Made by a program: the position numbers and the translations under genes. DNA of 62,470 nt, filler included, from Circinaria calcarea (lineage: Eukaryota), in the NCBI GenBank assembly GCA_051942165.1. It is 6 parts of 6 records of this genome, joined end to end, with 100 filler letters (N's around TTAATTAATTAA, not from the genome) between each part and the next. Parts side by side here need not be neighbours in the genome. Positions count along the whole stretch, not along the records: positions 10,452 to 20,793 come from JAVECS010000821.1; 5 more parts are not named here. One strand, written 5' to 3'. The notes under the pieces were generated by a model, which was not told the DNA's origin, made no database searches, and saw only the letters and a program-made list of their open reading frames with translations. Every line of letters begins with the position of its first letter. The stretch's first letter is position 1. Positions 1 to 62,470 of this stretch are shown here, one piece after another.

Positions 1-1124
1 CGTTGGGCCTCCATCTCGCTGAGGGTATCATGTCGGCCAAGGTTCGGATGCTTCCGGTCTCATGGCACGAGTTGTGATCGACGACGCTATTCTATGAATA
101 CCCGTCATGAGCACATGCCTTACCCGGCAGTGCGTTCCACAATCTGGAAAGATAAGGGGTGCATGGCCATAAAGTCAAATTGCTGCCCGAAATCCGCATT
201 GCATCCAATATCCACATGGCCAGCGGAAACTTGGCCTCAACCTCGCAAATCAGTGCCGCTTCGCCTATAGTCTCTATCCGTGCCAACCCAGGTGCACTAC
301 AGAGACTACTTATGCGCATCGCTTCCTGGTATGCAGCCCGGAACCTAATGGCTGGCGAGGAAGAGCCGCAGCACGACTGGCCTACAACGACGGGGTCCCG
401 AAACATCGGACGCGAGTACCTCAAATACAAGTACAGACGTGACATGTTAGGGGCCACGAACAAAGGGTGGGGCGAACCGCATTCTACCATCTACTGCTGT
501 CATTGTCTTCCTCACTGTTAGGCTACTTGATGTAAAAACCTGACTGAATGGTATGCATCTAAACGGGGCCCTTCATCAATGATAGCTCTTCCAGGCAGGA
601 GGAAAAACTATACACACGTTTGAAAATGAACATACATAGCGCCCATCAATCGAAATACGGGAATGCCATGATTCCCCCCTGGGTTTTCAGCAATTACTCC
701 CGATTGCCTTTTGTGGCATGCGTTCTTTCGTCCCAGAGATAGCCCCTGCATCCACATCGTCCCTTGTGTTGGATTAACGAAACCATCTACCGCATCTAGG
801 TACGCTAAACCCGTCATTTGACAACTGATGCAGTGGCGCCCTGTTCAACCATTGAGGCATGCGGAAAACCTCTGAGCATGTAGCCTGTCGCCATATGTGG
901 TATGTTGTCATGGGGCCCAGCTAGAATCATCTGATTCGCATATCCGCTTGCCAATAGGATCCCTGGCCGAGGTGTAGATCGCAAACCTCGATAAATCAAG
1001 AGCTCCAGGGATCGGGCCGATCGGAGTTCGGACGCGGAGCTTGATAATTTTCGCCAAAGACGACGACAAGCCAAGTTCCGCCCTCTCCACATGATCGCTA
1101 TACCTTGATCTTCGATGCTTGCCA

Positions 1125-2082
1125 TCACCTGTATGCGGTTTTACAAACATTTGACGGATCGAATTCTTGCTTGAAAACCTCATAATCCGTCATTTGGGAA
1201 GGACTGGCATTGCCGTTGGCTTTCTCTATAGCAAAGACTATGTCGGTAAAGAACCCTTGGAATTCATTCTCAAGGAACAGTATTTCTCTCCACATGGAAG
1301 CCAGTTGCTGAACAGGATTTCGAAAGCCAGGGCCGGCGCCGAAAGCACCTAAGCACAGTTTTGGGTGTTGCCAAGAAGCGGCGATCCTCAGGACTGTCCT
1401 CATCTTTTCTTTCATGAGTTCCTTCTCCTGATCGAAGGAGTAGTCTAACCCGGACTCATCGAGCTTAGGGCGTCGTATGGGAGCAACGGAGATAACTGGT
1501 AAACGCTTGAATTCCTGCCATACGGAATAGCCCTGGTCTGGGCCCGATCGAAAGACAACTATATCTCTATCAGCCCCGCGGAGCATGACCTGCTCAAATT
1601 GATGACCTACCAACGTTAGGCGAGTACAATCCACCTTTGGAAGGTATTGGATAGTTTGTCATTTGCAATGAAGAGGTCCATGGTGTGGTAAGGCAGTGTA
1701 CAAGATTGCTTCTCCTGCACAGGTTTTCTTCAGGTGCCAAAAGCCCAGATTCCCAGTCTCCCCCAGCACGCTTCTCGTTGGCCATGTTCACAATCGGTAT
1801 GCGCACCGGTTCATCGTCTTGAAGTGACGCTCCGGGTCTGGATGCGGAGTTGCATTCAGTCTCGTACCAATCTAGCGCGACGTCCACTGGGTCACCATCA
1901 ATAACTGCCACACGAGGCCTCCTCGTGGATGCCTTCCCATCAGAGGAAGTACGGAGCTTGTCAAGTTCGACGTGCAGAGATGATCTGGTAGGGAATCCGG
2001 GCATCGTTTGTTCAATAAAAGGGAGATATATCCGCTTGGCCTCTGCAGCAATATCGGAGGGCTTTGGTTTAGCTGGAGGCAT
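1125..2082 (-). CDS. Microbial-type PARG-like macrodomain protein (DUF2263/TIGR02452 family); exons 2082-1611 and 1558-1125
   Basis: Motifs NMANEKRAGGDWESGLLAPEENLCRRSNL, YSPNV-VVFR, VISVAP and LCLGAFGAGPGFRNP. A 52-nt GTAGGT..GCTGAT..TAG intron (1610-1559) joins the two ORFs in frame. Confidence 0.8.
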
Positions 2083-3395
2083 GATTTTCAGTCACGAAGA
2101 AGTGCTACTGCGCCACTGCTATTCGTCGGATGCGTTGTTAAGATCTGCGAGAAAGTATTTGGAAATATTATAGTAATCGACGTAGAGATAATTTGGGCTT
2201 GTGGGCATTATCAGAAGATAAGCGGCGCAGCTCGAAATTCCGCAAAGCCATCCATCAAAGCATAAGCGCAAGCGGAGGTAGGGAAAAGCCCAAGTTGACG
2301 GCGAATCAAAACGAGCACTTAAGTGATAGGTCAAATAAGCTTCGAGCATTGAGACTCATAGATCAAACATGCCTTTAGCCACAGGAGCTCCTCGGCGTAT
2401 TCTACGACCTCGGAGGTCACCAATCATGCCCAACGTATGCTTGCAGCTAGACCTTGCCTCGTCCATCGGTGCACGGATCGTTGGAGAGCTAGGACCTTGG
2501 AATCTTCCAAGTATTCCATTGTTGAGGCTGAGGAGACCTAATTCTGGAGGGAGATTCGGGCCAGTGGTTAGTCTCGAGTGCAACCTTGCACTTCTAGATC
2601 TCTGCTCCAGGGCTATTCACTCAAGCCCGTACCTTGCTGCGACGGATCTGCAGCCAGGCGTCTCAAGAAAACCTCATGCAGGTCTTAGCCCTTTCAGATC
2701 CGGGTCCCAAGTCCCTGGTCTTCAGATCTGATATGAATAATACCCGTCGCTCTCGCCCGGGGGGTTGGACCAATTGGATTCTTGGGGAACATTCCGAATA
2801 TAATATCAGACAACGGCTAGCATCCGGTTGCGATTGAGACACACTATGCTCTCTGTCGTGCAACCGGGGATCCTCTTTCCCCGGTGGTGGCGTGAAGCCC
2901 TCTGCAACGCTCATACAGACGGTATTGGAGGCTTCAGCCTCGGTGGAGGGGGAATTGTCTCGGTGCAGGACCGTCGTATCGTAACTCTGCCAGATTACCC
3001 AGCACACTGGCATTGGCGCACAGAAGCCTGCCGGGTTACGAGCGCTCTTCTGCCGACGAGATGTATCACGACGACACGATCTGGAGCTAGGGATGCACCT
3101 CAGATCTGATTCTGCGCGCCGCGGGATGCGCCCAGCCATCATTGGCGGTGTGGGAGAGGAAGAGTGGTTTACGGCTGAGGTCGCTGTACCTCGGACCCTA
3201 CTCTCCATCACGCTAATTTATGATCGTACAAGGGGCTGTAGACCCGAAAGGATCGCCGCCAACGCAGCAACCTTAAATTTTACGGGCATTTCTCCTCCAC
3301 CGCTGCTATGAAGTGGTCAAGGAGAATCAATTTTAGAAAGTAGTAGAGCCTACGAGCGGTCGCAATAGGTCCTTGGCCGACTTCCTCTGGCCAGG

Positions 3396-5155
3396 ATGAG
3401 ATGGCGGTCCTTGCGACAACTCAGTCTTAATATGCGCCACCCACGACCGTCCATCTCCACCCGCAATGCTCGACGGCATCTGTCCCAACACGCCAATCTC
3501 CTCGACAACATAGCAAATATACTCGCTCTTCCACCAATCGCAGATGGCTTTGCGCCGCGTAAGGTGGAGGTGACAGCGCACGTAAGGACAATCAGAAACC
3601 AAAAGCGCCACTCTTTTGTCGAACTTGGAGATGGGTCCACTATACATTCCCTCCAAGCGGTACTGAGCCCATCACAAGCTGCCAGGTACGTTCCCACCGG
3701 TAAACCCGTCCTCGACGTAACACAGGAGGACTAATCTCCTAGGAATGTAGCCTTGGCACAGGTACTGCCGTGACGGTTTCTGGACGATGGTTACCATCTC
3801 CACCAGGAAAAGAGCAGTCTTATGAACTACATGCGGACGAAGTCAAAGTCATCGGAGTTACAGACGCAGAAGTTAGTGGAATTTGTGTTGAATCATGCAT
3901 GTATCCGATTGGTAGATATTAAATGCTGACCGTAACCCTATGGAAGGCATACCCGATTCAAAAGAAATATCATAGCGCTGAATTCCTCCGCACTATTCCA
4001 CATCTCAGGCTGAGGACTCCAATTAACGGATTGCTAGCGAGGCTGAGGTCTGATTGTGATTTTCACATTGCCAGCTTCTTTCGAGCTCGTCAGTTCATCC
4101 GCCTTCAGCCTCCAATCATTACATCCTCGGACTGCGAAGGTGCTGGCGAGGTCTTTTCCGTATTCTCTGGTAAGGCGCAGGATGGGAAAGCCGAAGGGCC
4201 CCAGAGAGTATCAAATTCAGAAGACGAATTCTTTCGGACCGCTAAGTTTCTTACGGTGTCTTCCCAGCTTCACCTTGAGGCTTTCGTGCATGAACATCAT
4301 AAGGTTTGGACGCTTTCTCCAACATTCCGTGCAGAGAAAAGCGACACCCCCAGACATCTTAGCGAGTTTTACATGCTCGAGGCAGAGTTAAGGACCGAAA
4401 GCCTGCAAGATGTGATGGACGTGGTCGAGGATTTGATCCGCTCACTGGCTGTCAACGTGCGGAAATCTGTCGTCGGCCAAGAACTATTAGCCGTCAGATA
4501 TACAGCGGATTCTGAACACGGCAAGTCAAGCTTCACAAGATCTGAGGTAATAAAAAGTCGTTGGCAAGGTTTAGAGAGGAGACTATGGCCTCGTGTGCCG
4601 TACAACAAAGCAATAGAACTGTTGCAGGCAGCAGTTGATGCCAAAGAAGTAACGTTTCGGTACGAGCCGTTATGGGATGCGGGCTTGCAACTTGAGCATG
4701 AGAAATTCCTTGCTGCTGAAATCGGGCAAGGAAGCCCAGTTTTCATTACAGATTACCCTCAACTAGTGAAGCCATTTTACATGCCCCCTTCAACATTGCA
4801 TAGCTTTAGCGGGCAGAAAACTCCCTCTACCGTCTCCTGCTTTGACCTACTGTTACCAGAGGTTTGTGAGGTGGTCGGTGGCTCGCTGCGAGAGCATCGT
4901 TTGGAAGCTTTGTTGCAATCCATGCGAGAGCATGGAATGCAAAAACATGTACAGAGCAAGCCCGGATTCGAAGATCAAATGGTTGGCGAAGGGTTAGGGA
5001 ACCTTGACTGGTACGTTGACTTACGTCGATTCGGGAGCGTTCCCCACGGAGGATTTGGTTTAGGTTTTGACCGGCTTATTGGTTATCTTGCCGGGATTGA
5101 TAACGTTCGTGACGTGGTCCCTTGGCCACGATATTATGGCAAATGCGATTGTTAA
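3396..5155 (+). CDS. SLM5: Asparaginyl-tRNA synthetase, mitochondrial type; exons 3396-3685, 3751-3871, 3947-5155
   Basis: Arg-rich N-terminal presequence, OB-fold (FVELGDGS), DCEGAGEVF, FRAEKSDTPRHLSEFYMLEAE and PHGGFGLGFDR motifs. Both introns are canonical and keep the frame. Confidence 0.92.
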
Positions 5156-6825
5156 TGGACAGCCACTTTGACTCGCAGCGGTCGCTGATACTAGTGTCTC
5201 GTTGCCGACATAAAGAGCTGCACTCGGCCATGTACGCTCCCGTTCCTGGGTTATGGTCTGGTTGCGACCTAAGTAGTCTTTATGCTGATCGTATTCTCCT
5301 GTCGATACCTCGACATCAGGTCCACCGATGGTAATGTCCACTCGATACGAATCTCACATCAAGTCCTACCTTGCCCCCCTTACTAGGACAGCGAAGGTAC
5401 GGCGTTCTCTATCTAACTCCGATAGGGTCGATATTGCGTTAGCTTATCCATGTCGGATGCGCTTACATAAGCCATACCAGCTTTGTTCGCCGCCTCTAGG
5501 TTTAAGTCGTCTCTCAATGGGTACTAGAAAACATCTATAGTCCACCAGACCTTTCTTCATCGTGGGAGATATCTAGAAATTTAGCTGTATAAGTAGCTGT
5601 ATACCATTAATAATGAATAGACCGGTAATGCCATTCGCGCGTACTACCACCACATCCCAATGACGTTTTGACAAGCAGAGTACTTTCTCCCTCGTTTGGT
5701 ATTAGAGTCATCCCTACGCACGTAAGATATGAATTGCGGAAGAATTGTCGCATGACTTGCCATGACCGTGGTGGGGCGTATTAATAGCTCGAGGCGGAGT
5801 GAACGGGCTTCCGGATAAGACTACCCTTATGCTTAAAAAGGCTTGAAGCTAAAAGTTGGAGCGGGGGCCTCGGTAATAATTCAGCGATCCTTTATCTTTG
5901 TTATTTCAGTTTGAAATTGTTGTCGAGTTACACGGGGAGGTGAGGGTTTGCCGCATCCTATATACGAAGCCATGTTATTCCATCGTCAGCTATTGCGTAA
6001 GGCATCAGCGACCTTCAATGGTCAGACAATCGAGTGGATATGAAAGGGCCAACATACATGACGCTCAATGTGACTGTATCCACCGGAGTCCTATCAGCTT
6101 ACTCAGACGCCTAATAAAGTGCGGGTAGCCTTACCCATGAGTGACCGCTTCTGGGTTCGTATTGGCTACAGGTCAAAGTAACATTCGAGCTGCTGAAGCC
6201 GGCATGACACTGTATGCTGACGCGGCCCAGTGCAAAGCTGTGCATTCCAAGAATGACAATCCCTATAAATGATAATGTCTCATCCATGGTCGTAGCGAGA
6301 TGGTTTGGGATAAATGAGCGATGTACCCACATCTAACATGAGCTGATCTTCGATAATAGCGATACCGTCTGCCATCCATTACCCGTACCGTCCTCGCAGG
6401 AGTCCTTTGCCCGCCGCAGCAATCTGTATGCCGCAAGGAGGGACCATTGGCTAGCGGGCTTTGAGCATTCGATGTAGCAGCCTCCTCTGTAGAATGGAAC
6501 CAGGCACCGAAATGGGATGGATCTTCAACGCGGTACTTTATCTGAGAATGCTAACTAAGCCCTCTGCTTGGCTATCGCAATCCTCGCAATGGTACTCGCG
6601 AGGGCAGCCCGTTGATTGGAGCAATTTAGGGTTCTGTGGCGTTATTACGCTTAAATTGATTCACTTTAGAGGGTTTTGAGTTTGGGACGCCTTTCCCAGA
6701 ACACAGTAATCATCCCGTATTTGATTATTTCAGTCTAGTCGCCTCGGACAGACGAACTCGAATGAAGGTTTGGCCACTTTCCCAACGGGGAAAGACCTCG
6801 ATGTGGCCAGCCCTGATAATGGGCT

Positions 6826-6854
6826 CGAGACCGGCGAGACCGGCGAGACCGGCG
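6826..6854 (+). repeat. Tandem repeat (CGAGACCGG)x3 upstream of the pac2-like gene
   Basis: Read directly: cgagaccgg cgagaccgg cgagaccgg cg. Confidence 0.85.
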
Positions 6855-7669
6855 TGGAAAGTCTTTCGTGCTAATGGTCAATGACGGCGTCCCGGTCAAG
6901 CATTTCTCGTGCGGCGCATATGTGCTGTTCAGCCCTTACTCTTATGCACGCGTCTGGGTGAAGGGTGCGCAATACAGCAACCGGTCGTCCGTAGTCCAAT
7001 TACTCTAAAAAGAGCCTATCTCATCTTCTTGGGGGCTAAAAGAGCGGACTAGCCGGCATAAGGATCTTAGTGGCTAGTCTAAACGGGACGCTAGCGACAA
7101 ATAATAAGCTTGAATCTCGCGTCAGTTCGATTGAGAAGGCCACTAGTCTCAAGTCAAACATCGTAATCGCCAATCCCGTCAAGGTGAGGTAATTTATAGT
7201 AAGCCTTTTTGGCCCTTACTACTACTAGGGTACCGTACCGAGAATTGGGGACGACTCTTCCCTCCTCAACTCCTTGACTCGTGCAGCTTAACGCTCCAAC
7301 ATCGTTTCCATCCTCTTTCGTTGACTTGCAAGCTGTTGTAGTTTCATTGCCTGCCGGTGTTGTTTTGCGACCATCATAACACCTGGGCGCAGTGTACACT
7401 GGTGTGTTGCAGTATTCGCGAGGCGCCACGCATCGTCCTTTCTTCCTACACTCCGTGCAACACACATCCCAACCTTGGCGACATCTGCCTGCCCTTGCCC
7501 CTTCTCAAACCAAAAACGAAACCTCGAAGCACTCAATCCAACGAGAATAACCATCAGCCGTCTCGTTTGACCGTTCCCATATTATCAAAGCTTTATTACT
7601 TTGTAGGGTGTAACACTGGTTTAACTCCCAAAATCATCGAGGAGAATCACTTGTTGAAAATTTCTTCCG

Positions 7670-7829
7670 GTATGTCCAATTGCTCTATGATTTTGCGGAT
7701 AACTCCGCCGAACGAGGATACTCTCACTCATCACGCGAGCATCTCTTGACTGTACATCTGCACAGTCATTCCTTCTCACGTGTTTTTATATGTTGCAGCA
7801 TATGAAGGAATGCTGACAAGCACTGTCAG
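7670..7829 (+). other. Predicted 5'-UTR intron of the pac2-like gene
   Basis: GTATGT donor at 7670, GCTGAC branch site and CAG acceptor at 7829, 117 nt upstream of the ATG. Confidence 0.55.
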
Positions 7830-7946
7830 ATTTCTTACTTCTTTTCTTGGTAATGCATTGAGCTGCGCTCTCTGTTACAAGGGAATCAACATTAACGCTC
7901 GACAACAATTCCTTTAATATTCTAATTCAACTCACGAACTAACGTT

Positions 7947-9374
7947 ATGGAAACATACAATGGTCACGTACGGACTCCGGCGGACGCCATAATCCTCTTC
8001 GAAGCGTGTCGTCTCGGTCTCCTCCCGCGGGTGCAGCGACGGCTGTCTGAGAAAGAGCGTCAGTCAATAAAATCGGGCTCGGTATTTGTTTGGGATGAGC
8101 GAGAAGCAGGTATGAGAAGGTGGACTGACGGGAAATCATGGAGCGCAAGCCGGGTCTCGGGAAGCTTTTTGACGTATAGGGAGATGGAGGGAAAGCGCGG
8201 TGGCAATGGGTTTGCACCTCCATTAGCCGCTTCGAGGGCAGGAAAGACTCCGGACAGTACACGAGGAAGTGACTCGGACTTGGAACTGGCTGGGGACGAT
8301 GGACCTGACGGATATCGGTATAAGCCAGACGGACTGATGAAACAATCTTTCAGCATCACAACATCTAGTGGGAACCATCTCCATCTCATTAGCTACTACG
8401 CACGGTCCCATCCAGCCGCCCCAAGCCTAACACAACCCACCAATGATCCAGCCCTTAGACACATTCGCCCCCAGAAAGGCATGTATCCGGAATCGACAGT
8501 ACACGAACAACAGAACATTCCAGCGGTCACACGTTCTCCAATGGTGAGTGGTCCTCTGGCTCAAGTACCTCAAATGGCAGGTTACGCTCGCTCTGGTCCC
8601 AGCCATCCTCTCAGCTACACGCAGCCAGGTTATGGCTGGCCGTCGCCCCCGGCATCCATACACAATGGGTACGGGTTTCAGTACACACCAAGCAGCCTCT
8701 CACCACCGCCACCCCCCAATTACACTAATCATTCGCCGCTCGCCTATTCTCAAAACATGGCACCGACGTCACAACCACCTTGTCCCGTTTCATACGGGAG
8801 AAGTTCTACACCCCCTGCTGATAATCATCTAACTCATCCTGGGCACACTTCTCACCACCGAAACACAAGCTCCGGAAGCAACTATTCCCAATACCTATCG
8901 AACTCTTCCCCACGCGCTGCACAACCCGGCACCCTGATTGCACAACAGCAGCCACCACAGCCTCTGTCGCAGCAACAACAGGTATACCTCCAAAGTCCAT
9001 CATCAACTCCACCATTGTCCAAAATTGATCCACGACTGATGGCTCCCTCGCCTCTTTCCCAACAACAGATATTGCATGAGATCAGCAAACCGAGGACTCC
9101 ATCTCCAGCTCAGCCCAAACGAGAGTGCTCAGGCACCCCTATTCCCAGAGAAGGAGGGATTTCTCAAGCCAGCACAATCCCGAGCATTGGCGCTCTAATG
9201 AACGAATCTCCTGTGGACAATATGGATGCTCGAAGCGATCGGAGCGCTCGATCGAGCAGCAGAAGTCCTGGAGGAACAAAGAAGGAAGGTCCACAAGACA
9301 TACCGAGCGAAAAGCTGGGGTTTGGTGAGGATATGAGGGCTTTGCGAGTATTGGATCGTGCTTTCAAAACCTGA
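7947..9374 (+). CDS. pac2: Gti1/Pac2 (WOPR-domain) transcription factor, Pac2 type
   Basis: METYNGHVRTPADAIILFEAC..IKSGSVFVWDE..RWTDGKSWSASR..LMKQSFS..HLISYY WOPR boxes, followed by a P/S/Q-rich disordered tail. Confidence 0.93.
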   Translation: METYNGHVRTPADAIILFEACRLGLLPRVQRRLSEKERQSIKSGSVFVWDEREAGMRRWTDGKSWSASRVSGSFLTYREMEGKRGGNGFAPPLAASRAGKTPDSTRGSDSDLELAGDDGPDGYRYKPDGLMKQSFSITTSSGNHLHLISYYARSHPAAPSLTQPTNDPALRHIRPQKGMYPESTVHEQQNIPAVTRSPMVSGPLAQVPQMAGYARSGPSHPLSYTQPGYGWPSPPASIHNGYGFQYTPSSLSPPPPPNYTNHSPLAYSQNMAPTSQPPCPVSYGRSSTPPADNHLTHPGHTSHHRNTSSGSNYSQYLSNSSPRAAQPGTLIAQQQPPQPLSQQQQVYLQSPSSTPPLSKIDPRLMAPSPLSQQQILHEISKPRTPSPAQPKRECSGTPIPREGGISQASTIPSIGALMNESPVDNMDARSDRSARSSSRSPGGTKKEGPQDIPSEKLGFGEDMRALRVLDRAFKT

Positions 9375-10149
9375 TTACAGCAATGGGATAGGAGCGAACC
9401 AAGAGAACCATGGAGAACTGGAGCGGATGAGGAGAACCACATAGTAATGAAGCAAACCTGAGATATTTAGAGCTTGTTGCGATTGTCTATTTCTGTGCGG
9501 ATATTTGCTGGGTTAGTCATGGTGTGACAGGGGTAGGAATTGCACAGAAGCTTCGATGGCCTTGTTATGTGGTACGATCGTCACGACGGAGTTCAAGATG
9601 GGATCAAAATCGGATGGCATCGCGAAGAGGATGTGCTATAGAACTAATCTTCCCAAATCAGCCAGCATAATGGAACGCTCTCAAGGACGTGGAGAGCTCG
9701 CGATGGAGAGCATTGCCGATTCAGCAGGTCCTTTAGATAGCGCATGGAGGTTAGGAAGATGGAAAAAGTCGCTTCGATAATGAAGGGTTTAATGGTACAC
9801 ATGGATTGTCATATACATCTTCGCTGGATAATGTTCTAGTCAAGGTCGCTCTCGGTTAGATACTCAAAAGCACCGTTATATCCTCTGAAGGTGATACCCC
9901 AGGATTCCATTTTACTGCCCCTAACGCCGCCAGCATACTTCCTCAACAGAGCTTCCGGTTTTTCTACTATGCTGGTCCGCTCATGAAGGGCTTCGTGTCG
10001 CCACTCGTCAGGTCGAGGGCAGGTTCCACAATGGGCCCTAAGCTGGTGAGCTACTTGACAGGCATACGCGGTAGAAACAAACGGACTTAATGGGAGGACG
10101 CATCATTCGCCGTGAACGTAGAGATACAGGACCCATGAACTCCCTATAA

Positions 10150-10284
10150 TCACCGCGCCAACCCCCCCGGACCCTGCGGCGGTCCCATTCCTTCTGGCAT
10201 CGGTCTCGCTCCTTCTGCCCGTAGTTTCTCCAACGTCTGCTTTTTGTTATGTTCCATGACTCTCCGTTGCCGAAAATAAGTCAC
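10150..10284 (-). CDS. Terminal exon of an unidentified gene truncated by the contig end (VTYFRQRRVMEHNKKQTLEKLRAEG...)
   Basis: GCTAAC branch site and CAG acceptor at 10285, followed by an open, protein-like frame to the stop at 10150. Confidence 0.5.
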   Translation of the reverse strand: MTYFRQRRVMEHNKKQTLEKLRAEGARPMPEGMGPPQGPGGLAR

Positions 10285-10351
10285 CTGCATCCATGCCATC
10301 TCCAACGTTAGCCCCTGCTCCCCATGTACCAAAACGGTGTCTCCCCGGGTC

Positions 10352-10451
10352 NNNNNNNNNNNNNNNNNNNNNNNNNNNNNNNNNNNNNNNNNNNNTTAAT
10401 TAATTAANNNNNNNNNNNNNNNNNNNNNNNNNNNNNNNNNNNNNNNNNNNN
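10352..10451. other. Artificial contig spacer (N44-TTAATTAATTAA-N44)
   Basis: Identical 100-nt linker carrying stops in all six frames. Confidence 0.98.
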
Positions 10452-10609
10452 ATAATAACCATATATATCATAAAACTTCACATATTAAATATGATTTTAT
10501 AATCAAAATCCTATAGAATAATTAGAGACTATCCTATCTATACGTTGAAAAAATTAAATATATATAACGCATAAATAACGCGGATCTGAGAAAATTACGC
10601 GATTTTGCG

Positions 10610-10691
10610 CTCAGACGTGTGCAGCCGAGAGGTATTAGTAATCCTCGGATCGGCTCGCTAACCCGCTCGGGGCTATCGCCACACGTCTGAG
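10610..10691. repeat. Perfect 12-bp inverted repeat enclosing nested stems
   Basis: CTCAGACGTGTG (10610-10621) and CACACGTCTGAG (10680-10691), with internal AGCCGA/TCGGCT and CCGAG/CTCGG pairings. Confidence 0.75.
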
Positions 10692-10993
10692 AACTGAGGC
10701 AATCAAGAAGTCCTGATAAGCCCTGCATTATGTAATCAAGCTAGTCCCATTTCTACTTACGCGGCTATTATTCCTTTGTACAGATATTAAGCCCAGTTAT
10801 TTCCTAGGGAAACTTTATGGCTCCGTCCCGCACATAAAACCCTGTACCGGATGCTCCAATTCAAGTCTACTGGCAAGCAGCTGGCCTATAAAGCCGACTC
10901 CAAATTGGCATTGGTAACACGAATCCCCAATCTCATTTCAGGATACGTTGGTTTTATCCATAGAATCATCACTTTATAAGACTTTTTGACGGC

Positions 10994-13806
10994 ATGCCTG
11001 GGACGGTAGAAACCCCGGCTTCTCCTTCTCACCTCTCCTCAAACCATGTTACGAGATCAATCTTTCCACAAGCTCCTAAATTTACGTTAGATGTTTTCTC
11101 AGACCAAGATTTCTTAGTCAAAGACTTCATCGAGTCCCTGTCTGAGAGTGCAATACCAGCAAATCGCCGGTCTGGTCCGGGTAACCAAGCCCAGGCATTT
11201 GACCCGCGGCCCCTGATCCGAACATTTGAACATGCCCTCGGTCGATTGTCGGAGCTTTCTGGGGAATTGGGAGCGCGAGAAAACGAACTCTCTGCCGCTG
11301 CAAAACGTGCTGAAGCGCAGCATGCATCGAACGTACAATCGCTCAGTCGGAAGCTTGATGAGACAATTAGTACATTCCGGAATCTTGATGGCTCCCTCAG
11401 TCGACGTGACGGGAATGACTTCAACTTCGAAGCAAATGCAACCGTGAAGATTGGGCAGAGGATAGAAGAACTGGATAGGCAAAGAGAGCGCGCTTTAGAT
11501 GCCAAGTTCCTGATCCAGTGCTGGCTAGAAGTCAGCGAGCGCGGAGAGTTGTATCTTCTGGAGGACATGAGGCGATCTGGATCTGGAGATCGTAAAGTGC
11601 GTTGCGCGCAAATCGCAAGGCAGCTATTGAAAATAAGCCAAAGGCTCGAACCTGAATCTTGGGGACGCGTCAATGGCAGGATCCAATCGACAAACGGAGC
11701 AAACGGAACCAACGGGGTAATCGAAGCTAATGGAGTCAATGGTCACACTGGCAGTTCTTCAGTACGACATAACACCAGGGAAATTGTGGAGAAATTCTTA
11801 GAAAATTTGGAGAAGGACCTGCTCAAACAGTTTGATGAGTATTACAGAAGGGCTAATTTTGACGGCATGAGGGACTGTGCCAATGTCCTCCATGACTTCA
11901 ATGATGGCGCCAGTGTTATAGGATTGTTCGTTAACCAACACCAGTTTTTTATTGATCGAAGCCAACTGGTAACGGAAGAAGTCGCCGGTGATGCTGAGAC
12001 TTGGAATCGTCTCGCCGACCCAGATACTGATAGCCCCGGTGTTGAACCAAGTTTACAGTCCTTAATCGACGAGGTCAGAATTGTTGTGCAGGAAGAGTCG
12101 GCCATCATCAAACGGGCGTTTCCGTTTTATGAGCAAGTGCTTGGACAATTCCTTCAAAGGGTATTCCAGCAGTCTATCCAGCAAAGGTTGGAACTAGTCC
12201 TTGAGAAGGCTAATACTATATCTACCCTCGCTTTCTTGCGATCACTTCAATCGTCACGAAGTTACGTTGCTACCCTCGTGGATGATCTCAAATCTCATGG
12301 CCTTACTGAGCATCCTGAGGCTCTGTCGTCGCAGACAGCCTTAATTCTGGATCAACAGTTCGATGACCTTTTTGTCCCCTATTTCGTTGGTTCATTATAT
12401 ATTGAACGGGAAAAGCGTAATCTAGAAGAGCTCTACTCTTCCTTACTATTCAAATTCACCATCTTCCACGTAGGCTATGCAGAGGTACTCGAAGAAATAT
12501 GCTACAATGTGCTGATGTGACCCTAGTCTCGAAGACGAAAGATTCCAACAACCTTTATCGCATCGCTTGCTAAGTCGGGCAGTGAAATCCTAGCATCAGC
12601 CCGGGAAGCGTATATCGAACGCCTCGATTCCTCCGACTTAGCAGGCGCCCAGAAAGCCATGCTACTTCGGGTAGCTGGGTTAAAGGATGTTGACAGCACC
12701 AAGAAACAGACAGATATAGAGTTGACAGAGCAAGACGGTCTCTTGAGCATTGCGAATGCCAAGCGAATGTTAAAATGGCTTGCTGAGGCGGTGGGCAGAG
12801 TTCTGGAACTCAGTGGTGGTAATGAGACACCAAAAGATGTCTCTGCACTTCTCGATCTACTGCTCACCCATATGGGGGAGTTCTACATTGAGACGGCTCT
12901 AGATGCGTCAGTTGTTGGCCTTGGAAGCGCTCACGCAAACTTGCTTACTCTTGGATAGTGCAAACGAAGCAGCCGCAGCACAAGAACATGCTAAGAATGA
13001 GCCCGACTTATCCTATCTGGAGAATCTGCACTCCGCCATTGCAATCTTACACTTGATGGTAACATGTATAAACACCGTCCTCATCCCTCTTGCAGCCTCT
13101 CATGTAATTATACGTCGTGAAATGGAGAAAACTACGAACTTGGCAATGAACCGAATGGAGGAAAAAGTAAATAGCATCTTACAGCATACCATCGATGTCG
13201 CACTTTCATGGGTAAGCAAACTACTGGCAGGCCAAAAGAAAAGTGACTTTAGACCACGGGATGACACGTTGGGCGGTGGTGGATCGTGGCTAGAGCAACT
13301 ACAGACGCCGGTATATCCTTCATCCTATAATCTCCACTGTTTCCGAAACAATTACTAACGCAAACGTTCACAACTGGCAGACGTGCCTATCCATCTACAC
13401 CTTCCTGACGCGCCTTCACAACGTCTCGCTCCTCGCCCTCGCTCCTTCCCCCAACCTAACATCCCTCCTCGCCGAAATCGCCCTCGGCCTCCGCGCCCTC
13501 CTCCTCGACCACTTCAAGAAATTCTCCGTCAGCGCGGCCGGAGGCATCATGGTCACCAAGGACATCTCCAAATACATCGAGTTGCTCCGGAGCTGGAACC
13601 TAGGCGCCGGCTTCGAGCCCGGTCTGGAGGTCCTGACGGAGATTGGCAATCTCTTTGTCATTGGGCCCGAGGCGCTGCGGGAGAGGCTGAGGGGAAAGGG
13701 GGGTGTCGTGGGGGGGATGTGGGAGAAGGGCGATTTGAGGCCGTATGTGCTCAAGCGGGACGATGCGGGGAGTGTGGGCGTGCAGAGTGTTTTGAATTCT
13801 TTGTAG
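10994..13806 (+). CDS. SEC10: Exocyst complex component Sec10; exons 10994-12469, 12527-12906, 12959-13310, 13381-13806
   Basis: FDPRPLIRTFE, FVNQHQFFI, FLQRVFQQSIQ, QKKSDFRP and GGIMVTKDI motifs. Three canonical introns link the four ORFs in frame. Confidence 0.93.
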
Positions 13807-14141
13807 GTGGAGAGGATATATATCATGCGGTGGTAATGGATGGGGTCATAAAGCGTATGTATCTCAAGGGTGAATCTACCGTTTCTAAACCCGGGGCGTG
13901 CCATACGTTCTGTGTTGTAGAATGATTTGAAAATTCACAAAATACCAGGATAAGTAACCTAGGTTCTTGATTGCATAACGACACGAGGCGCCCCATTGGA
14001 GAAGTGAACCATTTACAAGATCTAATGATCTTCTAGATTCTAATGCCCGCAGCACTGCTATGAGACCTGTACGCGCAGCAGTGGTATCTAAACAATCCTT
14101 CTACCCTGCCATCCAAGGATGCAGACCATATGGCCCGCCGT

Positions 14142-15440
14142 TCATAATTTCTTGTCCAATTGCTCCGCCAACGCATCCACATCTCGGTCTTCTTCCTGCG
14201 GCACTGTTTCGTCTTCCGCCTCGTCTGCCTCTTTGAGGATGCGCTCGGCTTTTACGTCGGGCTTCAGATCGATTTCTTCATCGGATGCGTCGTCTTCAGC
14301 CTCACTCTTCGTTTCACCCTCATCGTCGTCGTCGCTGTCTTCCTCTAGGTCGCTCAAATCGTCCAGGCCCCATTCTGCGTCGGCATGGCGCTCGCCTGCC
14401 TCTTCCTTTCTCTCGTTGAGAAGGACCCGGAGGCCTTCTACGCCCTCGTCATCTTCTGAGAATTTGTTACCGTTGAGCTCGACTCGCCGCAGTTCCGGCA
14501 GTCCACCTTCCGACGCTACCAATAGCGCTTTCACCCCTTTGGCGTCCAGGTCGTTATATTGAGCCCTCAAAACTCTCAAATTTCTATTTGTCCCTTTGCT
14601 CAACGCCTCCGCAACCGCCATTCCTCCTCTCGCTCCCAGTAGACAGTCCCCAACTCCTAGCTCCCTCAGCTGTTTCCATCCCCCAACGACCTCTGATAAT
14701 GCCAGTGACCCTGTAATTGTGAAGGTATTATCCTGTAAATCCAACACTTCCAGCTCCTCGCAACCGCGCAGTCCTTCCCGGAGTAGAACTGCAATACCGT
14801 CTTGACGGATACCGTTTTGTGTCATTTTAATCTTTCTAACACCACGGTGATTCTTGAGGGCTCGAGCCCAGGCTGTCATGCTGCCGCTTTCTAGCCTATT
14901 ACGCCCGCAAATGATGGTGCAGAGGTCCGGAACTTCCTTCCCCTCTTTTCGCGCCAGGGCCTTCTTTTCTGCCAGCTCAGACAGGGCATCGGCGATTTGA
15001 ATACCCGCATATGGACCGAGGCCATTGTTGTTGAGTATTAGATGCTTGAGGGGTACATGCTCCTTTAGGAATGCCACCAGCGGCCCTACGGTATTGAGTC
15101 CGAACGCGTTGTCAGACAGGTCGACCGTGTGAAGGTTGGGGAGCTGGAGGAGGGATGTGAGGAGAGCTGAAAGGGCCTGGGGAATTTCGGACAGAAGTCG
15201 CGAGGTAAATATATCCGCTAGGTTGGCGACCTGCAGATTCTGCTGCTTCGAGAGGAGGGAGGCGATTTCGGTACAGGCGGGGACGCCGAGGGTGTTGCCC
15301 CCTAGGCGGATTTCTGTTATGGAGGTGGAGGCGCGAAGGGGTTCGAGGTGAGGATAGGCTTCCTCGACGGTAGAGAGTTTGAGAGATTGATTTTCGAGGG
15401 AGAAGATGGTAGGAATCGAGGGTGGTGAAGAAGATGACAT
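14142..15440 (-). CDS. RNA1: Ran GTPase-activating protein 1 (LRR plus acidic tail)
   Basis: LGGNTLG, LADIFTSR, LSDNAFG, GRNRLE and LDLQDNTFT LRR motifs; D/E-rich C-terminus. Confidence 0.95.
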   Translation of the reverse strand: MSSSSPPSIPTIFSLENQSLKLSTVEEAYPHLEPLRASTSITEIRLGGNTLGVPACTEIASLLSKQQNLQVANLADIFTSRLLSEIPQALSALLTSLLQLPNLHTVDLSDNAFGLNTVGPLVAFLKEHVPLKHLILNNNGLGPYAGIQIADALSELAEKKALARKEGKEVPDLCTIICGRNRLESGSMTAWARALKNHRGVRKIKMTQNGIRQDGIAVLLREGLRGCEELEVLDLQDNTFTITGSLALSEVVGGWKQLRELGVGDCLLGARGGMAVAEALSKGTNRNLRVLRAQYNDLDAKGVKALLVASEGGLPELRRVELNGNKFSEDDEGVEGLRVLLNERKEEAGERHADAEWGLDDLSDLEEDSDDDDEGETKSEAEDDASDEEIDLKPDVKAERILKEADEAEDETVPQEEDRDVDALAEQLDKKL

Positions 15441-15897
15441 TGTTTAAAGGGTATATGTGAGCAAAGGTATCAAACACAATTATCAAAGAGTAGCTTCGTA
15501 TAATCGTACCCCGCTACTAGACCTGCCCGTCTAACATTATTTGGGAAATACGCGGATGCGGGAGTATGTTGCTCATCCACTCTCTCCCACTGCTATTCCC
15601 TGACGAAGGAAAATGCGCTCTCCGTTCTTTCATCTTCTGGTGATGACAGTAGAGCATGATAACATGGGACTATCTCTAACATCGGATGGATTTACTACCG
15701 TGTCTGTATTCAGCCACTTCCCAGAGCCACCCTTTTGTCACATCACCATGGATGAGCAAAGGGTAGACCCCTCATCGTACCGAAGGACAATATAAAGCGC
15801 TTGATTACCGCTGAGTTATGGGCAAAATATAATCTCAAGCCACCTAAGTACTCTACTTGTGGGTCAATGTAGCTAACGTGCATTACAAGATATTTTC

Positions 15898-17930
15898 CTA
15901 GCTCCATTGGGCATCGCTGATGTCTACAGTTCCCTCGGGAAGGATCACTCGAGGTGCAGAGCTTACTTCCCTTTGGCGCACGTCAAACGGTATCGATGAT
16001 TTCCCAACCATCAGTTCAAGACTGATACCACACCGGCTCTTCTTCCAGCTGAGTTGTAGCAGCGCTTTCGACCTCCGCCAGCTACGCTTGATGTGACGCT
16101 TTTCCACGCGCAGTTGACACAACGGCCGGTCTGTCCCCTCGACCTGGTCCCGAGACGGAGTAGACAAAGTAACGAGCGTCAGGTAGGAATACTGGGCTTT
16201 GGGTGAATGTCTGAAATTAAAGGTGAAGGTGCCGGCAGTCGCAGCATCCTACCGAGCAATCAGCAGGTTATTGGCATGGAGGTCTATGATCTAGGCTCAC
16301 TGTCAACGGTAAAACGGCTACTTGGGCCCCGGACCGGGCCATCGACTTGCAATCGACCCACTCAATCTTGGATACGCTGGCTTGTTCATATATGTGGTCC
16401 CCGCAGACAAGGCCAATCGAGTCTAAGCCCGGCCGGTATGGATCAGGGAGGCAACCTCCTCTGGCAACTGCCAATTCTCTACCGCTGTGAATTAGCTATA
16501 GCGGTCATCTAGTCATAGGTGGCCTAACTTACGGTTCTGAAGCGACTTTGACCTTGGTTGCGGAACAGTGACGGAGATACAGTGGTGAATCGAGGAGGAT
16601 GTTTTCGAACTCCTGTCGTGCTATCTCAAGATAGAAGTAGCCTCCGCAGCCCACCAGGTAACTCTTGACACGCCATAAAAATCCTTAGCCACGAGGAAAG
16701 AGAGCAAGGTGAGAACTTACCAAGGGTTGTTTATATTCTTGCATTGCATCGAGAATCATCCGCTGGACTTGCGCTAAAGGCTCCTGAAAGATCTCTTTAC
16801 GATCGTCTCTGTATGATATCAGCCCCATCCAACATCCTGTTATGTTGCACTTTACCTCGTGACCGTCATACTGCCATTGTTAACTCCAGCATCATCGTTA
16901 TCCGGTACTGCTACAGGAACTGCAATAGAATGGACCTCTTGCTCGGGAACGGCGCGCTTGATTCGATTCCAGCCACTGCTTTCCCGCATATGACGAGCAA
17001 CGGTCTTTTTGTCGAAAGAAAATAAGGGTATGACGGATAAGCGTCGTTCAACAAATGCTTCAAAAGCGGCATCAATATCAGTGGTACCAACCGCTTTCCC
17101 CGGACAGCTCCAGTCAACACCGAAGCAGATTTGGCCGTTAATGCCAGTGCTAGCCTTGACAACTGCAATATCGGTTGTGCCGCCGCCGACATCGCACACC
17201 ATAACAGTGTCACCCTCCACTACCTCTCCCCGCATCCGTCTGGCAACGTCTAGAGCCGCGGCCTGCGCCTCGCTCAATTTCAAATGTACCCGGTGATATT
17301 GACCGCCACTCTCGTAACCCGCTTGAAGTATACAGTCGCGAAAGCTCTTGATGGCTGCCGCTGTCCATGTGGTCGGCCATGTAAACCGAAATTCAATATG
17401 CAGCGTATTCCAGTGGCGTTCCTTCAGTTTTTCAATGATTTCTGCTTGTACTCTTGAGTACAGCCGTCGTAGATAATCGACGTACCATCTGCGGACCTCG
17501 GATTCAGACTTGGGAAGGAAGGCGGACGCAGATTGACATGCCGGAATCAGGTAGTCAGAATCCAGGTACGGTTTGAACCATTCAACAATTCTAAGGGCTT
17601 CCCTGCCAACATAGCTCTCCGAATTTCTGCTGGCTTCGAAGCCCCACGACCGTACATGGCCACCGCTTGGGCTTACGTATTCTTCATATTCGAGTACTGT
17701 TGGTATCTTGGTGACGGCCTTATGCGACCGAGCTTCACCAGCTTCTTCGGTCCAGGTCATCTGAAAAACTCTCCTAAACGGGTGCACGGTGTATGCTACG
17801 CCTGTTGGTTGTTAGTGAGGATTGGCACAGAAGCGCGAGCTGTACCTGTCGCTGTCATTCCAACATCGATCCCTATCACGACGTCTGCAATTCCTTCGAT
17901 GTTGAATTTCAAGAGGTTATTTGTCCTTCT
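15898..17930 (-). CDS. Divergent Hsp70-family (HSPA12-like) actin-fold ATPase, multi-exon; 5' end unresolved (possible first exon from the ATG at 18083)
   Basis: Spliced reading gives VIGIDVGMTATGVAY (phosphate-1), TWPTTW, SEAQAAA (connect-1), VCDVGGGTTDI (phosphate-2), YLVGCGG (adenosine) and LAVARGG (connect-2). GT..AG introns join the exons through to the stop at 15898. Confidence 0.8.
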
Positions 17931-18307
17931 CTAGTCGGGGAAAGGAATTTGGCATGAAGGACATATGAGGCCGACCTCCAAGTCTATTCTCGGCTCAGAC
18001 TATAGGGTCTCGGGATACTTCCGACACAGTCTCATAAAGGCGGCGAGCCTAGCTTCTTCAATTGCCGTAAGAGACAGTTTCATATGGTTGCATCTCACTA
18101 CAGATGTCTTTGTTTGTACTTCGGGGTACTGATAAAAATAACCACATACAAAGGGGGAAATTCGGCACTTTTTCTTTGTTTGCCCCAAAGTTAATTAATC
18201 CAGTTGCTGCGCTTCTCCTACCCGCAGAGAACTTCCCATGCTGAAAGTTATTATTTGGTATCATATCATTTCAGATCTTGCCTCGATTAATCTCCCACAA
18301 CTCCGGA

Positions 18308-19358
18308 ATGTATGGCGGTCGACTAGCAGGTGTGCTAATTGCAGTAGCCATCGGCTCAGTAACTTTATGCTGCATTGCCTTTTATATCTGGATGATCATA
18401 CGAAAACAAAAGCGTCGTCAAGAGGACACTGAGTCGCTGAAGCCAGTGCCGCGAAGTCAATGTGAAGACTGTCGCTTCGAGTTTATTCTCCCCGATCCCC
18501 CGCTCCAACATGAGATCTATCTCGCAATGGGCCAGTTCGAGCTTGCCATGACCTCAATTGCCCATTGGTGCTATAAATTTACTAAGGACCCGCCCACGCT
18601 CTCGGACTCTCAGCTACAAGGTCATTTGGAGATTCTTGGTGTCGCCAAAGATCGACTCCCCTCGCATAAGCTCTTGGAACTCCTTCCCCTACGCATCGAG
18701 ACGTTCGTCTATCACGTCCTCAGCACCACGTTGGTTAGTGCGATCGCGATCAACGAGAATGCTAGTCGGACGATCCTGGATGCGCAACTTGTCGCACTGT
18801 ATGAGTCAATGCCGCCCTGCCCTCATGATATAGATGGTGAGTTTTCTCAGCGTCTGTATCAGAATCATTCTCACTGTTGGGTTTTTAGCTCCAGAGTGGA
18901 ATCGTATTACCGCCCGGTGCCGCGAATTCCTGGCCTATCTCTTCCGGGCTCACGAGCCCGAAGGGAAGAAGCTCAATCAGAAAGGAGTCGATCAGCTTAT
19001 GCGTCAACTGACCGACCTGCTCGTTAGCGTCCTGGGTCCCGCTGCAATCAACGATAAACATCTCCAGCCGAACCTCCTCTTTGCCTGTCGCACAGCTGCC
19101 AACGTAGGGTCATGCCTCTTGCGTCATCCAGCAACTCATCGATTCGATTGGACGACCAGTATTTCAAGCCCCGGAGAGCCGGTGGTGGTATTTCCTGGAT
19201 TAGTCAGGACAACGGACCATAGAGGTTTACCCATCCATGCGCCAGAGGTAGTTCATTTGGGACAAGTCGATTGTATCGGCATCCGCAACCAAACAGCCTA
19301 TCCAGACGCGAGTGCATGGGCGGCGGCGATGGCAGAAGGCGAGAGAGAAGCGTGTTAG
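18308..19358 (+). CDS. Hypothetical single-pass membrane protein with helical body and PVVVFPGLVRTTDHRG C-terminal beta region; exons 18308-18836, 18889-19358
   Basis: Hydrophobic helix LAGVLIAVAIGSVTLCCIAFYIWMII followed by RKQKRR. A GTGAGT..TAG intron (18837-18888) joins the two ORFs in frame. Confidence 0.75.
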
Positions 19359-20072
19359 GTCGGGTTCACGAAGGGTACTGGGGCAAACCATTTGATTTCA
19401 AATTCGGACCGCATCGATTATATTAATTATGGTAGACCTTTGTGGCCATTGGCGTAGGCCCTTAAGTAGATGGGCGTATTTGCTTTGATTTTAATACAAG
19501 ATTTAGCTGCCATATCCCTTTATAAACCAATGAAATTACCCTTTAGTTTGAGTCATTTCAATTCATCCTCGGTGTCATGGGTTTAGCCCCAGGCCACCCC
19601 TGACGGCAGGCTGCGCAGCCCTACCATACTGGTCGTGTATCTAGCACGGTGCAGCCATTCCGGCTGCATCCCACCTATCTTGCACTAAATACACATACTA
19701 TACACTTGGGAGCACGCCTTCACTACGTGACACTCGGTCGCTTTGCCGCCAATCTCCGAGTCGAAAATATACCGAGTAGTCCATTCATCAACCGCCGGTT
19801 GCTTACGGGCATTGAATTGGCTGGTGCATGATCATTACTTGTGCCTCGATTACTAAAGCGATAATATGCGAACGCTAACAAGGACAGAAAACGCCGTTTG
19901 CACCTCTCCCATCAAGCCCGCCACCCATCCGGGATACCGCTAAGCACTGTAATTCCGCCTTTGTCCCAGGCTTTTCGGTAGATCGCACTCCCTAATCTCC
20001 GCCCTTCTCGTCACTGGTCTCGAGCTGCGATATCACGTCAGTCATTTCCCGAGAGCTTCGTTTCCGGGCGCT

Positions 20073-20477
20073 TCACCTTCTCTGCAAATTGAGATACGCA
20101 TACTTCTCGCCCAGCTGCGAGACATGGGCCGAGAACCGGTTGGTAAGCCTCTCGGCTTCTTTCGGGTCAAAGCATAGCCTTCGAGGAACAGCAGTCATGA
20201 GGGTCTGATACCTCGAACTATGCAACTCTGAACCGGACCGGGTATACGCGTGCAGTTCCACAAGGATTTCGTGACAATTTAATCTCCACTGGTCCAGAAA
20301 TCTATCCTCTTCCGGAGCGAGGCCGAGCTGTTTTATTTCCCGGAGCTTACGGTCCAAGTTTTCAGCAGCGTCCCTGAAAGTTCGGGTGTAGGTCTTTTCC
20401 GCTTGCAGGTTATCTTTAATAGCTAGCACTAGCTTGGTGATCTCTATGCTGAGGCTGATGAGTCCTAGTAGCTCCAT
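20073..20477 (-). CDS. Small helical protein resembling HeLo-like/SesA-type fungal N-terminal domains of STAND proteins; may have a short extra 3' exon
   Basis: Hydrophobic N-terminal helix MELLGLISLSIEITKLVLAIK, then amphipathic helices with NCHEILVEL. A GTGAAG..CTGAC..CAG intron candidate sits at the 3' end. Confidence 0.55.
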   Translation of the reverse strand: MELLGLISLSIEITKLVLAIKDNLQAEKTYTRTFRDAAENLDRKLREIKQLGLAPEEDRFLDQWRLNCHEILVELHAYTRSGSELHSSRYQTLMTAVPRRLCFDPKEAERLTNRFSAHVSQLGEKYAYLNLQRR

Positions 20478-20793
20478 GGCGACGGTAGCTTCGGACCGAG
20501 GAAAAGACGATTAAGAGGCAGTTATCCACTAGAGAAGGACTGCTCACGACTGGGGTTGAAGGCTGGGAAGCCGGGCTCGGGGTCGAATTTTGATAGGATA
20601 GAATTGCTTATTCTCGAAGGCTGAATTGTCGTTGTCCAGTCCCTTGGGGCCTACATATCGACATCTTAAGGGCAAGCAATAACAAAGATGGCAGAGTCTC
20701 GATCGACTGGAAACGAGTGCATTACACGGTCTCACGATTGGAATAATGACTTGAGGATGGCGCTTTCAGCAATCCGTCCCCAGTCAAGTCAGG

Positions 20794-20893
20794 NNNNNNN
20801 NNNNNNNNNNNNNNNNNNNNNNNNNNNNNNNNNNNNNTTAATTAATTAANNNNNNNNNNNNNNNNNNNNNNNNNNNNNNNNNNNNNNNNNNNN
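20794..20893. other. Artificial contig spacer
   Basis: N44-TTAATTAATTAA-N44. Confidence 0.98.
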
Positions 20894-21206
20894 GTTCTTC
20901 ATGAGCAGCTCATTCAGAAGTTGAAGCACAAAGCAGTGCGCAGTAGGATCGGGGTGGTCACTCATTACTCTCTTACTTGCTTGGATACTTCTAATATTGA
21001 CGACTAACGATATCACGAACTTCTTTTACCCCATCCATCAGCAGCTTTCTCCTCATCGTCTTTTGCGATCACCTCCATCTTACTCACACCTTGTCACTTC
21101 TACCAACCATTCAGTCTTTTCAATCTTCACACCATCCCCCCAACATTAAACGACAAGCTCTGGACACTCAACACTTTCTCATATCGAACACGTTTATTGC
21201 TTGAAA

Positions 21207-22481
21207 ATGTCTACTTGTGAGTTGCTACTCACATCCATGCCTCTCAGCCTGAGTGTTGGACACTGAGACCAGAGCTAATTCGCCGAATCTATCCAGCAAA
21301 AGTCGTTCCGTTGACATGCCACGGTCACTCCCGTCCGGTGACTCACTTGAGCTTCTCGTCTGCTGTCGATGACGATCAGTCCTACTTCATCTCAGCTTGC
21401 AAAGGTATGGGGCCCCCGTCTGTCACTATACATACGTTCACCTTCAATGGCCCTCACATACTAATGCGTTTTCCACAGACAACAATCCTATGCTCCGTGA
21501 TGGTATCACTGGCGACTGGTAAGCGACTGTGGGTAGCAACAATGGTCCTTGAACTCACGTGTATAGGATTGGTACCTTTATTGGTCATAAGGGGGCGGTT
21601 TGGCAAGCGCGTCTATCTGGGGATGCTGGTGTTGCTGCAACTGGATCTGCCGATTTTACCGCGTAAGTAAAACGACAACTCTCTTCACGACTGCATCCTA
21701 CTGATCAAGCCCGTCCTGTAGCAAAGTCTGGGATACTCACAGCGGCGAATGCCTGTTTACTTTTCAGCATAATCATATCGTCCGTGCTGTTGCCTTTCCC
21801 ACCCACGTAAACCCTCAGACTCTCGCAACTGGTGGCTTTGAAAAGAGGCTCCGAATCTTCGATTTGATGCAAACCGGTAGCACATCATCATCACCAACCA
21901 GCGCTGATGGCACAAGTGTCCTCCCTACCAACGCCGCAAGTTACGAAATAGGTGCCGGTATGCATGGTGGACCGATCAAATCGATAGTCTGGGGACCTGA
22001 CCGCAACATTCTCATCTCAGCCTGCGACGATAAGATGGTTCGCTGGTGGGATATACGCAGCCGAACTCCAATCGCTAGTTATGGTCTGGACGGTGTGGTC
22101 GGCAGCTGTGAGCTCAATACACTCACGGCGTCCAATGTCTACCGGGACCCTGTTTTATCAATCGCCGCCGGCAAGTCCGCATATTTCTTTTCGGGCATTA
22201 ACCCGGGTCAACTCATCAAGCAGGTCAAGACACCACACGAGGTGGCTTCTGTGGCTCTGAATGCAGCAGAGCGCAAGTTCATCGTTGGTGGGAGTGCAGA
22301 CACTTGGGTTAGGGTTTACAGTTTCGATGAAGAGAGAGAGTTGGATCTGCACAAGGGGCATCATGGACCCATCTGGAGTACAAGCTTCTCTCCAAACGGG
22401 AAACTTTATGCCACGGGCAGTGAAGATGGGACGATCAAGTTGTGGAAGTTTTGCAAGGAGCCCTACGGACTGTGGAGGTGA
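21207..22481 (+). CDS. STRAP/UNRIP-like WD40 protein (serine-threonine kinase receptor-associated protein), multi-exon
   Basis: VPLTCHGHSRPV, ISACKD, PMLRDG, TFIGHKGAVW, KGHHGPIW and YATGSEDGTIKLW; several short canonical introns. Confidence 0.9.
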
Positions 22482-23292
22482 AGTGTGAGGTGGATATCTG
22501 AAGGCGTCCGGGACATTGGGGTGCATGTCTGCATTATTTTGCCGGATTTGATGATACCCTGCCCACTGCGAATACTGAGCAATGTCCGCTTATTAGGCCG
22601 TGGCTTAGATCAGACACATGTCCTGGATCATGTCTGTAGATATTCAAAGACATGCCTATGCTTGCAGCTCTATTGACCACCTATGTATTTTGAAAGCTCA
22701 ACTCATGGGCATCGGACGTGCCTGCATCAAGGCAATTTCCAAGCCTTTCAAATATCCCCTAAACCCGGCTTCCGGCTCCCGGTTGCACTTTGCTCAAAAA
22801 TCGTTAGCGGGATTAGTGTTCGTGACGATCATGCACAGTTAATGTAACTGATGACTTTGTAATCACCAGGGAAAGCTGCTGTATCTACCAGACACTCGTT
22901 GTAGATTATTGGCAAGCAGTGACCATGCAAGGAAATCATCCACAAACACCATCTCCGTCTACTGTCTGACTATATGCATTGTATGAGCTGTTGAGCATCC
23001 CCGTATCAGGGACCAGATTCCCCCACGCCCTTCTTTATCGATTCAACATTTGTCCAAAGGAACACGGGTCGTGGTCTCTACAGCACCTAGATATCTAAAG
23101 GGGAGATTCGAGTGCATGTCTACCCTTGTGGTTGACTTTATTATATGATCGAAATGGCTGACGAAGCGGGTGCAGGAGAGAAAGACTAGACATCTGAGCA
23201 ATACGTACAACACATTCCCTTCTCCCAAGGTAGACACTCGGAGGCCCAACTGGCATCCTTTCGTGTGGCAGCAAAAGTCAACACATACGGTC

Positions 23293-25358
23293 ATGGCGGC
23301 TGCAGTCATGGGTATGGCACCGCTTCTTCTTTTACTTCGTATCCTCAGATCTCCCAGGGAGTATCACAGCAAAAGATGAAAGACGTCCAGCCAGTTCTGT
23401 AGCACAACTATCAAAAATGTTCAAGTGGTTCATGAATAAGCTGACTCGTCTTCGACTCTGGCGGGTAGGCTCCGCATATTCTCCACCTTCTCCTGCCGGT
23501 CATTCCTCAGACACAACCTCCCCAATCTATCCCGACAGACCGATTCGTCCTTTACCCAAACGACCACTTCGTTCTCGCCTCTCTCCCGAGATTGCAGATT
23601 CGATCCTGTACCCACCAGCGCCAAGTATTTCCAAACCATTGTTTTATAACCCTTATAACGATCCGGGTTATTATGAAAGCGTTGCCGCTGTGAATGTGGA
23701 AGCTGCTGAAATAGACAAAGCTCTGCTGCAAGCTCAGAAGGCCTGCAACGGTGACAGCAAGCACGGTTATCAGTTCAAAGGCAATGAACTAGAAAGTGAA
23801 GATGAGGATGGTCTTGGTATCATACGTCGGTATGAGGGTCGACAAGCACTAGAATCGACACCTTCTCGCACCTTTGTGAATGGAACAAATAGAAACGAGG
23901 GTACGATCGCTCAGTCGACGGTGTCATCGAATGATTCTGTAGATGGATATGATTCTTTTGAAAACACCAACAACAAGAAGAAACGAAAAATCCCAGCTTC
24001 GGGAAGTTTAGGAAATCATCACTCATCGCTTTCGGCCGAGATGGCTAGTATGGGTATCTCGCCTTCTGGTGAACCGGAAATGTCCCAAATGAGTTCGGAC
24101 GGTGGTGTCGGACAATATTATGGTTCCGGAAGTTCAGCCATACCGGTTACTATTCCTGGCACAGGCATATCAGGGGCTGGGCGCGGTCGTTATGGTCGAT
24201 CAGGCGCACGTACAACAAGTGGTAGAAGCCCACTCGGTGTCTCCGCCAACGGGTCCAATGCGTGGCAAGCTGGTCGAGCTGGTACCCAACGCCGTGACTA
24301 CACGCCAGCTTCCACGTTCAACGGTAAAGGTAATTCCCTATTCGTCCAGTAGCCACTCACTTCAGGCTGATGTAATGATATCAGATCTAGTCTACGACCG
24401 ACCACCAGATCATGGTATCATATCGGCCGCTATTGCCAACGCAGCTGCACTTCCGGCAACGCCATCCAAAGGGCAGGAGAACATCAGCCTCCTGGAGCAG
24501 CAGGCGGCCAAGAAGAGAGCCCCAGCAAATACTCAGTTCACCTTCACTTGTGAATCAGATTCGGCAAAAGGAATGGTTTGGCCCGGTGAACAGAATCCTT
24601 CATTAAATGGGCTGCACAACATTGGTGCCCCGCCTCACAATCCAGTACCAGTCCCACCTTCGTCCCACCCGCAATCTTTTCAAGGGCAGAAAGGTTTCAG
24701 TACCCAAGGAACACAGACAAGCCCTACAATGGCAAGCCAAGCCAACCAGAATGGGATCCCTCCAGTGGGCCAGCAGCCTGCGCAGCAGCCAAAGAAACCT
24801 CGACGTCCGCCTGGCAAGCGCTACGCTATGGCAGCTCGTGAGCGTCGCTTACAACAGGAATACAACAATTTCCATCACCCACCCAAAGAAGAAGATATTT
24901 GGATCTGCGAATTCTGCGAATATGAAAGCATCTTTGGATCCCCACCAGAAGCCCTGGTGAGACAATACGAAATCAAAGACCGTCGAGAGAGGAAGCGTCT
25001 TGCAGAAAAACGTCGCTTGCTCGAAAAGGCGAAAATGAAAGGTCGGAAAGGCAAGAAAGGGAACAAGAATGCAACAAAAAATAACAACGTGGCTACTCAG
25101 CCCCAGTACGCACCTACGCAGCAGAACTATCCTCAGCAGCCATCGAACCAAGTGCCAGTACAAAACCACGGTACACAGAGCGAGGAGTATCTGGCTGACG
25201 ATTACGATGACGACCCGATACCGATGCCTGCTCTACCACTTCAAACCCCTACCAAAATCCCTCAACCTGTAGCCCGTCACAACACACAGAGTACCCGCTC
25301 CGCGCATGCCAACGGGACTACCAATACTACAGATGGTGGAGCAGGTCGTGCAGCGTGA
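23293..25358 (+). CDS. Conserved fungal protein of unknown function with C-terminal WICEFCEYE motif; exons 23293-23311, 23469-24329, 24385(or 24391)-25358
   Basis: Two long overlapping ORFs joined by a GTAATT..AG intron. Conserved-looking blocks PDRPIRPLPKR, DGYDSFENTNNKKKRKIP and IWICEFCEYESIFG. Confidence 0.75.
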
Positions 25359-26208
25359 GGGTCTGGTCGATATGGGGTGTGCCATATCGGTCGTTGCTCT
25401 TGGTATTTGCGTCTTGTTTTCTGTTGTGTTCCCTTCAAGCATCAAGTTTTGTGTGTGCAATACGGATTGTCGTCAAACCCAAGCCATCGCCCAAACGGTA
25501 TCAGCTGCTTTGACATTCGTTCATTGACTTGCACCGCTTTCCTCTATTGTACTTTCCTTGGAGGATGATGATGCGCTGCATTAGAGCCCCTTTCACTGCA
25601 TATGAGCGAATTATCCGTTTTGGACCCTTTGTCAAATGTGCGTTATCATTCTCTGAGCATATTCAGGAGTACCTTTTCCTTTATACATTTACCTCCGCTC
25701 CCCCCTCTCTTACCCTTATCCTGTCAGTCGCATGAAGACTACAAAGACGTGTACAAATGTAATTAGGTTGCAACAAATTGGACTACATCACATTAAAATG
25801 CTCCAGGATGAACACCGTGATAAGTCAAGTAGTATAATTACTCTACGCAGTCCGAGGATGCACAGGTATCTTATCTGGACCACTTCAAATAGAGATGATC
25901 TGGCCTAGCATCAATTAACTGTAGACTCAGAATGCTCGATTGCAGAAGTGACTATCTTAGGTCTTCAGTACCGTTTGCCTTCGCTACGTAGGGCTAGAAT
26001 TCCGGAAGCGGCTGGCTGGTTACACGGGGTTGCGGCCCAATCCTCAGACCTCTCAGCCTCGACATTATATGTACTTTCAATTATACCGAGTCCGTCTTTG
26101 AAACCCAACCTTCTCCCCTTGCCGTTGAAACGTGTTCTCCAACCGCCTACTACCTACAACCTACATTAAAACTACCTCTGTCAAAGTAACTGTCAAACGC
26201 TGTACAAG

Positions 26209-27825
26209 ATGGATCGCAGTTTGGACGATGTTATTTCCGATCGCCAGGTAATAAACCTCCATGGTTATGCCTTTCAACGAAATAGCTGGACTGATCAACA
26301 CCTACTTTACAGAGAGGAGGTAATCGAGGGGGGAGAAATCGCCGTCGAAACAACTGGCCGCGTGATGGCGCAAGAAAGGTATGGTAATGAGGACCCCAGA
26401 AGACCTCGACTTTCCCATTCCTGCGCGTGTCGGGGTACGAGTACTTATGCTTCTTGCATAGGTTCTTCCACCTCCACTTCCCTCCCATGCCGCCCTCAAA
26501 TCGCAGATCCAACAGTCAGGCGCGGTCCCATTCTTGCAACTGGATCTCAAACCGAGCCTGCCTCGACGACACTGCTTTTGCACATGATGATTTTGACACA
26601 ACGCTGACCTAGTCCTCTTTCTCCTTGTGGCTGTGTAGACAAACAGCAGAGATGACGACACCAACATAGATACGTGAGTTGGAGCTCCGGGTCCACAGTG
26701 CGCTTTTATAGGGGACTGACATGGAATCGTGGGATTAGCGATTGGCTCCATGATAAATACCAAGATGACGAAGCAGACAGTACGTGCTTTGAAAAGGGAT
26801 GGAGGAGCAGATTCCAACTGACTGTTCTGAAGCCCGCCCATCTAACCGTGTACCACGAAACCGAAGAAACCTAGACCGTTACTCGCCCGAGGCTGATCTG
26901 TAAGCGTTATACCCTTGGAATTATCACTTCGATTAGGCTATGCTCATTGGTCTTTCTCTCACAGTACGTCCGAAGGCGCTAAACTCCGCGTCGATAACCT
27001 ACACTACGACCTTACAGAAGATGATCTCGAGGTATGTTCTCTATCTCAGTCATCCCATAGTCTTACTGACCGCCATCCTACAGGACCTTTTTACTCGTAT
27101 TGGTCCGGTTAAATCCCTCTCCCTCCGATACGACCGTGCTGGCCGCTCTGATGGTACTGCCTTTGTTACCTACGTCTCCCTTGCCTCCGCTCACAAAGCC
27201 ATCCGCGAATTTGATGGTGCTAACGCGAACGGGCAACCCATTCGTCTAACCCTCATGTCGTCTTCCTCGATGGGGAGAAGAAACGGCAACGGCGAATCTC
27301 GCAATCCATTCGATACCGCTGTCAAACCTAGCCGAAGCCTCTTTGACCGCGTCTCAATGCCAAGGGAGAAAGGCAGAGACAGAAGTCGGAGTCCTGGTGC
27401 GCCTAGGAGGACTGATACAAGGAAGCCTCCTCCAGAGGGAGTGGATAGGTATGTGCCCGAAGATGGCGGTGCGGGGAGATTGACTCGATCGAGGTCGAGG
27501 TCTCCGATGCGTAGGGGAGGACGTGGAGGGAGAGATGATAGTCGACGGAATGGAAGGAGGGGGGATCGTGATGATGACGGAGGGAGGAAGATGGTTAATG
27601 GTCGGCCAAGGATGACTCAAGAGGAGTTGGACAAGGAAATGTGAGTTTTTCAGACGAGGGTGTCGTGGAGGGTGTTGCTAATTGGGTGTGTCTAGGGAGG
27701 ATTACTGGGGAAGTACATCGAATGATAACGGGGCCACAACTACCGCTAATAATGACAACGGGGTAACTGCTCCACAGCCGTCAGCTGCGGGCATGGAGGA
27801 TGAGGATATTGACATGATTGAATGA
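26209..27825 (+). CDS. ALY/REF (Yra1/THOC4-like) RRM mRNA-export adaptor, about 7 exons
   Basis: N-terminal MDRSLDDVI and C-terminal ELDKEMEDY UAP56-binding-type motifs, WLHD motif, RRM (LRVDNLHYDL..YDRAGRSDGTAFV) and RG-rich region. Confidence 0.8.
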
Positions 27826-28619
27826 GCATGCTGTCTTCCGCAGACTGATTATGGGGTGCATCTTTCGAAGGCGGACATGATCGGTTTTCATGGCTTGCAT
27901 GGTGTCGACGAGAGCAGAGTCTGATGCATCTGGTGGGCACGGATAGAGGACATTGGGTCTGGCTTGGGTACTGGATTTTCCGCTCTCCGCATGTACAATA
28001 AACGTCGTAACCAGCTCAACGGCAGATGCATGTACGAAGAATGGAAACTTGTACGTTGTTTATGACACTCCTTGCCTGAAAATGTGCCTCTACACATTAA
28101 AGAATAATTCTACCTCCCATAGTTGTACACTGGGAACAGATTAGCACTCGAAATAACCCTATTTGAGCCCGATTTGGGTTAGCGCATCTCCCCCGGCGGA
28201 AAGAACCGCGCTTTTCGCGTCACCGTGAATTTTGTTTCCGCCCGATGAAAGATGCCTGTCAGTTTTAAGCTGCTGCCCTAAGAGTTAAGTCAGGTACCCT
28301 GTAGAATTCTCCCCGCTCATTCTCCATTCCCCTTCTCCCTCTACCTACAATTTGACCAGCACCGCCGTGGAGTCTCATCAGAGCTTCAAACCAGCCTCCA
28401 TTGGAAACCCGTCTTCTCAAGTCCCCCAATCACCAAATTAGTCCCCCGCTTCCTACTCACAACTACACAAAGAAAGTCGCCCACCAGCCCCATTGACTCG
28501 AGCCTCTTCGACTAGCAACTACAAAACCGAAAGGATACTCAATCTCACAAACACAGATACCATTTCGGCGACTTCTACTCTAAATCATGGCTTCGTAGAC
28601 GTCAAGCCATCGGAAGACA

Positions 28620-30778
28620 ATGTCTCCTCGACGCTCCTCTCGTGCACGCACAACCCAGCCCACCCCGTCTTTACCTCAGCACACCACCTCTTCCACATCT
28701 TCAATATCTTCCGGGCGCGCCGAAAGAAGCACGCGCTCACACCATAAGCTTCCGTCACCTCGAATCTCGGTTCCCAGGTCACAATCCTTGGACGACCTCG
28801 ACGAACCTGCCAAGCCACCAACGCGCAGGACGAGAAACGGGCAGGAAGAATCAAAGGAGAACATTGTCGGCGGTGTAGAAGACGATTTTGACGAAGAAGG
28901 CGAGGAAGGGGTGACTCGTTGCATCTGTGGGCACAAAGACTATCCGGGTTTACCCACACAGCCGGTCGAGACTCTGAAGCCGACTACAAAAGACAGCGAT
29001 CACCCCTTGGTATCCTCGGAGTCTCTTCCCGAAGATACCGGTGGATTCTTTATTCAATGCGACGTCTGCAAAGTATGGCAGCATGGGGGATGTGTGGGGA
29101 TTCTCGACGAGGGAATGAGCCCGGAAGAGTATTTTTGTGAGGAGTGTCGCAAAGACCTCCACAAGACTGCAACAATGCCTAATGGGTAAGGGCTCTTTTA
29201 CATTGGGTGGGAGAAACCGGCTAAGGTTGTGGCTACAGACAGAAACACTCCCGATACCTCCCAGTGCAAGAAGAACCCTCTCCGCAGGCGTCACCCGAGC
29301 CATCACCGCAGGAAGGTACCTCGCGAAAGACAAGAGATTTAAAGTCAAGACCTAGCGCGGAAGCCTTGGCTCACAAGAGGCGGTCCACGATGAACAGCCG
29401 AGACGCGGCATATGACGAAACGGAAGCGATGCGGAGGGCGATTGAAGAAAGCAAGAAAGATGGAGGATCTCGTAGCGTCGATACTGGTTCGCGACGGAAC
29501 AAGAGAGGCCGAAGCGACAGTGAAGAGTGAGTCAGGTTCATTCCCGCAATGGCACTTCGCCCGGTCACTGATCATGGTTGGTCGTTTAGTCGCAAAGATG
29601 ATTCAAAACGCCAACGAGTAGATTCCGGTTCCTCATCCTCTCCGCCGCTCGAGAAAATCCCACAATCCACCAATTCAGAAGACGAAGAGACTGGAGTGAG
29701 AAAGTCAAGCACCAGCGAACCCAAGAAGCTCCGGGGCGCAGCAGCACGCAATAATCGCGAGAAAGAACTTCAAGATCGAGAAAAGGATCGGGAGAAAGCG
29801 CGCGCCGATGCAGCAGGACGGCGCAAAGGTCGTGCTGAGCGAAGACGAGGTGATGGTGAGATTTTTGACAATGTCCTTGATTTTCCAGAGAAATTTGTCT
29901 CATGATATCTTGTTATAGATTCAGATCCATCCGAAGAACCTCTTTCCGTTACCACCTCTGCCAAAGGTGCCGACGCTTCTACCAGTGTCGACGCCGCCCT
30001 TTTACCGTCTCCAGATACCCCACCCGCAAACCAAGAACCCCCTCCGCCAAAACCGTCGCATAAAAAATCCGGACGTCCTCCAGCGAAAAAGAGTCGAGTT
30101 GGCAGAAATCAGTACACCAAGAACCACGAGGCGCTGCTAGAAGTGCAGGGAGGACATAGCCGGAACGGGTCGTTGCTGGATGGCGATGTGGGAATGAAGA
30201 GGAGAAGTCGAAGTCGGAGCTTGATGCAGGAAGCACGAGACTTTGGTTCGCATAATGCCAACGGGTACGGTCATTCCTACACACACAATAATACCATCAA
30301 CGGTGGAGGAGGAGGAGGTGGGAATACTTTATGGGGCGAAGCCGGCAAACCTTCCCGACCCAAACACATGAATCCGAACCGAACGAGCATGAACGAAATG
30401 AAGAGACGTGTGGCGGGGATATTGGAGTTTGTCTCACGGACGCAGGTGGAGATGGCGTTGGCGAGTCCGCGGAGTGGGAGTGGAACACGGAGTCAGGTCC
30501 CGACGCCACCCAAGAGTCAGGCGGTGGCTGTTTCGAGTGAGTTGAGTGTGAGGGCGATGGGAACTATCGAGGAGGGAGATGGTGGTGGTGGTGATGGTGG
30601 CGGTGATAGTAGGGAAGGGCTGGAGGAAAAAGGAGGGAAAGAGGATAGGGAAGGAAGAGAAAGGGGTAGAGGGGGGGAAATGAATTTTAAAGCCCTCTCG
30701 TCGGGTGAAATGATGAGTGTATTGGCGGGGAAGTTGGAAGGCTGGCAGAGGGAGTTTGGGAGATGGGGGGAGAAGTGA
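28620..30778 (+). CDS. CTI6: PHD-finger protein Cti6-like (Rpd3L/Clr6 HDAC complex subunit), 4 exons
   Basis: TRCICG..IQCDVCKVWQHGGCVGI..YFCEEC PHD finger, RRSTMNSRDAAYDE, RTSMNEMKRRVAGILEFVSRTQ and LEGWQREFG C-terminus. Confidence 0.85.
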
Positions 30779-31051
30779 ATCGAACTTCCGGTCGTCTCTC
30801 CGGGTAGAAAATGGAGGGTGGACGGTGAACTTTATGCGTTTTTAATTCTGGCTTAGGACAAACATGGTGCTTGGGGTTTCTAAAAGTAAAGGAAAGGGAG
30901 GTGTTGGGAAGGGGGTTCGTCTATGATATCCATGAGATTTTTTCTCACCCCCCTTTTTAGAGAGTAGGTATATACTCGTACCACTCGTGATCGAGAGTTC
31001 ATGCCATCGAGAGCTCATGCCATCGTAATCGAGCTGGGGATGACATGAATT

Positions 31052-31100
31052 GAAAATAAACTAGAAATGAAATGAAAGGAAAATAAACTAGAAATGAAAT
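31052..31100 (+). repeat. Imperfect direct repeat GAAAATAAACTAGAAATGAAAT x2 in low-complexity contig-end DNA
   Basis: Read directly; a second small repeat (ATCGAGAGYTCATGCC x2) lies at ~30990-31024. Confidence 0.7.
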
Positions 31101-31227
31101 AAAGATGGCAAAAGCGCATATCTCAGCCTTTCCCTTTTCCGTCTTCGTATCCTAGGCCTATGTTGTAAAAGGTGTTAAGAGGTGTGGGGTTTTGTACTGG
31201 ATATAAGAATCTCACTGATTTGGGGGG

Positions 31228-31327
31228 NNNNNNNNNNNNNNNNNNNNNNNNNNNNNNNNNNNNNNNNNNNNTTAATTAATTAANNNNNNNNNNNNNNNNN
31301 NNNNNNNNNNNNNNNNNNNNNNNNNNN
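31228..31327. other. Artificial contig spacer
   Basis: N44-TTAATTAATTAA-N44. Confidence 0.98.
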
Positions 31328-31546
31328 AAAAAAATCTCCCTTTCTTTTTTCCCACGTTTTCCTCGTTTTTCCATTTTCATTGTCGGATTATTCTAGCCCT
31401 CCACTCCATTCTCCTCCCCATAACCCTCATCCCATCCCCTTCTTCACTCCTAATTCCAAACTCTCCGCCACTTCCATTCACTTCACTTTCCTCCCCGCAA
31501 AGCGCCAGCGCTCCAACCCCAGCCCCGTCCCGCCCCTCGCGCTCAT

Positions 31547-34500
31547 CTAAAACCCATCTCCCTGCCCATGCTCCTTTGTACCACCCAAGTATTCTTCCTC
31601 CATCATCTCAACATCCAATCCCACCTCTCCCAAAATCTTCCCCCGCTCTTCCACTCCTCGTTCCTCCTCTTGCCCCTGCTCTTGCCTGGAGGGTCCAAAC
31701 CCACCACCACCACCACCCTCGCACTCTTCGATGCCCGCGGGTAAATCCACAATGTCCCACGTCTGCAGGGCATTACTCTCGGCCAAGTGCACGGCGACGT
31801 TGACGTGCTTGAAGTGGGGGTGGTCGTAGGAAAGGTCGGGGAATGGGTCCGGGAGAAGCTGGGTGTGCCATTGGGCGTCGGCTTCGTGGGAAGGGGAGAG
31901 ATTGTGGTCATGGTGTCGAGGGTGCAGCGAGTGGACATCGGGTGGGAGGTCGTGATGATGATGATGATGATGATGATTCAGGCTGGGTTCTCGCAGGAGG
32001 TAGGTGTCAAGCTGCTGAGGGATGAGCGAGTGGTGTGAATTCTGTTCTAGATGATGACGCTGATCTTGATCGGAATATCCTTCGTGCGACATGTAGCGCT
32101 CCAGCTGTTGCGGCTCTTGTTGATTTCGTACATCCGTTACCAGATCACAGAGGTAATCTGGATCGTGTTCCTGTTGAGTGTAAGACCGATGCTGATGCTG
32201 CAAACTAAGCTCAGCGCTAGAATTCAAAATCGCTGGATCGTACAACGCAAGATCCGACCCGGTATCAATGTTCAAGTGAATCTGCCCGCCAGTGAAATCC
32301 CCCACATAAGGGTCAGGCGTACAGCGACTTGTGGCATGGCTCTCCATATCTGTGCTCGTATAATGCGCGGTGCTCTGTTCGAACTCGCTAGCCGGCTTCA
32401 TCATCTCGCCTTGGCTTAGGAAATTACCATCAGAGTAGTCAACAGCATTGTAAGAAAATGCGGTACTCTGAGTGCTGAAACCCTCGGTACTGTAATCTAG
32501 GGTGCTAAGATCAATTGAATCATTGGACCTAGAACTTGTAGCTTGCTCCTGTAAAGTATACTGCGGATAGGGTTGCGCCCCATGCCTTGAACTGCGACTT
32601 TCACCATTGTCCAAGTTCGGCGCCGATAAGCCACATATCGAGTAGGCATCTGCATTTGTTGGAAATTCTTGGTTAGTCATCGAGGCCACAGGAGCTGTAA
32701 GATCAGGATCAAGGTAACTCTCTGGCTGATAATGAACTCTGTTCTCCGAAAATGCAGGCAATTTTGACAGGGCATTAAGATGGGACGGTCCAAAATGAAA
32801 ATCGTAATCTTCTTCGGCCTTCAACGTCAAATCCTGTGAAGATCTATTGAACAGGTTGGGTTGTGATTGCGTCCAATCCTCGCATTCCAAGGGACGTGTT
32901 CGCTGAGCATGAACAGATGGTTGAATGGCGATGGTATTGTGATCACCGAGCTGGGTCTGGTAGATTCCTAGAGAGGGTTCCTTAGGTAGCGGCGGAGGCG
33001 AGTGAATTGAGATTGTCGGAGGAGGCGGGATAAGCCTTCTCCATGTTGTCGTAGCCGCTTCGTCACCTCGTGTCTGGCGAAACTTCCAAAGGAAGATCGC
33101 TATGCGTTGAGGCTCTAGCTCATGGGGACTTGTAGCGTAAATTTCCTGCATGACAGACAGCTCACGAAGATAGCGGCGGGCATCCTCCTCCTCTTGAAGC
33201 ACATCTTTCGCATTACCGGTCGCAATCTTTTTATAACGGCGATCGATAATCTGGTGAAAGACATCAATCCACCAGCTGCTTTCGAGCGGAATCTCCAGCT
33301 GTGTCCGGGATGCATTTTCGACTAGAATAGGACGGAGTGGTCCCGATGGTCGACGCTTAGGCTTGCCGTGTACGTAGAACGTGGTACTGTGCTTCCAGTT
33401 TGTGTATCCCTGTTTAGAATCAACATCTGCAAAAAGGTGTATCCCAAGCCTTGAGCCTCGGGATGGGAGGTCATCCATTAACTTGAAGTTAGTCTCCAGT
33501 AAAAAGACTTCACTGTTCAACTGAGTGTGATCGTGGTGTAGCTTCTCCAAGTCTGGATATATATGTCGCCAGTCCAAAATGTCTTCTAGATTTCTAGATT
33601 GTGCACCCATTTCGCTTTGAGTGGTAGTATATGTGTGAATGATATCTCCACTTATAGCGGCATGGACACACATGTCGAACCGAACACGTTGCACTGAAGG
33701 ATTTCGAGGCAGATTGCTAGAGCCAAGAGTATTGACGGGAGGCGGTAGCAATCGACTAAAAACCTCCTCTTCCATCTTCACGTTGCCATGGTGGGAACGG
33801 TTCTTGGGGGGTCCAAATACCATCTCGCCCTTGATGGCATCGAAATAGCTGAAAGATGGGCCATTTTCGGAATTGGCTTTCTCGTCATACGTTACGAGTT
33901 TCAACCCTGAAAGTGTCAGTGTGAAATTCGGTACAAAATGGGCAGCTTATCCTACATGAGCTTCCTTTATTCATAAGACCCTTCAGTACCTGGATATGAC
34001 TCGATACCTGCTTACGACCGCGTGTTACGCCGGTAAGCTTGAATATCATCTTACTGATCAGCTCGTTCCGCCCGCAGGAGTTTTTTCCATTCGCCTCGCC
34101 GCTAGGAGTCTTCTTCTTGCCCATCGGAGGGATTTTCCGTAATGCTTGAGTGGTATCAGTAATGACCGGGCGGTATATTGAGTAGGCTGAAACCAACCAA
34201 ACTGGAAGGCTTCTTCAAGCTCATCTGACCAAACCTGCTCGCCATGCTTGTCGACAACCTTCTGCTGCCGTGCCCGATATGCAATGTATTTCGGGCTGTA
34301 GATCTCGGCATGGGTAAGCATGCCTTCGATCCTCACCCATATTACGTGCTCCCGCCCTTGGGCATCTTTGATGGTTCGGCGATCGAGATATTTGTCAGCC
34401 TCCGTGGTAGTCTGATGCTGCCTGGATGTACACCCGTTGACAGAAGTTACTTTCTTCCATCCACAATGTAAGTGCCCCTTGTGATCTCGGACCTCAAATG

Positions 34501-34693
34501 GCACGTATGGACCGTGGGAACTGGTAGGCCGTGGGTGGTAGAGTGGAGCGGTGAGGCGATTAGAGTCTGCTTGACCCGATGAGCTGAGGCTCTCTGTGGC
34601 GCTGAAGTGTGCATTTCCTGATGTGCTATGGAGGACTTTTGGCGGGGAGAACGGTCTTTCGGGGTGGGATGAGTTTCTGGATAATCGAGTCAT
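31547..34693 (-). CDS. abaA: TEA/ATTS-domain transcription factor, AbaA-like, 3 exons
   Basis: [17 protein letters not shown] and [15 protein letters not shown] signature; AbaA-type downstream blocks ([25 protein letters not shown]); poly-His tract near the C-terminus. Confidence 0.88.
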
Positions 34694-35293
34694 CGCATAA
34701 GGAATGTCCAAGAAACGAGGAATGGATGTTGAAGCTATGCTATCTCATAAGGTAGAGGTAGGAATGGTTTAAGAGACTGAACGCCCGAGTAGTATAAGAA
34801 TGTCCTGCCTTTCTTGTGTATATAGGGGTTCCTCCAGCGAAAACGATGCCTTTGCCGAAATTAGGAAGACAGGGAGGCAATTAGACACGGGTGGACTCTG
34901 GGCGGTAGGTACATCGTGATGCTAAGCCACATTGAGCTTCATCTCAAGACAGCGATCGTGGTCACGATAACAGTCGACTTCAATTTGGCAGACAGCACGA
35001 CCTGGATCAGCGAGAAAGCAAGGGATGCTTCCCCGGGCCGAAAGAAAGCCTACAAAAGGGAGATTAATACAAAGGGCCGTTAGAGCAGAAGAATGTTAAT
35101 CTACTGCCATGACAACCGTATGAATCCCGAAGCCTTTGGTACATTCCTTGAGAAGTAAACCGCTTTTCCTTACCAGATTCTTGACGAGCCATGACTGTGG
35201 CAACAGAAAGATCTGTATGAATTCCCACAAAGGGGTCAAATTCCAAGCAAGGGTTTGCCGGAGAGTTTTCTTCACATGCAACTGGTTCAAATC

Positions 35294-38143
35294 TTAGTCA
35301 TTCTCAACGTCATCTTGCCCTTCAACGTTGAATTTCTTTCGACCGACACCGGTGAGCTTTTGCAAAGCAACCTTGTCTGCCTGCCTTCCAACCTTTTTCT
35401 GCATCTTCTCTATCTCTTCTTCTGGGTCAATGGCGTCCTCAGCAGCGAAATCGAGGACGAGCCTTCTGCCTAGTAGATGCGTATCCTTCAGCGCATGCAT
35501 GGCATTCTCCGCCTCTCTTGCAGTCACAAAATCCGCAAATGCAAAACCACGGGTAGAACTGTCAAACTTTTTCGGAACGCGTACTGATCGTAGCTGCCCA
35601 TAGGTCCCAAACAACGATCGCACATCTTTCTTGGAGGCTTCGAACGGGAGATTCTTGATGATGATTTTTGTCCTCCTGCCAGCAATCTTCTTAGCTTGGT
35701 CCTCTTTCCTTCGCTCCTCGGCCGCGTCTAAAGCTTTGTGGGATGCTTTAATCAGCAGCTCATGTCCGTCAAGTTTGTAGCCGTTCATAGCTGCAAGGGC
35801 AGTTTGAGCTTGATCCTTGGTACGGAACTCGAGAAAACCAAAGCCCATGCTGAGAATGCCGCCAGGTTTCTTGACGTCGGGTTTGGTCTTAACTCGAGCT
35901 GACATAAAGCCTTCGAGAGGCGAGAAGACTTCACGTAACCGCTCCGTGGTAGTCGAGAAGTTTAGATTGCGTACAAATAGTGTCGAAGTATCCACAGAAT
36001 TTTTCGATTCAGTGCCCCCCAATAAGTCGGTTGTAGACGGCTTGACGCCGTCCATTGATTCGAGATCTTGGTCAAGCCGCAAAACACCAGCAGGATTGAA
36101 AAGACCTTTGGGCGCCTTTTCAAGGAAAAGTATTGAGTCATTAAATTTGCGATAAGCTAGCGCTCCAAACGCTGACTTTGCTTCTGCTGCTTTTTCGAAC
36201 TTAACGATAGCAATGGTTCCAGACGGCGGTAGTAATAATTTAGTGATACTGCCATAAATCTCGAATAACTTCCTAAGATCCTCCAGCCTAGTCCCGTACG
36301 AAAAGTTCTTGACTAGTATAGCAGTGTCACCTCGTTCCTGCTTCCTAAAAGCATCGAGATCAACGCCATTTGCTACAAAATAAGCCTTGGTTTCTTGTAT
36401 AATGTTTGTTTCAGCGTGTGCCTGTTTTACCGCCGAGCTCGAGGAAGTCGGGTCCATGATCTCCGATTTCGCAATTCCGAGTCTATCGGAGATGGAGGAC
36501 ATGATCGCATCGGTCTATCATTGTGTAAGCCTTTCTCTACGGGATGACATTCAGATTACTGCTCACATTCATGTACATGGAGTTCCATTTAAATGTTGCA
36601 GATGCAGCTTCGGCTTTTCTTCTGATCTGCTTTTGCTTCTTGATAGGCAATTTTGAGATAGCATATTCATCTAGTGTATTATCCTTCTTGGCTGAGGCTG
36701 GGATTATGTGCAAAAGACGCCCCTGAAAGGATCTCCCATCTAACTTGGACAAGGCATCGGCAGCTGCCTCAGGGTCAATATATTGTACATACGCAAACCC
36801 TTTATTTTCGCCTGATCGAGAGTCAACAACGACATGGACCTAAGGCTTATCAGCATCACGTTCCGAGACCTTCCATTGGATCTAGCTGAAGTTGCACAAT
36901 CATTTCGATCTTCAGAACTAAGAAGCATCTACTAAAACGCTCTTCCAGGTGTCATCATATGCATAGCATAAGTTGTCCCTATCTGGATGTTCATCACGAG
37001 ACCGGTGCGCAATGATTGTCTCTGCACTTGCTCTTGTCAAACAGGCCCGGGGTATGCTTACCTCTTCCAAATCTCCATAACTGCCAAAGTGCGCTCTCAG
37101 ATCGTCCTCGGAAACCGTATAGGATAAGTTTCGTATGAAGAGACGACCAGTGTTAGTTTTGATTTTCTCCAGGAGATCTTCGGGTTTCTTCTCCGTTGCG
37201 GTTTCCTCTGTTCCAAAGCCGATGTCTTTGATATTTGTCTGAATGCTGGCATCTGACGGTTTACTGGTGACCGAGACATTATTAATAGCTTCGTCAACCT
37301 TGCTGGAATCGACTCCATTGGCTAACGTGTTGGAAGCCATTATCGAATCATCATCATCAATGAGCCCTAATAGTCGGCTGGTGCGAGAACGCAACCAATC
37401 GGCATCTGAAGCAGCTGGAGCAGCTGGCACAACTTCAACCAGTTCGTTTATTTCCTCATCCCTTTCTGTAGTATCAACAGTACAACCGACGATGGCTGCG
37501 ACCGCATGGTTGACAGCATTGAGCTCCTCCTTTGGGTTTGGATCCCCATGCGCTTTGTTAATGACCTCAGGAGATCTTTTCCGCTTCTTAGACACATGCT
37601 GGTACTCATCATCACTCTGGCCGTCTTCGACATGTACCACGACATTCTCGACCACTTGTGGAGCAGTTTGGTCCGTGCTTGTAGAATCCTCATTTGCCCA
37701 AGTCTTGCTCTTTGACGGCGGTTGCATGACCTCTAGGAACTCCCGTAATTTGGGGTTCACATTATTACTGTGTAGGGCTTTGTGCTTGCGATTCTCAGTC
37801 CCACCATTCTGGACAACGGCAATGGGCCCTGTTGTTGGCTTGCGGGGAACCTGCTCTTCAATCTAAGACCCGCAGTCAGCCACCATAAACTTTGTAGATA
37901 AGAAGCGTATCGTACTGGTCTTGCGAGTTCTACACCAATCCGCGACATGTGTATAAAAGACTTGTTGAAATATTTGACCGCCTTCTGCGCATCATCGTAG
38001 GTCTTGTATCCCACATATCCAATCCGCCGATTGGGAATGTACTTTGCATCGGTGACGGCTGATATTTTGGCGAAATGTTGCTTGAATTCGTCCACACTCA
38101 GATTCGAAGGAAGACCACGTATAAATATCCGCGAAGACTCCAT
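35294..38143 (-). CDS. MRD1: Multiple RNA-binding domain protein Mrd1 (RBM19), 4 exons
   Basis: Five RRMs (SRIFIRGLP, GRLFIRNL, ILVKNF, TLFVRNLNF, KIIIKNLPFEA), DADWLRSRTSRLL, FQGRLLHI and THLLGRRLVL. Introns at 37915-37863, 37061-36840 and ~36566-36515. Confidence 0.94.
36906..37004 (-). ncRNA. snR64: Intronic box C/D snoRNA, snR64/SNORD74-like
   Basis: Box C GTGATGA (36997-36991), guide AGATAGGGACA complementary to LSU rRNA UGUCCCUAUCU, D'-like CTTA, C' ATGATGA, GTTTTAGTAGA block, box D CTGA (36915-36912) and a short terminal stem, all inside a 222-nt MRD1 intron. Confidence 0.82.
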
Positions 38144-38471
38144 CGCGAGCTGTGGAACAGAGAGCCCTTACTTGAGGATGATGTCGAATTCGAGATTATT
38201 TCAAACATGCAGGGGGGGACTTTTGTCTGGTAATGTACCATAGGAGGCCTGATGCATGTGACGATCTGCTCGCTAATACCCGGCCCTCTAGCCTTTTTCG
38301 GACGTACGGCCGTCTCCTTTACGAAGTTGTGTCACGAGAGAAGAGAAGAGTTTCGAGTAAGAGAGCCTCCCTCTCAGCAGACAAGCATTGCCGTCGCATA
38401 TACTGTAGCTGACACAGAAGCCCCGTGTGTTGCACTACAACTATAAGACCATACCACACAACTCCATCACA

Positions 38472-39264
38472 ATGGCAACTCCTGAGAAGAAAGAGAAGAA
38501 GCTCGATGGTACTGTACCCCTTTCCCCGCTGTCTTCTCGCAGCATTGTGCTGAAATGTACTCCAGCGCAGATAAAATCCGCAGACATGGTACTCTCTCCT
38601 TATCCCGCCCGATCGCACCTTACATCGCCTGACTGCTCTATTCCAGACCGAGGACATGCAACAGGAAGCTGTCGAAGTCGGTAGGTAGCTCTATTTGTGG
38701 ACAAATACTTGGTCGCATTCGATGAGAAGAAGCTGAAGGGCATGGTAGCAACGGAGGCAATGGAGAAGTTTAGTATTGAAAAGGTTAGATTGGCCAGCTT
38801 GGGCAGTCCACGCTCTAGATGTTGACTAATGGGCATTCAGGACATTGCCCAATATATAAAGAAGGAGGTATGTCAAGCAACTCTGGCCATAAGAGCTTCG
38901 GTATGAGCGATGATGTTGATATCCATGATAGTTTGATTCCAGGAAAGGTGCTACATGGCATTGCATAGTCGGGAGGAACTTTGGCAGCTTTGTTACACAC
39001 GGTATGCCTTTTCAGCCGTTCAGGTGCCTGACACGTTTGGTTTCCATCTCGAGATGAGCATCAACTCATAGTCTCTCGACGAAATTTTCTAATATACGTT
39101 GACTCTGACTTACCTCGTTATCTGCCACATCATTTCCAACTTCCTCTCAGCTAAGAATCCCGAAGCTACCCTAATAAAACCTGCTAATATCCCATCCAGA
39201 GACCAGACATTTCATTTATTTCTACCTTGGCCACTGTGCGATTTTACTCTTCAAAACGCAATAA
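38472..39264 (+). CDS. DYN2: Dynein light chain LC8 (DYN2/NudG), 7 short exons
   Basis: Spliced translation: [96 protein letters not shown]. Confidence 0.95.
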
Positions 39265-39701
39265 AACTACCAACATGTGATATCGAAGAGGCGAATCCCC
39301 ATTTGGCTCTGTGGGCCCAAGTAATTGATTTAACGAACCTGATGAAAACTCATACTCGCAAATCTATCTTCAGTATAACTACTTTGGCTTCGTACCACAT
39401 TTACACAAAATGCATGCCATCAAAACTCTTCAAAGAAATGTATCATGCTTTCAAAGCGAAATTGCTGTCCGCTGTCTTCCCACTTTTCTGACCATATATA
39501 TTATTGCTAGTTTCGCCGCTTAACATCCAAATAAAAGCCGAGGTGGCCTTTACCTACTTCCTTGTTCTGTTAACTGACCACTCTTTCTCTCTATAGTACT
39601 CAGAGGTTTCATTTTCATCTACTTCAACAGCTCCCAGGTGTCCCTTTTCCTAAAATGCCGACTCTTTCGATCAGTTCAGACGCGAATGGCAAATCCAAAC
39701 G

Positions 39702-40307
39702 TCAGTGAATGTTCCAAAAGCCTCCCTTTTGCATATGAAGTGAACATGCGGCCACCGACCCCCAACCCGGTTTAGGCAACGGTTTAACCGGACTCTGTGG
39801 GGTCGGTTTACTTTCCGGATGATCATCTTTGGAGACACCCCACACAAACACATCGATCAAGTCATGCGTTCCAACAGTCGTACTTCCACCTAAGCCATTC
39901 GCCCCTCTGACGCACTGACGGATGACCTCCGCGGCTCGCAGGGCAATGTCGAGCAAAGTAGCTCTATCTACCACCCTATGTGTGAAGATATCGACGTAGA
40001 CGGAACAGGTGCCATGAGTCCATATCAAGGGAAGCTGGGCATCGGTCCCGACTGCCCTACCTCCGGATATAAACCGGATCGGAATGTAGTTAACGCTATC
40101 GGCTTCGCAAAGGATGGATTCACTGGCCAAAATGCAATCGGCAATTCTCGGAACCACCCGCGAGCCGAAGGCGTGGGAGATGTTTTCGAAGCAGTCGATT
40201 GTTCGTCGTTTGGAGAGGAGCTTGAGGGTCTGGGACGGATTGGGGGTAGTAGGTGCAGCCAGGACTGAGGTGAGACATGAGATGGAAAGGAGGGCAAAAA
40301 TGAACAT
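39702..40307 (-). CDS. Small secreted cysteine-containing protein (effector-like, possible KP4/Ecp2-type fold)
   Basis: Signal peptide MFIFALLSISCLTSVLA, KRR processing site, spaced cysteines (IDCF, ADCI, GTCSV, QCV) followed by a GLGG motif. Confidence 0.72.
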   Translation of the reverse strand: MFIFALLSISCLTSVLAAPTTPNPSQTLKLLSKRRTIDCFENISHAFGSRVVPRIADCILASESILCEADSVNYIPIRFISGGRAVGTDAQLPLIWTHGTCSVYVDIFTHRVVDRATLLDIALRAAEVIRQCVRGANGLGGSTTVGTHDLIDVFVWGVSKDDHPESKPTPQSPVKPLPKPGWGSVAACSLHMQKGGFWNIH

Positions 40308-41660
40308 GATTTAGGAGGCTTCTGATTGGGAAAAGTGACAAAATAGAAGGAAGGAGGAAGTCGACCTTGCGAAAAACCTTGGTCCTATCTTGGCAATGGT
40401 CTGTTTCAGCCCACGTGTCTCGCATCTCTCAAGATCGCGTACAGAGGGCGCATAACTTTGATGATTGCCTACTCTATCCGTTATGGTGAGGTGTAGCTAG
40501 TACGTCATTCACCGATTGACATAAAAACTATAGACCTTGGCGCGAGAATTTGACTGACGCTGTATACTTGATAGAAACCGTATAAAGTTTTTTAGAGAAA
40601 AAAGGCCATCACTTTGGGAGGGTATCCTCCGGCCCGCTATTCTTCATTTTATACAGAGTAAGGAGCATGTCCTATGTTTTTGGTATTTATTGCGCCCGCT
40701 AATGTTCTGTTTTGCCTGCGACCATGGTACCTTATTCTACCTAAATCTTGATCTTATCCAAAATCATTCCTACCCAGAACCTATCCCATCTAGACCATTT
40801 CTCCCTTCTTATCTCCACCCTCCAGTCCTTACCATACCTCACTATCCCTCAACAGAATTTATCCCCCCCGCCTCCATTAAAGCAAGTCCGGTGGACCTTC
40901 CCATTCCCATATCTCCATCTCAACCAAATCATCCATCGTCATACAAATCTCTCTCGACAGCAAAGCCCCCACCCCTCTCTTCCCACTAGCACAACTAATT
41001 CCAACTTTTTCCAAGCTTCTCCGCTCCCAAACCCCACCGAACGGACAAAAAACCCCCCTGCACACGCACAGCAGCGTACCCGGGTCCCGAGAACTGACAT
41101 ACTGCTCTTCTTTTCTCTTCCGCATAGAGTGAACGGGTTGGTTTTCGTGTTTTCGGGAAGCCTTCGTATAAGAGATCCTTGGCCCCCTTTCCTTGCTCTC
41201 TTTCCTTCCGTTTCTTGTTCCGTTTCTCACGCCTCCCATAGGTATAGCTATAGTTATAACCGCGCCCCCCCCCCTCCCTCATAGCACCGGTCATCGACGC
41301 TAGAGTTTCTGGTATTATGGTCTTTGACCGATTGATGGGATGGGTATCCCCCAACCCGGTAGCGACGGGTTCCGGGTTCCGGGTTCCGTGTCTTTCCATA
41401 TATGAGATAGGATATGTGCGTGAGGGGAAAAAGTGGGGAGTTAGGGTTTTTGCGTTAGTGGGTAGTGAGGGAGGGGGAGATTTAGGACATGTATGAGGGG
41501 TTTTATTGAAGGAAATGGAAAGCGGTTGCGACGGAATGAAAATTCTCCAGTTATAAGCTTTCTGTGCACTTCTTAAGCCGTAAAAAGCCTAGTTTCTCTT
41601 CCCTTACCCCTCCCCCCGGGCTTCTTCCCGAGCTCCTTAACTCTTCTCCAAGACCCCACT

Positions 41661-41760
41661 NNNNNNNNNNNNNNNNNNNNNNNNNNNNNNNNNNNNNNNN
41701 NNNNTTAATTAATTAANNNNNNNNNNNNNNNNNNNNNNNNNNNNNNNNNNNNNNNNNNNN
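41661..41760. other. Artificial contig spacer
   Basis: N44-TTAATTAATTAA-N44. Confidence 0.98.
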
Positions 41761-42076
41761 GCTTAAGCGACGCCCCCCCCCCTAACACCCGGCTCCGCTA
41801 TGCTCCTAAGATATAGGCAAAAAAGAATAGGCTTCGAGGTCCTGGGTATGGAAAGATTGGAGGGTATATGGTGTGCACTGACTGCTGTAGTGTATGCATA
41901 TATAGAGGTCATGTAATAGCTGAATTCTACACTGATTCTGTACTGCTAGATTACTATGCTGTGATGGAGAATCCCCAAAACATTCTATGCTTGCGCCGAA
42001 ACCAACCCGAAGTCCATGCCTTTCAATTTGGCCGCTTCTGTCTCCACCACACTCAGTAGACTCAGTTTGGCGCAAG

Positions 42077-43314
42077 TTATTTCTGATCCGACGAAGCCAT
42101 CCATTCCGTGATCATCTTCTTGATACCAGGAGTGAATGAAGTAATATTGTTAGCCCGTTGATCGTCCTCTCCATCTTTCACTGGAAGTCCTATTAGCATG
42201 AGAAGAGGAATGATTTATTTTACGAAAACTTACTCAATCCAATAATTTTGATAATCCATTTGGATGAATCGTTTAGGTCTTTAACAAACATGGCAACCAT
42301 GGCCCCTGACAGGCCATTCCAAGCACTAATCTCTGCAGGTAAATTAAAGCCCTTGACGTTTGTAAGCTTTTCCGGGATGTTCCCCAAAAAGAGACATCTT
42401 TCATTTGGGGAAAAAATACTGCCGTAATTGGGAATCTTGTTATCTTTTATGATGGCGTGTTGTCTGATGTCCATCAACTCATAGTATTTCTCAACATACT
42501 TGGCAAACAAGGCTTCATTCTCCAATAGGCCGGCGTACCCAACTGCCCAAATCGCTTTACCAGCGAATTGAGGTATGGATTCCTCGCCCTCGAAGAGCAT
42601 AAAATCCCCACAAGAAATGGTATCTTTTGGCAAGTCATCGTCATCATCGAGCTTCCAGAGCATAATATCTACAATTGCGTCGAGCCCGACAAGATGTACC
42701 CATCTGCTTGTTGTGCCGAATGCTAGAAATCATCAGCAGCTTTTAAAAATCTTAGTCAAAGCGCGCCACGAACGGTAATCACACAACCTCGCTGAGGTGA
42801 TCACAGCTCGATGTGAACCACGATTCTTCAACGCATTGAGAAGCTCGTCATCGCGGTTAAAATGAAAAGCGCTGAGAAAGTACCGATTGCCTAGGAAGAA
42901 ACCAGATTGAGTCGAATAGGCTGGTTCAAGTTTCGATTTCGCGTTCTGTATCCAAAGCCGGCCACTTGCCAAACCTCGCTTCCCGGCAAGGTCCATGGCC
43001 TGTATCTCAAATTAGTAGTAGCTTATAATAGGAGGAGACCTTTAGTAGTTAAGTACCTCTTTCAATGTCATTCCTTCTGGGGCTAGATTCTGAATATCCT
43101 TACTGGGAGATTCTATGCCCCCATGACTTTCAATAACATTACCACCTTTCCAGGTCTGTTTCCCGAAATCGTAGTGCGCACCAGCAAATTCAGACGGCAT
43201 ATTGGCTTGTTCCTGCTGAGACAATCGAGAAGAGAAATTGAAGAGGACGTTTGGAGTGGGAGGTTTGTATGAAGGCGCAAGTGTGGGTAGATGGGTGGGT
43301 GTAAGATGTGCCAT
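42077..43314 (-). CDS. Trypsin-like (PA clan) serine peptidase without signal peptide; exons 43314-43057, 42999-42774, 42722-~42234, ~42181-42077
   Basis: Three ORF fragments join in frame through canonical introns. SGFFLGNRYFLSAFH (His), VDIMLWKL (Asp) and SAWNGLSGAMV (Ser) appear in the correct order, followed by IIGL. Confidence 0.72.
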
Positions 43315-43902
43315 GGCTATTTATCTGGTTGATGGATGCCGGCTGGGACCAAACCCGTACCAGATCCAATTTGGTGAGGTTGATACTGAACGACCGAAGC
43401 GGTGAGTGATATGTTTTCAGGCGTGTAAAACAAGTAATTCTAAGTAGACAGTCTGTTCTTCAAGCCAAGATCAACTGGTAAAATTATAACAATCCAGGAT
43501 GAGAGATATATATGCCAACACGCCAATTCACGGGAGTCCGAGCGTTTGTCAAAATTATTATAGGCAGTCTACGTCATCTTTTAGACGTCCCCGCAATAGT
43601 CAACCCAATCCTAACGTAGGAGAATGGAAACCGTGTTGAGGGTTTGGGTATGCTGTACTTAATCAGAACTATCTGCTCTCTGCTACAGCTGTTTACTCTC
43701 AACTATGACTAGAAATTATCTGCTCTGGGAAGGGAGGGAGAGGGGAAGGGCCGGTTATGCGGCTGTTGCACGGTTTGAGTGCCTGAGCGCTTTCCCTTTT
43801 TAAAAGACCAACGTTTATATATCTCGTTCCTTCTTTGATTGATCACCACGTTGCGGACTTCACACAGCTCGCTCACAACGAGTGTATTAAGAATCAACGT
43901 TA

Positions 43903-44298
43903 TCAGGATCGTTCATCTCTTGTCTTGCATCTTCGAGTGCTTCGCTTCCGCTCGTCACTCGACTTGTCCTCCGGTGTAAGCTCTTCTTGGTCTCCCTCAG
44001 ATGACGAAACCGACTCTTTCCGGAGAGAAATATTGGCCCCCAATTGCTCCCGTAATTCCTTGTAGGCTGGAAATGGTAACCGCAACGATATCGAGTCTTG
44101 ATTTTTCAACCTGTTTTGTTGATGCTTTTTGAAAGTTTCCAGAATAATCTGAATACATTCATCATCAAGCGTGACTGGAAGCGATCTTTTTGGATTTATG
44201 AGAACGACGGTGCGAGGGAAACTGGGGGTGTTCTCCAGGGAACCGATCTTGTTTACTTGCACGGCTTTCGACTCGGACGCTGCCGGATGTTCATCCAT
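43903..44298 (-). CDS. Hypothetical 131-aa protein, co-oriented upstream of the protease
   Basis: ATG-initiated ORF with protein-like composition and a charged tail; no family recognised. Confidence 0.4.
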   Translation of the reverse strand: MDEHPAASESKAVQVNKIGSLENTPSFPRTVVLINPKRSLPVTLDDECIQIILETFKKHQQNRLKNQDSISLRLPFPAYKELREQLGANISLRKESVSSSEGDQEELTPEDKSSDERKRSTRRCKTRDERS

Positions 44299-45547
44299 AG
44301 TGCTTTATGGATGAATCTGTTGTGCGTCATGGTTCGGAGATGTTTGTGTGATCAACTAATAAAAGTTGAGGTGTATAGGGCAGTGCTCACGATTCTACAC
44401 TTTGTTATGCTTGTCTAGATGGCAAAGCAAGTAGGCCGAGCAGAAATTTTACTTCGGCAAATACTATTCTATGGAAGAACATCATTCCTCATTTGTTTAG
44501 TGGAAGGGCGAAACTTTTTAGCTTTCTCTGCTCGACGAAAAGAAGGGACAAGCTCAAGCAGACTACGGAGCACTCCTCAGGCTCCGTTACAACGCATGTT
44601 GAGGTCTTAGCACTGAGTATGGCCAAGATAATAGGCCGTTGGCGCATAAGTCCAAACCTATCGCAATAAAAAACGTTTGATCAAATTGATATGAGATAGT
44701 GACGACCTGACCATTATCGCTGTCGAGCGCAGTCTGAAAGCCCAGGCAGAGGTGGCAGTAGACTTTTCACTCAATCGGCTCCACAAGCATCCCACTCGAT
44801 TCATGATACAGTTGGTTATGTCTATAAAAACAGGCAACACTGTATTCCGATTACTTCACCCAAGGCAACGTAGTAACACCTCCAAAGACGATGTCGATCC
44901 ACAGAGCCATATTGACGAGAGGAGACAAGACAATGGAGAAAGAGCATACAAATTATGCAGTCATGGGTACGTGGTGGCAAAACGGATATATCTTCCTATG
45001 GGCCCACAGTACGTAGAATGAGAAAAGTGTGAAGTTTTCCCATGTGACACTTCCCTATTCCATCTACAGAGCAGGAACGCGGAAAACCCGGCATCTAATC
45101 TGTATGCAATCTCTCATTCGCCCATTCTCGTGCACAAGCACGCGCTCCCGCGATCCTCAGGAATGGATCGGCACGCACAGCTGTGGCGTCAGTGCCACAT
45201 GCCATGCGTCCGAACAGCGGAACGGGCAGAAACATAAATAAAGAGAGTCAGGAGAGAGCACACTTGTGGGTTTACCTATCCGCGTCCTATGAAATGAACC
45301 GATCGATCAGCCTGTTTTGTCCAGCTGAACATTCCACACCTATGACTGCTGTGCCGTAGAGCCTCTCTTTTACATATAGGGCCCCGTGCTCCCCCCGTTC
45401 TTCTGGGCCCAGCATTCCAGATCCTTACTTTCCTCCAACCTCCCACATCCCTGGAAAATTCGGGTTTCAAAGGCAGACGAAGAGGTGCAGATTCGTTCGA
45501 GGGCTCAAGACCAGACCCAGCCACATCTCATCTCATTTCATCTGAAG

Positions 45548-46392
45548 ATGGCACTGACGCGCTTGGCGATCGGGGCGCTCTGCCTCGTGTCCCTGCTGCC
45601 CAGCCTTTCAACGTGTCTCCATGTTCCCCCGGCGGCCAAAGCCAGGGTCTTGAGCCAGGAAAAGCGCGCGGCCGAATGTGTGAACGAGGAGATCCTAAAT
45701 GCCATGCGGGGCGACCAGAGCGCTGCGGCGTCCTTTTGCAAGGAGTTCCTGCCGGTGCTGAATGTGACTGTTACGGAGCGGGATGTATGCATTTTCCCCT
45801 TCCCTAAGAATGCTGTTTGTGGGAGACGTGTGCGATGCTGATGAGGCAAAGACGTCCACAGCGTATATAGGGAGCGTGACGGTGACGAAGACGGTCAGCT
45901 CGCAGCCTACTCTGTACGTTTCCGACTGACATGTGTTTGACGACTCCGTCTGATGGTGATGGTGTAAAGGATATTTACTGCTTTCAAAGACTTCCTTGTA
46001 AGGACTACATCCCCTGTAGCCTGCACAAACGGAACCCCGATATCTAGCCTGGCGGTGCCGAGCCCGACGACGCCTCTAGGACGCGGAGGCGGACGCATAG
46101 CGCGAGAGAATGTGCGCCCAGAGTACCTATCGGCATACCAGGCTTCACAGATCTCGAGCGCATGTAGTTGCTTGATTGCTGCAGGGGCTACCAGAACGGC
46201 GACCCTGATAAGGGTTGTGACTAGCAGTGTTGCTGTAAGTTGACAACCTACCGCTGCTGGGATACACTGCTGACTGATGTTGAGACTGTAACGGCACAAT
46301 ATCTTGCTGTGAACCCAGATCCGGTCATAAGATCTGTGGTTATCGGAGCGACAAGGACCGCGGTTGCCTATTCATGTTCCACTGGCCAGTAA
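45548..46392 (+). CDS. Secreted/cell-wall-type protein with ISSACSC motif, multi-exon (3' end approximate)
   Basis: Signal peptide MALTRLAIGALCLVSLLPSLSTC, KR site, ASFCKEFL, T/V-rich stretches and YQASQISSACSCLI; GT..AG introns. Confidence 0.65.
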
Positions 46393-46580
46393 GATGTACG
46401 TCATGTGCAAGTTCGTGGCAGAATTCTGGGCTGCAAGCGCTATGATTTCGGGACCAGTCTGAGGTGAGAAATAAAGTATTTCTACAACATAGTAAAAGCT
46501 GGACGACAAGAGGTTTCCATGTAAAGCAGTCAACTATAGTTCGAGGGACAAGATATCTCGCAGAGTAGTAATAATTAATT

Positions 46581-49500
46581 TCATACCACAGAAGTTTTTG
46601 AAAATAGCCCTGCAACCTGTTCGAAAAGATCCATCACCGATGGCAATGCGAAGGATGGGCCAGCATCAAAGATTTCTGCTAATTGATGTTGGCGAACAAC
46701 AGGCATATCTTCAATGGCAAGGACACGTTCTTCCTTAGAAGTTGCTGTTGCTGGTACTGATAGTTGCACGTCACCATCTTTACGCACACTTGCGGCCCCT
46801 GTCTTCCCAAACAGATTCTCGAGTCCTGCTGTCGTGACCTTGTCAACCTTTTGTAAGTCCTGGGACTTTGAGTAAAAATCCGACAAAGGTGTAACCAGTC
46901 GGATCTCGGACGTTGTGTCAATGGCAAGGTAACCTTTTCGAAACTGTGCTGGGAGTAAAAGTACCAACGATCGAGGTAGTGAGGAAGTGGACAGCGGTGT
47001 TGACTGTGCAGGATCGAACACCACTAGCTGTGCGCGTAGCCTTGGCCTAGACTGGCGCGAGTCGCATATGTCTGGGACAGCAACAGCAAAGGTATGGTTC
47101 CTTTGATCCACAGCGAGGTGAGTGGCCGAAGTTGCCTTTGCCCTTTGGATCCCCAGAGATCGCAGCTGAAATCCATAATTCAACTGATCATCAACGAGAT
47201 CCCACACAATCAGTTCTTCTGACAGCAGGATCAAATACCTATCGATAATGCCAATACCCACCAAAGTTCCGAGCAATAGGTCAGAACGTGTGGAATGGAT
47301 ATCGCCTTTCTCCGCATTAATCAAATGTACCATGGACTGCGATGATGACTGGTACCCGACAGCAAGTAGAGAACCATCGGCAGAGATAGCAAGTTTGGCA
47401 GCATGTGAATATGCATTTTCCATATCAGGGCTATCGTACAGTGTGGGTAACGTTGTAGATTGTCCACAGAACCAATTAGTCAGTGGTCTTCCATCCTTGC
47501 CGTGAACCTCGACCCCATCTCGATAACGAGTCCTAGGCCTCCAGCTCTTTACCAGACCGTCAACACCAAGAGTAATGAAACCAAGAGTAGACGGATCTGC
47601 TATGAGATCAAGCACTTGCGCACTGTTCTGTGAAAGACCAGTCTCGGTGGCATGGGGCGCATCAATCCTTACTACGAGTTCCCATGTTTGGATCTCATTA
47701 TTCCATGACCAAAACTTAAGGTACACTTCAATGCGAGAAATCTGCTCATCCTTCGTAGCCTGCTGATCGATAGTCAGGTGGGCAATATCCTGGCTTGGCG
47801 GTGTCCACTCATCGATGCTCGCTAACCATTGACCATCATGACTTATTTGCAACTGTGTCACATTAGGCTCCTCGATGATATTGGACTCGGGGCCCATATT
47901 TAGAGTAGTGACTTTTGTTCGAGAAAGTGCTTGCTTTGAAATTTGTGATCCAGAGACAATGTCCAGTGTTTGCAGGAACGTAGCGCTGGAAGTTTGTGGA
48001 ATACCGACACGTGAGGAAGATTCTGCTGGGACAGCCACAAAGAGTTGGCCAGTACCCAGTGGACTAACGGTGGCCGACATCCGCGAGGTCACTCCATGAT
48101 TCTGTGGACTCGAGATAGTTACACTAGCCACCTTAGGAGGCTGTAGTGCAGGAGGCACTTGCGCTGGCATTTGTATGCCGTAGATAGTGACAGTTGGTTC
48201 CAGTTCTGCAGTGGACAGAACCATGGCCGAGTTGTTCGCAAGACGTACTGCATACGATGATCCAGATGGGGAGACAACCACACCTTCAATTGTCGCGGAG
48301 AGATGAGGCAAGAACTGCTTTCGCCCGGTATCCAATTGCCATAGTATTAGCACGGTTTCCGCGCCGCCGGAGATGATGTAGTTGCCTAATCAGTTAGGTA
48401 AAAGCGAAGTCATGGATTTGACAGAAACATACCATCCATTGACCATTTCACGGCACCAACACCATTCCTATGCCAATGCAAGCGTTGAACGACAGGAGCA
48501 GCAGCATTTGGCTTCTTCTCTTTTCGTATGAGTTGTCTAAGGAGATCCTGATACACAAAAACCGAGCCTTTGAGGCCGCCCACGATGACATTCAAGAAAC
48601 CAGGTCCTAGCGAGCCAGATGCAGCACTTTGGGAGTTTTTGGCATCGGTAGGAGCTGCGTTTGCGTCGTTCATACGTGCATCAAGGCTTGTGATCCATTC
48701 TGAACACTCCATTTCACGCCAAGTGTAAGAGAGCTCTTTGAGACCAGGTGGACTCGGGTCACTGGTAATGCCAATGATCAATCGCTGACCAGCACTTGCT
48801 ATAAGGTATTTCCCTCCTTCTAAAACCTTGACATGTGTAATTGCCGTTTTAGATTTGAGTAAAGTGTGCAGCTCAGTCTTGCCCCCAATCCGAAGCCGGT
48901 GTGCGGTAATCATCCACTGACTTTTACGGTCGACCGTATAAACAACACACTGTGGTTCTGGCGAGACGGGTTTCGCTGCAGTTAGATCGAATATCTGAGA
49001 GTTGATATCCCACTTTCCCATCCTCCTTGCCTCCACCCAATCCCATTGCTCTATTATCCCTGAGCTGATACACACATAAATGTGAAAGGGGTGGCTTGGA
49101 GAAATGGTAAAGCCCGTAACACTGCCAGATTTGCTGGTTGGTAAAGTACGGATTAAGAGAGAGGTCGCTGTTGCGTAAACGCCGATTGAAGACTCGTATG
49201 CAAGTAGGAGATACCTGAGTTCGCATTAATGTCAGAGTATCATGAGCAAGGTCAGAAGGTGATTACTGACTGCTCATCAATGGAGAAGACTGGGTCTAAA
49301 TCACGTAGACATCCTCCAATTGCGCTCGACAAACTCCAGCTCCTATCCATATTCTTGAGATTGGATTTCTTGCCACGTCTGTTAGGAAGAGTTGCCGATG
49401 CCGCCCCAGTGTCTCCGGATATTTTAGACCTCAACACTGGCTCTTGTAGATGAGCCACTTTATTCAATTTTTTCAGCCTCTTCTTGTCTAAATTTGCTTT

Positions 49501-49710
49501 TCTCCGCTGCTTTTTAGACTTCTCCTCTGGGTCCCTCGAGTCCGGAGATGTACGGTTTCGAATAACTGTTTCCACGATCGACTGCTGCCTGTCCTCTCCA
49601 TTGTGATCGCCTGCACTTTGCCCATGGCTAGTCCTGGCTCTTTTCTTCGACTCTCCATCAGCGTCTGCTTCTTCACGGCCCTCGGCCTTACGTTTTCCTT
49701 TAGACATCAT
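46581..49710 (-). CDS. UTP17: U3 snoRNP / t-UTP WD40 protein Utp17 (Nan1/WDR75), 3 exons
   Basis: LHWHRNGVGAVKWS, YIISGGAETVLILWQLDTGRKQFLPHL and YLKFWSW motifs; basic N-terminus. Confidence 0.9.
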
Positions 49711-49947
49711 CGCTAAGTAATGTCGGGAAATAGTCTAGCTGGTGTGCGGTATAACCCTGTACTCCCGAAGACTTGGCTTCCTGACGCTTCACTCATCCGT
49801 GGGTTGAAATTCGATATCGTAGGGCTGACCTGGATAAATTCCTTAGCGCGTCGGACTTTTGACATCTTTAAGCCCCGTCTTCAGGTACAAAGTAGTTCAC
49901 ATTCCAACTTTGAATTTCAAGGTATCGCAATTGCCGCCGGACTCAAA

Positions 49948-50351
49948 ATGATTATTCCAGTACGCTGTTTCTCATGTGGCAAGGTAGGGTCTCCTTGGAG
50001 TGGGAAGTATGTTCGAGCATCAAGCGATAACTAACTGGTCTACAAGGTTATTGGAGACCTATGGGAGCGGTATCTAAAACTACTAGACGACGGAGTTACT
50101 GATGGGTATGGTTTACTAAGAGCTTCTGAACATCCTGGGTGAATGATTCCAACGGTTCACAGAGAAGCCATGGATCAGTTAGGCTGCAGGCGTTACTGCT
50201 GTCGCCGCATGATCATGACACACGTTGACCTCATCGAGAAGCTCCTGAAGTAAGGAATTCAAGGTCCTTTGTTGAAGCGCAGTCAAGTCTAATGGTTTGC
50301 AGATACAATCCAGCAGAGAGAGATCGTTCAAAAGCTCAGATGGCAATGTAA
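49948..50351 (+). CDS. RPB10: RNA polymerases I/II/III shared subunit RPB10 (RPABC5), 4 exons
   Basis: [22 protein letters not shown]..[23 protein letters not shown]. Confidence 0.97.
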
Positions 50352-52082
50352 TACAAGAGAATGGCATGGCGGGAGTTATACAACATTTCGAGATGTGAGC
50401 ATGACGAGTAGCATGATACCAGGAATTTGGAGTTTAGGTGTTGAGAAGATGGAGATGCACAGACCTTTCGTCACAATACCACGCGATCTTCAAACACCCT
50501 GTGCAGCGGTGGAAGTCAGGGTTAGCAGCAGAAGTTACCCCGGGTAATGCATGTTCCAGCATTCATGTTTCGTAAGCTTGGATGGGTGGAAGCTCATTGT
50601 AAAGTGACTATTCTATCCAATCAGTTTCACCCTTTCATGATACACGCTCATGACGCATGTTCACCCGTTCATATTGTTAACTCCCGCTTTATCACTTGTG
50701 GAATTCTGTCTTCACGTGGACACTCTATGTTTCCTTTGGACTGCGCTATAAACTCCTATACCATATCTAGACTTGACAACTATCGTCAGCAGATGGAGAA
50801 GCAACAGCAATAAACCTTGCTAAAAATTGGGAACTTGGAAGTCTTGGTTACTTGCACAGCAATTTATCCAGGGGAATGGTGACATGGATTGGTTCTGATT
50901 GGGTCTATCGCGTTAAGGTATGAAAGCTTAGCGTATGAATCGAGTGATGCCAACACGAACCAGTTCTACTAGTGTCGCAAAGAGGATCCTTTGGGATGTG
51001 CGAATCGACCAAACAATCAGGTTTCAGAACGTCCCGAGGTCTTCGAGAATGCACGCTACTGACCTAGAAATCCGAGTTCCTCAATAACAGAAATACGGAT
51101 TTGGAACCATCCAAGCAGCCACTAGACATTTCAAACCTCAGTAACGCGTGACGAATAGGCGAAGAAAGTATGAACGAAACGATTCATGGTTCAGGGAATA
51201 CACAGTCTATACCGACGTTCGTCATGACGCGTAAAGACACCAGGACGGCGTCGCCACATGAACGGTCCAACGGAACATCAGTGTATTGACATCTTCCCAT
51301 TCTCGGGCTCGATACATAGATCTGCAATGCGGCATTACCCCCAGGCACACCTTTTCCTCACCGCCGCTTCCCATCCAAGGCCAGTGATCAAGATTATTCC
51401 TGCCTCTGTCACCCTACTCGCCTAGGATATGTATGTTTCTCCTCCCTCACCCGCGTAAACTGTCGAGAGCGAGCGACACGCAGTTCATCCAGCACCTACA
51501 GAATCAACTCAAAGTCCAAAGGCGCAAATCCCTAGCCTTCGCCCTCATTCCCCATATCAACAGTAACATCTTTTTCTACCCAAAGCAACTCCTCCAAAGT
51601 ATCCAGCTATATCCCCATGGGCTAGCGCGGTGGCTAAAACGCCGGGCGCGCGCGTGTTTCGTCTCGCGACAAAAGTTGCGGTAAACCGCCAAGGTAAGAC
51701 CCTGCATGGAAGAAATGGTGCGTTCTGGTTTTTCGTGGAATTCCCTCATTTCTTTTTCTTCTGATTCGCCCACCGAAGGAGGCTGGGGATTTTCGGCCTT
51801 CAGGTTTCGGGATGAGGCCAATAAGTGGCGGCCTTCACGTTGAGGCTGTCGCGCACGTCGGTCTATAGCGTGTGAGAAGGCGTGTTTACTCCCACCATCG
51901 CACGTCTTCTGCCTGCAGGTCTGCTTTTATGCTGCACCCCGAAGCAGCGGACTCGCTCTGCAGTCCGTGGGGATCTACGCTGTTTATGTTTCCTGGGAGA
52001 GGGTGAGTCATAACTTCGCGTTTGTTTCCTGAGGCGGATCGTTTTAGGGCATGAGAGGTTGGTGGTGAGAGGGGGTGAGGGC

Positions 52083-52182
52083 NNNNNNNNNNNNNNNNNN
52101 NNNNNNNNNNNNNNNNNNNNNNNNNNTTAATTAATTAANNNNNNNNNNNNNNNNNNNNNNNNNNNNNNNNNNNNNNNNNNNN
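52083..52182. other. Artificial contig spacer
   Basis: N44-TTAATTAATTAA-N44. Confidence 0.98.
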
Positions 52183-52211
52183 TACGCGAAGGCCGAGGCT
52201 AACAGTCGCAG

Positions 52212-54762
52212 GGAACGCTCGCCGGATCTCCCCAACGGTCTCTTCAACTGGCTGGGAGCCTTCTTCCAGATTCCCGACACCTATGTCTTGAATCATCAGT
52301 CACTCGATGGCTATCTGCTGCTCCGGTACCTGAAGATTGCATCCACGATTTGTTTCATCGGCTGCTGCATCACTTGGCCGGTCCTCTTTCCCGTCAACAT
52401 CACCGGAGGCGGTGGCAAGATCCAGTTTGACCTGCTCAGCATGAGCAATGTCATGCAGGGAAACAATCCCCGCTACTATGCACACGTATTCATCGCATGG
52501 ATCTTCTTTGGTAGGCTGCTCGATCATGGAAGTCCCGGTCGATATGCTGATACATGCCCTCAGGTTTTGTCTTTTATATGATTGCCCGTGAAAGCATCTT
52601 TTACATCAACCTTCGTCAAGCCTACCTGTTGTCCCCTCTTTATGCCAATCGAATTTCGTCTCGGACGGTGCTCTTCACGTCCGTTCCAGATGATTATCTT
52701 AACGAAGCGAAACTCCATCGTATGTTTGGGAACAAGGTCAAGAATTTATGGATAGCTACGGACTGCAAGGAGCTTCAAGATCTAGTCGATGAACGAGACA
52801 AAGTCGCTTTCAAGTTGGAGGCTGCGGAAACCAAGTTAATTAAACTCGCGACCAAAACCCGAACCAAATCGCTGAAAAAGAAGGGTTCCAGTCATGAGGA
52901 TGACCATCTGGGCAATGCCTCGGATTTCGAACGGGAGTCTGGTTCGGTTGCGGCTCGCTGGATCAAGCCAAGCAAGAGGCCAACTCACCGCACCAAATTC
53001 CTGATCGGCAAGAAAGTGGATACGATCAACTGGTGCCGGTCAGAACTCGAACGACTTATCCCCGAGGTTGAAGCCGCCCAAGCTGTCCACCGGGATGGAA
53101 AAGCCAAGTTTGTAAGCTCGGTTTTCGTCGAGTTTTATACTCAGTCGGAAGCGCAGGCGGCATTCCAGATGGTCGCTCATCACCAGGCACTGCATATGGC
53201 TCCACGATTTATTGGCGTGAACCCGGAAGAAGTCATTTGGAAAAACCTGCGCATCAAATGGTGGGAACGCATTATCCGAAACGCCGCAACTATCACATTC
53301 GTCTTTCTGCTCGTTCTCTTCTGGTCCATTCCCGTGGCCGCAGTCGGCGCGATATCAAACATCAATAAATTGGTTGAATTAGCCCCATGGTTAGGTTTCA
53401 TTACCAAGATCCCACAAGTAATTCTTGGCGTTGTTACTGGGCTTCTGCCTGCCGTACTTTTGGCTGTGCTCATGGCTCTATTGCCCATGATCCTCCGGTT
53501 CATGGCCAAGATGGGCGGGCTTCCATCCAAATCACGGGTCGAACTCCGCACGCAGAACTTCTTCTTCGCCTTTCAGGTGGTTCAGGTCTTTCTCGTTACG
53601 ACTCTGAGTTCCGGAGCGGTTGCCTCTGCCAGTCAAATATCGGAGAATCCTGCTTCAGCAACTACCATTTTGGCCTCACAGTTACCGACAGCGTCCAATT
53701 TCTATGTCGCATACTTTGTACTTCAGGGGTTGGCCATCAGCTCGAATTCTTTGCTGCAGCTGGTGGGTCTTGTACTCTTCCTTGTACTCGGTAAACTCTT
53801 GGATTCGACGCCGAGGAAGATGTACAAGCGTTTTTCCAGTCTTTCCGGATTAGGATGGGGTACTATTTTTCCCGTCTACACCAACTTGACAGTCATTGGT
53901 AAGTCTTGCTCGTTCTTGTTAGGGAGCTCACATGATTAATGTTTACCTAGCCATCACGTACTCTTGCATTGCACCCCTTGTGCTAGGGTTCGCGACTGTA
54001 GGGCTCTATCTCATCTACCTTGCATATCGGTACAACCTTCTCTTCGTATACAACGCCAACATCGACACCAAAGGACTCGTATATCCGCGTGCACTGCAAC
54101 AAACCACCACGGGCATTTATCTTTGCATCCTTTGTTTGGTCGGCTTGTTCGCCATCAACAAGGCTATTGGGCCTTTAGTTCTGATGATAGCGTTCCTCAT
54201 CTTTAGTGTTCTCTTTCATGTCTCTTTGAACTCGGCCATTGGTCCACTGTTGGCGTGCCTTCCAAAGTCCCTCGAAGCAGAGGAAGAGTCGCTACTCTCT
54301 CTCGAAGACGGTCATACACACGATGGAATGGCAGATGGAAAAGGCACTCATATCACTGCAGCAGATAGTATAAGCCGTAATGGCAACTCTACTTCCAGCA
54401 CCGGTAACGAGAAACATCTTCCGGCTCCACCTCAAAAGAAACCCAACTTTATCGCCAAATGGCTCCACCCGGACAAATATACCGATTACCAGACCCTTCG
54501 TCGTCTCGTACCCCGTGCTTTTGCAGACATCTCTTACAGCACCAATACGGAGCGGAACGCTTACTATAATCCTGCCGTGGCGAGTCCGACCCCTCTACTT
54601 TGGATTCCAAGGGATCCGATGGGCGTAAGTAGGCAAGAGGTTAGGCATACGAGCAAGGTTATCCCGATGACGGATGTCGGAGCAGGATTTACGGAGAAGG
54701 GAGCGTTGACCATTGAGACTGATGTGCCACCGCCTATTTACCAAGAGAAGATATATTATTAG
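52212..54762 (+). CDS. CSC1/OSCA/TMEM63 (DUF221, Rsn1-like) mechanosensitive cation channel, 5'-truncated
   Basis: SLDGYLLLRYLK, SSRTVLFTSVP, KKVDTINW, PEEVIWKNL, FFAFQVVQVFLV, YSCIAPLVLGF and PLLWIPRDPMGVS; introns at 52511-52563 and 53899-53950. Confidence 0.93.
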
Positions 54763-54949
54763 AAAATGGTATTTGGATGTGGGTTGGAGAAATGGGAGGC
54801 GAAAGTCTAGCTACCCGATTAATGATGGCGGTGGTGATGGAGGTCAGGGTATGGATGGCATTATAGCACTGCTGTGCGATCAGCGGGGAAGGTATAGCAC
54901 GAACGGACAGAGACAGTCGGCGCGGAAGGAATCATGATACCCCATCTCG

Positions 54950-57300
54950 AGTCTGCTCTTTGAATCCTGTTTTTCCTTCCTAAGCAATTCCGTATCTGAT
55001 ATATTCGAATCAGGAAAACCGTTTTAATTAATCAGCCTGTAACTTGGGTACACCCTTGCTGTTTTTCATCTTTCGCTACCGGGTGTGCGGCGGGAGATGA
55101 GCGGGCGAGCGCGCCCGGGCGTTTCGGGGTCCGTCGTGTCTTGCTTTGAAAAATCAATACTAAGATCATCAGTCTAAGAATTGGTTTCATGGTCGGATTC
55201 CTTTCCGTTTTATAAGATTATGCCTTGGGGGATTGGATTTTCAAATAGCTTACTTCACGCATTTATTCCCCGGGACTTGAAAATCAAAACCCTGATCCCT
55301 TTCCCCATTTTTTTAGAAAAAAATATCCCGTGATCCGGGCGTGTTTTGTTGAATAACCAACTTACTTACCCTAACTTACCTAACCCGGAACCAGACCAAA
55401 CCGGACCGGACTAGACTCCTAGAATGAAAAAAAAACAAAACCACCTTGAAATCCCTCGTTCTAATTTTTGGTTTTTGAACTTTTTTGAACTTGTTTTTTT
55501 TTTCATTTTCCTTATCCCAAAAATCTCCAGGATTTTGGCTCCAGGCTAACTGACTGACTGGCTGGGGCGGATTTAAATCCCCAGTCCAAATCAGGTTGGT
55601 TCCGGTTCCGGTTCCGGTCCAAGGGAACTCCCCCCAACTAACATGTAAATCTACAGTAAGTACACTATCTATACACGACTCACCACGGGGGTTGTAAATG
55701 GTCCCCTCTCAAGCTCGGCTCGGAGCCTGCCTGCCTCGTGTTTGTTTGTTATTCTCCGCTACGCTACTGCCCTTACTCTAGTTCGCTCTTTTTTTTTTTT
55801 TTTTACCCCTCTCGAGTTATTAGATATTTTTCGGGGAACTTTTTAAAACTTTACTGGTACGGGGACCCGGAAAAAAGGGACGGTTTGCGTTATATTATAG
55901 GGAGAGGGGGGCGCTACGTCTTCAATTAAATAGGTTGCAACGGTATTTTATTAACCCGGAAGATAGATATACTCCGTCTATGGATGAAATAGAAATGCTA
56001 CTGGAAAATACCCATGTTTGATACTATGAAATACGCTGTGTGTGTAGAGAGAGTAGAGAGTAGAGAGAGAGAGTCGAGAGAATATATATAGGAGAATAGC
56101 TCGAGGGAGATATCGCTGAGACATGGAGCTTTATTTTTGGACTGGCTCAGCAAACGCCTGTTTTCACAATCTACTGAACACCGCAACACAGAACCTAGCC
56201 CGGGCCAGGGTTCTTCAGGGCAAAACCCTCTTGATCATAAATAGTGTGTGACCCTTAGAGGTACCCCCTGAGATAGGTAGAGCGTTTGGTGGGTGAGGTA
56301 TGAAATTGCAAATTTCAATATTTTGGGGGGGGGGATTGACATTGCATATTTCCGAGGTATTTTACGTATAGCTAGGGCCTTGGGGGCAGTGGGGGTTTGG
56401 TGTTTGAATATTTAAGTGTTGGAGTTTTGGAGTTATAGAGTTATAGAGTTTGGACGATAGGGAGAGAGAGGTTAACGTCGGGTTATTTGGGAATTATGGA
56501 GAAAAGGGAGCAAGTATAGAGCCGAAAGAAAAAGGAGGGGGTAGAATAAAAGGGCTTTAATACTTTTATAAAATTATAGAAATCACGAGCGGAAAAACTT
56601 GCAATTTCATATTCCACCCCCTTTTGAGTTTAAAATGTGGATTTCCATACCCCCAACTCTCAGGTGGCGGGAGGTTGTATTACTACCTAAAAGAACGTTA
56701 ACCACTGCCCAAAAAAGGTAGAGGTATCAACAAGACCTAATCTCTCTTGCTCTTTTCTTCGCATAACAGTGCACTCTTACTCCTCACTATTCCCCAAAAT
56801 AACACCACCCCTCCCTCCTCATAATCGTTTAAAAACTCCCTTTTGATTGTTCGTAATCCAATCCTGGCGATCCAAAAAATAAAAAAAACGACCACCTATT
56901 ACGAACGGTGACGGGTGGCGGGTGGCGGCTAACGGGTGGCGGTAATAACAAATCTGCGAAACGATTTTTAAATAAAAATGGGACCCTACATCAGTGGGAA
57001 CGGGCAGGAAGGGCCTTGCGAGAAAGGCAAAAAAAGGAATAAGACGTCCGTCTGGCAGTGGAATATTTCCCAGAGGTTCGACCGGGGGGGGCCGGGGTTC
57101 GTTTCTACAACTTTGGGGGTTGTCAAAATGCAAAATTCAAGCTCAAAGGGGAACGAAATTTCAATTTTCCGTTCAATGAGGGAGTTTTGTCAATGATAGT
57201 TGAAAAAGAAGGAGGGAAACCGGTAGGATATGACAATCGATGAGAATGGCAAGCAGATTATTCATGGGTAGCTACCATAGCTAGGCGAGTAGCTACGCAG
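54950..57300. repeat. Low-complexity intergenic tract with homopolymers and micro-repeats
   Basis: Poly-T/A/G runs, (GGTTCC)n at ~55598-55620, GA-rich repeat at ~56046-56080, GGGTGGC repeats at ~56912-56943; no credible ORF. Confidence 0.7.
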
Positions 57301-57401
57301 GGTAGTTTGGGGGTATAAAGCGCCGTAATAGGTAGTAGAAAACTCTCCATCCTCGTCAAACCAAAAACCCCTCTCAAAGGCAATAGATATGCCTCAGCGA
57401 C

Positions 57402-60206
57402 CTAATCCATCTCAACATCTTCATCCCTCCAGAATAGCTCATCCGGAACAGGATACATGTACGCCTCTTCGTCAAATACGATTTCCCTCTCGGAATAATC
57501 CACGGTGAATTCTCGAGAGACATAAGACGGGACTGAAAAGACCCACGCACGGAAAAGGGCCGCTTCTCGTAGATCCACATTGCCGGCTATCAATCCCTTG
57601 GAATTCCACGACGCGGTCGTTGAGGATTTGGTGTTTGGGGTAGAGACTTTGGGAAGGATGCGGAAAGACTTGGCCATGTACCAAGTCGCATGATGACCGG
57701 CTATGGTGGCGGAGTTATTAATCTTGATACTTTCGGTAAACTGGTGAAACAGCGACCATAGAACTTCAAAAACCTCGTCCATAACGCGATGTTGACAGGC
57801 CCACATATTCGTGTTAGTAATAACCCAATAGCGAAGATTGCCGGCTTCACCAGGAACATCAGCAAGGGAAGGTAGAGTAGCGTTGGGAGCATGTTTGGCA
57901 GGATCATGGACCGGGATTAGAATGGGTTTGGCAGTGTAGCTTGCGGGGAGATCAGGATAGCTAGACGGCAATTCGTTAAGGAGGTAGTTTTCCAACTCAT
58001 AGGGTATCAGAAGAGGTATGGTATTTTGTTTTCGCATGACAGTGGCAAGATCTGGGCCGCACACTTGACGACGAATCCTTCTGGTGAGATAGCCATTGTC
58101 TACAAGTCTCTCATTAGCAATTAGATTTGTGAGTATCCAAAGGAGCCAAAACAACTTACATCCGACGTGCTGATAACCCAAGCCCAGCTTAGCAGAAATA
58201 GCGCGTTTCAGATATTCGAACAGTTGATTGTTGTCGGAATTGATATCATGAGTAATCCGGTCGGCGTTGAAATCTATGTCCCATTCATACTGAGGTGAGT
58301 CATCGTATAATGTACTGTCATCATAGATTGCATCGGTGAAGGCTGATCGATCTAATTCTGCATCCGCCCTCGCATCGAGACGCCACGCCTCGCAGTGCCT
58401 CATGAAAAGCTCAAACTGCCCAAGTCCGCTTCTGCCGTTTGGAAGGCCTCGATGACGTTTGGACGTGTCTAGTTCTGCTAAAATCATCAACGGCCCTGAC
58501 AGAGGCTCACCAGCGGTACGCTTCCGATCGTTGGCTTCTTGGTAAGCTGCCCAGTTTGCTTTTCGTTCCTCGTAATCCTCGCTCCACTCTACTCCCCGCC
58601 CGCCTTGACTTTCGACCCCGACCTCAAGCGCAAGTGGTGTTGATCCGAAGTAGAAGCGGTCGGTAAAGTCTTGGCCAAGATATGCGATTCGTTTGAGTGT
58701 TTTCAACGGGGGTTCATCTCCATTAGGCTTTCTGTAACCAACTAACGATTTGTATACCGTATCAAACGGCCAATAAGGGGTTTCTGAGTCACCTAGCCCG
58801 TCATCCGCATTTGAATTGGAGACACCCACCATAGCCGAGTCGGGATCAGTGTTTATAGCTTGGTCTGATGTACCATCTGAAGCTTGGGTAGACTTTGGAA
58901 GTGGATTAGCGGTGGCGGGCCCTTCCAACATCTGCACGTAGGAAGGTAAGATCCTCAATCCAAACCCTCGATCGGCGTATTTGAAAACTCGACTTTCACG
59001 TGTTGCACGACGTGCTCCCAGGTAGTGTCCATAGACAAGGTCCATGGTGAATATGGAGTATCCGGTCTCTATCGCTCTAGCACATCGAGGTAGCATCAAA
59101 ACTTGGGTTCCATCAAAACCGATAGCGCACGCGTCAAGATCGAAGTTGAGTAGTATGTGGGTTGGCGAAGGTAAAAGTTTAAGAACGACCTGAATACGTC
59201 TGTTGGGATAGTCTGCTAGGAAAGTGATCGTCTTTGCGCTCTTGATCACTAGCTTTTGGCTGTTGTCAGCCGGGAGATTGGTGTTCCAAGTGTCGTAGAT
59301 GTGCTCGAGTTTCTCATTGGCCTGCTTAACAGTGAGGCCGTACAGATAGATATCGATGTCGCTTTCCTGGGCTTGGTGGCCGTGCACCTCATCTATCGGC
59401 TTATGCAAAAGCGTATTGATTACAATTCCTCCTGCGACAAACACGCCGTTCCAATCGAGACCCTTCAGGATACCCTTTGTAGTACGGTCAAATGTCTCAC
59501 GGAAAGTATTGCTGTCGGCTAGGATCCTAAGAGTTGATTGCCGTTTCGCATCAAGCATCTCGAATCCACCAACAGGGGGATCTTCACGCTTTACGAGGAT
59601 GGTTGTCTCCGTATCCGCAGGTGCCTTTCCAAGTATCTTGGCAAGATGCTCTAATGTCACAAGATATCGGTTGTCCGGATTCGAGGCGGAGCTTCTAGAT
59701 CGGATATATCGCTCGTTGAGTAAGACTACTTGGTCAATATCCTGGAGAGCATCAAATGTTTTCCCGACTGTTCCCGGGTCTGACTGGGAGGGCCTCCCTT
59801 GTTCAGTTTCCATAAAGGCCCGTAGTAAGGTATACGGCGTGCGTACATCCCTCAAGATGGCCCGGATGATGGTAGGGCCAAGGCTCTTAGTAACGGTTTG
59901 CAGATCAGCGTCGAGGTTATCACTTTCCTTCAACAGCTCAATGATCTTTCCAGCTGATATCGAAACCAGTGAAGGAGTTACATGGTCAGCCTTTTGCTCG
60001 TCCAGTTGACGCAAGTGAGTGTTCAACTGAGCTTTGAGGTAGGCTTGAGTAAGAGTAGTGACAGTCCAGTCTGAATCCTTTAGCTGAGCCTTAGCCAGGC
60101 TATCTTGTGCCCAATTGAGACGCCATGATGTTGTAAGAAATTCCGGAAGACTTTCCAGTCCTCCAGGCTGTGGTTGACTACCGCCAACTGTAGAAGCTGA
60201 TGACAT
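57402..60206 (-). CDS. Large protein with a class II nucleotidyltransferase-like domain; probable 60-nt in-frame intron at 58159-58100
   Basis: VFVAGG..SDIDIYLYGL..RRIQVVLK..NFDLDACAIGFDG..RVFKYADRGF motif series. Confidence 0.78.
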   Translation of the reverse strand: MSSASTVGGSQPQPGGLESLPEFLTTSWRLNWAQDSLAKAQLKDSDWTVTTLTQAYLKAQLNTHLRQLDEQKADHVTPSLVSISAGKIIELLKESDNLDADLQTVTKSLGPTIIRAILRDVRTPYTLLRAFMETEQGRPSQSDPGTVGKTFDALQDIDQVVLLNERYIRSRSSASNPDNRYLVTLEHLAKILGKAPADTETTILVKREDPPVGGFEMLDAKRQSTLRILADSNTFRETFDRTTKGILKGLDWNGVFVAGGIVINTLLHKPIDEVHGHQAQESDIDIYLYGLTVKQANEKLEHIYDTWNTNLPADNSQKLVIKSAKTITFLADYPNRRIQVVLKLLPSPTHILLNFDLDACAIGFDGTQVLMLPRCARAIETGYSIFTMDLVYGHYLGARRATRESRVFKYADRGFGLRILPSYVQMLEGPATANPLPKSTQASDGTSDQAINTDPDSAMVGVSNSNADDGLGDSETPYWPFDTVYKSLVGYRKPNGDEPPLKTLKRIAYLGQDFTDRFYFGSTPLALEVGVESQGGRGVEWSEDYEERKANWAAYQEANDRKRTAGEPLSGPLMILAELDTSKRHRGLPNGRSGLGQFELFMRHCEAWRLDARADAELDRSAFTDAIYDDSTLYDDSPQYEWDIDFNADRITHDINSDNNQLFEYLKRAISAKLGLGYQHVGCKLFWLLWILTNLIANERLVDNGYLTRRIRRQVCGPDLATVMRKQNTIPLLIPYELENYLLNELPSSYPDLPASYTAKPILIPVHDPAKHAPNATLPSLADVPGEAGNLRYWVITNTNMWACQHRVMDEVFEVLWSLFHQFTESIKINNSATIAGHHATWYMAKSFRILPKVSTPNTKSSTTASWNSKGLIAGNVDLREAALFRAWVFSVPSYVSREFTVDYSEREIVFDEEAYMYPVPDELFWRDEDVEMD

Positions 60207-60847
60207 GATGGAAGCAGCGGTATCGAAATCAGATATTACGGGACGAATTGATGAGAAGCAGAGTAAAGTAACGAACTGGAAGGCCGCTGTTTGTTTCGAG
60301 ATGCAGCGAACAGGACGGATGTGAAAACAGTAAGAGAATGATAGGTTCGATGTGAGGAGTCACCCGAGAAGATGTAAGAAAGGAGACTTCAGTATTAGCT
60401 TAGGCGGTAATGCCCTCCTTGCCACTGACTATAGAAGATTTGAATGACCCAATAGACGTGGATGATTGAAGTTGTTGTTGTTGCTGCCTGTCGAGGAGCA
60501 AAAGTTGAGAGTCGCATCGGTCCCACTAATTCTCCGGTGTGCACCCCCGGGGCCCAGGCTGTCCACCACAAACACAGTTCACTATCTCAGGCGTCGTCGC
60601 CGAGAATCTGTGCCGGCTCTCTGATGGCCTCCTACTTCCAACACAGCCGTTCAGTTTGAGTGATTGAAGCCTGCCGACTGACCATGCTCAAGGAATAAGG
60701 CATGCCGCGACTACACTCTAATTGACTGATTGGCTTCACAGAACACGCTTGACATCTCAATCTCAAACCGTAATGGAAGACCAGAGGAGTAGCCAAGTAA
60801 AAATTATATACCGTTTCAGCATCGTGACCTATATACAGATACTCCAT

Positions 60848-61757
60848 CTACGGCCACAGCTCCTCCTTCTTCCACTCGGCCTTGACCTCCCCTCCCTGAC
60901 CTTTCTCGCTGACAAACGTATACCGGTATCTTCGCGCCGTCGTAGGATCACTGATATCCGTTTGCTCCACCTCGTCCGGCTTGATGATGACCACCCGGAA
61001 ATTCTCCCTGGCGATTGGATCATGTAGATTGGTGACCTTTTGCCCGAGTTGATGGTCCGGATCTGGCTCTTTCTCTACGGCGGTACCGGGTGGTGGGTTC
61101 TTCCACGAGCCTGAGAGATGAAACAGTCAGTTTTTAGCCAGACCGCTATGATTCGGGGGTATGTAACTCACCTCTCATTCCGGGACTGCAGTTCCCAAAG
61201 TGTGCCGTCAATTCCCTCTCCCAACTCCAGTTTTTCTCGCCTCCTTCCTTGACAACCCTCATCCTCTCGCCAATTTCGCTTTTCACCGTCCTCACCCCGC
61301 TGCTCTCTTCCCCGTCCCCTTCAATATCTCTTGCAACCACAAATGCTGTCCCCTTGATCCTCCATTGCGTTCCCGCCTCCTTGATCCACCATACAGCCTC
61401 AACGGGCCCTCCACCGCCGGATCCCTGACTCTGGGATTCATCACCATGGCCGGCGCTAGAAGCGAAGATCTCGGGGATCTTCCGCATCCGGACGTCGGAC
61501 GTGAAAGTTGGCAGTTCGGACTCGTAGACCCGGTCGTTCATGGGCGCGTCATTGTGCTTGTTTTCGGGGAGCTCAGCCCACATGCCACGATAGATGCAGT
61601 AGCGGAGGCGGGGAACGTATGGCACTGGAGAACCGGCTGGGGCTGGTGCCACGGTACTGAAGATGAATTCGGGCGAGGGCATTTTGGCAATGTGTTCCAG
61701 GAAGATGGACTTCCATGGTGCCGGGGGGGCGGTGAGGTGGTGAGTGGTGGTAGACAT
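60848..61757 (-). CDS. Pyridoxamine 5'-phosphate oxidase-like FMN-binding split-barrel protein; exons 61757-61172, 61110-60848
   Basis: APWK, PRLRYCIYRG, FTSDVRMRK, VEAVWW..QWRIKG, SPGMRGSWKNPPPG, ARENFRVVII and EELWP. Confidence 0.87.
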
Positions 61758-62308
61758 GGTGGGGAGGAGACGATGGAAGCGGAGACTGGGGCAGGATGTA
61801 GGAGCTATGGTTGCCAATTGTTTGTAAAATAGAGGGAGGTGAAGGTCAATCAATGGATATAACTTCTCGCAACAGCTCTGAAAGAATTGTTAGTAATGTA
61901 AAGCTGTATAGGTTGCAAAATACGAGGGCAATTTTAGAGCGAAAGTCAGCTATTCGATTAAATTATCTACACTATGACGTAGAGATCTTCAGAGAAGACC
62001 ATGAAGATCGAAGAACATAAAACTATCGAGGTGTACCACCTCAACAGGCTACCAATGTGTTAAATACTGAGATCTAATCTCGGTCAATGTATTTACCAGC
62101 AAGTTCCTGAAGAACCATTATCTTTGGAGGTTTGAAAAGCATATGTTATTTTTGCCTTAATCGACATTGTGTAACTTTATCTGCTGAAGTGTTTTTAACA
62201 AGTCTATAAGTCGTTGGTAGGAGGTACTCCACGGAATCATTGGCAGCATCCCAACACCTCTAGATCCCTCCATTCCTACACGAGGACCCCTCCGTAACCT
62301 AATCTACC

Positions 62309-62470
62309 ATGGACCTCCTCCGTCTCCTACGTGCGGGAGTTTGCAGCAAGAGTGGAGAGGGAGGTGGAGAGGTTGGATGTAGTGGTGCTGAATGCCGGGG
62401 TGATGATGAAAGAGTACGAGATTAGTCCGGAGGGATGGGAGCAGACGCTGCAGGTTAATACGCTTTCGAC
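62309..62470 (+). pseudogene. Short-chain dehydrogenase/reductase fragment, probably a pseudogene (cut by the window end)
   Basis: VREFAARVEREVERLDVVVLNAGVM..GWEQTLQVNTLS. The upstream MDL is out of frame, there is an in-frame TAA at 62295, and no TGxxxGxG motif is visible upstream. Confidence 0.6.

Follow-up and report, generated by a model that had tools for sequence, protein, structure and literature searches.

Genes A, B and C, which lie side by side on one contig of a lichen-fungus genome (Table 1), are somewhat more probably than otherwise three adjacent, fast-evolving and lineage-restricted genes located beside housekeeping genes, with no demonstrated island. An earlier note on this DNA had interpreted them as a candidate defence or allorecognition island with a possible chaperone-type sensor module. 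That interpretation is partly supported: gene A is a predicted Hsp70-fold ATPase, gene B appears to be membrane-anchored, gene C is predicted to be helical, and one relative of gene A joins a PigL_N domain to the ATPase, while the proposed GrpE/MIEAP-like partner is not supported. What we say below about function, and about any coupling among A, B and C, we infer.

The host is a Lecanoromycete lichen fungus represented by a fragmented MAG. The window, i.e., the whole 62-kb stretch of DNA that was analysed, consists of six contigs, with an artificial spacer (44 N + TTAATTAATTAA + 44 N) at each join. The contig at 10452-20793 is flanked by such spacers, as judged from the N-run coordinates and the spacer sequence, and its 10,342 bases agree in length with the contigs recorded for P0001 (gene B) and P0006. 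It carries genes A, B and C together with Sec10 and an LRR protein gene, and ends 316 nt beyond gene C. Since a spacer separates their contigs, the WD40 gene at 21221 is not a neighbour of gene C. Sec10 (Pfam E 9e-95) lies upstream, as does the LRR protein gene, which we take to be RanGAP-like.

All three genes of the earlier note were recovered as ORFs, exon models and translations, and the described layout (A and B head-to-head with starts approximately 0.2-0.4 kb apart, C convergent) agrees with ours. Between the 5' limit of the first open exon of A and the ATG of B there are 377 nt, and the stops of the convergent genes B and C are 714 nt apart; gene C is on the same strand as gene A and 2.1 kb upstream of it. 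The 377-nt divergent promoter region common to A and B is compatible with co-regulation, and may also contain an unrecognised 5' exon of gene A. Compact fungal genomes contain many head-to-head and convergent pairs, and by itself the arrangement is therefore not above chance. Among the 8 ORFs scanned on this contig, Pfam gave no match to NACHT, NB-ARC or HET.

Table 1. Positions, within the window, of genes A, B and C and of the region between A and B
Feature	Coordinates	Strand	Basis
Gene A: predicted Hsp70-NBD-like (actin-fold) ATPase, Pezizomycotina family	15898..17930	-	six-exon model, family profile
Divergent intergenic region A/B, 377 nt	17931..18307	.	sequence, in-frame stop
Gene B: N-terminally anchored single-pass protein, predicted helical cytosolic part	18308..19358	+	translations, hydropathy
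Gene C: single-exon ORF, 134-aa predicted helical protein	20073..20477	-	ORF, codon usage

The model of gene A has exons at 17930-17846, 17801-16856, 16808-16721, 16663-16533, 16484-16301 and 16248-15898, separated by five introns of 44-57 nt that are all GT..AG, and comprises 594 codons plus a stop. It aligns with 12 full-length relatives, and its motifs IGIDVGMTATG and DVGGGTTD align with the conserved phosphate-binding motifs of the family, namely phosphate-1 (DxG) and phosphate-2 (DxGGGTxD). By contrast, at the adenosine motif (GG), gene A has VGCGGYFY where the family has LSGGLGSS. This divergence would fit a decaying paralogue, i.e., a pseudogene in a cluster without joint function, as would the 5' end, where no in-frame ATG precedes the phosphate-1 motif and where an upstream ATG (MSFMPNSF...) opens a different frame that runs into a TAA. 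An in-frame TAG is present at 17933-17931. We enumerated 40 ATG/donor/acceptor combinations for a 5' exon, none of which was compelling. The C-terminal half of A also has shorter segments than its relatives, and exon 6 has a codon score of -0.014. However, all six exons are open and have canonical splice sites, exon 2 shares 82% identity with the ORF of one relative and 58% with that of another, the motifs being kept, and in 5 of the 6 exons the coding frame of the model outscores the other five frames in codon usage. We regard decay of gene A as improbable.

That gene A encodes an Hsp70-fold ATPase, as the earlier note had it, is supported by profile comparison. A family profile (A3, 26 sequences) searched against solved chains matches the nucleotide-binding domains (NBDs) of mortalin (6.8e-11) and DnaK (1.7e-10), with positions 9-397 aligned to DnaK 4-363. 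None of the solved chains aligns past approximately position 417 of the 615 in the profile, and no match to an Hsp70 substrate-binding domain was obtained. As a single sequence, exon 2 retrieves only MreB (0.074) and DnaK (0.59) among the solved chains, and the Pfam HSP70 score of gene A (13.3 bits) is below the cut-off of 20.6 and thus short of a canonical Hsp70 chaperone. It is the profile match across the NBD, together with the motifs (the adenosine-region one being divergent), that places the predicted protein among Hsp70/actin-fold NBDs.

The family is large, and its members occur in several Pezizomycotina classes; a search with exon 2 gave 907 representatives (E<=1e-3), or 252 at the stricter E<=1e-10, and sources label its members "Actin-like ATPase domain-containing protein" or "Hsp70 family chaperone". 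Its layout is an Hsp70-type NBD followed by approximately 200 family-specific C-terminal residues, which replace the Hsp70 substrate-binding domain. N-terminal extensions of at least 100 aa occur in 7 of the 150 relatives listed. The closest full-length relative among those listed, P0009 from Xylographa (40% identity), has one of approximately 370 aa, much of it helical-looking. In the relative P0050, a single ORF encodes PigL_N (PF17111; E 1.6e-21, residues 1-152) and SesA (1.2e-4) and then the ATPase, and P0060 combines Pkinase (4.3e-43) with the ATPase. The P0050 fusion gives new support, at the level of sequence, for a link between HeLo-like domains and this ATPase family. Of the 150 listed relatives, 34 were scanned with Pfam for fusions, which leaves the fusion frequency poorly known; PigL_N was present in only one of these 34.

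Gene B has its ATG at 18308 and two exons (18308-18836 and 18889-19358) around an intron at 18837-18888, with the stop at 19356-19358, giving a model of 332 aa. The product shares 99% identity with a protein from a MAG of Circinaria calcarea; the public annotation, P0001, is 277 aa long, starts at an internal Met and has a different last exon. The hydropathy peak at residues 6-31 or thereabouts marks an N-terminal hydrophobic stretch, in line with the single-pass membrane anchor proposed earlier. In a search of 5.8 billion proteins, 3 of 217 candidates were found at E<=1e-3, namely the annotated copy and two exon-1-like ORFs with 57% and 62% identity. With 57-62% identity across the three, exon 1 looks conserved as coding sequence. 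JGI metagenomes gave no match to gene B, and the nearest Atlas clusters (312-341 aa) are look-alike clusters from Ascomycota. The homologue searches for B and C were word-seeded, and distant relatives are missed by them.

GrpE has a long helix, a four-helix bundle and a C-terminal beta domain that contacts the NBD. Both GrpE and MIEAP/SPATA18 were considered for gene B, and neither is supported. P0001 and P0005 (the exon-2 translation) matched no Pfam family at E<=10, and the exon-1 ORF, at E<=0.1, matched only Hemotin (E 0.088); PDB sequence matches of the exon-1 protein (E<=10) started at E 0.8 and included no GrpE. The AF2 model (5 sequences) is all-helical, without strands of at least 3 residues, at a mean pLDDT of 40.5, which is too low to judge the fold. 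Gene B resembles GrpE and MIEAP/SPATA18 only in that it is predicted to be helical and adjoins an Hsp70-like gene, and it differs from them in its N-terminal membrane anchor and its want of a Pfam or PDB match; the prediction also departs from GrpE in having no beta domain, at a model confidence that is unusable. We have dropped the GrpE/MIEAP label, and describe gene B from its sequence as a predicted orphan membrane-anchored helical protein, not a recognisable nucleotide-exchange factor.

These results weigh on the idea of a three-gene module, in which A would be a chaperone-type sensor, B its membrane-anchored GrpE/MIEAP-like nucleotide-exchange partner and C the effector. The Pfam and PDB searches of gene B argue against it, as does the all-helical prediction when set against the beta structure of GrpE, unreliable as that model is. 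In addition, gene B is fused to none of the 150 listed relatives of gene A (phmmer), and since it has two relatives among 5.8 billion proteins as against hundreds of representatives of A, it cannot be a general co-factor of A's family. In favour of the module are the head-to-head orientation of A and B across 377 nt and a precedent in bacteria, for which the available text of PMC7159879 describes conflict systems with Hsp70 linked to GrpE. We give this module hardly any credence.

Gene C is a genuine gene for a small protein that is predicted to be helical. Its ORF runs from an ATG at 20477-20475 to a stop at 20075-20073 (134 aa), the identical 134-aa protein is recorded at NCBI, on a contig as long as that of gene B (10,342), and the codon-usage score of 0.082 is one that confirmed genes of the window also reach, whereas antisense ORFs are mostly negative. 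The AF2 model has five helices (pLDDT 58.9), the N-terminal one being hydrophobic (mean Kyte-Doolittle 1.75, residues 2-20). By eye, there is no C-terminal amyloid-type motif. The word-seeded search found no sequence homologue. In a protein-language-model search (Atlas), the nearest proteins are from Ascomycota and of 139-146 aa, with a score of 0.95, 181 of 256 features in common and a recognition of 2640; the top cluster has PigL_N annotations on 11% of its members, and in another cluster 16% are annotated with SesA.

The earlier note had called gene C a small helical, HeLo-like protein, and of this the helical part stands as a prediction. For the HeLo-like part, the Atlas annotations are suggestive, but no Pfam family was obtained at E<=10, HeLo (PF14479), PigL_N/Helo_like_N (PF17111) and SesA (PF17107) included, in a search where HMMER filters drop most matches above E ~0.1. 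Fold matches of the model were generic four-helix or helical bundles (best Foldseek E 0.07; best VIA Z 10.9, below the noise level of approximately 13 quoted for helical bundles), and at a pLDDT of 58.9 they neither show nor exclude a HeLo four-helix bundle. Gene C may encode a stand-alone HeLo-like, membrane-targeting protein of the PigL_N/SesA type.

If it does, A and C could form a two-part system in which C is an effector acting in trans and A its ATP-dependent switch, a split form of the PigL_N-ATPase fusion, with B a bystander or membrane tether. The single ORF of P0050, the position of C upstream of A on the same strand, the Atlas clusters and the hydrophobic N-terminal helix of C all fit such a system, and the first two of these may mean that the adjacency of C and A is not due to chance. 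Against it, besides the missing Pfam match and the generic folds, gene C does not resemble the N-terminal domains of P0050, P0009, P0048 and P0043 (Smith-Waterman z 0.03, 2.07, -0.90 and -0.54, 1000 shuffles; BLASTP E>=1.5 for P0050 and P0009). Moreover, no PigL_N, SesA or HeLo match was found in 90 neighbour ORFs of six metagenome loci resembling family members, and only one scanned relative carries PigL_N. We consider the two-part system rather unlikely.

A closer relationship would be that C and A form a single gene, or did so until recently, encoding a helical N-terminal domain followed by the ATPase, as in P0009 and P0050, with B nested antisense in an intron of approximately 2.15 kb or inserted so as to split the gene. 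The strand and gene order are consistent with this. The first exon of A is open for 28 codons without an ATG, directly after the in-frame TAG, and a GTGAAG donor at 20076 overlaps the stop of C and fits in phase with two AG acceptors, at 17928 and 17925. However, there are 32 phase-compatible donor/acceptor pairs, so that such a fit is expected by chance, and the compatible acceptors are GAG and AAG, not YAG. Given that the five modelled introns of A measure 44-57 nt, one of approximately 2.15 kb would be exceptional. In addition, C is a separate protein in the public record and its nearest Atlas clusters are stand-alone proteins, whereas the long extension of P0009 speaks for a single gene; a single gene nonetheless seems to us very improbable. 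The extension of P0009 and the lack of a start codon before the phosphate-1 motif of A count against three separate genes, the reading we prefer.

At 79 ATPase-related metagenome loci, no homologue of B or C was found at a meaningful E (best tblastn E 0.16). A recurrent three-gene arrangement across Pezizomycotina is unlikely, since B has two relatives and C none in searches of limited sensitivity.

In itself the locus looks ordinary, a set of lineage-specific genes next to housekeeping ones in a fragmented MAG of a lichen fungus. Its possible importance comes from the relatives of gene A, which form a large fungal family, as yet without a name, of Hsp70-like ATPases that are sometimes fused to HeLo-like or kinase domains. 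Gene A would act as an ATP-driven conformational switch. Since relatives carry N-terminal domains of fungal NLRs (PigL_N/HeLo-like, protein kinase), the family may act in regulated cell-death or non-self pathways. A more specific proposal, which we advance as doubtful, is that the Hsp70-NBD-like family corresponds, with an actin fold, to the nucleotide switch of NLRs, and that C is a separately encoded HeLo-like membrane-targeting effector controlled by an ATP-dependent change or assembly of A. Should the pattern hold in a survey, an actin-fold ATPase would join the known switches of fungal cell-death effectors, and hundreds of genes annotated as "hypothetical" or "Hsp70 family chaperone" would gain a testable role.

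The family resembles the NBDs of DnaK, mortalin and Hsc70 in that its profile aligns over the whole NBD and gene A has the DxG and DxGGGTxD motifs, and it differs from Hsp70s in the sub-threshold Pfam score of gene A and the family-specific C-terminal part. The available text of PMC3879978 treats seven Ascomycota Hsp70 subfamilies (SSA, SSB, KAR, SSC, SSE, SSZ and LHS), and the gene A family is not among these. In the GTPase-centred bacterial conflict systems of Kaur et al. 2020 (PMC7159879, available text), in which Hsp70 and GrpE are linked, an Hsp70-family protein, sometimes its NBD alone, likewise belongs to a multi-gene conflict system; these are prokaryotic operons around GTPases, whereas neither such a GTPase nor GrpE was found on our contig. 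In the available literature on HeLo domains, Hsp70 and fungi, we found no description of an architecture that combines a HeLo-like domain with an Hsp70-like ATPase. HeLo/HELL proteins encoded beside NLR genes offer a parallel for gene C as a possible stand-alone HeLo-like protein, from which it differs in the C-terminal amyloid-type motif that we did not see by eye. Compared with fungal NLRs, the central NTPase of gene A is predicted to be actin-fold and Hsp70-like instead of a NACHT/NB-ARC P-loop, repeat domains were not seen in A, and no NLR gene is present among the 8 contig ORFs scanned. The likeness lies in the N-terminal domains: of the relatives of A, P0050 has PigL_N/SesA and P0060 a protein kinase at the N-terminus, and the effector domains of fungal NLRs listed in the available text of PMC9815663 include Pkinase, SesA and Helo_like_N.

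The earlier note had placed an Hsp70-like ATPase gene (A), a gene for a membrane-anchored protein (B) and a gene for a small helical protein (C) together on one contig, and this observation is confirmed: all three lie entirely within a single piece of 10,342 bases (10452-20793), identical in length to the contig recorded as the source of the gene B and gene C proteins. The 62-kb window consists of six contigs in descending length order, from 10,351 to 10,288 bases, joined by artificial spacers that each comprise 44 N, TTAATTAATTAA and a further 44 N, with N runs approximately every 10.4 kb. As the spacers are artificial, the genes on their two sides are not neighbours, and the WD40 gene (21221) is on a different contig from genes A, B and C. 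Their own contig also carries Sec10 and a gene for an LRR protein, which we take to be RanGAP-like, and it ends 316 bases past gene C. A repeat search of this contig gave no insertion signature, only short, chance-looking matches. Elsewhere in the window, on another contig, an ORF at 7926-9374 (+ strand) has a Gti1/Pac2 domain (Wor1-type regulator; E 2.6e-45), and the same piece encodes a class II aminoacyl-tRNA synthetase (3923-5155).

Positions of features in the window (window coordinates)
Feature	Position	Strand	Remark
Gene A exons	17930-17846, 17801-16856, 16808-16721, 16663-16533, 16484-16301, 16248-15898	-	modelled
Gene B intron	18837-18888	+	second exon ends 19358; 332 aa in all
Spacers	10352-10451, 20794-20893, 31228-31327, 41661-41760, 52083-52182		
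Sec10	contig 10452-20793		Pfam E 9e-95
LRR protein gene	contig 10452-20793		

The gene A model has five introns of 44-57 nt, all GT..AG, and 594 codons ahead of the stop. The motifs IGIDVGMTATG and DVGGGTTD are kept, and a degenerate VGCGGYFY stands where the family has LSGGLGSS. In the first exon, the reading frame stays open for 28 codons after an in-frame TAG, and the only ATG falls within the phosphate-1 motif, none preceding that motif; the nearest ATG upstream of the exon is in another frame. Enumeration of 40 combinations for a 5′ exon gave none that was convincing. The missing start codon may reflect a frameshift, a 5′ intron that escaped recognition, or a start further downstream. In this region (17846-18120, - strand), just 5′ of the first exon, a short, ATG-led ORF (MSFMPNSF...) runs in another frame, with its TAA inside a short A run.

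Taken alone, the largest exon of gene A gave Pfam matches to MreB (8e-4) and HSP70 (0.025), both under the cut-off, and matches to the PDB sequences of MreB (0.074) and DnaK (0.59). An exhaustive search returned 907 representatives at E ≤ 1e-3, with 252 at ≤ 1e-10 and 7 at ≤ 1e-30, carrying source names such as "Actin-like ATPase domain-containing protein" or "Hsp70 family chaperone" and found in Dothideomycetes, Sordariomycetes, Leotiomycetes and Lecanoromycetes. The closest full-length relative (P0009, 40% identity) comes from another Ostropomycetidae lichen fungus. A family profile of 26 sequences matched the nucleotide-binding domains (NBDs) of mortalin (6.8e-11) and DnaK (1.7e-10) with the whole domain covered, which settles the fold of the family; its C-terminal third had no match among solved chains. 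Gene A is a new member of this uncharacterised, widespread Hsp70-NBD-like family, of which we found no description in the literature searchable outside subscription journals.

From its ATG at 18308, gene B encodes a short N-terminus, a hydrophobic stretch at approximately residues 6-31 and then RKQKRRQ, which suggests a signal-anchor; most of the protein would then be cytosolic. The protein is 99% identical to hypothetical protein Q9187_004285 from a MAG of Circinaria calcarea, a lichen-forming Lecanoromycete. The public model (P0001) has 277 aa and an internal Met start, by which the anchor is lost, and its last exon differs (approximately 19712-19831, with a negative codon score). With Atlas, a protein-language-model feature search, the look-alikes of gene B are Ascomycota hypothetical proteins of 312-341 aa without a Pfam family (score 0.90), which supports our 332-aa model over the public one.

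Sequence relatives of gene B are few. Among 5.8 billion proteins, three of 217 candidates passed at E ≤ 1e-3, one being the annotated copy and the other two exon-1-like ORFs with 57% and 62% identity, and none of 196 pattern matches in JGI metagenomes was confirmed. Judged from these matches gene B is a near-orphan, and with two relatives of its own against hundreds of ATPase representatives it cannot be a general co-factor of the ATPase family. The earlier note had called it a GrpE/MIEAP-like partner. Neither P0001 nor the exon-2 translation (P0005) gave a Pfam match at E ≤ 10, the exon-1 ORF matched Hemotin alone at E ≤ 0.1 (E 0.088), and the best match of the exon-1 protein among PDB sequences had an E of 0.8. 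An AF2 model from five sequences was all-helical, with a mean pLDDT of 40.5 that is too poor for a fold search. With no family or fold assignment the GrpE/MIEAP label is unsupported.

Gene C, a 134-aa ORF, has a codon-usage log-odds of 0.082 on a scale trained on the confirmed genes of the window, which themselves score 0.00-0.17, while most antisense ORFs fall below 0; an NCBI record exists for the same protein. To all appearances it is a near-orphan as well: among 20 candidates of near length the search for homologues found only gene C itself, none of 463 longer candidates qualified, and Pfam gave no match at E ≤ 10. In Atlas, the nearest clusters consist of Ascomycota proteins of 139-146 aa (top score 0.95, 181 of 256 features in common), with PigL_N on 11% of the members of the top cluster and SesA on 16% of those of another. 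AF2, run on the sequence alone, predicts five helices (pLDDT 58.9). In structure searches this low-confidence model resembles generic four-helix bundles (best Foldseek E 0.07), the best VIA Z of 10.9 being under the quoted noise level for helical bundles; no HeLo or MLKL chain is among the listed fold matches. Its proposed HeLo-like character is a lead and not a result, since the Atlas clusters are the sole positive indication, Pfam and sequence searches yielded no relatives and the structure is uninformative.

Gene C is on the same strand as gene A, 2.1 kb upstream of it, and the gene C TGA stop overlaps GTGAAG (20073-20078, - strand), a potential donor that is phase-compatible with the AG at 17928 and at 17925, at the 5′ edge of the gene A first exon. 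Genes C and A could be a single gene, with gene B nested within an intron of approximately 2.15 kb. However, enumeration yields 32 phase-compatible donor/acceptor pairs, the other introns of gene A are approximately 50 nt, and the look-alikes of gene C, equal to it in size, are stand-alone proteins. We consider a single gene very improbable.

The earlier note's interpretation is borne out in part, and a joint function of the three genes is unproven. The gene C protein has no sequence similarity to the N-terminal domains of four relatives of gene A (P0050, P0009, P0048 and P0043; z-scores 0.03, 2.07, -0.90 and -0.54), which argues against a tie between A and C, and phmmer against 160 collected proteins found neither gene B nor gene C fused to other proteins. 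A metagenome scan for the ATPase gave 79 loci, of which six (L001-L006, E 1e-34 to 4e-12) are family-like; the others (E approximately 1e-7 to 6e-5) probably represent generic relatives of Hsp70 or MreB. None of the six has a homologue of gene B or C. Pfam on the 36 + 54 adjoining ORFs identified IPMS, GRDP-like and a zinc finger, with no PigL_N, SesA, HeLo, NACHT or HET among these 90 neighbours.

The most useful lead comes from the relatives of gene A, 7 of 150 listed having an N-terminal extension of at least 100 aa; the Pfam scan covered 34 of the 150. In P0050 (752 aa, from a 3,361-base JGI/IMG contig), PigL_N/Helo_like_N (PF17111, E 1.6e-21) occupies residues 1-152 and SesA is matched besides (1.2e-4), with the ATPase after both; in P0060 (974 aa) a protein kinase domain (4.3e-43) is ahead of the ATPase. 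The extensions of P0009, P0043 and P0048 look mostly helical and had no Pfam match. In view of these fusions, gene A may plausibly be tied in function to a HeLo-like gene, and the PigL_N/kinase pattern in the ATPase family merits a proper census. We found no description of a HeLo-like/Hsp70-like or kinase/Hsp70-like architecture in the searchable literature, subscription journals lying outside its coverage; passages of one paper list HeLo domain and Hsp70 genes separately, on Fusarium supernumerary contigs.

Compared with known systems, the family of gene A lies outside the seven Ascomycota Hsp70 subfamilies treated in passages of PMC3879978. Bacterial conflict systems linking Hsp70 and GrpE, as described in passages of PMC7159879, offer a precedent for the logic of such a locus and not for the A-B-C arrangement itself. 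In fungal NLRs the effector domains, in passages of PMC9815663, include kinase, SesA and Helo_like_N. Since some ATPase relatives carry these same domains at their N-termini, the Hsp70-like ATPase sometimes stands in the place that NACHT or NB-ARC has in NLRs.
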